DNA of 61,877 bases, filler included. It is 5 parts of 5 records of this genome, joined end to end, with 100 filler letters (N's around TTAATTAATTAA, not from the genome) between each part and the next. Parts side by side here need not be neighbours in the genome. Positions count along the whole stretch, not along the records: positions 25,167 to 36,168 come from SRR20825019_2482; 4 more parts are not named here. The stretch is one strand, 5' to 3'. The translations under genes were made by a program, and so were the position numbers. Numbering within the stretch: position 1 is the first letter of the stretch; every line of letters begins with the position of its first letter. This document shows positions 1 to 61,877 of this stretch, piece by piece. The notes under the pieces were generated by a model. It had not been told where the DNA came from and did no database searches. It worked only from the letters and a program-made list of their open reading frames with translations.

Positions 1-37
1 GCGTAGTTCAAGTAGATTTTAAGTGATCTAAAAAAGG

Positions 38-70
38 AATGGCGCTACAAACTAAGTTTATAACGCCATT
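38..70. terminator. Stem-loop, possible intrinsic terminator downstream of the GH29 operon
   Basis: AATGGCG(38-44)...CGCCATT(64-70) inverted repeat with an AAAAAA run just to its left, i.e. a U-tract on the minus strand. Confidence 0.45.
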
Positions 71-282
71 AAGAATCTTTTACAAAGATATTTTTATTTG
101 CTCCAAGTACTTTAATAGGTTTATACAAGTTAATCGGATGGAAGTAAATTGTACATAAAGAAATTGAGATTATTATCTATTAAATTTCCCTTCTGAAAAC
201 CCCATAAATACTATTAAACTTTCATTATTATCCCCTCCATGAAGAGAATCTTTATCATTGCAATTATAGAGACTCTCTTTTA

Positions 283-2376
283 TTAATTCAAAATAACTCC
301 TATTTCTCCTATGGTAGTTTCTTTACTTTCTTCTGTTGTTTTATTGGCAATTAGTTTTATCCATTTTGCCTTGGCAGGAGCAAATACAACTTCTTGCTTA
401 ATTCTATTATTAACAATATTTCCAAATTCTCCTTGAGAGGTTTTCTTCCAGTTTTTTCCATCTGTAGATACTAAAAAAGTATAGTTAGTAATTAAACCAT
501 ACGGAAACCTAGCCTGCATTGGCGTATATGTAAATCCTTTAATTATAAGTTCCTCTCCTAAATTTATTACCGTTTCTTGAGTCTTATTTATATTTTTATC
601 GGAGCTCCAAAATGTATTCGGATCATTATCTATTATTTTAGCCGCCGCTTTTTCCCCAGATGTTACTCTGTCTATTACCCACTTTTGCTTTGTATATTCT
701 AACTGGATTTTCTTAACCTCCGTTTTTTCTCCCGTTTCTGTATTGACAGACACATACTGTAACACAGTAGGATTTTTAACCATAAAAGGAGCTGTATAAT
801 TAATGCCAGAAGTAGTTGGTTTGGAGCCATCCAATGTATAATACACTTCTATAGCACGATCTTGGATATGCATTGCAACCTCTCCCTGCTTATTGCGAGT
901 AACTTTTGGTAATACCAACAAGTTTGGTGCTTTATACAATGCTACCTTGGACAACGTAATTGCTCCTTTTGCTTTTTTAATAGAAACTCTTACTTTGGAT
1001 GCCTCTACAGCTTCAAATCTTAAAATTCTTTTATAACCAATGGTGGTCTCTTTAGCTACATTTTTCCATTTATTATTTACAAAAACAGCCACTGTAAACT
1101 CTTGAATTCTTTGCCCTAAAGGAATATATTCTTGTAATAAAATTCTATTTACTGTAGTTGGTTTTTTAAATGTAAAAAGCAATTCGGCACTAGTTACAGC
1201 ATCATCTGTTGCCCAATAGGTTTCTGTATTTTGATCTATTACATTTGGCACATCAAAATTCTCACTCTCCCCCCTAACGTTAGATGCCTTTATCTTTGCA
1301 TTTATTGCCAAATTTTCGGCAAAATCTTTATCTAACTGTGTACGAAGTAACATTAATTGCTGCTGATCTAATTGGTGTACCAATCCACGTTTATCTACTG
1401 GCAAGTTCAATAAAAGTGAGGCATTTCTACCAACAGATTTGTAATATATATCGATTAACTCTTCCAGTGTTTTAACTTGATGATCTTCTGAAGCATGGTA
1501 ATACCAACCTGGTCTAATAGATACGTCTGCCTCTGCTGGCAACCAATGTGTTCCATCTTCATGTCCGCCTCTTAATTCTTTGTATCTAGGCCATCCTGGG
1601 TAAATTTCATCTCTCCGCATGATACTCCAATTAGTAGCATTTGCCTTTCCATTTTCATTCCCTACCCAACGGATATCTGGTCCGCCATCGCTAAATATAA
1701 CCGCATTGGGTTGCAATTCTCTAACAATATTAACCGCTTTATCCCATTGGTAATACGTTTTATTATCAATTTTTCGTGTCTCATTTGTTCCTCCATAATA
1801 TCCAGAACCTCCATTTGCTCCATCAAACCAAACCTCAAAAATAGGACCATAATTAGTTAATAATTCGCGAAGCTGCTCATGAAAAATAGAAACATATTTT
1901 GCATCTCCATAATGCTCATTATTTCTATCCCAAGGCGACAAATAAACGCCAAACTTTAATCCATACTCTTTACAAGCCTCAGAAAGTTCTTTAATAATAT
2001 CTCCCTCTCCATTTTTATAAGGTGAATTTTTTATAGAGTGTTCGGTGGTTTTTGTTGGCCATAGGCAAAACCCGTCATGATGCTTTGCGGTAATTATAAT
2101 AGCTTTCATTCCTGCTTCTTTTGCTACTCTTGCCCATTGCCTCGTATCTAAATTTGTTGGGTTGAATTGTTCAGGACGCTCGCCTCCTAATCCCCATTCC
2201 ATATCTGTAAACGTATTCATGTTAAAGTGAATAAAAGCGTAATACTCCAACTTTTGCCACTCTAATTGTCGAGCAGATGGTGTTGGTTCTACGGGAACTG
2301 GAGCTACTACTTTAGGCTTACATGAAAGTATTGTTATTATTAAAAATAGTAATATGGTTGTATTGGCAGGTCTCAT
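283..2376 (-). CDS. Alpha-L-fucosidase GH29, lipoprotein, with C-terminal F5/8-type C and Fn3-associated domains
   Basis: Motifs FIHFNMNTF, TAKHHDGFCLW, YLSPWDRN, WFDGA (nucleophile), DVSIRPGWYYH, YYKSVGRN; lipobox ILSC; YYTLDGSKP and discoidin-like C-terminal domains. Confidence 0.93.
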   Translation of the reverse strand: MRPANTTILLFLIITILSCKPKVVAPVPVEPTPSARQLEWQKLEYYAFIHFNMNTFTDMEWGLGGERPEQFNPTNLDTRQWARVAKEAGMKAIIITAKHHDGFCLWPTKTTEHSIKNSPYKNGEGDIIKELSEACKEYGLKFGVYLSPWDRNNEHYGDAKYVSIFHEQLRELLTNYGPIFEVWFDGANGGSGYYGGTNETRKIDNKTYYQWDKAVNIVRELQPNAVIFSDGGPDIRWVGNENGKANATNWSIMRRDEIYPGWPRYKELRGGHEDGTHWLPAEADVSIRPGWYYHASEDHQVKTLEELIDIYYKSVGRNASLLLNLPVDKRGLVHQLDQQQLMLLRTQLDKDFAENLAINAKIKASNVRGESENFDVPNVIDQNTETYWATDDAVTSAELLFTFKKPTTVNRILLQEYIPLGQRIQEFTVAVFVNNKWKNVAKETTIGYKRILRFEAVEASKVRVSIKKAKGAITLSKVALYKAPNLLVLPKVTRNKQGEVAMHIQDRAIEVYYTLDGSKPTTSGINYTAPFMVKNPTVLQYVSVNTETGEKTEVKKIQLEYTKQKWVIDRVTSGEKAAAKIIDNDPNTFWSSDKNINKTQETVINLGEELIIKGFTYTPMQARFPYGLITNYTFLVSTDGKNWKKTSQGEFGNIVNNRIKQEVVFAPAKAKWIKLIANKTTEESKETTIGEIGVILN

Positions 2377-2388
2377 TAGTTTGTTTTT

Positions 2389-3927
2389 TTATAACGTTTC
2401 GGCTGGGTATTTTACAGTCTTCTTTGTTTTTTTATCTATTGGTAATTGTGCTTTTACCTGTTTTAAATAATTAGTTAGCTCGCTTGCAAGCTCGCTAACT
2501 ACTTTACGCTCCTTATGCGATAAATTGTTCTCTTCTCCAATATCATTAGGAATGTTATACAACTCAAAATGCTGGTCTTTATAAAAATAGATAAGCTTCC
2601 AATCTCCTTTTCTTATCATGCTTGAGGTTCCTATTCCAGGGCCATTTCCTCCCCATCTATTTGGATAATGCCAAAACAGGGATCTATTATTGGATGTTTT
2701 ATTTTTCTTTATTAGCGGAACAAAACTTTTTCCATCAACTTGTTGTATCGTTTCTACTTTTTCTATTCCAGCCATTTCTAGTATTGTTGGAAAAAAATCT
2801 TCAATAATTAAATACTCATTTGTAACAGATTCAGGTTTTATCACTCTAGGCCATTTAACAAGCATTGGTTCTCTAATTCCTCCTTCATACATAGAACCTT
2901 TTCCGCTTGCTAAGGGTTTGTTGTGTGTATGCAACTCGCCTCCTCTTTTGTGTGCGCTTAATCCTCCGTTATCCGACATGAACAAAATAATAGTGTTTTC
3001 AGCTAAATCATTTTCATCTAAATAATTCATAATATCCCCTAAGCTTTTATCCATTCCTTCTACCATTGATGCGTATTTTGCTTCCTCCTCATCAAGTCCT
3101 TTATCTATATATTTCTGCAAATACCGATTATCTCCATATAATGGAATATGCACTGCATAGTGAGCCATGTATAAAAAGAAAGGTTTGCTTTTTACACTAT
3201 CTAAAGCAATCAAGGCTTCCCGAGTTAGAGCCTCTGTTAAAAATATATCTTTGCCATAATATTTTTCAAGACCTGGCACATCATTTAGGTGTTTTTTGTC
3301 TCCATTATTCCCAAAATCTTCAGTACCTAAATAACTATGTGGAGAACCTGCTGCGTGCCCTGCTATATTAACAGTAAATCCAAGATTTAAAGGGTTTTCA
3401 CCTGGAGTGTCTATTGCTCCAAAGTGTGCTTTCCCTACATGAATTGTTTGGTACCCGTTATCTTTTAAAATTTGAGGTAACGTAGTGGCTAGCACTGTTC
3501 TTCCCACTCCTTCTTCAGGAGAAATTCCGTTAACGTTCCAAGCGGGAAAACTCAAGTCTTCATCTTCATAATCGGTTGCTTTATTTTTTTCTAATGTCCA
3601 ATTTGTCACGCGGTGTCTAGCGGCATTCATCCCTGTCATAAAACTTACTCTTGTTGGCGAGCAAACAGGTGTTGCGTAAGCCTGTGTAAACTTCATGCCC
3701 TCTTTTGCTAATCGTTCCATATTTGGCGTTTTATAGAGTTGATTAAAAGGTGTTTTCTTGTTCCAGAACGGGACAGATGTATCTTGCCAACCTAAATCAT
3801 CTACCATAAAAACAACGATATTTGGTGGGTTTTCTTCTGATGAGTATTTTTCTACCTCTTGAGCATTCAGTTTAAAAAAGGTAATACTCAGTAAAACTAA
3901 TAGCAACATTCTATTCCAAATTCCCAT
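2389..3927 (-). CDS. Formylglycine-dependent (S1) sulfatase, secreted
   Basis: PNIVVFMVDDLGW, CSPTR signature, GKAHFG, SDNGG, GKGSMYEGGIREP; signal peptide; ATG at 3927 preferred over the ORF-track start. Confidence 0.93.
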   Translation of the reverse strand: MGIWNRMLLLVLLSITFFKLNAQEVEKYSSEENPPNIVVFMVDDLGWQDTSVPFWNKKTPFNQLYKTPNMERLAKEGMKFTQAYATPVCSPTRVSFMTGMNAARHRVTNWTLEKNKATDYEDEDLSFPAWNVNGISPEEGVGRTVLATTLPQILKDNGYQTIHVGKAHFGAIDTPGENPLNLGFTVNIAGHAAGSPHSYLGTEDFGNNGDKKHLNDVPGLEKYYGKDIFLTEALTREALIALDSVKSKPFFLYMAHYAVHIPLYGDNRYLQKYIDKGLDEEEAKYASMVEGMDKSLGDIMNYLDENDLAENTIILFMSDNGGLSAHKRGGELHTHNKPLASGKGSMYEGGIREPMLVKWPRVIKPESVTNEYLIIEDFFPTILEMAGIEKVETIQQVDGKSFVPLIKKNKTSNNRSLFWHYPNRWGGNGPGIGTSSMIRKGDWKLIYFYKDQHFELYNIPNDIGEENNLSHKERKVVSELASELTNYLKQVKAQLPIDKKTKKTVKYPAETL

Positions 3928-6256
3928 TGAGTTCTGTTTTCTGATTAGCAACTAAAGTAACTAATTGTTTTTTATTGTTGTATACTACTTCTACGTCTTT
4001 ATTTTTTGCTGAAAGTAAATGTAAAGAAACTAATTTTCCGTTATTCCAAGTAATATCAACCTCTATATTTCCTCTTGCTTTAAGCCCAGAAATAGTTCCC
4101 GATTTCCATTGCTTTGGGAGGGTTGGTAATATTCTAATAAATCCTTCGTGCGATTGCAATAAAAGCTCTGCTATTCCAGCTGTATAACCAAAATTACCAT
4201 CTATTTGAAAGGGCGGATGCTCATCAAATAAGTTTGGTGCAATTGATTTTTCAAAAAATTTATTGATATTTTCTTCAGCGGACACAGCATCCAATAAACG
4301 CGCATTGAAATTAATCATCCATACCCTACTCCAACCAGTTCCTGCTCCTCCATGCTCCAATCTGTATTCTATAGATTTTTGTGCTGCTTTAAAAGCATCT
4401 GGAGTTTCTGGTGTAATTTTATTTCCAGGATATAATGCGTACATATGAGAAATATGCCTGTGCCCTTTTTCTGCTTCTTCATAATTTTTATCCCACTCTA
4501 ACACCCTTCCATCTGCTCCAATTTGAACCCCTGGACGTAGGTTTTCGGCTTTCTTTTTCACTTCTTTAATCAACTCATCATCTATAGCTAATATTTCTGA
4601 AGCACTTATTATGTTTCTAAAAACCTCCCCTATAATTTGTTGCCCCATAGCAGTCCCTCTTGAAACAGCAGCTGGTTTTCCATCGTTGGCTATATATGAA
4701 TTTTCTGGAGAAGTCTCTGGATACGAAAACCATTCTTTTGTGCTTTCATCATATTGAAGCCAATCGAGATAAAAAGTAGCCACCTCTTTTAAAAAAGGAT
4801 ACCCCTGCTCTTTTAAAAACACTTCATCTTCTGTAAACAAATAATATTCCCAATAATGCTGAGCTAACCAACCAGCACCATGAATCCAAGCTCCCCAATA
4901 TGGTGTTCTTGCTCTCATAAAAGTTGGCCCCCATAAATCGGTTGCATGATGCGACATAGACCCTCTATTAATTCCGTACTGTTTAGCAGTTTCTTTACCA
5001 CGTATAATTAAACGATTTCCAAAATCAAAAAGAGGAAGCTCACATTCAGCTAAATTAGTTATAGGAGCCAACCAATAATTCATTTGCAAATTAATATTTA
5101 AATGATAATCGGCATTCCAAGGTGCTGTAATATGATTATTCCATATGCCTTGTAAATTTGCTGGATTTGTACCCTTTCTTGAAGAAGAAATTAATAAATA
5201 TCTTCCATAATTGAATAAAGTTTCTTGTAAACCAACATCAACCACACCAGCTTTATAACGCTCTATACGCTTATCTGTAGGGAACTCCTTATTAGAATTG
5301 TCTGTTTCAATATGCAGAGAAACTCTATTATATAAATTTTTAAAATCTTGAATATGATTATTCACTAAAGCTTTATAACCTTTAGATTCGGCATTTTCAA
5401 TAACAAGCTCAGCTTTCTCTATATAATCGGGATGATAATAGGATGTCTCGGTAGCAATAAGCAACAACACTTCTTTGGCATTTCTAACAGTTAACCTGTT
5501 TCCATTAGAAGTGATTATCCCAGATTTACTTTTAACCTTTAAGCGAGTTTGAAATTTAACTCCATTTTTAATAGGTATTGGAACACTCTCTACAACTCCT
5601 CCCATTTGTGTAACTTCTCCATTCATCAACATTAATTGCTTTTCTGGAAAAGTAGCAACCTTTACTGTTTCAACCCCTTCATCTTTTGGTCTTGACATTT
5701 CAATATCGAAATCCATCCCTTTTTGATTAGAAGTTTCTAATTTAATGACCAATACATTATCTGGTTGCGATGAAAAAGCTGTTTCTTTAAAAGTATTTCC
5801 ATCCACACTATAAGAAACATAACTAGTTGCTTTCTCAAAATCCAAGCTTCGTTTATAATTAGTTACTTCCCCTCTGTTTTTAAAATGCAAAAATAAATCG
5901 CCTGCCGTTTGATGAGAACGAACTATATCTTGTCTTGAGAATTTATCTATAATTAGCGAATCTGCTTCATGTACTTTTCCTTCATCAATTAATTTCCTTA
6001 TCAGAGCTAAATCTTCTGCTGTTCCTTTCGCATTAGATAAGTTAGGGCTTCCCGGCCACATAGAATCTTCATTTAATTGAAAATGTTCTGTTTCAATACC
6101 CCCATAAATCATCGCTCCCATTCTCCCATTTCCAACTGGCAAAGCTTCCATCCAAGTATCAGCAGGCTGAGAATACCATACCCCTGAATTGCTTTGACCT
6201 ACAGCATTTAACGACATAATCATTATTGAAGTAATAAAAAGTATTCGTAACATCAT
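3911..6256 (-). CDS. GH95 alpha-L-fucosidase
   Basis: WMEALPVGNGRMGAM, FNYGRYLLISSSR, PANLQGIWN, YHLNINLQMNYW, SPEN, HRHISHMYALYPG, PPFQIDGNFG. Confidence 0.93.
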   Translation of the reverse strand: MMLRILFITSIMIMSLNAVGQSNSGVWYSQPADTWMEALPVGNGRMGAMIYGGIETEHFQLNEDSMWPGSPNLSNAKGTAEDLALIRKLIDEGKVHEADSLIIDKFSRQDIVRSHQTAGDLFLHFKNRGEVTNYKRSLDFEKATSYVSYSVDGNTFKETAFSSQPDNVLVIKLETSNQKGMDFDIEMSRPKDEGVETVKVATFPEKQLMLMNGEVTQMGGVVESVPIPIKNGVKFQTRLKVKSKSGIITSNGNRLTVRNAKEVLLLIATETSYYHPDYIEKAELVIENAESKGYKALVNNHIQDFKNLYNRVSLHIETDNSNKEFPTDKRIERYKAGVVDVGLQETLFNYGRYLLISSSRKGTNPANLQGIWNNHITAPWNADYHLNINLQMNYWLAPITNLAECELPLFDFGNRLIIRGKETAKQYGINRGSMSHHATDLWGPTFMRARTPYWGAWIHGAGWLAQHYWEYYLFTEDEVFLKEQGYPFLKEVATFYLDWLQYDESTKEWFSYPETSPENSYIANDGKPAAVSRGTAMGQQIIGEVFRNIISASEILAIDDELIKEVKKKAENLRPGVQIGADGRVLEWDKNYEEAEKGHRHISHMYALYPGNKITPETPDAFKAAQKSIEYRLEHGGAGTGWSRVWMINFNARLLDAVSAEENINKFFEKSIAPNLFDEHPPFQIDGNFGYTAGIAELLLQSHEGFIRILPTLPKQWKSGTISGLKARGNIEVDITWNNGKLVSLHLLSAKNKDVEVVYNNKKQLVTLVANQKTELNGNLE

Positions 6257-6326
6257 TATTTATTAATTTGTTTTGATTAATTTTCATTTAATATACATAA
6301 AATAAATAATAATTTTCGATAAAATA

Positions 6327-6340
6327 TACAATCGATTGTA
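6327..6340. promoter_or_regulatory. Perfect 14-bp palindrome TACAATCGATTGTA, LacI-type operator candidate in the divergent promoter
   Basis: Exact palindrome with central CG between the divergent GH95 and GH88 genes; Bacteroidetes -7 element TATATTTG (TAnnTTTG) at 6360-6367. Confidence 0.6.
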
Positions 6341-6424
6341 AATTTTTGTACTTTTTATATATATTTGATTATTATAAAGCAATAATATTTCTCTTATTTC
6401 TAACTATAAAAATAAATACTAGCC

Positions 6425-7615
6425 ATGATTAAATCCTTAAACACCCTAATTACATTAGTACTCGTTGTAATTTTGAGCGCATGTAAAGAACAAAAAAAAG
6501 AAACAGAAACTGTAAAAAAAATGGATCTTACTGAAACCATTACAGAACAGTATAACAAAGCATATCCAGAGGTAAACAAACATATTGAAGATAAAAAGTT
6601 TATTCCACGTGCCATAAAAGAAGATTCGACAAAATTTGTTGGCGTATACGACTGGACAAGTGCATTTTACCCAGGTACATTATGGCATTTATATAAAATT
6701 ACAGGGGATGAAAAATGGAAAGAACGCGCTACCTTATACACAGAAAAATTAGACACCATTCAATACTGGCAAGATAACCACGATGTTGGTTTTATGATTG
6801 AATGTAGTTTTGGAAACGGAATAAAGTATGGTAACAAAAATTACGAAGATGTAATTGTACAAGCCGCAAAATCCCTCTCTACTAGATTTAATAAAAATAC
6901 AGGAGTTATAAAGTCTTGGGAATGGAGTAAAAAATGGGAATATCCAGTTATTATAGATAACATGATGAATTTGGAGTTATTATTTAATGCTACTAAAATT
7001 TCTGGCGACTCTACCTATTACAACATTGCAATTACTCATGCTAATACAACAATGAAAAATCATTTTAGAGATAATTTTAGTTCATACCACGTAGTAGATT
7101 ACAATCCAAAAAATGGTAAAATAATTAAAAAGAACACACATCAAGGAATTAGCGATGATTCTGCATGGGCTCGTGGCCAAGCGTGGGGGCTTTATGGTTT
7201 TACAATGTGTTATAAAGAAACTCATAATGAAGCATATTTAAATCAAGCCAAAAACATTGCAGCATTTATAAAGAACAATCCTAATCTCCCGCAGGATAAA
7301 ATTCCGTATTGGGACTATAATGCTCCTGCAGGGAATAACACTCCTAGAGATGCATCTGCAGCTGCAATTACAGCTTCTGCTCTTTATGATTTAGCTACTT
7401 ATGTAGATCAAAATGAAGCTAACGAGTATATTTCTTTTGCTGATGAAATTATGACTAGCTTAACTTCTCAAGCTTATTTAGCTAAAATAGGAACTAATAG
7501 CGGGTTTATGTTGATGCATTCTGTTGGAAGTAAACCTCATGGAGAAGAAGTCGATTCTCCTTTAAACTATGCAGATTATTACTTTACAGAAGCATTGATT
7601 AGAAAAAACAAATAA
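6425..7615 (+). CDS. GH88 unsaturated glucuronyl hydrolase, lipoprotein
   Basis: DWTSAFYPG, HDVGF, VIIDNMMNLELL, WARGQAWGLYG, RDASAAAI, YADYYFTEAL; lipobox LSAC. Confidence 0.92.
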   Translation: MIKSLNTLITLVLVVILSACKEQKKETETVKKMDLTETITEQYNKAYPEVNKHIEDKKFIPRAIKEDSTKFVGVYDWTSAFYPGTLWHLYKITGDEKWKERATLYTEKLDTIQYWQDNHDVGFMIECSFGNGIKYGNKNYEDVIVQAAKSLSTRFNKNTGVIKSWEWSKKWEYPVIIDNMMNLELLFNATKISGDSTYYNIAITHANTTMKNHFRDNFSSYHVVDYNPKNGKIIKKNTHQGISDDSAWARGQAWGLYGFTMCYKETHNEAYLNQAKNIAAFIKNNPNLPQDKIPYWDYNAPAGNNTPRDASAAAITASALYDLATYVDQNEANEYISFADEIMTSLTSQAYLAKIGTNSGFMLMHSVGSKPHGEEVDSPLNYADYYFTEALIRKNK

Positions 7616-7647
7616 GACGGACACTACATACATCTTAAAGTAAAAAA

Positions 7648-7747
7648 NNNNNNNNNNNNNNNNNNNNNNNNNNNNNNNNNNNNNNNNNNNNTTAATTAAT
7701 TAANNNNNNNNNNNNNNNNNNNNNNNNNNNNNNNNNNNNNNNNNNNN
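7648..7747. other. Artificial contig spacer
   Basis: N-run + TTAATTAATTAA (stops in all frames) + N-run; abrupt composition change across it. Confidence 0.98.
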
Positions 7748-7945
7748 GTCGACGTCGTCATCATCGTCTGAATCGTCATCATCGTCGTCATCATCCTGAC
7801 CGACGGTGTCGTCGTCGTCATCGTCGTCATCATCCTGATCGTCGGTGTCGTCATCGTCGTCATCGTCGTCGTCCTGACCGACGGTGTCGTCATCATCATC
7901 GTCGTCATCCTGACCAACGGTGTCGTCATCATCATCGTCGTCATC
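7748..7945 (-). repeat. Poly-Asp tandem repeat (units like TVGQDDDDDDDD) in the peroxidase C-terminal region
   Basis: (GTC/ATC)n runs interrupted by recurring CCTGACC(G/A)ACGGTGTC on the plus strand. Confidence 0.9.
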
Positions 7946-10900
7946 AAACTCTTCGAGGATGGTGTCACCGTCCGTTGTGTTGGCGCCATCGATATCGAAG
8001 ACATTCTCGGGAAGCCCGGTCAGGCCGGTATTGCGGGCGATGATGTCCGCAAAGGTGACATCGCTTTCATCGCGGAACAGCGAGTCGTCGAACAGTTCCA
8101 GGTAGTAGAGGCGATCACCATGCTGAAGCCGGTTGAGCTGCTCGAGGAAAATATAGCCGAAGGTCGAGCCGAGCTGGCCGGCCACGGGCTTTTCGAGCAG
8201 TCCGCCGATCCACAGGTCCATGGTATCGAACCCGTCGGGATAGGCTTCCTGGAGCTTGTCCAGCATCACGGTTGAGATGCCGTTGCGCAGGGCGAAGTCT
8301 GCCCAGCCGGTATAGGGCTTGAGGGCGCTCAGATTGGTCTGCTCGTAAAGCTGCGTGCGGACCGAGTTGAACGGAGCGACGCCCATGTCGCGGCCACGGA
8401 AGATGTTGAGCGCCGCAAGGTCGAGCGGCCGGCCGACAAGCTGGTTGCGCAGCGCGTTGACCACATCTTCGTCGATTGCCTGGTGCTCGACCTGAACCGA
8501 GCCAGCCAGCAGGTTGCCGACACCCAGATTCACCACCTGAGCGGGGTTGAGGAAGGCCTGGACCAGCGAGACTTCCTGGAGCGCGCCGTTTTCATCGACA
8601 TAGCTCACGGTCTCGTTGAGCATGGAATGACCGAAGCGATAGGCCGCCTGGGCGAATTCCACCGAGATCGAAGCATCGATTGTCGGATCGTACTCTTCGA
8701 AGCCGTGCTCACCGTCATCGTCTTCGCCGAACCCACCGGCCATGGCCGTGGTAAACTCGGTGAACACCACACGCTGATACTCAGCAATGTTCCGGACGCG
8801 GGCGGCCTCGAAATATTCTTCCTCGGTCCATTCGTTGTTCGTACGGGCCTTGAGTTCATTGACCCAGAAATTGTGATTGCGGTGCCAGATCGTGTGGATC
8901 GAGGTCAGCATCACGTTTTCATTGGCCCGGCCGTCACCTGTCACGAAGTAGTGGCCGATCTGGTCGAGGTCGAGGTAGTCGCTTTCCGAACCGTCTTCGA
9001 GCAGAACGAACTTCGGAATGAAGTCGATCAGCAGTGGCTGCCCGGACCCCTGATAGTCGGAGATATCGTCCGAAGTCAGCTCGCCTCCTTCAGTCATCAC
9101 CCGGAAGTTGTCGCGGATATCGGTCAGGGTCGGCAACAGGGCGTAGCCGCTGGCGTCGATGTCGCCCGCCAGGAGATAGGCAGTCTGGATCGGGCTGCCG
9201 TCTTCACCGACCTCCCACCGCCGAAGAACGTCGGTGATGGCGTCGTGCGAGCCGTAGGCCTGGTTCTGGTCGACATAGGGCGAGGCATGGTTGACGTATT
9301 CGGCCGGGATTTCATCGCCATTATTGGGGATGCCATCGGGGTCGATACCTGTACCGGGCACGATGTTGGACCTGGGGGCCATGACGGGGGTGACCCCGAC
9401 ATCGCCGATATAGACCGAGCCGGGCTGGCCCTTGGCCACGAAGTCGAGGCCGTGGTCGAAATACTGGCCGAAGAAGGTCAGCAGGCTCGTGCCGCCAAAC
9501 GCATTGACGATGCTTTCCTCGATGCCGTCCCCATCATTGTCCTGGTTCGACAGGATGTTGGAGATTTCGCGTGGGGTCAGTGCCGTCTGGCGGATACCCG
9601 TGGACCCATCGGTATAGTGGGCATCGGTCAGGCGGATGAACTGCTGACCAGCAGTACCCCAGGCCGGGTTGTCGACATTATTGCCGTAGCCCGAGGCATC
9701 CCGATCCAGGTCCGGGTTCTGCACGATGTCGAGCAGATCCTCGATATCCTCGTCGTCCATCAGGTTCACGCTGCTGCCCGGTCCGTTCTGGAACTGCGGC
9801 GGCATGGTGCCTGTGTAGGTGATCGAGTGGACCCCGTTCGAATAGGTCTGGGTGCCATCGCCATTGTCGACCATGGTGTAGCCCGAGACATCTTCACCCG
9901 GTGCCAGTTCGATAATGTCCTGCGGCCGGACCGTGCCCACGACCGTGTCGTTGCCGCCATTGGAGCGGAAGACGATGCGGTGTGCGGAGGTCAGGGCCGA
10001 GAAATCGACGATGTCGTTGCCCGAGCCGCCATTGATGGTGATCGTATTGACGTCGAGGCTGGTCGGCGCGAAGTCGCCGATGACAATAACCGCATCATTG
10101 CCGTTATCGGTGTTGACGATGATTTCCTCGATATTGTCGAGTTCGGCAATAATCGAGGCGCTCGTCGTTCCGCCACGTGTGATGACGATTTCCGTATCCG
10201 GATTGCGAACCACCAGCCCGGCGGCATCAGCCTCTGCCCGCGAATAGATGCGGTAGGTTTCAGCCACGTTGTTGGCCGTGTTGCCGTTGATGACGAAGGT
10301 GTCATCGGTGCCGGCGCCGCCGTCCACAATGTCGCGGCCATCGCTGTTATTGTTGCTGGCGGCGGCGGCATTGTTGGCATTCCACACGATGGTGTCATCG
10401 CCATCGCCAGCCAGCACAACATCGTCACCGGTTCCGGCATCGAAGGTTGAGCCATTGACGTCGCCAATCAGGATATTGTCGCCCGTCGTACCATTGACCG
10501 AGGTCGCAGGACCGCTCGGGAGGGACACACTGATATTGTCGATGCCGACTATATCGGAGGTGTTGTTGAGCACGCTCACCTCGAACCGCAGCGTTGCGTT
10601 GGCGGTGAAAGGTCCAGTCAGGTTGTGGTTGTAGTTGACGTTGCCACCATTGCCGGTGATTTCGTTCAACTGCACGAAGTTGGCCTCCTGGCCATCTGGC
10701 GAGAAGAACACACGGACATATTCGCCCGTCTCCATGGAGTCTGGATTGGCCGAATAGCTCAGCGATGCTGCGGTCTGGCCGTCCAGCCCCGCAATGGCAC
10801 GCTGGATCACGGCGCCGTTGCTGGCTCCTGCATTGATGCCAACATCGAACTCCAAGCGGTTGTTGGCGATGCGAATCTGGCCGTTGTCGGTAATAGAGCT

Positions 10901-13900
10901 GCCGTCGTCACCAATCTCGACCCAGTCGTTGGTCCAGGCCCCGTCATCTGCGGTGTAGCTGTTGCTGTCAAAGGTCTCGGAGAAGATCGTCTCGTTGACG
11001 ACGGTATCGAGGGTCACCGTGGCGCCATCCGTATCGGTGCCGCCGGTTGCGGTGTAGTCAAAGTCCCCATCCAGGGCGCCGGTATCGGTCACGGTGACCG
11101 AGTCGGCACCCAGCACTGCCGTCAGGCCGGTCTGTCCTGATACGGCTGTGATGTCGATTGTATTGTCCGGATCGGAGTCATTGAGCAGCAGGGCCCATTT
11201 GGGGACCTCGATGCTCGTGCCGGGCAGGACATTGGTGATGATGGTGTCGTTATTGGCGACCACCGGGTCATCCACCGCCACCACATTGACGGTCGTGGTC
11301 GACACAGCGCTGTTGACGAAGCCATCATTGACGGTGACTTCGATGATGCGGGGTGTCTGGTCCGGATTCTGAGAAGTGTTCCGGAACTCGATCTGCTGCA
11401 AGGCAGTCTGCCAGTCGGCCTCGTCCGGTTCCCCACCAGCACCGGCGGTGAGCGTGACAATGATCTGCCCACCGACCGTCTCGACACTGCTGTTGATATT
11501 GCCGGCCAGGTTTCCGGGAATGTCGAACTCATCGCCCGCCATGGCATTGGTCAGAACGATCCGGGCCGAAACAATCTCGTCGTTTTCGACGATAAGGGGA
11601 TTGCTGGCGATGTCCTGGTCAGGTCCGCCTTCGGTGAAGGTGGTTTCGTAGTTCATCGACGGTTCGCCGGAGAAATTGATCACCAGGTCATTGATGGTCA
11701 CCACGTCGTCGGTCGAGGTCATCGCACTGACTTCGAAGCGAATTGCCGCATTGGCTGCGAACGGGCCCGTCAGGTTGTGGGTGTGGTTCTGTGTGCCGAT
11801 GTGAGTGTTGTTGATCTCCTCGAGAAAATTGAAGGTGCTCCCATCCGCAGCGAAGAAGACACGAACCCATTCGCCAGTCTCGAGACCGCTCTGGTTCACC
11901 ACGAAGGATATCGCAGCACTGGAGGCGCCCGACAGGTCCATCGTACGGGTAATCGAGGCACCATCATTGCCAGCGGCACCGCCAGGGCCCGTACCGCTGA
12001 GACGCAGCACATTGTTGCCGTTGTCGATCTGGATCTGGCCCGCGGTCACACCACCGCTATCTCCGGTTTCGACCCAATCCGGATCCCAGTCGGTGGCCCC
12101 GTTCGAGTTGCCAAAGCCCGGTGTGTTGAAATTGTCCGCAAATTGCCCGCTGGCCTGCTCCAGGAACAGTTCTGGCGCATTGAACGTGATGGTCTGATCA
12201 AGGAACTGCAGCCGTTCGACATTGCGCAGCGTGTCCACGCCATCGGAGATCAGCGGGCGGCCGGTGACCGCGTCGTCGATATTGCTGACATTGACATGCG
12301 CGACCGTGATCGTGCCGTCGCCATTCGTGGTGATGGTGTAGTTGAAGCTGCCATCGTCGTTCTGCAGGTTGTCGTTGAAGACGGCCGTATCGACATCGCC
12401 TTGTTCACCCACGTCCGGGAGAATTTCGCGAACGATGTGCATCTGGCTGGGGACAATAGCCCGCGACACCAGCAGTTCGAACAGCGACTTGCCGATCCAC
12501 TCGGGCTCCACCGCGTCTACCGCAGTGAACACATGCTTGAGCGTGTAGATTGTGGCAATTTCATTTTCTGCGGTGTTTTCCGCATCCGGCGCTGTCAGGC
12601 GAATGCGCACATTCAGTGCCGCGTTGCCGTCGATGAAGTCATCGCCGCCATTGCCCTGCAGGGTATCGCTGCCGGCACCGCCGAGCAGGATATTGCCGCC
12701 CGTGAAGGCCACCAGTTCCTCACTGTCGCCCAACCCCACGGAGATGAGATCGCCCAGCAGCTCGCGCAGGCCTTCGATACGGGCCAGGCCGGCTTGGCTC
12801 AACTCGTCCTTGAAGAACAGGGCTTCAGTGTTGTTGATCGTGGGAACCTCCGGCGCGTCGCCGGCAGCGCGATCATCGCCGCGAAGGATATCGTCCCCGG
12901 CACCGCCCGAGAGCGCTTCGACCTTGTCAAAGCGGTTGCGCAGGATATCGGCTTCTTCGGTGGTGAAGATGCGGATCCGCATGTCGGCGTCGGCATTGAA
13001 GGTCGCGCCTTGATAGCTGACCCAGTCGAAACCGAACATGCCCTCATTGCGCATGACGCTTTCGCCCTGCACCATGATGTCGTCACCAGATTCCGCGTCG
13101 AAGTCATGCTCCTCAGAACCGGCGAACATCACGTCATGGCCGATAATGGTGGAGTTGAAGAACAGTTCGGAATTGTCGCCGGCGGTGGTGTCGAAGCCGC
13201 CTCCAGCTTCCATCCAGTCGTCGCCTTCATTGCCGAGCAGGAAGTCCACGCCGTCGCCGCCCATGATGAAGTCGTCGCCTTCACCACCGAACACTTCGGT
13301 GTCGTCCTTGCCGGCAAAGACCACGTCCTTGCCTTCGCCGCCCATCAGCACATCGAGACCGTTGGAGCTGGCGATCACGTCATTGCCGGCATCGCCCTTG
13401 ATGAAGTCGCCTTCATCGCCTTCGTCCAGGATCACGTCGTCGCCATAGCCACCCATGATCAGGTCAACGCCCTGGCCGCCTTCGATGAAGTCGTTGCCGG
13501 CGTCGCCCCAGATACCTTCGTCCCCGAGGTCGCCGATCAAAACGTCATTGCCCGACGAACCGCCAAGCACGACATGCTCGCCGCCGATATAGCGCAGATA
13601 GGTGTCATAGTAAGTGTCGAAAGGCGCTGGCATGGTTCCAGCCAGAGCCGATCCGCGCATCACCTGGGTGAAGCCCAGTCCTGCCAGGACTGCGTCGATG
13701 TCATTGGGGTCTTTTGAGAGCGGATCGTCAGGATTGTAGTCCTGCTGATACTGTTCGTTTACCTCCAGCACCATGTCGTACTTGCCGAAGGAGTCGATGC
13801 CGATGTGATGCTTGATCACGTCGTCTTCGGTCCCGCGGATACCATCGAGACCAGGTTCGGTCAGGTCGGTATTGGCCATGATCATCTTGGAGAACGAATT

Positions 13901-16831
13901 GTTTTCCAGCGCGTCGAGGAAGTTGAGGCCCTGCGTACGGGTGAGGTAGTAGAACCGGTCCGCATCCTGCAGCGCTTCCATCTGCGCTTCGAAGACGGCC
14001 GTGAAGGTCGAACCGAGCATGCCGCCGAACAGCAGGATCTTTTCGGCCAGGCCACCGATCCACAGATCGACATTGTTGAGGCCACCCAGAGCATCGGCGT
14101 ATGCGCCAGTGCCGTTGATGAAGTCGTCACGCCCAACCAGGGCAGTCGCCACGCCACTCGTGTCCACGCCGAACACCAGTTCCATCGCGATGTCGCGCTT
14201 TTCGGCCAGCGTCGTGGCGGTAAGGAGCGCGGTGTGCGTGCCATAGGCGGCCACGAAATTGACCACCGAAAGCGGGTTTTTCAGCCCCACGGCGAAGTCG
14301 GCCCAGCTGTTGTAGGGCCGCAGGAAGCTCTGTCCGGTCGCGGCATAAAGCTGCTCGCGAGCCTGGTTGAGCGTCGGCATGCCGGTATCGCGACCACGAG
14401 CGATATTGATCGAGGCCAGGTCGAGCGGCAGGCCGAGCAGGTTGTTGCGCAGGGCATCGACAACAAATTCGTCGATGGCATTGCCGCGCACATTGGTTAG
14501 CCCGCGCACAATGGCGCCGGCAGCCTGTTCGTGGGTGACACCGCCGTCGAGGTCATACCCGACAGGGTCCAGGAACGCAGCGATCAGGCCCTCATCGACG
14601 GTTTCGAGGAAAGCATTGTCGTAATTGCCGTCCACCTCATTCAGCAGGAATGCCCTTGGCAAGCTGTCGGTCAGCATGGAGTGACCGAAGCGGTACACCA
14701 CATTGGCGAACTCGGCGAAAATGGCCGGGTTGATGTCGGTGACCGAATTGAAGACGAACGGGTCGATGGCCGGCTGTATCTTGCGGCCGAACTCTTCGAA
14801 CACCAGGTGCTGGTACTGCATTTCGGTGGCAAAGCGCGCCGCCTGGAAAATGCGTTCGCCATCCCAGTTCAGCGTCAGCCCTTCGATGAAGTCATGCTTG
14901 TTGACTGCAGCATCCAGGCCAGCATGGAGCGTGGTCAGTTCTCCGGCGGTCAGGTCGGTGACCAGCCATTCGTTGACAAAGGCGAGATCACCCTCTTCCA
15001 GGATTTTGAGCTTCTGGATCACGGTCTGGCGATTGTGCTCGGAGTGGAACACATGGTGCACGGCGGTGAGGCCGAAGTTCTCGTTGCCGCGGCCGTCGCC
15101 GGTGATGAAGTGGCGGTCGAGCAGGTCGCCGTCGAAATGGGTGGCGAGTGACTCGCCCGGAGCCATCGCCGGTTCACCAGCTCCAATAACCCCATCGGAA
15201 TTGAGATCATTGAGAATGCCATCGCTGTCGCGCAGTTTCAGACCACCGGTCTGGCTGTTGGTCGGATTCGCGGCATGGGCAATGTCATCAAGGAACGCGT
15301 GGCCGATGCGCATGGCAGCAACGCTAAACGTGTTGACCGGCGTACCGAGGTCGCCTTCCTCAGTCGTGGCCGGGGTGCCATTCACATTGATGCTGGTGAC
15401 GATCTGCGGCAGACCATTGGCGCCGCGAACAAATTCGCCATAGGCGTCGGTGTAGATCAATGGGATATTGACCACGTCGCCATCGGTGAGTTCGATACCC
15501 AGCATGGTCGCGGCCTGCGCCTTGACGTCGGCCCAGGTGGCCAGGCCCCCATTGGCGCCTTCGAGCAGGCGGCCGGTTGCCACGGGAACGCCACCCACCA
15601 TCTGGTACTCGCGCAGGAACACCTGATGCGAGGCGTGTGAGGTATAGGTCTGGTTCTGGTCGACAAAGGGCGTGGTTGTGTTGACCTGGGTCGGCTGACC
15701 GTTCTCGTCCAGCACGGTGGTCGAGCGGGTCAGGACCATGAAGCGCAAATGGCCTGGCAGGTCGTCGGCAGACTCGTCCACATCGAGAGTGTCCGGGTTG
15801 TCCCCGATGATCCCGTCGGCCCCGCCGATCAGCGGATCATCGGCCTGCAGTGGCATGAAGATGGTGCCATTGCCGCCCTTGGTGATCAGGTCCAGACCAT
15901 GGTCGAAGAACTGGCCGAAAAAGGTCATCCAGGCGTTGAAAGGCGCAGAGATGCCTTCGTCAGGCGCCACATTGGGGATGACCAGGCCACCATCTTCATT
16001 AAGGATGCCCATATCGCTGGCCATTGCCAGGAAGGCGGCCTCCGGATCGGCCGATGTCGACTGTGCGTCCGCCAGGGCCTCTTCGGCCGAAGTGAGAAGT
16101 GCACCGGTCGCCTGGATTGCGTCCCACGTCGTCGAGTCTGCTGGATTGTAGCCCGCCATGGCGGCTTGGAATGCCAATTCTGCGGTATCAACTGCTTGTT
16201 GTAGGGCAGTCAGGTCCGCGCCGCCCGCACTGCGGGCGGCAAGCAAGGCGGCAAGGTCGGCATAAGGATCTTCAGATCCAGCAAAAACCAGGGCGGCAAA
16301 CAACGCCGCCGGGTTGTTGATGCTCATATCCGCGACGAGATTGGAAATGATGCGCGGATCAGAATCGACCACATTGCCCGTATGACCACCATTGGCTGTC
16401 GTGCCGGGAATAGTGGGCACACCGTTGGTAACGCCATAATCGGTATTGGTTACGGGCAGAGGAACGCCCGGTCCCGGAGGGCCGAAGGCGAACGGGTCTT
16501 CCGGACCGCCATCGATATAGTTCGGGTCGAGATAGCGCGGCATGGGCTGGTCGGCGGCGCCCCAAAGTTCGCGGCCTTCCATCAGGTTGTTGTAGCTGCC
16601 ATCGACAGTACGGACGCCGAACGGGGTCTTGGGGTCGGGAATGGCGAGTGGGAAGCCGGGGCCGCCGGTGAAGACGCCATTGGCGTCATACATCGCGCCA
16701 TCGGTAATCACTTCGCCCGTCACCGGGTCCAGCCTGATTTCGGTCAGCGCCGCCCCGTTCGCATGTGCTTCACCAATCTTGATCTGCTTGAGAATGAATT
16801 GCAGGTCATTGAGGTTAAGTTCGATCGCCAT
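7748..16831 (-). CDS. Giant animal-type heme peroxidase (peroxidase-cyclooxygenase superfamily) with two peroxidase domains and RTX Ca-binding repeats; MopA/PepA-like; 3' end truncated
   Basis: Two sets of motifs: FFGQ(F/Y)FDHGLD, DGR(G/A)NEN, YRFGHSML, DLA.(I/L)NI.RGRD; many GGxGxD repeats between them; RBS GGAGG upstream; no stop before the contig end. Confidence 0.92.
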
Positions 16832-16970
16832 CTGTCCCTCCTGTGGTGCCCCGCTTGTTTCAACAGCGCAGGCATGCCGCTCACTCTGGACGCGGCTGTG
16901 GAATGTCGAGGATCAGTGTTGCTCCCCTCAGCAATTTGGCGATACTGCTCAACGTCTGGTTATGTGACCT

Positions 16971-17029
16971 GACACTGGTCCGGACTGGAGTTGAGACTTT
17001 GGTCGGTACTGTGCCTAGACTTTGGTCTA
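16971..17029. promoter_or_regulatory. Three tandem GAC-N4-GTC boxes, probable response-regulator binding sites
   Basis: GACACTGGTC (16971), GACTTTGGTC (16995), TAGACTTTGGTCTA (17016-17029); spacing 24 and 23 bp. Confidence 0.6.
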
Positions 17030-18459
17030 AACTTGCTGCGCTTCAGCAATCGATCTCGGCCAGGTTCCTGATCGTATCCGGTGTCGTATTGTGCCTGGCG
17101 ATGGCCGTTCTCGGGGCCTGGGTGAACAATCAGATCACCCATTCGGTGCTGGTGACCTCCGGTGCGCAGGCCGAATTGTTCATGAGGGCCTTTCTCGATC
17201 CGCTGGTCCAGGAACTGGAACCGGAAACACCACTTAACGCTGAAGAGATTGCCGCTTTCGAAGAGCTGTTGGTGGACACCCCGCTCCGGCAGATCTTCGT
17301 CTCGGTCAAGATTTGGCGCGCAGATGGCATGGTGCTCTATGCGACGAACAATGATCTGGTCGGCCAGATTTTCGACGCGCCGCATGTAGAAGAAGCGGCC
17401 CGGGGCGCAATCGTCACCGAATTCGAGAGCGTCATCCGCGCCGAGAACGCCGTTGAACGTTCGCTGTCGAGCAACCTGATCGAAGTCTATGCGCCGCTAT
17501 ACCGCACCGGAACTGGGGAGGTGCTTGCTGTTGCCGAGACTTACGAAAATGCCGATGACCTCGCCGCAGAGCTTGTGCAAAGCCAAAGGGTGACCTGGCT
17601 GGTCGTGGCCCTGACCACCTCGGTGATGATTGGGATGCTGTACCTGATCGTGCGGCAGGCGACCGAAACCATAACGACCCAGGGCAAACAGCTGCAATTT
17701 CGCTATGCTGAGGCCCGGCGACTGGCAAAGCAGACGAACGCCCTTAAGATCACGGCCGACCAGAGCCGCCTCCGCGCCAGCGAGGAAACCGAACATTTCC
17801 TGCACCGCATCGGGTCGGACATACATGACGGGCCGATCCAGTTGCTGACCCTTTCAACCCTGCGGCTGACGGCAGCGACACGGGCCCTGAAGTCTGCCGG
17901 AGAGGCCGTTCAGCCGCTCGAAAAGCAAATCGAGGGCGCCGTGGAAATCACCCAGGACGCCCTGGCCGAACTCAGGAACATTTCGGCCGGCCTCAGCCTA
18001 CCGGAAATCAGCAGTCTCGATCTTGAGCAAACGATTCGCCGGGCGGTTCAAAGGCATGAGGCCTTTACCGGTGACAAGATCGACCTGGTCATCTCGCCAT
18101 TGCCCGAGGCTGTCAGCGATGCGCTGAAAACCTGCGTGTTCCGCATCGTGCAGGAAGGGCTGAACAATGCCGCCAAGCATGCGCACGACGCGGAAAAACA
18201 GGTGACCGTCAAACAAGAGGACGGCGAGATCCACATTGACCTCTATGATCAGGGCCCCGGCATGCCCTCGCATGCTCTCACCATCGACGGCGCCAGCAAG
18301 CTTGGACTGGCCGGAATGCGCAATCGTGTGATTTCGTTCAACGGGCGCTTTGAAATCGATTCCGGGCCAGGTCGCGGCACGCATTTGGCCATTCGGCTTC
18401 CCATCAACCAGGAAACCCAGAGTTCCAGTCAGACCGATAGTCCGGTGGATTTGGATTAG
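17011..18459 (+). CDS. Membrane sensor histidine kinase, NarX/HisKA_3 type
   Basis: Two TM segments, H-box RIGSDIHDGPIQ, FRIVQEGLNNAAKHA, DQGPG, LGLAGMRNRV; start uncertain (GTG 17011 chosen). Confidence 0.88.
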   Translation: MPRLWSKLAALQQSISARFLIVSGVVLCLAMAVLGAWVNNQITHSVLVTSGAQAELFMRAFLDPLVQELEPETPLNAEEIAAFEELLVDTPLRQIFVSVKIWRADGMVLYATNNDLVGQIFDAPHVEEAARGAIVTEFESVIRAENAVERSLSSNLIEVYAPLYRTGTGEVLAVAETYENADDLAAELVQSQRVTWLVVALTTSVMIGMLYLIVRQATETITTQGKQLQFRYAEARRLAKQTNALKITADQSRLRASEETEHFLHRIGSDIHDGPIQLLTLSTLRLTAATRALKSAGEAVQPLEKQIEGAVEITQDALAELRNISAGLSLPEISSLDLEQTIRRAVQRHEAFTGDKIDLVISPLPEAVSDALKTCVFRIVQEGLNNAAKHAHDAEKQVTVKQEDGEIHIDLYDQGPGMPSHALTIDGASKLGLAGMRNRVISFNGRFEIDSGPGRGTHLAIRLPINQETQSSSQTDSPVDLD

Positions 18460-19106
18460 CCGTCCAGGCTGCCGTTCTTCTGTGCGGCAAAAACCACTTC
18501 GAGCCGGTTGCGGGCGTTGAGCTTGGTCATCAAGCTGCTCATGTAATATTTGACAGTTTTCTCGCTGATGAGCAGTTCCGACGCGATTTCCCGATTTGTC
18601 CGCGCCTGCATGAGATGCCCGATGATCTGCTTCTCGCGCACGCTGAGACGGATGGCGCTGCTCAGACGGGCCCGCGCCTCCTTGTTTCTCAATCCGGTGA
18701 GCACCTGACCGGCATATTGTTTGGTGATGTAGAGCTCGCCACGCATCACCGTTTCCACGGCCTCGATGACTTCCTCGACCCGTCCACCCTTGAGGACGAA
18801 TCCCGTGGCACCGGCATCGAGCGCCTTGAGCACGGAGTCCGCGCTGGAAAAGGCAGTGAACACAATGACATGGGTGTCAGGAAAAGTGCGTGACACCTGT
18901 GAAATCATGCCAAAGACATCGCCTGGCATGGACAGGTCGGTGATCAACACATCCGGCTTGTGGGTCTTGACGATCTCGAGGGCCGCATCTGCGGACGCTC
19001 CTTCGGCAACAACTTCCAAACCTTGTTCACTTGCAAACACCGCCGTCATGCCCTTGAGAAGGACGGGGTGGTCATCGACGAATGCAACCCTGAAAGAGTC
19101 AGTCAT
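18456..19106 (-). CDS. NarL/LuxR-family response regulator
   Basis: VDDHP, DLSMP, GFVLK receiver motifs; LSVREKQI...TNREIA...SEKTVK HTH. Confidence 0.92.
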   Translation of the reverse strand: MTDSFRVAFVDDHPVLLKGMTAVFASEQGLEVVAEGASADAALEIVKTHKPDVLITDLSMPGDVFGMISQVSRTFPDTHVIVFTAFSSADSVLKALDAGATGFVLKGGRVEEVIEAVETVMRGELYITKQYAGQVLTGLRNKEARARLSSAIRLSVREKQIIGHLMQARTNREIASELLISEKTVKYYMSSLMTKLNARNRLEVVFAAQKNGSLDG

Positions 19107-19618
19107 GATATCCCCCATAACACGCTATTGAGTAGGGACGCCGCAAGACAATGGTATCCCTCGACTGGGCGCTTGGCTACAACATAGTTACGAGACCGTT
19201 AATCACCATTATTTTAGACATTAAGTAACCCGGTCTGCACGCAGAAGGCGAAATAAAGCGCCAAAATTTATTTGGTGATAAGGAGATACAGAGCCTTGCT
19301 GTGTTGCCAGCCGGGACCAGATTCCACAAGGCGCATGACTGTGTATGTAACGCGGTCCATCAGAGTTGCCCTGGGTGTCATCGAATTTCTCGTTCGCATC
19401 CGCAGCGCTCTTTTGAACGCGTGAGGTGAAGCCATCACCCTGATTTGGCGCACAGGAATGGTTAGGCTCCATCGGCGTTGGGTATCAGTTGCGTTGCAGA
19501 TGCTCGGGCCGATCGCGCGCAGGCCCGGTCCGCTCAGTGTGCCGGATGGTCCGGCGGGATCAGGCTGGCCCGTTTTCGCGTCGCGACCATTGACACAAGA
19601 CACAACAAATCAAATCTG

Positions 19619-19631
19619 CTAATGCCATTAG
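19619..19631. promoter_or_regulatory. Palindrome CTAATG-C-CATTAG, candidate operator upstream of the first LacI gene
   Basis: Inverted repeat just downstream of TTGACA (19590-19595). Confidence 0.45.
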
Positions 19632-19652
19632 TAATTGGATTTATGATTGCTA

Positions 19653-20735
19653 ATGACGGGCACCAAAACCTCATCATCCGTAACCCGCGCCATGCGCCGG
19701 CCTGATCGTCGCGTGCGACGGGTCACAATGACCGACATCGCGCGCGAGGCAGGCTGCTCTCAGGCGACGGTGTCGTTCGTCATCAACAATGCGCCGGGCA
19801 TTCGATTGTCCGATGAAACGCGCCGTCGCGTCCTCGATGCTGCCAGGCGCCTGGGCTACAACGTGCCTGCGGGCAATGCCGCGCCCAAACAGCAGGTCGG
19901 AAAGCGCAATCGGCGGATCGGCTTTATCGTCGACCAGCTTGCCACCAGTCCCGAAGCAGTGCAGGCGATCGAGGGGCTCACCCAGGCCGCGCGAGTGCAG
20001 GGCGATCTGGTGTTTGTCGGGCAGAGCGACAATGATTCCGAGATCGAATCCGCACTCATCGATGCCTTTGTCGATCAGGGCGTTTCAGCATTGGTCTATA
20101 TGACCATTTTCACGCGCGAGGTGGACCTGCCGCTTGAGCTGAAAAGCCTCGATATCCCGGTCTATTTGCTCAATTGCTACGCTGCGGGCCTGGCCCGTCC
20201 GGCCGTTGTGCCCAGCGAGATTGCTGGCGGCCAGCGGGCCACGCATTATCTGATCAGCAAGGGGCACCGGCGGGTCGCCACCATCACCGGCGAGATCTGG
20301 ATGGAAGCGGCGCAAGACCGGCTCAAGGGCTATCGCCGCGCACTGGCGACCGCCGATATTCCCTTCGACCAGGACCTGGTTTTCAACGGCGATTGGTCGG
20401 CCAGCGCCGGCTACGATGCGACACGAAAAATCCTCGCTTTGCCCGAAAAGCCCACGGCCATCTTCTGCCAGAACGATCGCATGGCCATTGGCTGCTATGA
20501 GGCCTTGAAGGAAGCCGGTCTCGACATTCCCCGCGACATGTCGGTGATTGGCTATGACGACGAGGAAATCGCCCGCCACCTGCATCCGCGCCTGACCACC
20601 ACCGTTCTGCCGCACCGCGCCATGGGGCAATGGGTGTTCGAACAGATGCTCGAGGGCGTGGCGGAGGATCGCTATCCATTGACCAAGCTGGAATGTCCGC
20701 TGGTCGAGCGCGACTCCGTCGCTAAGCCCCGCTAG
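19653..20735 (+). CDS. LacI-family transcriptional regulator
   Basis: TMTDIAREAGCSQATVS HTH, GHRRVA, AIFCQNDRMAIG, SVIGYDD; start uncertain. Confidence 0.92.
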   Translation: MTGTKTSSSVTRAMRRPDRRVRRVTMTDIAREAGCSQATVSFVINNAPGIRLSDETRRRVLDAARRLGYNVPAGNAAPKQQVGKRNRRIGFIVDQLATSPEAVQAIEGLTQAARVQGDLVFVGQSDNDSEIESALIDAFVDQGVSALVYMTIFTREVDLPLELKSLDIPVYLLNCYAAGLARPAVVPSEIAGGQRATHYLISKGHRRVATITGEIWMEAAQDRLKGYRRALATADIPFDQDLVFNGDWSASAGYDATRKILALPEKPTAIFCQNDRMAIGCYEALKEAGLDIPRDMSVIGYDDEEIARHLHPRLTTTVLPHRAMGQWVFEQMLEGVAEDRYPLTKLECPLVERDSVAKPR

Positions 20736-20739
20736 GCGG

Positions 20740-21795
20740 CTAACCCTTTGGCGGTGCGATTGAATCGCGCTCTACCAACTCGCACTCGATCTTGAGTTTT
20801 TGCAGCCGCTCATCGGCGTCGATGCCATCGAAGCCGTCCAGCAACTGGCCCACCGCCCAGCGCGCCATCTCGTCATGCGGCAGCACCATGGTGGACAGTG
20901 GCGGATCCATGTTTGCGGCGATGTCCTCATCGTCAAAACCGACAATCGACAGATCGCCCGGAACGGACAGTCCCAGGCTGCGCGCCACCTCGTAGCAGCC
21001 AATCGCCATGCGGTCGTTGAAACAGAAGATCGCGCTTGGCGGATTGGGGCGTGAGAGCAGCGCCAATGCGCGCTCGCGCCCGGCCCGTATGGTCCAGCCT
21101 CCCAGGGTGACCAGACTTTCGTCTACGGGGATGCCCCATTTTTCCATGGCCTGGCGAAAGCCCTGTTCGCGGTCGATGGCCGCCTCGACGATGTGTTCGC
21201 CTGCCAGATGGGCAATGCGGCGGTGCCCGGCGCGGAGCAGGGCGTCCGTGGCGGTGAAGCCGCCAACAATATCGCCCGGCACCACCGAGGGGTGCTGTAC
21301 CCGCTTTTCGTAGCAATTGAGCAGCACCAGCGGAAGCTGGGAAAAGGCATCGGGAACAGTCACCTGCCGTGTGATCAGGGTACAATAGATGGCGCCGATA
21401 GCGTTCTGGGCGACGAGCATGTCGAGCCCGGCCTGTTCAAGTGCGGGATCATTGCCGGTGCAGAAGGTGGCGATGGTGACGTCCTGCAGCGCCGCCTCGT
21501 CCCGGGCCCCCTCGATGAACGGCGCGGCAAAGGGCGTGGTCGAGACTTCATCGATGAACAGACCCACCACCCGCGTGCGCCCAGCCGGAACCGGGTGGGT
21601 CTTGCCCCGGCGATAGCCAAGCTGCTCTGCCGCTTCCTGCACACGGCGGCGCGTGGCCTTGGATACACGGGCATTGGGCACGCCATTGAGCACCAGCGAA
21701 ACGGTGGCCTGCGACACCCCGGCCAGTTCCGCCACCTCGTGCATGGTTGCGCGCTTTTCCAAATCACCGTCCCGCTCGGTTGTCCCCAGCCCCAT
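20740..21795 (-). CDS. LacI-family transcriptional regulator
   Basis: TMHEVAELAGVSQATVS HTH, GHRRIA, AIFCFNDRMAIG, SIVGFDD. Confidence 0.92.
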   Translation of the reverse strand: MGLGTTERDGDLEKRATMHEVAELAGVSQATVSLVLNGVPNARVSKATRRRVQEAAEQLGYRRGKTHPVPAGRTRVVGLFIDEVSTTPFAAPFIEGARDEAALQDVTIATFCTGNDPALEQAGLDMLVAQNAIGAIYCTLITRQVTVPDAFSQLPLVLLNCYEKRVQHPSVVPGDIVGGFTATDALLRAGHRRIAHLAGEHIVEAAIDREQGFRQAMEKWGIPVDESLVTLGGWTIRAGRERALALLSRPNPPSAIFCFNDRMAIGCYEVARSLGLSVPGDLSIVGFDDEDIAANMDPPLSTMVLPHDEMARWAVGQLLDGFDGIDADERLQKLKIECELVERDSIAPPKG

Positions 21796-21926
21796 TTACG
21801 GCGATTTGCCCGGCTTTGACCACCAGCCAGTTCCGTCCTTGCACATCGCGAATTGGCTCTTGCCAAGGCCGATGGTTCGGCCCTATGGTGATAATAATAT
21901 AACTAATACTGCTTAGGGTGGAGATT

Positions 21927-24707
21927 ATGAATTTGGGTCGGGCAATGACATCCGAGGCGATCAGCGCGTCGCGCAACAGCCTGTCACTGGATGGCGTCTG
22001 GCAGTTCCGGCATGAGGATGGGCCCTGGCGCCATGCGCATGTTCCCCAGCCCTGGCAGGCCGAGTTTTCTGACCTCGTCGATACCTTCGGCCACGCTACC
22101 TACAAGCGCAGCTTCACCCTGCCGGCCGGCTGGGAAGATCGGGATCTGGCGCTGCACTTCTGCGCCGTCAGCTATGCCTGCGAGGTCTTCCTCAATGGCG
22201 AGAAGCTGGGCAGCCACGAAGGCGCCTTCCTGCCCTTCGAATTTGCCGTCGAAAACGCAAAGCTGCGGCCAACCAATGAAGTCGAGGTGCGGGTCACCAT
22301 GCCTTCGGCCGATCAGTCGGCCTTTCCGGAATTTCCCTTTGCGGAAATCCCGCATGGCAAGATCTCCTGGTATGGCCGCATTGGCGGGCTCTGGCAGTCG
22401 GTCTCGCTGCTCGCCCGCGACGCCCGCCGCCTAGACCATGTGGTCATCGAGGCCGGCATGGATGGTGTGCTCAGGGCCGATCTCGCCTTCACCGCCGCGG
22501 CCAAAGGCCTGCCGGCCCAATTGGAGGTCCGCGACAGCGAAGGTGTCGTTGTTGCCTCCACCGATCTGTCGGCGGCCGACGCCGTTGACGTGACGCTCGA
22601 AGTGCCGGGCGTCAGGCTCTGGGATGTCGGCCAGCCCAATCTCTATACCCTGACGGTGACGCTCGATGGCGGCGTCGATGTGGTTGAGCAAACCTTTGGC
22701 TTCCGCACTGTCACCACGGCCAATGGGCAGATCCTGCTCAACGGCAAGCCCGTCTATATGCGCGGCGCGCTGGACCAGGATTATTATCCCGACGGTATCT
22801 ACACGCCGCCTTCGCTGGATTTCCTCGAAGACCAGGCCAAAAAGGCCATCGAGCTGGGCCTGAACACGCTGCGTTGCCACATCAAGGTGCCGGATCCGCG
22901 CTATTACGATGTCGCCGACCGCTTTGGCCTGCTGGTCTGGACCGAAGTCCCCAATGTCCAGAGCTTCACGTCGGACTCGGCGCGGCGGATGCGCGAGACC
23001 ATGGTGGGCATCCTCAAGCGCGACCGCAACCATCCCTCGATCATCGCCTGGACGCTGATCAACGAGGATTGGGGCACCCGTCTGATGGAAAATGCCGAAC
23101 ACCGCCAATGGCTCAAGGACAGCTATGACTGGCTCAAGGCGGAAGACACCACGCGCCTCGTGGTCGACAATTCGGCCTGTTTCCCGAACTTCCACATGAA
23201 AACCGACCTCAACGACTACCACTATTACCGCTCGGTGCCCGAGCGCCGGCAGGAATGGGATGACATTACCGCCCAGTTTGCGGCGGGGGCCGACTGGACC
23301 TTCTCACCTTTGGGCGATGCCGAGCGCAAGGGCGACGAGCCGCTGATCGTTTCCGAATTCGGCGTCTGGGGCCTGCCCGATCCGAAAAAGCTGCGCAACG
23401 AGGACGGCTCGGAGCCGGACTGGTTCGAGACCGGCGCGCTCTGGGGCGACGGCGTAGCGCTGCCGCACGGCATCGAGCAGCGTTTCGGCGCGCTCGATAT
23501 GGCCCGCACCTTCGGCAGCTTCGATGGCTTCATCGAACAGGTGCAGTGGTACCAGTTCATGAACCTGCGCTACCAGATCGAGGAAATGCGCCGCTATCCC
23601 TCGATCATGGGCTACGTCATCACCGAGCTGACGGACGTTCATTGGGAAGCCAACGGCCTTCTCGATATCGAACGCAATCCGCGCGTCTTCCACGATGTGT
23701 TTGCCACCATCAACGCCGATATCGTCATCGTGCCGCGCCCGGCGCGCTATTCGGCCTGGGCGGGCGAGGCGCTGCCGGTCGAACTCAGGATCGCCACCGG
23801 CGGCGGGTCGATCCCGGCCGGGGCCAAGTTGAGCTGGACCGGCGGTATCAGCGGATCACTCGACGTGCCCGCGACCGGCCCGGTTTCGGTTGCAGATCTG
23901 GGAACCACCAACCTCTCAATGCCGGCGGTTTCCGACAATACCACGCTGCGCCTTGACTTCGTTCTCGAAGCCAACGGTGTGGTACTGGCGCGCAATAGCT
24001 GCGAAATCGCGCTTTACTCCCGGCGCAAGACGGCAGGGCTTTCCTCCATTGCAACTGCCGATCCCGATCTCGCCGCTTACGCCAGCGGCCTTGGTTATCC
24101 GGTCGTTCCGGCAGCCGAGGCCGACATTATCCTCTGCCATGCGGTCAATGGCGCCGATGTCGAGGCCATCAAGGCCGGCGCGCGCTATGTGATCCTGGCT
24201 GACGGCACGGTCGAGACCAACAAGAACCTGCGCACCGACATGCCCGATGGGGAATTGCCGCATCGCTCCATCGTGGCCGATGGCAAGCAGTTCCGCCCGA
24301 GCCTGGATCAGCATCTGCCCGGCATCAGCCTGGTCGAACGCGATGGCACCATCTGGCGCGGCGACTGGATCGCCGGTTTCTCCTGGGTGCGCCGCGAAGG
24401 CCATTTCGCTGCCATTCCGGGCGGTCCCCTCTTCGATCTCAGCTTTTCCGATGTGGTGCCGCACCACCTGCTCACCGGCTTCCGGCCCTGGGAATTCGGC
24501 AGCAACGTGATCGCCGGCATGGTTTGCGGCTGGGTGCACAAACCGGCGGCGATCATCGGTCAGAAGCGCGTCGGGCGCGGCGGCGTGGTCGCCACAACCT
24601 TCCGGCTCACCCGCGAGGCGCCAGGCGCCGATCCGGTCGCCGCGGCCCTGTTCGACGCCCTGGTGGCAACGGCAGCCGATCTGCCGGTGGACGAGGGGAA
24701 GATCTAG
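21927..24707 (+). CDS. Glycoside hydrolase family 2 (beta-galactosidase/glucuronidase/mannosidase-like)
   Basis: SLDGVWQF, HEGAFLPFEF, LWDVGQPNLY, FGFRTV, NHPSIIAWTLINE (acid/base), SEFG (nucleophile); GGAG RBS before ATG 21927. Confidence 0.88.
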   Translation: MNLGRAMTSEAISASRNSLSLDGVWQFRHEDGPWRHAHVPQPWQAEFSDLVDTFGHATYKRSFTLPAGWEDRDLALHFCAVSYACEVFLNGEKLGSHEGAFLPFEFAVENAKLRPTNEVEVRVTMPSADQSAFPEFPFAEIPHGKISWYGRIGGLWQSVSLLARDARRLDHVVIEAGMDGVLRADLAFTAAAKGLPAQLEVRDSEGVVVASTDLSAADAVDVTLEVPGVRLWDVGQPNLYTLTVTLDGGVDVVEQTFGFRTVTTANGQILLNGKPVYMRGALDQDYYPDGIYTPPSLDFLEDQAKKAIELGLNTLRCHIKVPDPRYYDVADRFGLLVWTEVPNVQSFTSDSARRMRETMVGILKRDRNHPSIIAWTLINEDWGTRLMENAEHRQWLKDSYDWLKAEDTTRLVVDNSACFPNFHMKTDLNDYHYYRSVPERRQEWDDITAQFAAGADWTFSPLGDAERKGDEPLIVSEFGVWGLPDPKKLRNEDGSEPDWFETGALWGDGVALPHGIEQRFGALDMARTFGSFDGFIEQVQWYQFMNLRYQIEEMRRYPSIMGYVITELTDVHWEANGLLDIERNPRVFHDVFATINADIVIVPRPARYSAWAGEALPVELRIATGGGSIPAGAKLSWTGGISGSLDVPATGPVSVADLGTTNLSMPAVSDNTTLRLDFVLEANGVVLARNSCEIALYSRRKTAGLSSIATADPDLAAYASGLGYPVVPAAEADIILCHAVNGADVEAIKAGARYVILADGTVETNKNLRTDMPDGELPHRSIVADGKQFRPSLDQHLPGISLVERDGTIWRGDWIAGFSWVRREGHFAAIPGGPLFDLSFSDVVPHHLLTGFRPWEFGSNVIAGMVCGWVHKPAAIIGQKRVGRGGVVATTFRLTREAPGADPVAAALFDALVATAADLPVDEGKI

Positions 24708-24715
24708 CCGAAGCG

Positions 24716-24743
24716 CCCACCTCTCTCACGAGGGAGAGGTGGG
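24716..24743. repeat. GC-rich stem-loop (REP-like or mRNA-stabilising) between GH2 and the ABC ATPase
   Basis: CCCACCTCTCTC-ACGA-GGGAGAGGTGGG. Confidence 0.6.
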
Positions 24744-24805
24744 GAAGCTGCCGATGATTTGGGTGAGACGCGAAAACGCGCCGCCCAACCAAGGAGGAGA
24801 ACAAC

Positions 24806-25066
24806 ATGGCCGATATCGTGCTCAAGGATGTGAGCAAATCCTACGGCGCCGTCGAGGTGCTCGAACGGGTGAACATGCATATCCGCTCGGGCGAGTTCAT
24901 CGTCTTCCTCGGTCCCTCGGGCTGCGGGAAGTCGACCCTGCTGCGGATGATTGCCGGGCTTGAGGCAGTCAACGCCGGCGAAATTCATATCGGCGAGCGC
25001 CGGGTGGACAATCTCCCGCCCAATCAGCGCGGCGTGGCCATGGTGTTCCAGAACTATGCGCTCTAT
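24806..25066 (+). CDS. Sugar ABC transporter ATP-binding protein (MalK/UgpC family), truncated
   Basis: [28 protein letters not shown]. Confidence 0.92.
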
Positions 25067-25166
25067 NNNNNNNNNNNNNNNNNNNNNNNNNNNNNNNNNN
25101 NNNNNNNNNNTTAATTAATTAANNNNNNNNNNNNNNNNNNNNNNNNNNNNNNNNNNNNNNNNNNNN
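25067..25166. other. Artificial contig spacer
   Basis: N-run + TTAATTAATTAA + N-run. Confidence 0.98.
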
Positions 25167-27467
25167 TTGGGCCGGGCGGAACGGCTTTTTGACAAAGATA
25201 TAGTCGCCCAGCATCTTTTCCATTTCCTTGCGTGTGCGTGCCGGATAGCCCGACATGAAGACGACGGCCAGATCGGGATATTGACGTTGTGCCTCGATCG
25301 CAAGTTGCGGTCCGCTCAGTCCCGACATCACAACGTCGGTCAGAATGACATCAATGCGATCTGTTTTATGGGATTCGGTAATGATTTGCAGGGCTTCTTC
25401 GGCACTGCGGGCCACAAGGGCATCAAAGCCGGCATCTTCAAGGATGATCTTGGCGGTCGTGCGCAGGGATTGCTCATCATCAACAATCAGAACCCGTTCG
25501 CCATTGCCGGGAAAATAGTCGATTTCCTGCAAGGCGGATGCCTTGACCTTTCCGGCTTCGGAGCGCGGCAGATAGATCGAGAAGGTCGTGCCTTCGCCCT
25601 CGACGCTTTCGACATCGATAAAGCCGTTCGATTCTTCGACCCAGCTATGAACAATCGACAGTCCTAGCCCGGTGCCCTTGCCGGGTTCCTTGGTCGAGAA
25701 GAAGGGTTCGAAGATGTTGCCAAGAATGTCGGCAGGAATGCCCGTGCCGGTATCCTGAACTGTTACCACGACATAGTCGCCTGCGGCGGCCTTCGGGAAG
25801 ATGTCATCTTCGTCATCGGGGGAGCGTTCATCCGCAGGCGGGACTGTCGCGCCATAGCAGGAAATCTGCAATGTGCCGCCATCGGGCATCGCATCACGGG
25901 CATTGATCGCAAGGTTCAGGATGCAGGCCGAAAGCTGTGTCGGATCAACCCGCGTATATAGCGGGGCATCATTGGCCCAGATTTGCAATTCAATACGGTG
26001 TTCCAGCAGCGTGATCAGCAGCTTTTCCATTTCGGTAATGGCTGTATCGACCTGAACGACGGTCGGCTGATCAATCCGGCGGCGCGAGAACATCAGAAGC
26101 TGATCGGCGACACTGGTGGCGCGTTCGCCAAGGGAAATCACATGGTCCAGATATTCCTTGACCCGTTCGGGATCATCAATTTTCGCGCGAGCTACTTCGG
26201 CAAAGCTTAGAATACCTGCAAGGCAATTGTTGAATTCATGCGCCACGCCGCCTGCCATCTGACCGACGGCTTCGAGTTTTTGTGACGTGGCAAGCTGACG
26301 TTGCAGGGCATGCTGTTCTTCGGTCGCGCGGTGCTGTGATGTGACGTCACTACCGGTGCCACGATACCCCTTGAACGAGCCATCAAGATCAAAAACCGGG
26401 ACGCCATTGATGCGCCCGAAATGTTTTTGTCCGTCCCGCGACATCCAGGAAAATTCGAAATTCTGGAATGCAAGATGACTTTCGAGCCGTTTGACCAGAC
26501 TGTTCCAGCTATGATCTGTTTCGGCTTTGAGGCCCAGTTTATCAAATGATTGACCCTGCGGGGAGCCGTTCAGTTCTTCGATCAGCTGATAGAATTTGTA
26601 GGATGCAAACGCGATTTTAAGGTCCGGCCCCATTTCCCAGTACCAGTCGGCGGACGACAGGGTAAAGTCGCGGAAACGTTCCTCGCTATCGCGAAGGGCC
26701 TCTTGGGCGATCTGGTGCTGGTTGGTGCGCCGCTCCAGGCTTTCGGCCATGGTGTTCAGGCCACGTTCAAGCGCGCCGATTTCGTCGCGACCAGCCGGTT
26801 TCAGTCGGGCGCTAAGCTTTCCAAACTGGATTTCAGAAACAAATTGCGCGGCCGTGATAAGGCGACGCAGAACGGTTTGCTGCATGAAAAGGAAAATCAG
26901 TCCCGACGTCATCAGAATGCACAGAACCGAGCCGATCAGCAGAACCGACTGCATCTGTCGCTGGCTTTGTTCCAGACCGAGGGTCGAGACCTTGAAATAA
27001 GCAAACATGAAGGGCTGGTTGGCATTCAGGCTGAACAGGGGTGTGATGCTGACCATGTTGCGGCCATCCGGGCCATCGGTGGTAAACAGCACCTGACTGC
27101 GCAAATCAGCAGAAAGCCGGTCTTTGGGGAAATCCGGTACAGAGGCAATATCGGATCCGATCAGCATCGGGTCCATAGCGTGATAGATCGTACCATCAAA
27201 GCCTATGGCCATGGCTTCGCGAAGATGCGGTCCCAACAGCAGTTCAAGTTGCTTTGGATCGCTAATGACGGAAATCTTGAGCTGTTCATCCTGAATCAGG
27301 CGACCGGGCGCACTGATCTGTTCGGCGATCCGCCGATCAATTTCTGCACCGAAATATTGAACATAGTAACCACCGAATAGGCCAAGCAGGATGGTTTCGA
27401 CAATGACAATTGCGATCCCGATCTTGAAAACCAGACTGCCAAACAGGCGGTCAAAAAGCTTCTTCAC
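25167..27467 (-). CDS. Hybrid sensor histidine kinase (TM-HAMP-PAS-HisKA-HATPase-REC), 3' end clipped
   Basis: [14 protein letters not shown] (HAMP), DWYWEMG (PAS), [34 protein letters not shown] and TDVVM receiver. Confidence 0.92.
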
Positions 27468-27512
27468 GCCAACCTCTAAACCCTGGCCCAGCCTGATTGC
27501 CGGTGAATTCTG

Positions 27513-29429
27513 TTATTGGCTCTCAAGATAATACTGGGATGGATTGGTTGGTGCCGGTGTGGCATAGCTCCAAGCCGCCGGGATGACCTTGGGAACATTC
27601 TTGAAGTTCTTTGCCACCAGCCCTTTGCGATTGGGCGGCAAGGCAATTCCCATAACGTAAAACTGATTTGCGCTGATGTCGAGAATATCGCGCATAAGTT
27701 TATTCTGTTTTTCTGCATCTGCGGTGGCTTTCAACTGGTTATAGAGTTCCAGTTGACGGATAACCTCGGCCGGGGGCTCAACCGCGTCGGGATTTTTCGG
27801 GTCGGAATACCATTGTGCCCAACCGGTGGCGTACCAGGATGATTCACTGGATACCGGCAGGTAGTTGATCGGCAGAACCATGGCATCAAGCCCGCCATCA
27901 CCGCCCCATGCGCTGGCATGGTGATTGTTTTTTTCACGCATATCGACAAATACATCACGCGATAAGTCGCGGGCGGTCACATCAAGTCCGACATCACGCC
28001 AGTAATCGATAACGGCAGAGAGCATTTCGAAGCGGGATGCGCCTTCGGTATCGATGGTAAAGGACAGCCTTTTGCCATCGGGACGCAGAAGGAAACCTTC
28101 GTCGTCTTTGCGTGTCAAACCGGCATTCGCCAGATGGCTTGCGGCAAGTACTGGATCATAGGTAATGAACTGGCGTGCGAGAACCGTGTGGTAAAGCGGG
28201 CTTTCGGGACGTGGTGCTGCCTGATGGGGCAGGGCACCGGGAACGAACCGGCCAATGATGCTGTCGCGGTCGATGGCATGCGACAGGGCCACGCGGAATT
28301 CCTTGTTCTGGAATATGTCGCGAAGCACCGGGTCCCTGTCGTTCAGATTAAGCGACAGGGTCAGGATATTCATGTCGCTTTCAATCAGCGTGAAGGATTG
28401 CAGATTGCTATTGGCCGCAAGAATTTCGTCCACGCGGCGGCCAATATGGCGTTCCTGCATATTGACCCTGCCTGTGATGGCGGTGTCACCGGCTTCATCT
28501 TTGCTGCCAACCAGATCAAAGGAAACCCGATCAATATAGGGTAACTGACGTCCGCCGGGATCGATTTTCCAATAAAACGGATTGCGAACCGCAACCAGCG
28601 GATCGTCTTTGCCATATGTCCCGGTCAGACTCCAGCCGTTCAGGGTCGGAACTTGCGGGTTCATCCAGCGGCTGGGATCGTCTATGGTGCCCGGCGTTCC
28701 GAACACCGAAAGGAAGCGATCTTTCCAATCCTTGAAGCCAAGCTTTTGCGCATCGGCATCTGCGTGCCTGTTATATTTCGGAAGCAGGGGTCTCAGGAAA
28801 TGGGCGGGATAGCTTACCGGTTCGACACCTTCGGGCCGGGCAAGAAAGGTCGGAAACAGCCCATAGGGCGTGTCGAAGCGGAACGCGACCGTGGTTTCGT
28901 CGATTTTTTCAACATGCACCGGATTTCCGCCTGCGGTCAGCCATTCAGGCGTCGCATTGCCAAAAGCCGGATTGCGTAAAATGTCGTCGTACCAGAAGGA
29001 TATATCCTCGGCGGTAAAAGGCGCACCATCCGACCAGCGCATGCCCGGACGCAACCGGAAGACAAATTCCGTGGCGTCACTGTTGGCCTGCATCGAAAGA
29101 GCAACGTTGGGAACCGTGTCTGTCCATTGCGGGGTCCAGCGCAGAAGCGGTTCATAGCCGATCGTCCTGATCAGAAGGGCGTGATCGCGTTCCGAATTTT
29201 GCGCCATCATCCAGGTGCCGCCATACTGGCCAAGCTTGTCAGTCGGGGTAACAATCATAGGAGTCTTGGGCAGGCGTTCTGCGGCCGGGGGCAATTTGCC
29301 GTTCGCCACCATCTCGGCAAGCATCGGCGCTTCGCCGAATTCGGCTGCATATGCATTATTCCGGGGCGCGGTCAAAACCACGGCCAGCAATAATACCAGC
29401 GATATAAAGCAACCCACTACCCTGTACAC
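27513..29429 (-). CDS. ABC-type family 5 solute-binding protein
   Basis: Signal peptide, EAPMLAEMV..GKLPP..ERLP, GMRWSDGAPFTAEDI, RNPFYWKID..GRQLPYID, FRVALSHAIDR. Confidence 0.9.
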   Translation of the reverse strand: MYRVVGCFISLVLLLAVVLTAPRNNAYAAEFGEAPMLAEMVANGKLPPAAERLPKTPMIVTPTDKLGQYGGTWMMAQNSERDHALLIRTIGYEPLLRWTPQWTDTVPNVALSMQANSDATEFVFRLRPGMRWSDGAPFTAEDISFWYDDILRNPAFGNATPEWLTAGGNPVHVEKIDETTVAFRFDTPYGLFPTFLARPEGVEPVSYPAHFLRPLLPKYNRHADADAQKLGFKDWKDRFLSVFGTPGTIDDPSRWMNPQVPTLNGWSLTGTYGKDDPLVAVRNPFYWKIDPGGRQLPYIDRVSFDLVGSKDEAGDTAITGRVNMQERHIGRRVDEILAANSNLQSFTLIESDMNILTLSLNLNDRDPVLRDIFQNKEFRVALSHAIDRDSIIGRFVPGALPHQAAPRPESPLYHTVLARQFITYDPVLAASHLANAGLTRKDDEGFLLRPDGKRLSFTIDTEGASRFEMLSAVIDYWRDVGLDVTARDLSRDVFVDMREKNNHHASAWGGDGGLDAMVLPINYLPVSSESSWYATGWAQWYSDPKNPDAVEPPAEVIRQLELYNQLKATADAEKQNKLMRDILDISANQFYVMGIALPPNRKGLVAKNFKNVPKVIPAAWSYATPAPTNPSQYYLESQ

Positions 29430-29940
29430 TTCGGGCTTCCCCTGAATTTCTTATGCTTATCGAAAGGTATCGATTATCCTACTCTTAGGTGGTGAATATC
29501 CTAAAGCCATTTCCGGGTAAAGTTCTGAAAGCGGATTTTCCCCTGATCTTTTAAAGATGCGCGAGCTGTTCGTTTTTACAACGCAAAGGCGGATAATTTT
29601 CCTATTTGCACCTTTTGGGATCGATAAACAACATATCGGTCCGCCGTGTTTTCGCTTGAACCACGTGAAATGAAGCGATTGAAGGGCCCCGGTTACGCCA
29701 AGGTCAAGAGTTTTGACCTTGATCTGTGCCGGTTTCCCGACCATTTGGACAGGAATGATCTTTTGCCCCGATCAACGACGAATTCGACTAAAGTTTAACA
29801 TAACCTAATATGGGTACTGCCATCATATAAGTTTTCGGTGATCAATTTCGTTCTGGGCCGTTTCGTGGGGCATTTGACGTCAAAGACACCAATTGTGATT
29901 CTTCTTGCCAGAACGAGCGGATCGGAGAGACAATTTCTGA

Positions 29941-30219
29941 ATGGCAAAAAAATCTGCATCATCCGGGCAGGCTTCTTCTGATCCGGGGTATCTGCCTGGG
30001 CCAAAGCCGTCGGCACCGATCCCGCGTTATCAGCCGGGATCATCGCCGGGCCGTCATCGCCCGAACGATGAGGGAGATGACATTGATGCTTACAGTTTTT
30101 CTGTGGCCGGTATCGACGGGAAAATTGATCGTCGCAAGGCCAATATTGCAAACCGGATTGTCGATACCGATCCTGGACAGGCATTGCGTGTGATCAGAAA
30201 TTGGTTGGCCCAGAACTGA
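29941..30219 (+). CDS. Small protein whose C-terminus resembles the FliF C-terminal tail
   Basis: GGAGAG upstream; disordered Pro/Ser N-half; C-half VAGIDGKI...RIVDTDPGQALRVIRNWLAQN. Confidence 0.6.
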   Translation: MAKKSASSGQASSDPGYLPGPKPSAPIPRYQPGSSPGRHRPNDEGDDIDAYSFSVAGIDGKIDRRKANIANRIVDTDPGQALRVIRNWLAQN

Positions 30220-30310
30220 TGGTCGTTTCTGATCTTTGTTTCTGTTTCACTTTGCATTTCGGGCGGCACCTGTTTTAAGTCGTCGAACACACCGATGACA
30301 GGGGGCCAGC

Positions 30311-31525
30311 GTGACAGATTTCAATTCCTTGATAGAGCAGCAGTTCAGTGCTTTTGATCCGGACTATTCCGATAGAAAAGGTGCCTATGCCGACAAGCTT
30401 GCCCCGCTGGAAGAAAAACTGATTGCGGCCCAGCAGACCGGCAATAGCATGGCCGCGTCCGATCAGTATATGATCGAGTGCAAGTGGTTGCTGCTTTATA
30501 CCGCTGACTGGGATGGGCTGGAAAAGAAGATAGCCCAGTTTGAAAAATCGCTGAAAAACAAGGATCAGGACTGGGCCGAGGAACAGGTGGCAAGCGATGG
30601 TTCGTGGGGACCATGCTATGACCAGTGGTTCCTGAAGGTGGATGCGATGATCGATGCGATCAACGCGCTGGCAGACGAGGGGATTGCACCGGATTATCCG
30701 CTGACTTTTCTGTCGCCGATTGCCAAACCCGCCGATCTTGTTGCCTGGCTGGACAGTCAGAAAACATCACGGATTTTTGCCGATGGTCTGGATCGCCGCG
30801 ATGCATTGGGCGCGGTCAGTGCCGCCTTGTCGGAAATGTGCTTCAAAAGCGAAATCCGCGATTATTTCCGCCAGTATGTCAAAGGTTTCGATCTTAGCGA
30901 CGATTATATCGCAGCTTATAAAAGCTGGCTGGATGATTGGCAGGACGCGCAATCGGGATATTGGGGCGGCTGGTTTGAAACAGATACGGGCGATATTCTG
31001 AAAAGCCCGGACCTTAGTCTGACGTTCCACAATATTTCGTATCAGCATGGCAAGGTCGGGCTTTGGCCCGCTATTTTCAAAACGACACTGGCGATCCGTG
31101 ATGATGCCTATCCGTTTGGCTGGAAGCACAATGGTGACTTCAACAATCACAACAATTATGACGTTGCCAAAATCTTTGACCTTGGCTGGGCGGAAGTCGA
31201 CAGCGATAGCCAGAAATTGGCATCAGCCGATATTTCCACGATCCTGGACTGGTGTCTGACCAAATCCATGACGCCGGATGGCGGATTCATCGATGACCCG
31301 ACTTTTTATAATTCGGTCGGGGCGGCGTATTATTATGGTGTGTCGTTCCTTGATCAGATTGGATATTTCGGCACCGATATTCCGTTCTGGACAGACCATG
31401 CCTTTGCCGATGGTCCTGCACTGTGCTGCAAGATCCAGAAAAAGATGAAGGCCGAAAAACTCGATGATGACGAAGCGGAGGCGGCGATGGAGAAGCTGTT
31501 GGATGCCTGCGGAAACTGTGGCTAG
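30311..31525 (+). CDS. Uncharacterised acidic protein with QW-like repeats (possible alpha/alpha-toroid, prenyltransferase/terpene-cyclase-like fold)
   Basis: Long ORF with G-rich RBS; motifs Q..SDGSWG, WQDAQSGYWG, MTPDGGF. Confidence 0.7.
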   Translation: MTDFNSLIEQQFSAFDPDYSDRKGAYADKLAPLEEKLIAAQQTGNSMAASDQYMIECKWLLLYTADWDGLEKKIAQFEKSLKNKDQDWAEEQVASDGSWGPCYDQWFLKVDAMIDAINALADEGIAPDYPLTFLSPIAKPADLVAWLDSQKTSRIFADGLDRRDALGAVSAALSEMCFKSEIRDYFRQYVKGFDLSDDYIAAYKSWLDDWQDAQSGYWGGWFETDTGDILKSPDLSLTFHNISYQHGKVGLWPAIFKTTLAIRDDAYPFGWKHNGDFNNHNNYDVAKIFDLGWAEVDSDSQKLASADISTILDWCLTKSMTPDGGFIDDPTFYNSVGAAYYYGVSFLDQIGYFGTDIPFWTDHAFADGPALCCKIQKKMKAEKLDDDEAEAAMEKLLDACGNCG

Positions 31526-31635
31526 GCAAGGCTGAATGCCGGGGTGGAACAAATTCGTATCCGCCCTTGGCGAAATGCATCGGTTGCTACCCATATATAT
31601 GTTTTATGGCGGCAACAAATCGGTGAGGGACCAGA

Positions 31636-31995
31636 ATGTCTGAGCGTAGCGATATTGACATTGCATTCTTGCGTCAGCGACTTGAAGACCGGCGCGCGGA
31701 TATAAGTGCCCATTCAAATCATTCGGAAGATTATCGAAAGCCGGTCGAGCTTGATCAGCAGGCCGTCGGCCGCCTGTCACGGATGGATGCGCTTCAGGAT
31801 CAGCAAATGCATCTGGAACAGGAGCGCCGTCGTGCTGCCGAACTTGATCGCATCGAAAAGACGCTGGCCCGGATCGAGCATGCCGATTACGGCTTCTGCC
31901 ACAATTGTGGTGAAGAAATAGAGAAGAAGCGTCTGGAATTTGACCCGACCACACCGCTTTGCGTTGATTGCGCTGCCCATGTCAAACACAGTTAG
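31636..31995 (+). CDS. TraR/DksA-family C4 zinc-finger protein
   Basis: Coiled coil, YGFCHNCGEEI..KRL...P...LCVDCA. Confidence 0.88.
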   Translation: MSERSDIDIAFLRQRLEDRRADISAHSNHSEDYRKPVELDQQAVGRLSRMDALQDQQMHLEQERRRAAELDRIEKTLARIEHADYGFCHNCGEEIEKKRLEFDPTTPLCVDCAAHVKHS

Positions 31996-32041
31996 GGACG
32001 GATTGATCAAACCGGTAAGACCGAATTAACGTATCGATTAT

Positions 32042-32794
32042 ATGGCAGTTCAAAGCGCGAAACGTACCGAAACGACCCTATTGAATACGTGGGGCATGGG
32101 CACATTATGCGGACTGTTCGTGTTGTTTCTGCTTTTTATGGGGAGTGGTTCTGCGCAGTCACAGCAAAACAGTTGCGCGGTCGCGCGTGCGCCTGTTGCA
32201 AGCCTTTCATTTATCAATCAGGACCCGATGCTGGATCGTCATCGGTCTGTTCGCTGGCTTAACAACCGGGCCAATCAGGGCAGTCGCTATATGGTGACCG
32301 GCCTGACCGAATATGAACTTCAGGCGCGGTTTGACATGCGCCTTGAGCCAGTCGAGGTTGGAGTTGGGGCATTCTGTCTGTATCCGATCCGGATCAGTCC
32401 AGAAGTCGAAGTGATCAAGCATCTGGTGTATGTCGCGTCCGAGCTTGAACGCGGCACATGTGAGTATGATGTGGTCTATGCCCATGAAGGGCAGCACGTG
32501 CAGATCAATCAGCATATGGAGCAGGATATCCAGCGCGAACTTGATGCCATGGTCGCCGAAATCATGGCGGACTTTGCCGCCATGCGACCGGTTGGTGCGG
32601 GCGATGTGCAACGCCTGCAACGGCGGTTACTGAACCAGTATGGACAGGATTTTAAACGCCGTTTGCGCGCCATTGATCTTGCCCGGCGCGAAGACCATCG
32701 TGCGATAGATACCCCGGATGAATATGAACGGCTATCGAAGGCGTGCGGGCCAAATTCGGCATTCCAGACAACATTGCCCGATGCAATGCGCTGA
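32042..32794 (+). CDS. Secreted HExxH protein (DUF922-like putative zinc peptidase)
   Basis: Hydrophobic signal segment, C.YDVVYAHEGQHV, C-terminal DTPDEY....C. Confidence 0.6.
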   Translation: MAVQSAKRTETTLLNTWGMGTLCGLFVLFLLFMGSGSAQSQQNSCAVARAPVASLSFINQDPMLDRHRSVRWLNNRANQGSRYMVTGLTEYELQARFDMRLEPVEVGVGAFCLYPIRISPEVEVIKHLVYVASELERGTCEYDVVYAHEGQHVQINQHMEQDIQRELDAMVAEIMADFAAMRPVGAGDVQRLQRRLLNQYGQDFKRRLRAIDLARREDHRAIDTPDEYERLSKACGPNSAFQTTLPDAMR

Positions 32795-32813
32795 CGGATT
32801 TTGCACAATCTGA

Positions 32814-33530
32814 TCAGGCTGCTTCGTGATCAAGTCCGGCGACGACCTGAAGTGCTTTGACATCAAGATCGAATTCCGAACGGCAGCGCGGGTTTAGATG
32901 ACCGTTTCGGCGAAATTCGGCGATGATCCTGCTGGCGGTTTCGGTGGTGATACCCAACATTGCGCCAATATCTTCCCGACCGGGCAGAACGCAACTGTCA
33001 TCCGCATGATCACACAGATAAAGGCACAGCCGTGCAACCCGTTCCCGGGCAGATCCGGTCGACATCTGGGTCAACCAGTTATCTGAATCCATTACCGCCT
33101 GATGCCAGCGTGTGAGCAACTGTTTGTGTAAATGGGGGCTTTCGCGATCAAGTTTTTCAACAACCGCAACCGGAATCCGGCATAACGCGCTGTCCTGAAG
33201 GGCTTCGGCGTGATGGGCAAAGCTGTCGCTGACGAGGGCTTCAAGGCCGATTGTGCCACCGGGGCGGACGAGGCGCACAACCCGTTGTGAACCATCGGCC
33301 AGATAATGCGTCAATTTGATCAGACCGCTGCGCAAGGTGAACAGTGCGTTTGCATTGTCCCCGGCATTGTAAAGGATCGCGCGTTTGGCAATTGCCATGT
33401 CCTCAATCGGCAGATGAACCAGTTTGAAATCGTCATCCGTCAGATCGTTGAAAAGCGCAAGTTGCCGGACGCCGCATCGGCGGCAGCGCAACATGTTTGG
33501 CATGGTTGATTGCGGCGCGGAGTAATTCAC
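32814..33530 (-). CDS. Crp/Fnr-family transcriptional regulator
   Basis: N-terminal CRRC, cNMP-fold SGLIKL..DGSQR, HTH REDIGAMLGITTETASR; GTG 33530 has a GGGGG RBS. Confidence 0.88.
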   Translation of the reverse strand: MNYSAPQSTMPNMLRCRRCGVRQLALFNDLTDDDFKLVHLPIEDMAIAKRAILYNAGDNANALFTLRSGLIKLTHYLADGSQRVVRLVRPGGTIGLEALVSDSFAHHAEALQDSALCRIPVAVVEKLDRESPHLHKQLLTRWHQAVMDSDNWLTQMSTGSARERVARLCLYLCDHADDSCVLPGREDIGAMLGITTETASRIIAEFRRNGHLNPRCRSEFDLDVKALQVVAGLDHEAA

Positions 33531-33696
33531 AAAACCCCCTGACGGAACGGGACAGATGCAGGATCGGTCGCCGCAGGCTGTTAAATGGAAGCACTCTAAA
33601 TCTTTGAGCAATCTACCCTATTGGTTTGTAAATTCAACCTAATAGCGATCAAAAGGTGAAAAACATCACAATAGTACGACTTTTTCGGGCGTGCCG

Positions 33697-34368
33697 TCAG
33701 GCGGTGCTGTCCAGGGTGACAAGGCCCTTTTCTATCGCATAACGCACGAGACCGGCGGAACTGTCGATGTCGAGCTTGCGCTTGATGTTGCGGCGATGGG
33801 TTTCCACGGTACGCACACTGATATCAAGTTCGCGGGCGACATGTTTGTTGCTGGCACCTTTGGCCAGAAGCCGCAAGACGGTGCGTTCCCGCGTGGTCAG
33901 CGGCATGCCATCGTCAGGCACGCCTTCGGTGTTGCTGATGCGATCAAATGTCGGACTGTAAGCTTCGCCGCCATTTGCAATCGCCTCGATCGCACGCACC
34001 ATGTCGTTTGACGATACATCTTTCAGTATAAAGCCGCGCGCACCTGCCAGTCGGGCGGTACGAAGATATTCCGGATTCTCATGCATGGTCAGGATGATGA
34101 CCTTGATATCGGGCATGGTTTCGCGGAATTTTTCGGCGGCTTCCAGCCCGTTCATGACCGGCATCGAGATATCCATCAGAACGATGTCGGGTTTGACATT
34201 TCCGGCCAGTGACAGGGCTTCCATGCCGTTTCCCGCCTCGCCGACAATGTCGATATGATCATAGCATTCAAGGCGTGAGCGAATGCCATCCATGACCAGC
34301 GCATGGTCGTCGCACAGCAAAACACGAATGGGACGGTTGGGCGAATAGGGGGTATTTGCGCTGCTCAT
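33697..34368 (-). CDS. LuxR-family response regulator (MctR-like)
   Basis: CDDH, DISMP, GFILKD; LTTRE...SNKHVA...SVRTVETHR. Confidence 0.92.
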   Translation of the reverse strand: MSSANTPYSPNRPIRVLLCDDHALVMDGIRSRLECYDHIDIVGEAGNGMEALSLAGNVKPDIVLMDISMPVMNGLEAAEKFRETMPDIKVIILTMHENPEYLRTARLAGARGFILKDVSSNDMVRAIEAIANGGEAYSPTFDRISNTEGVPDDGMPLTTRERTVLRLLAKGASNKHVARELDISVRTVETHRRNIKRKLDIDSSAGLVRYAIEKGLVTLDSTA

Positions 34369-34428
34369 GGTCAATTCTGTTCTCTGTCACATTGCTGAAA
34401 CATCTGGGCCGAAACATCTGTTGCCACC

Positions 34429-35832
34429 TTAGCCGCTGATGACGGTGACGGGTAGATCATTATCACGCGAAACCGGAATATAGGCAGTTATGGTTGTTCC
34501 ATCGTCCGGTTCGGATTTGACGGTCATGCCCCCACCATGGAATTCCATGCGTTCGCGCATATTGCGAAGGCCGATCCCCGCACGCGGATCACGGTTGCGA
34601 ATATACCGGTTGGTTTCAAATCCGACACCGTTATCGATGATTTTCATCACGACACTTTGACCTTCGCGGCGGATCGTGACCTTGATATGCGTGGCATCGG
34701 CGTGACGTTCGATATTGGTCAGGGTTTCCTGCAAGACGCGATAGAGCGTCGTTTTCTTTGCGATATCGAGAACCACATCGATATTGTCCGATTTGACATC
34801 AATCTGCATGTCGGACCGGTCTGCCAGTTCCTTGCACATGCTTTCAATCGCCGGGCGCAGGCCAAGATCATCAAGCACGGCCGGACGCAGGTCGCGCGAT
34901 ATGCGACGGACTTCGTGGATGGCATCCTGCAATCGCTTGGCGGCCTTTTCCATAGGTTCGGTTGCTGCATTCTTTTCCGGTCCCAGGCGTGCGATTGCGG
35001 TTTCGACCGAATATTTGACGGAAACAAGAATCTGGCTGATGCCGTCATGCAATTCGCGCGACACCCGCAATCGCTCCTGTTCCTGAACATCAACAACCCG
35101 ATGGGTCAGTTCCTTTAGCTTCGAATCAGCAAGTTTGCGTTCCGAAAGGGTGACGACGGTGCCCGAAATGCCGACCAGCAAAACCGCCAGAATGGTGATG
35201 CCGACAATCGATATTGTTGTGTCACGGATATGGGATGATACCTCCGTCTCGATTTCCTTCACCTGTTCGGAAATGTCATCGATATAAATCCCCGTGCCGA
35301 TCATCCAGCCCCATTTTTCAAGCATCAGGGAATAGGCGATTTTCTCGGCGGGTTCGCCGGTTGACGGTTTTTCCCAGACATGGCGCAGGAAACCACCACC
35401 TTTTTCGGCATTGAAAATCAGCGCCTGAATGACGGAATTTCCGTTCAGATCGCGCAGGTTCCAATATGTGCGCCCCAGACGCCATGGCTGTGGCGGGTCG
35501 ACAAGGGCCGTACCATCACGGTCATAGATAAAGAAATAGCCATCCTCGCCATAGGACAGGTCTTCGATGATGCTTTTGACCCGTTCCTTGGAAACGGCAT
35601 CCAGCGGGCTTGCGACCGAATAAATGTGATCTATCGAAGCAAGGGCGAGTTCAAGATAGCTTTTAAGCTCTTCCTTGCGGGCTTCAAGAATGTTGCGTTC
35701 GAACGTTCTGATTTCTGCTTCGGCCAGTCGTTCGGCCTGTGCAAATACCAGATACGATATTGCCGCGGCGGCCAGAACCAGTGGCAGGATCGACAGCAGC
35801 AAAAACTTTAGTCGAAGATTGATTTTCCGCAT
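34429..35832 (-). CDS. Cache-domain sensor histidine kinase, HisKA_3 (MctS-like, probably carboxylate sensing)
   Basis: YGEDGYFFIYD, WEKPS, WGWMIGTGIYIDD (single Cache), ERLRVSRELHDGISQ, DNGVGF, GIGLRNMRER. Confidence 0.88.
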   Translation of the reverse strand: MRKINLRLKFLLLSILPLVLAAAAISYLVFAQAERLAEAEIRTFERNILEARKEELKSYLELALASIDHIYSVASPLDAVSKERVKSIIEDLSYGEDGYFFIYDRDGTALVDPPQPWRLGRTYWNLRDLNGNSVIQALIFNAEKGGGFLRHVWEKPSTGEPAEKIAYSLMLEKWGWMIGTGIYIDDISEQVKEIETEVSSHIRDTTISIVGITILAVLLVGISGTVVTLSERKLADSKLKELTHRVVDVQEQERLRVSRELHDGISQILVSVKYSVETAIARLGPEKNAATEPMEKAAKRLQDAIHEVRRISRDLRPAVLDDLGLRPAIESMCKELADRSDMQIDVKSDNIDVVLDIAKKTTLYRVLQETLTNIERHADATHIKVTIRREGQSVVMKIIDNGVGFETNRYIRNRDPRAGIGLRNMRERMEFHGGGMTVKSEPDDGTTITAYIPVSRDNDLPVTVISG

Positions 35833-36022
35833 GGGCACAACAGTCTTGGATACAGGAAGATTTTTCGGGCCGGACAATATCACAAAAGCACCAAAAGTCT
35901 GCGCCTGATCACAGGTTTCGAACCTTTGGGTTGCATTGGGCGCGGGCGCGATTTTCCACATGGTGAAAAGACACTGGCTGCGATAAAGTGAAATTGGTAT
36001 TACCAATTTCGAAGATCATGCT

Positions 36023-36052
36023 TTGACAGAGGCAGCGCATTGCGCATATATC
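36023..36052 (+). promoter_or_regulatory. Sigma70-type promoter candidate pointing off the contig end
   Basis: TTGACA at 36023-36028, then CATATATC about 16-18 nt downstream. Confidence 0.5.
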
Positions 36053-36168
36053 AGACACGTCGCCTGCCCACCGGGCGCCAGGAACCCTGGATGCGCTGCA
36101 CGCGTTTTAACGTGACAGACATCCTTTATCGCCACAGATGGTATGGCGTTGCAGGCATCCCGCACCGC

Positions 36169-36268
36169 NNNNNNNNNNNNNNNNNNNNNNNNNNNNNNNN
36201 NNNNNNNNNNNNTTAATTAATTAANNNNNNNNNNNNNNNNNNNNNNNNNNNNNNNNNNNNNNNNNNNN
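36169..36268. other. Artificial contig spacer
   Basis: N-run + TTAATTAATTAA + N-run. Confidence 0.98.
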
Positions 36269-36911
<643 letters not shown>

Positions 36912-37015
36912 AGCGCGAGCGCGCGTGGTCACACCTGACGCAAGATCAGGATTGCGCGCAGAGTTTTTGTTGGGCCGGCCAGGATGAGTTGGCAGGTTAT
37001 TGGGGGAGCGTGAGA

Positions 37016-39211
37016 GTGAGTGTGAGCAAGGAAAGCTGGCAGGCGGACGAACGGGAAATCGAAGCCATTGTGGCGGGGCGCCACAGCAATGCCTTTGCTT
37101 TCCTCGGCCTGCATGAAGTGGAAGGGCACTGGGTTCTGCGGGCCTTTGTTCCGCATGCCGATACGCTGAACGCCTTCACGCTGGATGGCACGCCACTCGG
37201 GCACATGATCCCGCGCCACAAGGGCGGGTTCTTCGAGACCAAGGTGGATATCACCGAGCGGCAGCCGATCCGCTACGAGGCCAAGAACTCTGGCGGAAGC
37301 TGGACAGCCTATGACCCCTATTCCTTCGGCCCGGTGCTCGGCCCGATGGACGACTATTACATCGGCGAAGGCAGCCACTTGCGGCTGTTCGACAAGATGG
37401 GCGCCCACGAAATGGAATTCGAGGGGATCCACGGCACCCATTTCGCGGTCTGGGCGCCCAATGCACAGCGCGTTTCCGTGGTGGGGCCATGGAATGAATG
37501 GGATGGCCGTCGTCACCCGATGCGCAATCGGCAGGGTATCTGGGAAGTGTTCATCCCCGTGCTGGGGACCGGCACGATCTACAAATACGAGATCGTCGGG
37601 CCGAATGGGCAGGTCCTGCCTTTGAAGGCGGACCCCTATGCCCGGCAGGCCGAAATGCGGCCGCGGACCGCGTCGGTGGTGCCAGATCCGACGCCATTTG
37701 TCTGGACCGACCAGAAATACATGGAAGAGCGTGCCACCCGCGACTGGCGCCGCACGCCGATGTCCATTTACGAAGTGCATCTGGGGTCCTGGCGGCGGCG
37801 ACCCGATGGCAGCTTCATGTCCTATGACCAGCTTGCCGAGCAGCTCGTGCCCTATGCGGCCGATATGGGCTACACCCATCTCGAATTGATGCCGATCTCC
37901 GAGCATCCTTTCGATCCGAGCTGGGGCTACCAGCCAACCGGGCTTTATGCCCCGACAGCGCGGTTTGGCGATCCGGCGGGGTTTGCGCGACTGGTCAATG
38001 CGGCCCATGAGGCGGGGTTGGGGGTGATCCTGGACTGGGTGCCTGCGCATTTCCCGACTGACGAGCATGGGCTGAGCCATTTCGACGGCACTGCGCTATA
38101 TGAACATGAAGACCCGCGCCAGGGTTTTCATCCGGACTGGAACACGGCGATCTACAATTTCGGGCGCAAGGAGGTCTCGGCCTACCTCACCAACAATGCG
38201 CTGTTCTGGTTCGACCAGTTCCACATTGATGGGCTGCGGGTCGATGCGGTCGCCTCGATGCTCTATCTCGACTATTCGCGCCAGCCCGGCGAATGGGTGC
38301 CCAACCAGCATGGCGGCAACCAGAACCTGGAGGCGGTGGCTTTCCTGCAGCGGGTCAATGCCGAGGTGTATCGCCAATTTCCCGGCGCCTTCATGGTCGC
38401 AGAAGAATCGACAGCCTGGCCTGGGGTCAGTTCGCCGATCTATGCTGGCGGGCTCGGCTTCGGCTTCAAGTGGAACATGGGCTTCATGAACGACACCTTG
38501 CGGTTCATGAGCCGCGAGACTATCCACCGCCGCTTCCACCACAACGACATGACCTTCGGGCTGATGTACGCGTTCAGCGAGAATTTCGTCCTGCCGCTGA
38601 GCCATGACGAGGTGGTGCATGGCAAGGGCGCGCTGCTTGCGAAAATGCCGGGAGACGACTGGCAGCAATTTGCGAACCTGCGCGCCTATCTGGCCTTCAT
38701 GTGGGGCCATCCGGGCAAGAAGCTGTTGTTCATGGGCCAGGAGTTCGCGCAGCGCGAGGAATGGTCCGAGAGCCAGGCACTAGACTGGTATCTGCTCGAC
38801 GCGCCGAGCCATGAAGGCATGCGACGTTTGGTGGCCGATCTCAATGCGGCCTATCGCAGCCTGCCGGCGCTTTATGGCCGCGATTGTGAACCCGAGGGGT
38901 TCGAATGGGTGATCGGCAATGACCAGGCCAATTCCGTGCTGGCGTGGCTGCGCAAGGCGCCGGACGCCGATCCGGTGCTGGTGATCTCCAATTTCACGCC
39001 AGTGCCACGCAGTCATTACAAGGTGCCGCTGCCCAAGGCCGGGCGCTGGGTGGAGCGGATCAATACCGATGCCGGTTGGTATTCCGGTGGGAACACAGGC
39101 AATCAGGGCGCCGTTGTGGCCAAGGCTGTCGAGGGGCAGCACTGGCCGGCCGAGGCGGAAATCTATCTGCCGCCATTGGCGACACTGTTTCTGAAATATG
39201 AGCCGGCTTGA
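37016..39211 (+). CDS. glgB: 1,4-alpha-glucan branching enzyme
   Basis: FAVWAPNA, YEVHLGSW, WGYQ, DGLRVDAVASM, AEESTAW, LSHDEVVHGK. Confidence 0.96.
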   Translation: MSVSKESWQADEREIEAIVAGRHSNAFAFLGLHEVEGHWVLRAFVPHADTLNAFTLDGTPLGHMIPRHKGGFFETKVDITERQPIRYEAKNSGGSWTAYDPYSFGPVLGPMDDYYIGEGSHLRLFDKMGAHEMEFEGIHGTHFAVWAPNAQRVSVVGPWNEWDGRRHPMRNRQGIWEVFIPVLGTGTIYKYEIVGPNGQVLPLKADPYARQAEMRPRTASVVPDPTPFVWTDQKYMEERATRDWRRTPMSIYEVHLGSWRRRPDGSFMSYDQLAEQLVPYAADMGYTHLELMPISEHPFDPSWGYQPTGLYAPTARFGDPAGFARLVNAAHEAGLGVILDWVPAHFPTDEHGLSHFDGTALYEHEDPRQGFHPDWNTAIYNFGRKEVSAYLTNNALFWFDQFHIDGLRVDAVASMLYLDYSRQPGEWVPNQHGGNQNLEAVAFLQRVNAEVYRQFPGAFMVAEESTAWPGVSSPIYAGGLGFGFKWNMGFMNDTLRFMSRETIHRRFHHNDMTFGLMYAFSENFVLPLSHDEVVHGKGALLAKMPGDDWQQFANLRAYLAFMWGHPGKKLLFMGQEFAQREEWSESQALDWYLLDAPSHEGMRRLVADLNAAYRSLPALYGRDCEPEGFEWVIGNDQANSVLAWLRKAPDADPVLVISNFTPVPRSHYKVPLPKAGRWVERINTDAGWYSGGNTGNQGAVVAKAVEGQHWPAEAEIYLPPLATLFLKYEPA

Positions 39212-39268
39212 GGCGGCTCGGGTGAGATAAGACCCGGCAGAAGCCGGGCTCAAGCGGAGGGAAATAAT

Positions 39269-40536
39269 ATGGCTGATTATCGAGTACCATCGCCGCTGGC
39301 GCGTGAGGCCATGGCCTATGTGCTGGCGGGAGGGCGCGGCACGCGCCTGATGGAACTGACCGACCGGCGTGCCAAGCCGGCGGTGTATTTTGGCGGCAAG
39401 TCGCGGATCATCGACTTTGCGCTTTCCAATGCCATCAATTCGGGCATTCGCCGCATTTCTGTGGCCACGCAATATCAGGCGCATTCCCTGATCCGCCATT
39501 TGTCGCGCGGGTGGAACTTTCTGCGTCCCGAACGCAATGAGAGCTTTGACGTGCTGCCGGCCAGCCAGCGGGTGCGCGAAGACATGTGGTATGCCGGCAC
39601 CGCTGACGCGGTGTACCAGAACATGGACATCATCGAGGATTCCGGCGCCCGCTATATCGTCATCCTCGCGGGCGACCACATCTACAAGATGGACTACGAA
39701 ATCATGCTCCGCCAGCATGTGGATACGGGCGCGGACGTGACCATCGGATGCCTTGAAGTGCCCCGCATGGAAGCTGTCGGCTTCGGCGTGATGCATGTCG
39801 ATGGCCGCGATCGGGTGGTTGATTTCGTCGAAAAGCCCAAGGACCCGCCTGGCATTCCCGACAAGCCGGATATGGCCCTGGCCTCGATGGGCATCTATGT
39901 GTTCGAGACGCGTTTCCTAATGGAGCAGCTCAAGCGCGACGCGGCGACCGAAGGGTCCAATCGCGACTTCGGCAAGGATATCATTCCCTATATCGTCAAG
40001 AACGGCACCGCCTGGGCGCACCGCTTCCCGCGTTCCTGCGTGCGCTCGAGCAATGAAGAAGTCAGCTATTGGCGCGATGTGGGCACGATCGACGCCTATT
40101 GGAAAGCGTCCATCGACCTGACCGACATCAAGCCGCAGCTCGATCTGTATGATCGCGACTGGCCGATCTGGACCTATGCCGAGATCACGCCGCCGGCCAA
40201 GTTCGTGCATGATTTCGACGGCCGCCGGGGTTCTGCCGTCAACTCGCTGGTTTCTGGCGATTGCATCATCTCGGGCGGACATTTGCAGCGGACCCTGCTG
40301 TCGACCGGCAGCCGGGTGCATTCCTATTCCATGCTCGAGGAAGCAGTTGTGCTGCCCTATTGCGATATCGGGCGCAATGCGCGGCTCAAGAAGGTGGTCA
40401 TTGATCGTGGCGTCAACATTCCCGAAGGCCTGGTGGTGGGCGAAGACCCCGAGTTCGACGCCAAGTGGTTCCGCCGGTCCGACGAGGGCGTGACGCTGAT
40501 TACCCAGGCCATGATCAACAAATATCTGGCGGATCG

Positions 40537-40540
<4 letters not shown>
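39269..40540 (+). CDS. glgC: Glucose-1-phosphate adenylyltransferase
   Basis: [34 protein letters not shown]. Confidence 0.96.
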
Positions 40541-43615
<3,075 letters not shown>

Positions 43616-43622
43616 GTTCGCC

Positions 43623-45635
43623 TTGTCCATTAAGCCAGCATTGGTGCCCCGTGGCGGGCACACAGACCATCTGGGTGCCACCGTTACGGCGGAGGGGGTC
43701 AATTTTGCCGTTTATTCGGAAAGCGCGACCGCGATCTGGGTCTGCCTGTTCGACGAACAGGACAAGGAGATCGAGCGGTTCGAGCTGGACGTCCACCAAG
43801 ACAATGTGCGTGCCGGACTGATCGCCAATGTCGGGCCGGGCGCGCGCTATGGGCTGCGGGCCGATGGACCCTATGATCCGGACCAAGGTTTTTTCTTCGA
43901 TCCCAACAAGCTTTTGGTTGATCCCTATGCGCGCCATCTGGATCGGGTGTTCGTGCGCTCGCCGCGCCTGAGGCTGGCGCGTGAGGATGGGGTGGATACC
44001 GCCGAGCTGGTACCCAAGGCCATCGTGCCGGGTGGCGGCAATGACCCCGCTCAACCCAGAAAAAAGGCGCCGGGCCTTTACTACGAACTCAATGTGCGCG
44101 GTTTCACCATGCGGCATCCAGGCGTGCAGGGGCCGCTGCGCGGTACCGTGGCGGCGCTGACGACGCGGCGGGTGATCAATCATTTCAAGCATCTGGGCGT
44201 CGACACCGTCCAGCTCATGCCGACGGCGGCCTGGATCGACGAGGGGCATCTGCCCCAGCTTGGGCTGACCAATGCCTGGGGCTACAACCCAATTGCCTAT
44301 TTCGCGGTCGATCCGCGGTTGGCGCCGCGTGGGCCCCAGGAATTGCGGGTGATGACCGACGCCTATCGCAAGGCCGGCATCTCGGTGATCCTGGACGTGG
44401 TCTATAACCATACCGGCGAGGGCGACAGCCAGGGCCCGATCCTCTCGATGATGGGGCTTGATCCGCAGACCTATTATCGCTGGGTCGAGGTGGATGGCAA
44501 AAAGCATCTGGTCAACGATACCGGCACCGGCAACACGCTGCGCTGCGACCACCCTGCCGTGCAGCGGCTGGTGATCGAAAGCTTGCGCTATTATGTCGAA
44601 GAGCTGGGTGTGTCCGGCTTCCGCTTTGATCTGGCGACCATTCTGGGCCGCGATCCGGGGTTCAACCCCGAAGCCGAGATGCTGGAAAAGATTAAGGCCG
44701 ATCCGGTGCTGAAAAAGGCGATCCTGGTCGCCGAGCCCTGGGATCCGGGTCCGGGCGGCTATGGGTTGGGCAAGTTCGGCAAGGATTTTGCCGAGCACAA
44801 CGATACCTACCGCGATGAGATCCGCGCCTTCTGGAAAGGCGAGAACGGCAAGATCGGGGCGCTGGCCGGCAAGGTGTCGGGATCGGCGGAAATCTTCGAT
44901 GTTGCGGGCCGCAAGCCCAGCGCCGGGGTCAACATGCTGGCCGTGCATGACGGATTCACCCTGCGGGATCTGGTCAGCTATCACGACAAGCACAACGAAG
45001 CGAATGGCGAGAACAATCGCGACGGCCACAACCACAATTCCTCTTGGAATTGCGGGGTTGAAGGCGAAACAGATGACGAAGCGATCAATCATGCCCGCAA
45101 GCGCGATGTGCGGGCGCTGCTGGCCACGCTGTTTCTCTCGCGCGGAACGCCGCTGATCCAGCAGGGCGACGAGATGTATCGCACCCAGCAGGGCAACAAT
45201 AACGCCTATGCCCAGGATAATGAGATCACCTGGGTCGACTGGGAGAATGGCGACGGTGCGCTGGTGGATTTCGTCGGGGCGCTACAGGGTTTCCGCAAGG
45301 CCCATCCGGCGGTGAGCCATGACCACTGGCTGACCGGCCTGGATCGCAATGGCGTGCGCGATGTGGTCTGGCTGCATCCCGATGGACGCGAAATGACCGA
45401 GGCGGACTGGAACGACAGCGGCGCATCGGTGCTGGGCATGCATCTGCGCCACAGGGACGACGACGTGCTGGTTTGGTTCAATCGCCGGGTCGAGCCGGTC
45501 GTGGCGCGTCTGCCGGAAGGCGACTGGGGCGTCGGCATCCAGTCCGACCCGTCATTCGAGGTGGCCTTCACTGAAGGTACGGCAACCTTGCCGCCGCGAT
45601 CCGTGGTGGCATTGGTGCGGCCCAAGGCCAGCTAG
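43623..45635 (+). CDS. glgX: Glycogen debranching enzyme
   Basis: NKLLVDPYA, WGYN, DVVYNHTGE, GFRFDLA, AEPWD, HDGFTLRD, GNNNAYAQDN; start approximate. Confidence 0.93.
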   Translation: MSIKPALVPRGGHTDHLGATVTAEGVNFAVYSESATAIWVCLFDEQDKEIERFELDVHQDNVRAGLIANVGPGARYGLRADGPYDPDQGFFFDPNKLLVDPYARHLDRVFVRSPRLRLAREDGVDTAELVPKAIVPGGGNDPAQPRKKAPGLYYELNVRGFTMRHPGVQGPLRGTVAALTTRRVINHFKHLGVDTVQLMPTAAWIDEGHLPQLGLTNAWGYNPIAYFAVDPRLAPRGPQELRVMTDAYRKAGISVILDVVYNHTGEGDSQGPILSMMGLDPQTYYRWVEVDGKKHLVNDTGTGNTLRCDHPAVQRLVIESLRYYVEELGVSGFRFDLATILGRDPGFNPEAEMLEKIKADPVLKKAILVAEPWDPGPGGYGLGKFGKDFAEHNDTYRDEIRAFWKGENGKIGALAGKVSGSAEIFDVAGRKPSAGVNMLAVHDGFTLRDLVSYHDKHNEANGENNRDGHNHNSSWNCGVEGETDDEAINHARKRDVRALLATLFLSRGTPLIQQGDEMYRTQQGNNNAYAQDNEITWVDWENGDGALVDFVGALQGFRKAHPAVSHDHWLTGLDRNGVRDVVWLHPDGREMTEADWNDSGASVLGMHLRHRDDDVLVWFNRRVEPVVARLPEGDWGVGIQSDPSFEVAFTEGTATLPPRSVVALVRPKAS

Positions 45636-46213
45636 GCGCCGCCAAACTCCCGGTGCAATTCGGCGATGGCAAGATCGAGATAATCGACAATCGGCCTCGT
45701 GCCGCCATCGCTGCGCCACGCATCGAGTGACAGGCGCGTCAGACCGATCGCCATCTGGGCGGCAAGGCGCAGGGACATGTCGCTTTCCTCTGGCCAGCGC
45801 TCACGCAGCGCCTCAAGCAGCAAATGCTCGTCGCGAATGTAGTTTGCCTGCTTTCGCGACTGCACTGCTTCGATCGACATCATCAGCTTGTCTATGGCAA
45901 CCAGTTCTTCCAACGGATAGGACGCTGCGATCTTCCGCATGGCTGCCTGCAGGGTCTCTGCGGGTGAACTACGAGTTGGTTCGGTGGCCAGGGCCCCCAA
46001 CAATTGCTCACCCAGTCCGGCCTGCTGGGAGAGCAGAATTTCATCCTTGGACTTGAAATAGTGAAAGAAGGTTCGCCGCGAAATGCCTGCGGCCTCCGCA
46101 ATGGCGTCTAGCGTGGTTGCCTCGTAGCCGTGTTTGGTAAACAGACTCATGGCGCTCTGGGTGATGCGCTTGAGCGTCTGCTGCCGCTTTTCTTCCCGGA
46201 GTCCCATTTTCAT
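45632..46213 (-). CDS. TetR-family transcriptional regulator
   Basis: GLREEKR, GYEATTLDAIAEAAGISRRTFFHYFKSK. Confidence 0.92.
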   Translation of the reverse strand: MKMGLREEKRQQTLKRITQSAMSLFTKHGYEATTLDAIAEAAGISRRTFFHYFKSKDEILLSQQAGLGEQLLGALATEPTRSSPAETLQAAMRKIAASYPLEELVAIDKLMMSIEAVQSRKQANYIRDEHLLLEALRERWPEESDMSLRLAAQMAIGLTRLSLDAWRSDGGTRPIVDYLDLAIAELHREFGGA

Positions 46214-46258
46214 CCCAACTGTCCTGACGCTGTCCTATCGCGGAAGGCGCCCCCTTGC

Positions 46259-46301
46259 AATTGTGCACTGAGTGCAATATCTAATTGTGCACGGAGTGCA
46301 A
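46259..46301. promoter_or_regulatory. Two tandem TetR operators TGCAC-N3-GTGCA
   Basis: AATTGTGCACTGAGTGCAA (46259) and AATTGTGCACGGAGTGCAA (46283) between the divergent TetR and SDR genes. Confidence 0.8.
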
Positions 46302-46320
46302 AATTTGAAGGGCGCGACAG

Positions 46321-47244
46321 ATGAACAGATGGACTGCGGCAGATATGCCTCCGCAAAATGGACGTGTGGCAGTGGTCACCGGAACGGGCGGCCTGGGGTT
46401 GGAGGATGCGCTGGCCTTGGCGCGGGCCGGGGCGGAGGTGATCATTGCCGGGCGCAGTGCTCGCAAGGGTGCCCAGGCGGTGGACAGGATCCGCAGCGCG
46501 GTGCCGGGCGCCAAAGTCCAGTTCGGGGAAATCGACCTGGCAAGTCTCAAATCGGTTGCGACCTTTGTCGCACGGCTTGATCAGCAACGGAGCCATATCG
46601 ACCTCCTGATCAACAATGCCGGGGTGATGGTGCCACCGCAGCGCAGGGAAACCGCGGACGGTTTCGAGTTGCAGTTGGGGACCAATTATCTCGGGCACTT
46701 CGCCCTGACGGCGGGTTTGATGCCGCTCCTGCGCAAGAGCAAGCAACCGCGCGTGGTGACCCTTTCCAGCGTAGCGGCCCGCAATGGCCAGATCAATTTT
46801 GCCGATCTGCAATATGCGTCAAGATATGTGCCGATGGAGGCCTATGGCCAATCCAAATTGGCCTGCCTGATGTTTGCGTTCGAACTGCAGCGCAGGAGCC
46901 TGGCCGGTAATTGGGGCATCACCAGCATCGCCGCCCATCCCGGCGTGTCACGCACTGATCTGCTGCATAACGCTCCGGGGCGGATGAGCGCGCAGGGGCT
47001 GGTCAGGACCTATCTGTGGTTCCTGTTCCAGCCAGCCGCGCAGGGAGCCCTGCCGACGCTTTATGCGGCGACGGCGCCGGATGCCGAGGGCGGCGGCTAT
47101 TACGGCCCCAATGGATTGTCGGAAACCCGCGGCTATCCGGCACCATCGAAAGTGCCGCAGCAGGCGCTGGACAAAGCGGCCGCCGGCCGGCTCTGGACCC
47201 TGTCCGAGCAGATGACCGGCATCACTTTTGACGAATATGCCTGA
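46321..47244 (+). CDS. Short-chain dehydrogenase/reductase (retinol-DH/WWOX-like)
   Basis: VTGTGGLG, NNAGVM, GTNYLGHF, YGQSK. Confidence 0.92.
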   Translation: MNRWTAADMPPQNGRVAVVTGTGGLGLEDALALARAGAEVIIAGRSARKGAQAVDRIRSAVPGAKVQFGEIDLASLKSVATFVARLDQQRSHIDLLINNAGVMVPPQRRETADGFELQLGTNYLGHFALTAGLMPLLRKSKQPRVVTLSSVAARNGQINFADLQYASRYVPMEAYGQSKLACLMFAFELQRRSLAGNWGITSIAAHPGVSRTDLLHNAPGRMSAQGLVRTYLWFLFQPAAQGALPTLYAATAPDAEGGGYYGPNGLSETRGYPAPSKVPQQALDKAAAGRLWTLSEQMTGITFDEYA

Positions 47245-47247
47245 GCG

Positions 47248-47880
47248 CTATTCCGCCGCTGCGGCGACAAACCCACCATGCTTTTCAATAAAGCCAATGA
47301 TCTGGTCGAGGCTTTCGCGGCGCAGCAGGTCGGTGAAGACATAGGGCCGGCCTTCGCGCACCTTCTGCGTGTCGCTTTCCATCACCTCGAGGCTGGCGCC
47401 GACATAGGGGGCCAGGTCGGTATGGGTGATGACCAGGAGGTCCGAGCGCGATATTGCGGGGCCGCCCTTGCGCGGGATCTTTTCGCCCTGCGCGACCGAA
47501 ATCACATAGATGGTGAGATCGGCCAGGTCGGGCGAGAAGGTGGCCGCCAGATTATCGCCGCCGCTCTCGATCAGCACGATGTCCAAATCGGGAAATTTGC
47601 GGTTGAGGTCGTCGATCGCGGCCAGGTTCAGAGAGGCGTCTTCGCGGATGGCTGTATGCGGGCAACCGCCGGTTTCGACGCCGACAATGCGATCCTCGGA
47701 AATGGCCTGGGCGCGCGACAGGATCAGCGCATCTTCCTGGGTGTAGATGTCGTTCGTCACCACGGCCATGGAATAGCGCTCGCGCATCGCCTTGAGCAGC
47801 ATTTCACACAAGGTGGTCTTGCCCGAGCCGACAGGCCCGCCAATGCCGATACGCAGGGGTCCGTTAAGGCTCTTGGACAT
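47248..47880 (-). CDS. ureG: Urease accessory GTPase UreG
   Basis: [38 protein letters not shown]. Confidence 0.95.
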
Positions 47881-47899
47881 GACTTGCTCCGTGTGTGTT

Positions 47900-48331
47900 T
47901 CAGACCAGACGCAGATAGATGAGTACCAGGAAGCCGATCCCCAGGAACAGGCAGAGCGGGGAATAGACCCGGCGGTCATTGAGTCGGAAATTCGGTTCGG
48001 GCGTCAGCCCGGCCCACCAGGGCGTAAAGCCGATGATACCACGGGCCAGGAACACGGCCGCAAAGCCGAAGCCGGCCAGATTGAGCTGCCAGCCGCCGCT
48101 ATCGTGATCGGCCAGGGCCAGGGCAAAGCAACCGGCGGTGAAGGTCGCAACGGCGACGGCGAGCGAGGCCAGCCTGGGCGGCATGCGCTCGATGTCCTTG
48201 AAGCCCACTACGGTCTGGGCCAGCAATTTCTCATCGCGAATGGGCCAGGTGCGGCCGAAGGCCCACATCAGATGGGCGATGGAGACGGCGAACAGGCCAA
48301 TGAACATGAAGGAGGCGAAAAGCATGTTCAT
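47900..48331 (-). CDS. Membrane protein (DUF3995-like)
   Basis: [28 protein letters not shown] overlap with the ureF stop. Confidence 0.7.
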
Positions 48332-48984
48332 GACCGGAAAATCCTCGTCGTCAGGGTCTCGTGCCGCATCTGGGCAATATCTGCGCCATAGGCCACGCTG
48401 CCAATATCGTCCAGTGCGGCATTGCGGCACAGATCGGCCATTTGCGCGATGGCCGGTTCGAGCGCGGCCATGATGGCGAGCCCGTCATTCTGCCCGATGG
48501 GCACGAGGCGCACGGCGACGGACACCTGGCCATGAACCGTTGTAGTGAGGAAGGCGATCAGCGTATCGCGGTGCTCGATGCCATGGGCGCCGGCCAATGC
48601 GCCAACGGCGATGGGGTAGGGGCAGGGTTCAGGCAGTGGCACCGGCCTTAATGTCGGCCATGCGGCGCTGGCCAGCACAAAGGCATTGCCGGTGATGGTG
48701 GTTTCGACGTGCCGCTCATGGGCGGCGGTCAGGGCGAGGCAGAGATCGGCCAGTTCGGCCAGCTTTGCCTTGTCAGCATGAGCCTGATGGGCATGGGCGA
48801 GCAGGATCGCGTCGGTCTTGAGACTGCCGTGATGCAAGACGCCGGAAATCCAGTCCTGCGTCGTCGGGCGGTCGAACACAGCCCCCTGTGAGATGGCCGT
48901 CTCAAGGCCGGCGGACCAGGCAAAGGCCCCGACCGGGAAGGCGGGGGACATCCAGGTCAGCAGTTTTTGCAGATCGGTGCTCAC
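48328..48984 (-). CDS. ureF: Urease accessory protein UreF
   Basis: SPAFPVGAFAWSAGLE, AVRLVPIGQ, C-terminal [11 protein letters not shown]. Confidence 0.94.
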   Translation of the reverse strand: MSTDLQKLLTWMSPAFPVGAFAWSAGLETAISQGAVFDRPTTQDWISGVLHHGSLKTDAILLAHAHQAHADKAKLAELADLCLALTAAHERHVETTITGNAFVLASAAWPTLRPVPLPEPCPYPIAVGALAGAHGIEHRDTLIAFLTTTVHGQVSVAVRLVPIGQNDGLAIMAALEPAIAQMADLCRNAALDDIGSVAYGADIAQMRHETLTTRIFRS

Positions 48985-49454
48985 TTGCGGTTGAGCAGGG
49001 CGTGGCCGCCATCGCCATGGGCATGGCTGTGATAGGCACCATGCTCGGCAAAGAAGGGTTCGGTGACATTGGCGACGCTGGCGCCCAGCCCTTCCAGCAT
49101 GGTCTTGAGCACATGATCGCGCTTGATCAGGATGCGGTCGGGTTCCAGTTGCGCCGGGGTATGGCGATTGCCGATATGCCAGGCCAGGCGCAGCAAATGG
49201 CCAGCATCCCGGGCACGAATTTCGTAAAGCGGCTCCTGGGCGGCCAGCACGCCGACCAGTTCGCCGCTCTCCAGCTCCAGCGCCCCGTTGTGGTCCAGGG
49301 TCACCGTGCTGGGGAAATCCACCATGACTTCGGTGCCCTTGACGCCGGTCAGCAGCTTGCGCCGCAGCCGACGCTCGTCATGGGCCAGGGTGATGGTATC
49401 GATGATGGGTGTCTTGCCGTGATCGGCGGGCAGATGAGCTGTTGCGCGGTGCAT
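48981..49454 (-). CDS. ureE: Urease accessory nickel chaperone UreE
   Basis: LAWHIGNRH, DHVL..ML..LG, His-rich tail GAYHSHAHGDGGH. Confidence 0.93.
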   Translation of the reverse strand: MHRATAHLPADHGKTPIIDTITLAHDERRLRRKLLTGVKGTEVMVDFPSTVTLDHNGALELESGELVGVLAAQEPLYEIRARDAGHLLRLAWHIGNRHTPAQLEPDRILIKRDHVLKTMLEGLGASVANVTEPFFAEHGAYHSHAHGDGGHALLNRK

Positions 49455-49459
49455 GGAGA

Positions 49460-50047
49460 CTAACTGACCGTGTTGAAATAGCGGATGATGAGGAAGATTT
49501 GATAGGCGATATGCACCGCCACAATGCTGAGATGCAGGCGCTTGTCGGCACTGCGCCAGGCCAGGACGCAAAGCAGCAGGCCCAGCGGCACCTGGCCGAA
49601 ATAGCTCCAGTCGAACTGGGCCCAATGGGCCTGGCCCTTGATTAGCGTGTCGATGGTATCGAGCACAAAAGTGGCGCCCAACAGGCCGAAGAACCAGTGC
49701 CGCCGCTTGAGGAAGAAGTCTTCGTAGCCGGTATATTCGGAGATGGATTCGGGCGAGAGCAGAGCCGTCATCAGAAACAGCGTGGTGGCATAGCCCATGA
49801 TGAAGAGCACGAGGCCGAAGTGCCAGACGGCGATCTCGTGCAGCGCAAATTCCCACCACCAGAACAGCACCAGCTCAAGCAGCATCGAGCCGATCCAGAG
49901 CAGGTGCAAAAGCGAACGTTTCGCCCGGTGGGGATGCTGGATAATACCGGCAATCGTCATCAGCAGCCGGGTGATCCCCAGACCGATGATCGTGCCCATG
50001 ACGATGCGCACATGGGGAAACAGTTGCTGGGAAATGTCGGGCACCAT
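49460..50047 (-). CDS. Uncharacterised integral membrane protein
   Basis: About 6 hydrophobic segments, IIGLGITRLL, FWWWEF; tightly packed within the operon. Confidence 0.75.
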   Translation of the reverse strand: MVPDISQQLFPHVRIVMGTIIGLGITRLLMTIAGIIQHPHRAKRSLLHLLWIGSMLLELVLFWWWEFALHEIAVWHFGLVLFIMGYATTLFLMTALLSPESISEYTGYEDFFLKRRHWFFGLLGATFVLDTIDTLIKGQAHWAQFDWSYFGQVPLGLLLCVLAWRSADKRLHLSIVAVHIAYQIFLIIRYFNTVS

Positions 50048-50054
50048 AGACAGC

Positions 50055-50477
50055 TCAGGGCGTGTTGCTGGCTTCTGTACAGGTGACGAGCGGCTCGGCG
50101 TCCTCGTCCTGCATCAGGTCGCGCAGGGTGGCTTCGCCCTGATGGCTCCACCATTCATAGGGCCCCGAAACATAGCGCGCACCCGAGGCCGAAAGTGTGG
50201 TCGCGAAGACCAGGCTTTGACCTTCGAGTGGTACAATGGCCAGGAAATTGGGGGCGGCGTTGATGTATTGCACGTTCAACGCAGAATCGTCGTCGCAGAG
50301 ATAGCTGACGGTGCGGCGCTCGATATTGCTGGCGCTTTCCAGCGTCAGGGTCAGCGCGGCCGAAGCTGCAGGCGTCGTCGGCACCGTGGCGAGCGTGGTG
50401 ACATCGGCCTGGGCGAAAGCTGTCGGAATGGCGAGCAGGGAAAATCCGACGGCAAGCAGGGCTTTGGGCGAGAGCAT
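50055..50477 (-). CDS. MliC/PliC-family lysozyme inhibitor-like protein
   Basis: Signal peptide, YLC, SASGARY, WWSHQGEA, C-terminal Cys. Confidence 0.8.
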   Translation of the reverse strand: MLSPKALLAVGFSLLAIPTAFAQADVTTLATVPTTPAASAALTLTLESASNIERRTVSYLCDDDSALNVQYINAAPNFLAIVPLEGQSLVFATTLSASGARYVSGPYEWWSHQGEATLRDLMQDEDAEPLVTCTEASNTP

Positions 50478-50571
50478 GGAAATGTCCTTTGGCAGCAGGG
50501 GACGACGCAGGGCAGTCATTGCACACCCATAATCATGGCGTTTGCGGGGAGAGACAATCTCTGCTGACCGA

Positions 50572-50853
50572 TCAGCCATTGAACCGCTGTGCCAGATCTT
50601 CGAAGTCTCCCTGCGAGGCAAGGTGAATTTCCCGGATGATCCGCAGAATTGGCTTCAAGGCGAAGAAGGCCGATCCAACCACAAAGCACCAGATCGCGGG
50701 GGTTTCGAGTGAATTGTAGAAGAACATTATCGACCCGACGAGGAACAGCAGGGCAGCCGCAACATCGATCAGCGTGTAGGCCAGTTCGTAAAGCGCATAG
50801 AGCTTGCGCTGCGAGGGTGTCCGGGTCCCGCGGTCGCGCTGGAAATAGGGCAT
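50572..50853 (-). CDS. YrhK-like small membrane protein
   Basis: YELAYT..D..AA..F.VGS..FF......W.FVVGS..F..KP; GAGGAG RBS. Confidence 0.75.
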   Translation of the reverse strand: MPYFQRDRGTRTPSQRKLYALYELAYTLIDVAAALLFLVGSIMFFYNSLETPAIWCFVVGSAFFALKPILRIIREIHLASQGDFEDLAQRFNG

Positions 50854-50986
50854 GGTCTGGCTCCTCGATTCTTGCACGGTCTATCTTGCCCGAGGGGAGT
50901 GACAGAGTGAAAGCTCTCGCGGGAAAAGAGGGTTCCGCCCTATTAGTCCAACAGTTGCCGGCTCGCGAACAACAATTGCTTCGCCA

Positions 50987-51569
50987 TCAGAACAGGAAAT
51001 AGCGCTGCGCCATGGGCAATACCGTCGCCGGCTCACAGGTCAGCAATTCGCCGTCGGCACGGACCTCATAGGTTTCCGGGTGCACGTCGATTTCCGGGGT
51101 CGCCGTATTGAGCTTCATGGCCGCCTTGCCAATGCCGCCACGGGTATTGGAGACAGGCAGCAATTGCTTGTCGACGCCGAGGCGGTTGCGGAGGCCTGCG
51201 TCATGCGCGGCCTGGGAGATGAAGACAACCGATGAGCGGCTGACCAGCTTGCCATAGGCGCCGAACATGGGCCGGTAGTGCATGGGCTGCGGTGTCGGGA
51301 TCGAGGCGTTGGGATCGCCCATGGGCGCAGCCGCAATGGAGCCGCCAAGCAGCACCATTTCGGGCTTCACGCCAAAAAAGGCCGGGTTCCAGAGCACCAG
51401 ATCAGCGCGCTTGCCCACTTCCACCGAGCCGATGTGCTGGCTCATGCCATGCGCGATAGCCGGGTTGATGGTGTATTTGGCGACGTAGCGACGGACGCGG
51501 AAATTGTCATTGTCGCCGGTTTCCTGCGGCAGGCGTCCACGCTGGCGCTTCATCTTGTCGGCGGTCTGC
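50987..51569 (-). CDS. ureC: Urease subunit alpha, C-terminal part
   Basis: [45 protein letters not shown]. Confidence 0.96.
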
Positions 51570-51669
51570 NNNNNNNNNNNNNNNNNNNNNNNNNNNNNNN
51601 NNNNNNNNNNNNNTTAATTAATTAANNNNNNNNNNNNNNNNNNNNNNNNNNNNNNNNNNNNNNNNNNNN
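51570..51669. other. Artificial contig spacer
   Basis: N-run + TTAATTAATTAA + N-run. Confidence 0.98.
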
Positions 51670-52418
51670 CGCGCACTCATGGCCAAATCATCGACCTTCT
51701 CGGCAGTATCGTCTTTGGCCTTCTTATCTGACTTGTCCTTCTTGTCAGCCTTGTCAGCCTTATCCTTCTTCTTGTCTACTGGTGGTTCATCTCCAACGGG
51801 GGTCTTGCGGTCTTTCTTCTCATCAGGCAGAGGGGTCTTTCGGTCACTCTTGTCCTTCTTCTCCTTCTTGTCAGCCTTCGTGGGAGATGTCGGGGAGGTG
51901 GGCTCCTTGTCCTTCTTATCTTTTGTTGGACTACTACCTACAAGGGCATCAAACCTAGAGGCCGCCTTGGGGTCCTCCACTAGGGTCTTAGGCATACGCA
52001 TTTTAACTGTGCAGTCGGAGGGCTTCTTAAAGGCACCGGTAGTCATAGTGATAGACTTGGCAGCAAGTGCCTTTCCTAGCCCCTCGGCCAGGGGACCACA
52101 TGCATCCCCCGAAAAGATTACATCATCAGCGGCGCCCTTCATCTGGATGATGATGAATAGGGAGGACTTCTCGTCCTTGAGGGCCTTCTGGGAGCCGGCA
52201 TCGGCATTGGTGCCTACCTTGTCCATCAGCTCCACGTCCAAGGCAGCCACAGGGGCACCATCGGCCTTACCAATATACAAAGTAGTAGCGGTGAGCATTG
52301 CGGCATGATCTAACTTCTTCCCATCGACCACGTGCTTAGCGGGGCCACAGAAGTAGAGGGGCTCGGCCCCGTGCTTTACGAATGGGGCAGCGGGGGGTAC
52401 AGTAGGAATACCGTCCAT
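51670..52418 (-). CDS. Eukaryotic hypothetical protein, possible PH-like domain followed by a Lys/Asp-rich region; truncated
   Basis: ATG 52418 follows a polypyrimidine tract and AG; beta-rich N-half; KKDK repeats. Confidence 0.65.
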
Positions 52419-52559
52419 GTATAAATCTATAAATATGTGCTTAGGGTGGAAAGAGAGAGAGGGAGGGATACAAATGGCAAGTATGGGATGGTATAAAATA
52501 GACACATTTACCTAACAGTCAAATGGAATTGTATAGAGAGATTTGAGATGTTGTGTTAC

Positions 52560-53444
52560 TTACTGGGCAGGCAGTTTGCCTACCTCGTCGCTAGCACCCG
52601 AGTACCAGTCGCCATCACCAGTACCACCGGTAGCCTGCTCCTTGAGAGTGGCCACCCTATCGTACTTGGTGGGGGTGGTGGTCACCGACACGCTACCCTC
52701 ACCATCCTCATCCATAAAGGAGAAGAGAGACTCGGAGGTAAGATCGTCGGAGGGGGCCTCGGGGGCCTTGGTACCCTCTGTCCACTTCGATCCGACATCG
52801 AGGGGGGAGTCTAAAGCAGCCTGAGCACGCATGTCGCTTGATAGCACGGAGGCGTGGTGGGGTGCGAAGCGGTTAGCCCGCATATGGGACAGGGCCCCTA
52901 CTACTGCCGATGCCTCCCTCATGGTGATGAAGTTACCACTGAGCTTAGCCTCCTCGGCCTGGATGGCTGAGACACGCTTCTTGGTGGCCATCTGCTGTTG
53001 GTACTCCTCCAAGGCCATCTTGAGGGCATTCTCGTGGGAGGCACCGTTGGAGGTTAGTTTAAAGTATTTCCTCTCCATCTCGTCGATGGGCTTCTTGATC
53101 CAGAATAGATTGTAGTAACGCATACCCTCAGATGCCAGGGTACGAGACCTACGGCCCAACTCGGCCCTAACCGCAGCTCTGGTCTCGTCCAGCTCGGAGC
53201 GTACCTGTGTCGCGTCCCCCTCGTTGTGGGGGTTGAGGGTCTGCTCCTCGTGGAAACTGCTCTGGGGAGGGAACATACGGAAATGGTTATACCACTCTGG
53301 GGGGATGTAGAAGCCGGTACCCACCAACCTACCCATTGCCCTAAGGTGGGCCCAGGGCTCGTATTTAACATTCCACGAGTCGAACTCGGGTGCCATTGCT
53401 AAATTCTTAGGCATCTTCCATGCCACTACCCTTGTCGACTTCAT
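52560..53444 (-). CDS. Probable mitochondrial ribosomal protein mS23 (Rsm25 family)
   Basis: N-terminal RL..TG...PPEWYNHFRMFPP resembles the mS23 P.WY......PP motif. Confidence 0.6.
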   Translation of the reverse strand: MKSTRVVAWKMPKNLAMAPEFDSWNVKYEPWAHLRAMGRLVGTGFYIPPEWYNHFRMFPPQSSFHEEQTLNPHNEGDATQVRSELDETRAAVRAELGRRSRTLASEGMRYYNLFWIKKPIDEMERKYFKLTSNGASHENALKMALEEYQQQMATKKRVSAIQAEEAKLSGNFITMREASAVVGALSHMRANRFAPHHASVLSSDMRAQAALDSPLDVGSKWTEGTKAPEAPSDDLTSESLFSFMDEDGEGSVSVTTTPTKYDRVATLKEQATGGTGDGDWYSGASDEVGKLPAQ

Positions 53445-53634
53445 TGCTAGATCTAGGCTACTATATAGAGAAGGAGGAGTATTAGTACAAGGAGGGGAGG
53501 GTAATAATCATATAAAGATAGAGATGGAATTTACGAGGTGCAGCAATAATAACAAGACAGAAAAGAGATATCAACAATGCAATAGTGGAAAAGCGAACGA
53601 GCAAAAATCCTGCGTTGGGGGACCATCCCTATCA

Positions 53635-54300
53635 TTACGAAGATGACGAGGAGGAGGCAGGAGTGCGGAGGGCAGCATATATATCGTCGTGGACCGCTCG
53701 TATTTGTCGGAGAAGCTCCTCCTTACGGGCATGCACATCCAGGAGGGCCTTACAATCAGCCGATAGGGGCCCCCTGGGGACGGTATCCCTGTTGGTAGCG
53801 GATACCGGCTTGGTAGACTGGGTACCATAGTCGGTAAACACCTCTACCGTCCTCTGCATTGCCTTGTAGGCGCTATCCTGCAAACTATCGATGATGAGGG
53901 GTACCTCCCATGCCGCGGTGTTGGGGGCATTGGGGTCAGAGGGAGGGCCTGACACGGGTACGATATAATACATGGAATAGTGTATATGGAGGGTACTAGC
54001 GTCGGCGGAGGATTGGGGCGGTGAGTGTGATACGAATAGAAGGTAGCACCCACCTGGGTATGACCCCTGTGCATGTATTATGTCCTCGGGGGTAGGCTCC
54101 TTACACTCCCCCAGAGAGGCCCTGCAGACAATGACACCGAGGGGTATACCACTAGCCGATTTACCACCTAGTACTCCAATAGACGAACCCACAATGTACG
54201 AGGCCTCATAGTCAGCATCATCCCTTGCAACCGTCTTGGACTGTTGTCTGCCGTGTAGGGTAAACCGAGCGCATAGTCCCTCGGAGGGGGGTAGACTCAT
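53635..54300 (-). CDS. Eukaryotic hypothetical protein
   Basis: ORF in the same-strand gene array; start uncertain. Confidence 0.5.
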   Translation of the reverse strand: MSLPPSEGLCARFTLHGRQQSKTVARDDADYEASYIVGSSIGVLGGKSASGIPLGVIVCRASLGECKEPTPEDIIHAQGSYPGGCYLLFVSHSPPQSSADASTLHIHYSMYYIVPVSGPPSDPNAPNTAAWEVPLIIDSLQDSAYKAMQRTVEVFTDYGTQSTKPVSATNRDTVPRGPLSADCKALLDVHARKEELLRQIRAVHDDIYAALRTPASSSSSS

Positions 54301-54642
54301 TGCCGAATTGATAAGAGTGGCTAGTAGGGTACCGGGTAGGACGGCCCATTCACACGGACTAATAGTATGTGAGTTGGGCATATATTTTGTTGTATTGGAA
54401 TATAAAGATGAGATGAACTTTACAGATGAAAGGGAGGGAAAAGGTGTTAAAATGGTAAAATACAAGGGCACAGATATGTAATAAATATCAGCCGACGAGT
54501 TACTTTGATAACAGTGATGAACGTTGTTGCCGAAACAACTTACAATTGGTGCCCCCCTCCCACACCCACCCGCTCTCTGTGAGGGGGGTTAATCAGGAGG
54601 GGGGCATTCCTTTTCTCTTTACTACACTACAGCAATCGGTAT

Positions 54643-56142
54643 CTAGAGGAGGTACTTGGTAAGGTCGACCTTGTTGATGAGGCCCTCTACCGCCTTGCGT
54701 ACATACTCCCCATCGACGACAACCTTCTCCCCCTTCTTATCGGGGGCGTTGAAGGAGAGGTCCTCCATAACCTTCTCGGTGATGGTGATAAGACGACGAG
54801 CACCAATGTTCTGAACGGTACTGTTGACGTGGGCGGCAATTCGGGCAATCTCCATCTTGGCGTCATCGGTGACCTCGAGCTCGACTCCCTCAGTGGCCAG
54901 CATGGCGACGTGTTGGTTGACAAGGTTGTACTTGGGCTCCGTGATGATCCTGTAGAAGTCCTCCTTGGAAAGGGGCTTGAGGTGCACGCGGATGGGAAGA
55001 CGGCCCTGGAGCTCGGCCAGCATATCACTAACCTTCACGCTGTGGAAGGCACCACTGCAGATGAAGAGGATCTTATCGGTCTTGATCTGGACGTTGTTCT
55101 TTGTGGTGACGGTGGTACCCTCGACGAGGGGGAGGAGATCCTGCTGGACACCCTCGGCACTAGCCTGGGGGCCCTTGTATCCAGAGGCGGGGGTAACGAT
55201 CTTGTCGATCTCGTCGATGACCACGATACCCTCCTCCTCGCAGGACCTAAGGGCCTCCTTCTGGACATCAGCAGTCTCAACCATCTTCTGGAGCTCCTCC
55301 TGCAGCACGACGGGCATGGCCTCCTTGATCTTCATGTTTCGCTTCACCAGGCGCTGACGCTTGGCACCCATGCCGATCATGGCAGAGATGTCGAAGGCGA
55401 TCTGGGCACCGTCGGGGGTAGCAGAAGACTTGGGGGTCTCCTTCTTCTCCTGCACATCAATCATCACCTCAAGGTCATCTAGGACACCATTACGGAGGTG
55501 GCCACGGAACTGACCAGCATCACCGGCAAGGGCCTGGAGGATACGGTCCTCGGCACGTTGCTTAGCGGTCTCCTCGAAGCGCTTCATGAGAACCTTCTCG
55601 GTCTGGTTAAGGGCGGCCTTGTAGAGGTCATCAATGATGGTCTCGACATCACGGCCGTGGAATCCAACCTCGGTGAACTTGGTGGCCTCCACCTTGATGA
55701 AGGGGGCGTCCACAAGCTTGGCGAGGCGGCGAGCAATCTCGGTCTTTCCGACACCAGTGGGGCCAACCATGAGGATGTTCTTGGGGGCAATCTCCTCCCT
55801 GATGTCCTCGGCCACCTGCTGCCGACGCCAACGGTTACGGAGGGCGATAGCGACGGCCTTCTTGGCGTCGCCCTGACCTACAATGTGCTTATCTAATTCG
55901 CCCATTAGCTGCTTGGGGCGCATATCGCGGACTGAAACCTCCTCCTCGCCCTCAGTGGCCTTGGGGGGCACGACAGCCTCCTCCTCGGGCTTGGCGGTGT
56001 CCTTAGCGTCCTTCTTATCATCGGACTTGTCCTTCTTCTTGGGGGCGGCAAGGGAGGCAGTTGTGGAGAAACTGCGCACACCAGCAAATGATAGGGGGAC
56101 CGCGGGGGAGCGGACGGCCCGGAGGGATACTGAGCGGAACAT
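54643..56142 (-). CDS. hslU: Mitochondrial HslU (ClpY) AAA+ ATPase
   Basis: AVAIALRNRWRR, PKNILMVGPTGVGKTEIARRLA, KVEATKFTEVG, IDEIDKI, ELQGRLPIR, NIGARRL, tail DLTKYLL; Arg/Ser-rich presequence MFRSVSLR...RSFST. Confidence 0.95.
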   Translation of the reverse strand: MFRSVSLRAVRSPAVPLSFAGVRSFSTTASLAAPKKKDKSDDKKDAKDTAKPEEEAVVPPKATEGEEEVSVRDMRPKQLMGELDKHIVGQGDAKKAVAIALRNRWRRQQVAEDIREEIAPKNILMVGPTGVGKTEIARRLAKLVDAPFIKVEATKFTEVGFHGRDVETIIDDLYKAALNQTEKVLMKRFEETAKQRAEDRILQALAGDAGQFRGHLRNGVLDDLEVMIDVQEKKETPKSSATPDGAQIAFDISAMIGMGAKRQRLVKRNMKIKEAMPVVLQEELQKMVETADVQKEALRSCEEEGIVVIDEIDKIVTPASGYKGPQASAEGVQQDLLPLVEGTTVTTKNNVQIKTDKILFICSGAFHSVKVSDMLAELQGRLPIRVHLKPLSKEDFYRIITEPKYNLVNQHVAMLATEGVELEVTDDAKMEIARIAAHVNSTVQNIGARRLITITEKVMEDLSFNAPDKKGEKVVVDGEYVRKAVEGLINKVDLTKYLL

Positions 56143-56437
56143 ACTTAAAAGGGCAATAGATGGGGAAAGTTAAAATGAAACCAACATGAACAAATACATA
56201 AATCCATAAGTTTATTAAAACAAATAGTTGAAATTGAGCGGTGTGTAGTAGTCAGCATGGGTATAGTGTGTGTGATTAGGGGCTAGTAATTGAGGGCGCG
56301 CAGGGATGCAGCGCCGACGTGCCGAAGTAGCCAAAGTAGGGGGAAGGGGGCGGTAAATAGAGGGATCTAGCATGTGTAGTGGGGCTGTGGTACAGAAGTA
56401 AAGTAATATGGGGGTGGTACCGGCCGGCGTGGTCACA

Positions 56438-56932
56438 CTACTTCTTGATAAGGTCGAGAAGTAACTGACGGCCGCGGTTAACCAGCATCTCGTTCCGGCG
56501 CTCGGGGGTAAGACCGGCACCAGAGGAGGCAGCGTGTACAGGGACATCAGCGTTGTGGCGCTTGAGTGAGTCCAAAAGGATAATCTTCCTGTTGACAACG
56601 GACAACTTCAAAAAGAAGTTCAACGACATCTGGTGGTCCTGGAGGAGCATGGTCTCTAGGTCGATACCAGCGGTGGCGGTACGGACGCAAGGAGCAGCGC
56701 GGAGGTAGTTGGTGACCATGCCGTTGAGGCGGGAGTCGTTGCCACAAACCTGAAGAAGGAAGGTGGTAGGGTTGGGGCGCTCGTACTTCGAAAGAGTGTC
56801 CTTGGCCTGCTGGGTGGAGGCCACCTGCTTAGCAGAACTTGCGTGCTGCTGAAGCATGTAGGTTACCAGGGGGGCGGCAGCGGCAACGGTGACGTTGGGC
56901 TTGCAGACGTAGCGGGTAACTCCGGCGAACAT
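56438..56932 (-). CDS. Hypothetical protein with a probable mitochondrial presequence
   Basis: MFAGVTRY... N-terminus without acidic residues; GC3-rich codons like neighbours; polypyrimidine tract upstream. Confidence 0.7.
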   Translation of the reverse strand: MFAGVTRYVCKPNVTVAAAAPLVTYMLQQHASSAKQVASTQQAKDTLSKYERPNPTTFLLQVCGNDSRLNGMVTNYLRAAPCVRTATAGIDLETMLLQDHQMSLNFFLKLSVVNRKIILLDSLKRHNADVPVHAASSGAGLTPERRNEMLVNRGRQLLLDLIKK

Positions 56933-57067
56933 TGTTGAAAAGTGGTGAAGTGCGATCTTATCATATTTAAAGAGAGGGGGAAACGAGGGTAATGGAACGT
57001 AGACGGGACATGAAAAAACAATTCAAACATTAACAACAGATAATCAAAGGGTGCAAAGATGTGACCT

Positions 57068-58690
57068 CTAAATGTCATTACTAATTAACACGTGCTGCTT
57101 CTTTCTCTTGAGGGGGGCTAAGCTACGTACCCTGGATATGAGCGACACGACCCATGTGGATGCAAACCACCACTTCCTCCTTCCCAACGCCTCAGTGAAG
57201 GCATCTGGGGGGCGCAGGATCGGCACACCGGTCCGTAGTCGTGCCTCGCTTCTCAGTAGGTCGTAATATCTCATAGACGCCAGTCCCAGACCGCTATCAT
57301 TGAACAGGCTGCCCACTACGGGATTCTCCCCCACCAACGTCTCATTGAGCGACCTTAGCATCTCGGGGCTTAGCCGTCTCCTTCCGGCGAATACCTGGGC
57401 TACAAAGTCGGATTGGGCCTCCATCATCATGAAGGGTGGGAACATGCCGGTAGGGAGGCCTACGAAGGCAATAGTGGGGACGTCCTTCCAAATACAGCCC
57501 AGTAGCAGTCCGCGATCGTCGGTGTAACGTTGGGCTAGGGCCCCCTCCTCGCTACCAATCTCTCTGTGCTTACCTCCGGCGGTAAGTCGTCGAACAGCGG
57601 CGGGCTCGAGAATGGAGCGCATAGAGTCGGGGAGGAAGGGCATTCGGTACTGGTACCCTGTGGCAAAGAAGACAGCATCTACATCTGTGACCACCTCCCC
57701 CACATCGTCGCTACCGTCGGCCTTGGGCACGGTACCGCGAACACCACTACGCTCTAATTCATCTAAATGGTCTGACATTGACATCTTTGGCTTTGATGCA
57801 GCAGCAAAGTATAAATCGCGGCCCTCCACTCTCCTAAGGATGCCCACCTTGGGTACATCCACTCCATCGTGTAGACGTGTGGCCATCAGCGTCCTAATGA
57901 ACTTTTCGGCCCTCTTCGAATCAGTACCCCACAAGGAGAGGATACGCTCAGCTAGTGCACTAGCCGATGCTGGTGCTGGAGGGGCACCACCCACCCAGGT
58001 AGTGGCGGGGACCACCTCACTGGGCACCTCCCTCGTACAGTGGGTAACATTGGCTCCAATATGGTAGAGTCGCTGGCAGGTCTCCTGGGCTGATGCCCCA
58101 CCTCCTACCACCACCACCTTCTTACCCGAGTACTCCCTCGAGTTGGTGAGGAAACATCCGTGGGAGACGGTGCCGTCATGATCCTTCTCAAAGGACCTGA
58201 GGAGCTCCACCTCAGCGGGATATCTAGGTGCATTACATTGGCCGGTAGCCACCACCACTCTATCAAATATCCACTCGAAGACATCCCCACTGTGTATACC
58301 CACACTGATAAGCTTCCAGCACTGAGTCTTCTCATCGTATCGAAGGCTCTCCACCTTCGTGTTGAAGCGGGTAATAGCGTTGACACCCTTACTATCTGCA
58401 TAGTTTGATAGGTAGTTCTTAACGGCACTGAAATGGGGCAGGGTGGGGGTCTGCATGTCGAACTTCATATCACTGAAAGACATGAGATCCTTAGGGACGA
58501 CACATCGTAGGGAGGGGTGGATGGGGGATAGGATACCCCTTGAGGTGTGGGTAGTGTTGGGGTCGCATGCCCATATACCCCCCGCCTCGGGTGCCACCTC
58601 GAAGCACGTCACCAGGAGGCCTGCCCTCCTAAGCGCCAATGCCGCTGCCATGCCTGCCGGACCACAACCAACAACGGCACATGATAACAT
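57068..58690 (-). CDS. Flavin-containing monooxygenase family protein
   Basis: VVGCGPAG, GGIW, VVATG, VVVVGGGASA, FATGY. Confidence 0.85.
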   Translation of the reverse strand: MLSCAVVGCGPAGMAAALALRRAGLLVTCFEVAPEAGGIWACDPNTTHTSRGILSPIHPSLRCVVPKDLMSFSDMKFDMQTPTLPHFSAVKNYLSNYADSKGVNAITRFNTKVESLRYDEKTQCWKLISVGIHSGDVFEWIFDRVVVATGQCNAPRYPAEVELLRSFEKDHDGTVSHGCFLTNSREYSGKKVVVVGGGASAQETCQRLYHIGANVTHCTREVPSEVVPATTWVGGAPPAPASASALAERILSLWGTDSKRAEKFIRTLMATRLHDGVDVPKVGILRRVEGRDLYFAAASKPKMSMSDHLDELERSGVRGTVPKADGSDDVGEVVTDVDAVFFATGYQYRMPFLPDSMRSILEPAAVRRLTAGGKHREIGSEEGALAQRYTDDRGLLLGCIWKDVPTIAFVGLPTGMFPPFMMMEAQSDFVAQVFAGRRRLSPEMLRSLNETLVGENPVVGSLFNDSGLGLASMRYYDLLRSEARLRTGVPILRPPDAFTEALGRRKWWFASTWVVSLISRVRSLAPLKRKKQHVLISNDI

Positions 58691-58843
58691 TGCCGCGAAC
58701 TATATCATTGAAAAGGGGAAAGAAGAGACATGGAAAAGTAAAGAGCAATCACTACATATCAATAATGCATTTCAATAAAAGTGTTTGTGGGGGAATTAAT
58801 ACGTTTTACTCGATTATTTTATAGATTTACTCGGACTCACTCG

Positions 58844-61147
58844 TTAGTGCTTCTTCATACGGCCACCGTGACGGGGCTTGCTCTTGGCGACCTTAGACTT
58901 GCGCTTGACGGGCTTGGAGCCCTTGGCAATGCGGGCCTCGGAGCGAGCCTCTTGCTTTGACTTACGGATCTTAGCCATCTTGAGCTTCTTGACGACACCA
59001 CCCTTGAGCTTCTCGGCGTCCTTCTTCCTCTTGTCCTTCTGGGCCCTCATCTCGGACTCGTACTTGCGCTCCTTGATGTCACGCTCGCGGGCACGCTCGG
59101 CCTTCTGCTGCTTGAGGAACACCTGCTGCTCCTTCTCTAGGGTCTGCATCTCCTCGGCAAGCTCAGCCTCAACCATCTCGGCCTCCTTGACGTACTTCTC
59201 ACGGTTCTCGATGGCCCTTCGTCGCTGCTCATCCTTGGTGAGGCACCAGGTCCTCTTGGGCTTGGCGGTGATAGAGTCGGTAAGAGTGCTGAGCATGGCG
59301 TCGGCACTGTTGACGCGGCGCTGGGCCTTGTCGATCTTGGCCTCTAGCTCCTCGCCGCTGAGCACCTCACGGACCTCGGGGAAGATGTCATCGACGAGCA
59401 CGCGGGCCTCGGCAAGCTGGTCTAGGGGGATGTCCCTACGCTTGACTGATGCGACCTGATGGTCGTTAATCTTAGAACTAAGGGTGATGACCTTACGCAT
59501 GATCTCGGCATCCTGTACCTCGTGGACCAGAGAGACGGCGGTTCCGTGGTCACCAATACGGGCGGTACGGCCTACACGATGGATGTAGGTGGTGAGGGTG
59601 GGGGGCATATCGAAGTTGATGACAATGTTGACATTGCGGATATCTAGGCCACGGGAGGAGACGTCGGTGGAGAAGAGGAACTGCACCTCGCCGTCAGAGA
59701 AGCGGCGAAGGGATTCTAGTCGCTCCTCCTGGGGCTGGTTACCCTGGAGCTCCTCGGACTGGAGACCTAATAGTTGGAACAGGATGTTTAGTCGGTGAGC
59801 AGTAGTCTTGAACTTGGTGAAGATTAGGGTGGAGTTGGTGAACACACTCTTGCAAATAGCGACCAGATGTTGGGTCTTGATGCGGGAGATGTTGTTGTCA
59901 ATGGTATGCTGGCTGACGCCCTCCTCCTCCTTATCACTTGGGTCGTCGGGGTCGGCGCCCTCCTTGGGCTCCCTCTGACGCTTACGGGCAGCACGGCCGT
60001 CGGACCTTCCGACAACCTTGTTGACCACCTCGGCCACATCATCAGGGGTGATATCCTCGACGGAGGTCTTGATACGGATGAACTGCTGCTTGAGCTGGGT
60101 AGCGAGGGCAACGTGACCGATATCAACATTCTTGGGCTTGAACAGGTACTGCTTGGCGAAGTCGTCAACGTCCTTGGTCATGGTGGCAGACACCAGCATC
60201 AGCTGGCGCATGGTCTCCTCGGTGCGGCCAAGGATGGTCTCGACCTGGTCCTTGAGGGTGGTGGAGAGAAGCTTATCGCACTCGTCCAACACGCACACCT
60301 CAACACCAGAGAGGTCGATACCCTTAACGTAGCCCTTGCCGGTAACACCCTTGAAGTTAAGGAGCACGTCGCAGAGACGGCCGGGGGTGGCGATGACAAT
60401 ATCGGGGGCCTGGTCGAGGACGGCCTCCTGGGAGTTGTTGGCCATACCTCCGATGGAGAGGGCGATGGAGATGTCGGTGGTGTACTGGCACAGCTGCTTG
60501 CACATAACCTCGCACTGGGCTCCCAGCTCACGAGTAGGGACCAGCACCAAGGCACGGATATACTTGCGCTTAGAGTTACCCATGACCTGCTTCTTGCTAC
60601 CCTTGGTGGCTAGAAGGTGGATTGTGGGGAGGAGGAAGGCAGCAGTCTTTCCGGATCCGGTGACGGCCCTCATGCAGATATCAATGCCGCGGATGGCATG
60701 GGGGATGGTGGCGGCCTGGACGGGGGTGGGGGCAAGGTAGCCCAACTGTCCGACGGCACGGACGAGAGCCTTGCAGAGGCCCATCTCAACCCATAGGACG
60801 GCATCCTGAAGTTGGTTAGAGTTGTCTGTGTGGCCAGTCTTGGAGAAGTCGGCGATGGCCTCCTCCTCGGCGGTCTGGGCTGCGGTCAGGACAGGCTTTT
60901 CGTTCCTAGCGGCGAACTCGGCCTCCCTCTGGAACTGCTTAGCCAGCCTGGGGTTGAGGTCACTGAAGAAGCCAGTGGTGGAGGAGCGAATCTCGAGCTC
61001 GCCGCCAACGACGGCACCGTTGTCGTTACCACCCTTGTTTCCTCCGTATCCGCCCTTCTTGCCTCCGTTATCATAACCACCCTTGGCACCACCGTAGCCC
61101 CCCTTACCAGCGTTGGTCTTGTAACCGCCTCCTCCGTTGCGACTCAT
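58844..61147 (-). CDS. DEAD-box RNA helicase, DRS1/DDX27-like
   Basis: Q motif PTPVQ, AVTGSGKT, PTRELG, TPGR, DECD, SAT, SRGLD, HRVGRTAR, PKRTW and Lys-rich tail. Confidence 0.9.
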   Translation of the reverse strand: MSRNGGGGYKTNAGKGGYGGAKGGYDNGGKKGGYGGNKGGNDNGAVVGGELEIRSSTTGFFSDLNPRLAKQFQREAEFAARNEKPVLTAAQTAEEEAIADFSKTGHTDNSNQLQDAVLWVEMGLCKALVRAVGQLGYLAPTPVQAATIPHAIRGIDICMRAVTGSGKTAAFLLPTIHLLATKGSKKQVMGNSKRKYIRALVLVPTRELGAQCEVMCKQLCQYTTDISIALSIGGMANNSQEAVLDQAPDIVIATPGRLCDVLLNFKGVTGKGYVKGIDLSGVEVCVLDECDKLLSTTLKDQVETILGRTEETMRQLMLVSATMTKDVDDFAKQYLFKPKNVDIGHVALATQLKQQFIRIKTSVEDITPDDVAEVVNKVVGRSDGRAARKRQREPKEGADPDDPSDKEEEGVSQHTIDNNISRIKTQHLVAICKSVFTNSTLIFTKFKTTAHRLNILFQLLGLQSEELQGNQPQEERLESLRRFSDGEVQFLFSTDVSSRGLDIRNVNIVINFDMPPTLTTYIHRVGRTARIGDHGTAVSLVHEVQDAEIMRKVITLSSKINDHQVASVKRRDIPLDQLAEARVLVDDIFPEVREVLSGEELEAKIDKAQRRVNSADAMLSTLTDSITAKPKRTWCLTKDEQRRRAIENREKYVKEAEMVEAELAEEMQTLEKEQQVFLKQQKAERARERDIKERKYESEMRAQKDKRKKDAEKLKGGVVKKLKMAKIRKSKQEARSEARIAKGSKPVKRKSKVAKSKPRHGGRMKKH

Positions 61148-61268
61148 ACGATACTACTATTGAAAATAAACACAAGATTTAATTCAAACAAGCAACCAAG
61201 AGCAAACAATTTAATATAAATGTTGACAGTAATTCCAAATAGTAAAATTGTACACACATATATGATAT

Positions 61269-61817
61269 TTAATTGGGGGAGGGCTGGTATGATAGTAATA
61301 CGCTTAGGTCGTACACATCTCCCATGGTGAGGGGTTTGTGTTTACCCTCGGCTAGGACACCTGCCTTCAACCCCTCTAGGCCCTGCTGGCTCCCTGGCGC
61401 ATTAAGGGCCTCAGCAAAGGCATCCCTGGGCTCGACTACCAATCTAGGCGATCCAAATAGAAGAGACAACACCGACCCCCACATGGCAATGAGAACCCCC
61501 AAGAAACCCCCACGGGGGGCCCTGTCATTCTCTTTGGGTGCCTCGGGAGGTTTGCTCAGTAGTGACCAGTTAGGGGATGCCCCTCTCACCACAGCGGCCC
61601 CCCTCGAACCCCCCTTCACACCCTTCTGCCCCGCACCATTACCACCACCTGCCCAGGCACTACCCTTAGCCAATGTGCTGGTAGCGATAGTAGACTCCCC
61701 AAACAAATCAAAGAATAATATCTTGAATGTAAAGTATACGGGCCCGATGAAAAAGAAGGCACCTCTCACTGCGGCTACCAGGGCCGCATAGCCCACCCTA
61801 GCCGCCTTCCACACCAT
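61269..61817 (-). CDS. Hypothetical membrane-associated protein, possibly 5'-truncated by the window end
   Basis: ORF on the same strand as the array, with two hydrophobic segments. Confidence 0.5.
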   Translation of the reverse strand: MVWKAARVGYAALVAAVRGAFFFIGPVYFTFKILFFDLFGESTIATSTLAKGSAWAGGGNGAGQKGVKGGSRGAAVVRGASPNWSLLSKPPEAPKENDRAPRGGFLGVLIAMWGSVLSLLFGSPRLVVEPRDAFAEALNAPGSQQGLEGLKAGVLAEGKHKPLTMGDVYDLSVLLSYQPSPN

Positions 61818-61877
61818 CCGGGTTATATCTTCCGCTGTGAACCCCAGCAGTATCGACCCCTCCCCCTTACTACCCCC

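What the first reader, a model, noticed from the sequence alone, without database searches (positions are those of the whole stretch)
29941..30219. Free-standing mimic of the FliF C-terminal (FliG-binding) tail: possible flagellar motor decoy or brake
Seen: a 92-aa ORF with an RBS, a disordered Pro/Ser/Gly N-half, and a C-half SVAGIDGKIDRRKANIANRIVDTDPGQALRVIRNWLAQN. There are no TM segments, no ring domains and no flagellar genes nearby. Known: alphaproteobacterial FliF ends in a pattern recalled as I..I(E/D)G.V.......V.EIV...P.EA..IIR.WL, and these terminal helices with the conserved Trp co-fold with the FliG N-domain to dock the C-ring. Inference: a soluble protein made only of this element could sequester or chaperone FliG and so regulate motor assembly. 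I know of no described family like this.
Basis: partly seen in the sequence, partly recalled or inferred. Interest (0 to 1): 0.72.

Follow-up and report, generated by a model that had tools for sequence, protein, structure and literature searches.

The report
Stand-alone FliF tail protein in Thalassospira
A small soluble protein kept by every Thalassospira genome examined is a separate copy of the short tail by which the flagellar ring protein FliF holds the rotor protein FliG, so it probably binds FliG itself, though that binding and its effect on the motor are untested.

Summary
The 92-aa ORF at 29941-30219(+) is real. Its last 39 residues are homologous to the extreme C-terminus of FliF: hhalign gives 96% probability and E 1.5e-9, and in 5 of 5 Thalassospira genomes FliF's C-terminus is the profile's only other six-frame hit below E 0.07 (E about 1e-4). 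It is not a decayed remnant. All 37 genomes of the genus/family hold one intact copy, and 36 of 37 also show a FliF-tail hit. dN/dS is about 0-0.2 on the FliF-like part. AlphaFold2 predicts helix, break, helix at 64-91.

The gene is never beside flagellar genes. It stays next to two genus-restricted unknown genes (404 aa and 250 aa) in two different gene orders.

My best reading is a soluble FliG-N ligand that competes with or stands in for FliF's tail (confidence 0.42).

Membrane-anchored or shorter free-standing FliF tails occur in six other alphaproteobacterial genomes, four of which have surplus FliG matches. The scan had already noted one such membrane-anchored form in another genome.

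The parts
29941..30219 (+). Gene for the 92-aa stand-alone FliF-tail protein (stop codon included)
   Evidence: ORF. There are 17 database orthologues of 80-112 aa. The frame is intact in 25 of 25 loci. One copy is present in 37 of 37 genomes of the genus.
29941..29988 (+). Variable N-terminal residues 1-16
   Evidence: Length and sequence vary between orthologues. Some open frames start only at the motif.
29989..30039 (+). Conserved proline-rich motif, residues 17-33 (YLPGPKPSAPIPRYQPG); family core is KPxxP[ILF]P[RK]xxPG
   Evidence: G20, P21, K22, P23, Y30 and G33 are invariant in 18 sequences. The core is kept as KPAPPLPR.LPG in the divergent subgroup. dN/dS ranges from 0 to 0.96 over the pairs that gave a value, lowest in the more diverged pairs. 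pLDDT is about 79 without regular secondary structure. No partner is known.
30040..30096 (+). Variable acidic/polar linker, residues 34-52
   Evidence: Indels and dN/dS of 0.19-1.14. pLDDT is about 50-58.
30097..30216 (+). FliF-C-like domain, residues 53-92 (FSVAGIDGKIDRRKANIANRIVDTDPGQALRVIRNWLAQN)
   Evidence: hhalign aligns ORF 54-92 with the last 39 residues of FliF, E 1.5e-9. Genome-wide second hit is FliF in 5 of 5 genomes. dN/dS is 0-0.20. An ungapped alignment with 32 FliF tails is shown.
30130..30168 (+). Predicted helix 1 (residues 64-76)
   Evidence: AlphaFold2 with an 18-sequence alignment, pLDDT 82-88.
30172..30213 (+). Predicted helix 2 (residues 78-91), with QALRVIR.WL invariant in the main group
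   Evidence: This is the part most like FliF (P.EAL.IIRNWL). It corresponds to the last 20 residues of FliF, where a published coevolution study places the contacts with FliG-N (PMC6079021, passages).
29787..29798 (+). Conserved upstream 12-mer ACTAAAGTTTAA (contains TAAA-N-TTTA), about 145 nt before the start codon
   Evidence: Invariant block in the 6-sequence alignment. TAAAGNNTAA occurs upstream in 13 of 25 loci and in the window. The exact 12-mer occurs once per genome, only here, in 5 of 5 genomes. Its function is unknown.
29905..29934 (+). Promoter-like pair TTGCCA-18-GACAAT, ending 6 nt before the ATG
   Evidence: Consensus scan. The count of such sites is not above shuffles (2 found against 3.6 expected). 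Both hexamers are conserved in the closest relatives. If used, the mRNA would be nearly leaderless. This is inference only.
30311..31525 (+). Neighbour p404: 404-aa all-helical protein of unknown function, always adjacent to the small gene
   Evidence: Adjacent in 25 of 25 main-type loci, with the locus on the short contig (L003) holding only its first 54 residues, and in 8 of 8 further loci, in two gene orders. No Pfam or NCBIfam family. Found only in the 3 Thalassospira genomes of 61 sampled in the order. No clear fold match.
31636..31995 (+). Neighbour: DksA/TraR-type C4 zinc-finger protein (119 aa)
   Evidence: PF01258, E 5e-12. Weak, sub-threshold DksA models. Not found in the 7 loci of the divergent subgroup, where the small gene sits in its place.
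32042..32794 (+). Neighbour p250: 250-aa protein with an N-terminal hydrophobic segment and an HEGQH (HExxH) motif
   Evidence: Translation. No Pfam family. Kept in the cluster in 24 of 25 loci (not on the short contig of L003) and in 8 of 8 further loci.

Best explanation
The gene encodes a soluble, free-standing paralogue of the cytoplasmic C-terminal tail of the MS-ring protein FliF. It most likely arose by duplication of the 3' end of fliF.

Its last ~40 residues form the same helix-break-helix element that, in FliF, co-folds with the N-terminal domain of the rotor protein FliG and so fastens the C-ring to the MS-ring. I infer that the protein binds the FliG N-domain in the FliF groove. 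Because it has no membrane anchor and no ring domains, FliG bound to it cannot dock on the MS-ring.

The gene lies in a non-flagellar, genus-specific cluster rather than with fliF or fliG. I therefore think it most likely acts as a regulated competitor or placeholder. When the cluster is expressed it would hold newly made FliG off the MS-ring, limiting or timing flagellar assembly. The separate proline-rich motif (residues 17-33) would bind a second, unknown partner.

Shown: homology to the FliF tail, conservation, purifying selection, predicted helices, and co-existence with one fliF and one fliG.

Inferred: FliG binding, the competitive mode, the direction of the effect, and the role of the motif.
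For: Homology:
- BLASTP E 4e-6 to FliF 512-567 of 569.
- FliF's C-terminus is the second hit, E 5e-5 to 1e-4, in 5 of 5 genomes.
- FliF is the second hit in 36 of 37 genomes of the genus.
- In the order sample, 39 of 61 genomes have a hit. In 34 of them the only hit lies in a frame of 271-616 aa. In the 24 such loci whose ORFs were read, it lies at the very C-terminus of an ORF of 376-548 aa.
- hhalign E 1.5e-9.

The part shared with FliF is the part that binds FliG:
- In Salmonella, FliF514-560 wraps FliG domain 1, residues 1-67 (PMC11087270, passages).
- In T. maritima the last 36 FliF residues co-fold with FliG-N, and coevolution is concentrated in the last 20 residues (PMC6079021, passages).
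- The complex contains two FliF helices (PMC8956890, passage).
- AlphaFold2 predicts two helices with a break at D77-P78.

A real gene:
- 25 of 25 loci have an intact frame.
- dN/dS on the FliF-like part was 0-0.20 in the 14 of 16 chosen pairs where dS was not saturated.
- 37 of 37 genomes carry one copy.

Partners present: one fliF and one fliG in 5 of 5 genomes, and one fliG in 5 of 5 more.

Hydrophobic positions of helix 2 (x-phi-x-V-phi-R-x-W-L) persist even in the subgroup that is only about 30% identical.

In Thalassospira fliF and fliG are unlinked, whereas fliG follows fliF directly in many other genomes of the order (coordinates).

Weak sign of expression: contigs from RNA libraries of two studies cover the gene. 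One 291-nt contig runs from inside it into p404.
Against: - No binding test of any kind was possible.
- The gene is never near flagellar genes. The window has none among 42 ORFs scanned.
- Its conserved upstream 12-mer occurs nowhere else in 5 genomes, so no shared flagellar regulon signal was seen.
- It is linked in two gene orders to p404 and p250, which are unknown and non-flagellar.
- Between the two Thalassospira subgroups the last 36 residues of FliF are almost unchanged (two positions vary) and FliG-N differs at about 6-8 of 116 positions. The small protein has diverged to 27-32% identity over the same span.
- Helix 1 lacks FliF's invariant KASSVKK.GEIV.
- One genome (G249) has a weak membrane-anchored tail-like ORF, but no FliF or FliG was found in it.
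- RNA evidence is from contigs only. DNA carry-over is not excluded.
Confidence: 0.42

Rival explanations
1. FliG holdase or filler rather than inhibitor. The protein occupies the FliF groove of FliG-N subunits that have no FliF partner. That could be before docking, since fliF and fliG are unlinked here and cannot be made side by side, or permanently in C-ring positions that outnumber the FliF subunits. It would keep them folded.
For: - FliG-N changes conformation to co-fold with the FliF tail (PMC6079021, passage).
- A Salmonella structure was modelled as 33 FliF to 34 FliG, and its authors state that the ratio need not be 1:1 (PMC11087270, passage).
- fliF and fliG are far apart in Thalassospira but adjacent in many relatives.
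- Helix 1 has diverged, which would suit a weaker, displaceable ligand.
- The gene is universal and single-copy in the genus.
Against: - It is not linked to or visibly co-regulated with fliG or any flagellar gene.
- A soluble filler gives no membrane attachment.
- Nothing was tested.
Confidence: 0.2
2. Co-opted helix pair with a non-flagellar job. The FliF-derived hairpin and the proline-rich motif serve the neighbouring genus-specific genes, for example by binding the all-helical p404, and have nothing to do with FliG any more.
For: - Adjacent to p404 in 25 of 25 and 8 of 8 loci, although the gene has moved from upstream to downstream of p404.
- p404 was found only in the same 3 Thalassospira genomes of 61 in the order.
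- An RNA-library contig bridges the small gene and p404.
- The small protein diverges fast while FliG-N stays the same.
- The upstream element is unique to this locus.
Against: - The residues shared with FliF are those of the FliG-contacting last 20 residues, and they are the most conserved part of the protein.
- p404 has no recognisable FliG-like domain (inconclusive, because the model is poor for residues 233-368).
Confidence: 0.22
3. Protease decoy. In Caulobacter the C-terminus of FliF is the turnover signal for cell-cycle degradation. A free copy of the tail could compete for the protease or adaptor and so set FliF stability.
For: FliF is listed among Clp protease substrates of Caulobacter. 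A reference title names a 'turnover signal' in FliF (PMC8973945, table row and reference list). That the signal lies in the C-terminus is my recollection; the original paper was not held.
Against: - No evidence that Thalassospira degrades FliF in this way.
- The conserved positions match the FliG-contact pattern rather than a terminal degron.
- The very last residues vary (AQN, LED, LQD).
Confidence: 0.06
4. Non-functional leftover of a partial fliF duplication.
For: The protein is short, lineage-restricted and has no Pfam family.
Against: - Intact in 25 of 25 loci and present in 37 of 37 genomes.
- dN/dS is 0-0.2 on the C-part.
- There is a second conserved motif.
Confidence: 0.03

Closest known systems
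C-terminal cytoplasmic tail of FliF (FliF-C) that co-folds with FliG-N. Structures named in papers I read: T. maritima 5TDY, H. pylori 5WUJ, Salmonella FliF514-560 with FliG1-67.
   Same: Homologous sequence over the last 39 residues. Predicted helix-break-helix. Pro at the break, and the A-L-x-[VI]-I-R-N-W-L end.
   Different: No transmembrane helices, no ring-building domains, and no PF01514 or PF08345. It is a separate gene far from fliF. Helix 1 is diverged. It has an extra proline-rich motif. It evolves far faster than FliF's own tail.
   Same: Free-standing genes that keep only the C-terminal end of FliF. They lie outside the fliF gene, in genomes that also have a full fliF where one was found.
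   Different: Those proteins keep a membrane helix. The Thalassospira protein is soluble and carries the KPxxPxP[RK] motif instead. Only the 64-aa ORF in L066 is likewise soluble. Whether they share one origin was not resolved.
Proteins that regulate the motor by binding FliG: the YcgR c-di-GMP brake (start of abstract seen in the listing) and the EpsE clutch of Bacillus subtilis (recalled, not looked up)
   Same: The proposed target (FliG) and the logic: a factor encoded outside flagellar operons that switches motility when another programme is expressed.
   Different: No sequence relation and no PilZ or glycosyltransferase domain. Those proteins act on the assembled rotor at FliG-C or the stator interface. 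This one would act at the FliG-N/FliF joint by imitating a motor part.
FliF-FliG fusion proteins: engineered in Salmonella and Vibrio (listings); natural short fusions noted earlier in this scan (e1-2516148, e1-2376331)
   Same: They show that the FliF tail and FliG-N behave as one folding unit that can be re-partitioned between genes.
   Different: Here the re-partitioning goes the opposite way: the tail is detached as a protein of its own.

Membership tests
FliF / YscJ MS-ring family (Pfam PF01514 + PF08345) | Periplasmic ring-building domains (YscJ_FliF, YscJ_FliF_C) | tested here: not met
   No Pfam or NCBIfam match at E up to 10 for the ORF or for any of 18 orthologues. The protein has only 92 aa.
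FliF / YscJ MS-ring family (Pfam PF01514 + PF08345) | Two transmembrane helices flanking the ring domains | tested here: not met
   No hydrophobic segment in the 92 residues (sequence). AlphaFold2 shows coil for 1-63 and two amphipathic helices.
FliF / YscJ MS-ring family (Pfam PF01514 + PF08345) | C-terminal cytoplasmic tail of about 40 residues ending ...P.EAL.IIRNW(L/M) | tested here: met
   hhalign 96.3% probability, E 1.5e-9, 39 columns. Genome-wide second hit in 5 of 5 genomes. Ungapped alignment.
Functional class: ligands of the FliG N-domain FliF groove | Physical binding to FliG-N | not testable with these tools
Functional class: ligands of the FliG N-domain FliF groove | Co-occurrence with FliG in the same genome | tested here: met
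   One fliG in each of 10 Thalassospira genomes checked. A FliF tail hit in 36 of 37.
YcgR/PilZ flagellar brake | PilZ and YcgR-N domains | tested here: not met
   No Pfam match.
Stand-alone TM2-plus-tail mini-FliF (scan note e1-5267678; ORFs in L044, L140-L142) | Membrane helix directly before the FliF-like tail | tested here: not met
   Absent from the window ORF and from the extended open frames of 33 orthologous loci.

The most novel reading that the evidence does not exclude
Free-standing FliF tails, soluble as here or membrane-anchored as in other Alphaproteobacteria, form an unrecognised class of motor accessory. They would supply the FliF half of the split FliF-C/FliG-N fold to FliG subunits that have no MS-ring partner. 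Such subunits could be surplus C-ring positions (the MS-ring/C-ring number mismatch) or orphan FliG paralogues working away from a flagellum.

In Thalassospira the proline-rich motif would then make the protein an adaptor that hangs a second, unknown partner on FliG.
Probability: 0.15. Interest if true: 0.85.

Novelty: new variant of a known kind. Interest (0 to 1): 0.62.

Why it matters
The joint between FliF's tail and FliG-N is the one place where the flagellar rotor is fastened to its membrane ring. I found no published natural protein that imitates one side of that joint.

If this protein binds FliG, there are two possibilities. It could be a new way to control flagellar assembly, from outside the flagellar gene set. 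Or it could be a missing piece in the open question of how C-rings with more FliG than FliF subunits are held together.

It is a small, easily tested protein in cultivable, harmless marine bacteria. Its relatives with membrane anchors sit mostly in genomes with surplus FliG matches (4 of 6 such genomes). That pattern suggests the phenomenon is wider than one genus.

Tried and rejected
- Whole-genome look-up of the window's own assembly: none is held. Close relatives were used instead.
I made no substitute, such as a fused chain.
- Pfam, NCBIfam and PDB sequence searches with the ORF or its profile: nothing. This is uninformative, because the true FliF-tail profile also finds no PDB FliF peptide.
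- Search for longer or fused relatives in the 5.8-billion-protein set: none at E up to 10. This is weak evidence, since the likeness is too short for that database size.
- The representative library gave only 5 short hits.
- Foldseek with the 92-aa model: only generic helical hairpins, E above 3.
- p404:
  - The Atlas gives only hypothetical clusters, with a 13% prenyltransferase lead at rank 16.
  - AlphaFold2 mean pLDDT is 62, poor for residues 233-368.
  - Foldseek best E is 0.24.
  - VIA best Z is 6.1, generic helical repeats.
  - Its function stays unknown, and a FliG-like or armadillo-like fold is neither shown nor excluded.
- Sigma-28, sigma-54 and CtrA-box readings of the upstream region: I compared them by eye with recalled consensus sequences and none fits. 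The conserved 12-mer is unique to the locus.
- Rfam on 29400-30330: nothing.
- The sigma-70-like site is not above chance by count.
- RNA libraries: contigs only. They show presence in RNA libraries, not transcript ends or level.
- Papers by Ogawa 2014, Lynch 2017 and Grunenfelder 2004 were not held.
- A tree of the tails was not attempted. Forty residues cannot resolve whether the free-standing forms share one origin.
Full report
**What is there**

GGAGAG lies 11 nt upstream of the start (29924-29929). The N-half is rich in Pro, Ser and Gly, and nothing in the protein is hydrophobic enough for a membrane helix.

The window holds no flagellar gene. The 6 neighbours and 36 further ORFs gave families for sugar and glycogen metabolism, urease accessory proteins, two-component systems, a giant haem-peroxidase/RTX protein and others, but none from the flagellum.

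No whole genome is held for the window. The neighbouring proteins are 92-98% identical to those of Thalassospira xianhensis MCCC 1A02616 and Thalassospira sp. MCCC 1A03138, so the organism is a Thalassospira (Rhodospirillales).

**Is the FliF likeness real?**

Searches of Pfam, NCBIfam and PDB sequences with the ORF or a profile of it found nothing. Pfam's FliF models cover the periplasmic ring domains (PF01514 and PF08345 span Salmonella FliF 33-221 and 253-437 according to PMC6079021), not the tail. A profile of genuine FliF tails also misses the PDB FliF peptides. These blanks therefore mean little.

Targeted tests were positive:
- The FliF of T. xianhensis (569 aa) ends ...INLSQVEGRVKASSVKKIGEIVEKHPEEALSIIRNWLYQET.
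- BLASTP aligns ORF 33-91 with FliF 512-567, pairwise E 4e-6.
- A profile of the ORF and 17 database orthologues (alignment A1) was searched in six frames over five whole Thalassospira genomes. In 5 of 5 it found itself, then the C-terminus of FliF (E 5e-5 to 1e-4, about 25 bits), and then nothing better than E 0.07.
- In a sample of 61 genomes of the order, 39 had a hit at E 0.01 or better. Three were Thalassospira, with the small gene and FliF. Two had short free-standing ORFs (below). In the other 34 the single hit lay in a frame of 271-616 aa. In the 24 such loci whose ORFs I read, the hit is at the very end of an ORF of 376-548 aa that ends ...RNW(L/M)YQE.
- I aligned 32 such tails (A2). 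Profile against profile gave 96.3% probability, E 1.5e-9, with ORF 54-92 on the last 39 residues of FliF.
- The alignment is ungapped. Shared positions are [IV]-[ED]-G-[RK]-[IV], then I-V-[DE]-x-x-P, then A-L-x-[VI]-I-R-N-W-L.

**Is it a gene?**

- Intact frames. All 25 loci found in species-representative genomes carry an intact frame.
- Presence. In the genus, which in this collection is also the whole family, 37 of 37 genomes have one copy. Of these, 36 of 37 also show the FliF tail as second hit.
- Selection. I computed Nei-Gojobori dN/dS on 16 pairs chosen beforehand from the 325 possible.
  - Whole core: 0.03-0.52.
  - FliF-like part: 0-0.20, in the 14 pairs where dS was not saturated.
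  - Proline-rich motif: 0-0.96.
  - Linker: 0.19-1.14.
- Structure. AlphaFold2 with 18 sequences gives coil for 1-63 and helices at 64-76 and 78-91 at pLDDT 82-88, broken at D77-P78. That is the helix-hinge-helix described for FliF tails in complex with FliG-N (PMC8956890, passage; PMC6079021, passages).

A decayed remnant is excluded.

1. The N-half holds a conserved motif, YLPGPKPSAPIPRYQPG (residues 17-33). G20, P21, K22, P23, Y30 and G33 are invariant in 18 sequences.

2. Eight genomes of the genus have more divergent orthologues: seven at 27-32% identity and one (L114) at 51%. In the seven, the motif persists as KPAPPLPR.LPG and the tail as LDGIEGRI.QNL..RA.ALVD.EPDR..AVLRRWL. The family therefore has two conserved modules joined by a free linker. 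The motif resembles a PxxPx[RK] ligand, which is my own reading. No partner is known.

3. Gene order is fixed. The order is histidine kinase(-), solute-binding protein(-), small gene(+), p404(+), DksA/TraR-like(+), p250(+), Crp/Fnr(-). The flanking solute-binding gene, the small gene and p404 were found in 25 of 25 loci. The histidine kinase, the DksA/TraR-like gene and p250 were found in 24 of 25; L003 is a 2.1-kb contig. The Crp/Fnr gene was found in 17 of 25.

4. In the seven most divergent genomes the small gene instead lies between p404 and p250, and the DksA-like gene was not found there. So the small gene has moved but stayed beside p404 and p250.

5. p404 has no family. It was found only in the three Thalassospira genomes of the 61-genome order sample, and it has no clear fold match.

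6. p250 has an N-terminal hydrophobic segment and an HEGQH motif.

**Relation to the motor genes**

Each of ten Thalassospira genomes checked has one fliG, and five of five checked have one fliF. These genes are far from each other and from the small gene. In the complete genome G003, fliF lies at 0.82 Mb, fliG at 2.25 Mb and the small gene at 3.86 Mb. In many other genomes of the order, fliG starts within a few hundred bases of the FliF tail (coordinates).

Published structures place the FliG contact in exactly the region copied here. In Salmonella, FliF514-560 wraps FliG domain 1 (PMC11087270, passages). In T. maritima the last 36 residues of FliF co-fold with FliG-N, and coevolution is concentrated in the last 20 (PMC6079021).

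This is the basis for inferring FliG-N binding.

**Evidence that cuts the other way**

- Between the main and the divergent Thalassospira subgroups the last 36 residues of FliF are almost unchanged (two positions vary). FliG-N differs at about 6-8 of 116 positions. Yet the small protein's tail has changed at most positions, keeping mainly the hydrophobic pattern, the Pro, the Arg and the Trp-Leu. It is thus under much looser constraint than FliF's tail.
- Helix 1 lacks FliF's invariant KASSVKK.GEIV.
- The gene shows no link to flagellar genes. Its conserved upstream 12-mer ACTAAAGTTTAA is present upstream in 13 of 25 loci and the window in the form TAAAGNNTAA. The exact 12-mer occurs once per genome, only here, in 5 of 5 genomes. 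No shared regulon signal was found.
- The promoter-like pair TTGCCA-18-GACAAT ends 6 nt before the ATG. It is conserved among close relatives, but such sites are not more frequent than in shuffles.
- Rfam finds nothing.
- RNA-library contigs of two studies cover the gene. One 291-nt contig (30052-30342) runs into p404. These are contigs and DNA carry-over is not excluded.

**Free-standing tails elsewhere**

*Order sample*
- G054 has a 121-aa ORF with one membrane helix followed by a FliF-like tail. It lies beside unrelated genes (L044).
- G014 has a soluble 64-aa tail-only ORF (L066).

*Class sample*

In a 251-genome sample searched with the FliF-tail profile, 147 genomes had a hit. I read 9 of the short-frame hits.
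- Three are clear membrane-helix-plus-tail ORFs of 116-139 aa in non-flagellar surroundings (G153, G157, G327). The last two are related to each other.
- One is a weak case (G249, E 7e-8).
- Three are fliF genes with a frame break just before the tail (G285, G299, G340).
- Two lie at contig ends.
- Other short or truncated frames (G097, G271:C195, G216, G127, G267, G338, G270, G166) and 4 unlisted matches were not read.

*FliF and FliG matches in the genomes that carry these ORFs*

| Genome | FliF matches | FliG-N matches |
|---|---|---|
| G014 | 1 | 2 |
| G153 | 1 | 2 |
| G157 | 1 | 4 |
| G327 | 1 | 2, plus 1 weak |
| G054 | none found | 1 gene |
| G249 | none found | none found |

As background, 11 of the 163 class-sample genomes with any FliG-N match have two or more. 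That tally includes one genome flagged unpublished, G333, counted as a single-FliG genome. In the order sample the figure is 6 of 48.

Matches are not copy numbers, many assemblies are fragmented, and G157 and G327 are not independent. I take this as a lead: tail-only genes tend to sit where FliG is in surplus. Thalassospira itself has a single FliG.

I did not re-examine that genome, but the ORFs above are of the same kind.

**Interpretation**

Firm (about 0.9): this is a conserved, expressed-looking, soluble paralogue of FliF's FliG-binding tail, with an added proline-rich module. It is specific to Thalassospira in this form.

Likely (about 0.55): it binds FliG-N in the FliF groove.

Role:
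- I favour a regulated competitor or placeholder that keeps new FliG off the MS-ring when its own non-flagellar cluster is on. The gene is placed and apparently controlled apart from the flagellar genes, as is the recalled case of the EpsE clutch in a biofilm operon.
- A holdase/filler role is second.
- A co-opted, non-flagellar role with p404 and p250 is a serious rival.

**Novelty**

I found no published free-standing FliF tail (searches; I saw listings, abstracts and the passages cited). One JGI record names an orthologue 'FliF/YscJ' automatically.

I rate it a new variant of a known kind: the FliF-C/FliG-N split fold, with the FliF half released as a separate soluble protein.

Noticed in passing
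L044:1291-1656(+), L140:2495-2845(-), L141:2480-2899(-), L142:2351-2722(+), L146:about 2246-2698(+), L066:1459-1653(+): Other Alphaproteobacteria carry free-standing ORFs made of one membrane helix plus a FliF-like tail (116-139 aa; L146 is weak) or of the tail alone (64 aa, L066). All lie in non-flagellar surroundings. Four of these six genomes have more FliG-N matches than FliF matches.
   Followed up: partly
L107-L113 (seven Thalassospira genomes), about 1500-4400 in each: In a divergent subgroup of the genus the small gene lies between p404 and p250. The DksA/TraR-like gene was not found there, and nothing lies between the solute-binding gene and p404. The small gene moved but stayed in the cluster.
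   Followed up: partly
window:32042-32794(+): The conserved 250-aa neighbour has an N-terminal hydrophobic segment and an HEGQH (HExxH) motif, suggesting an exported zinc peptidase-like protein. It has no Pfam family.
   Followed up: no
window:29787-29798: ACTAAAGTTTAA, containing the palindrome TAAA-N-TTTA, is conserved upstream of the small gene and occurs exactly once per genome in five Thalassospira genomes. It may be a locus-specific operator or promoter element.
   Followed up: partly
L143:1057-2701, L144:2505-4268, L145:940-2686: Three unrelated alphaproteobacterial genomes have fliF with a frame break shortly before the FliG-binding tail, so the tail reads as a separate overlapping frame directly upstream of fliG. 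This could be sequencing error or a real split; I did not examine it.
   Followed up: no
G003 (complete genome): fliF 823-826 kb, fliG 2252-2254 kb; compare G051:C7 73107-73607: fliF and fliG are unlinked in Thalassospira, whereas fliG follows fliF directly in many other genomes of the order.
   Followed up: partly
window:7703-16831(-): A giant ORF of more than 3000 aa has four animal haem peroxidase stretches and RTX calcium-binding repeats. Its 5' part is interrupted by a masked N run.
   Followed up: no
window:7648-7691, 7704-7747, 25067-25110, 25123-25166, 36169-36212, 36225-36268, 51570-51613, 51626-51669: Eight runs of 44 N, in four pairs 12 bases apart, lie inside or beside genes. They are masked stretches, which is why the histidine-kinase ORF translation ends in X.
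   Followed up: no
window:36989-45632: A glycogen gene set (branching enzyme, glucose-1-phosphate adenylyltransferase, glycogen synthase, debranching-type amylase) lies here, with urease accessory genes further on at 47251-49859. These are ordinary housekeeping context.
   Followed up: no
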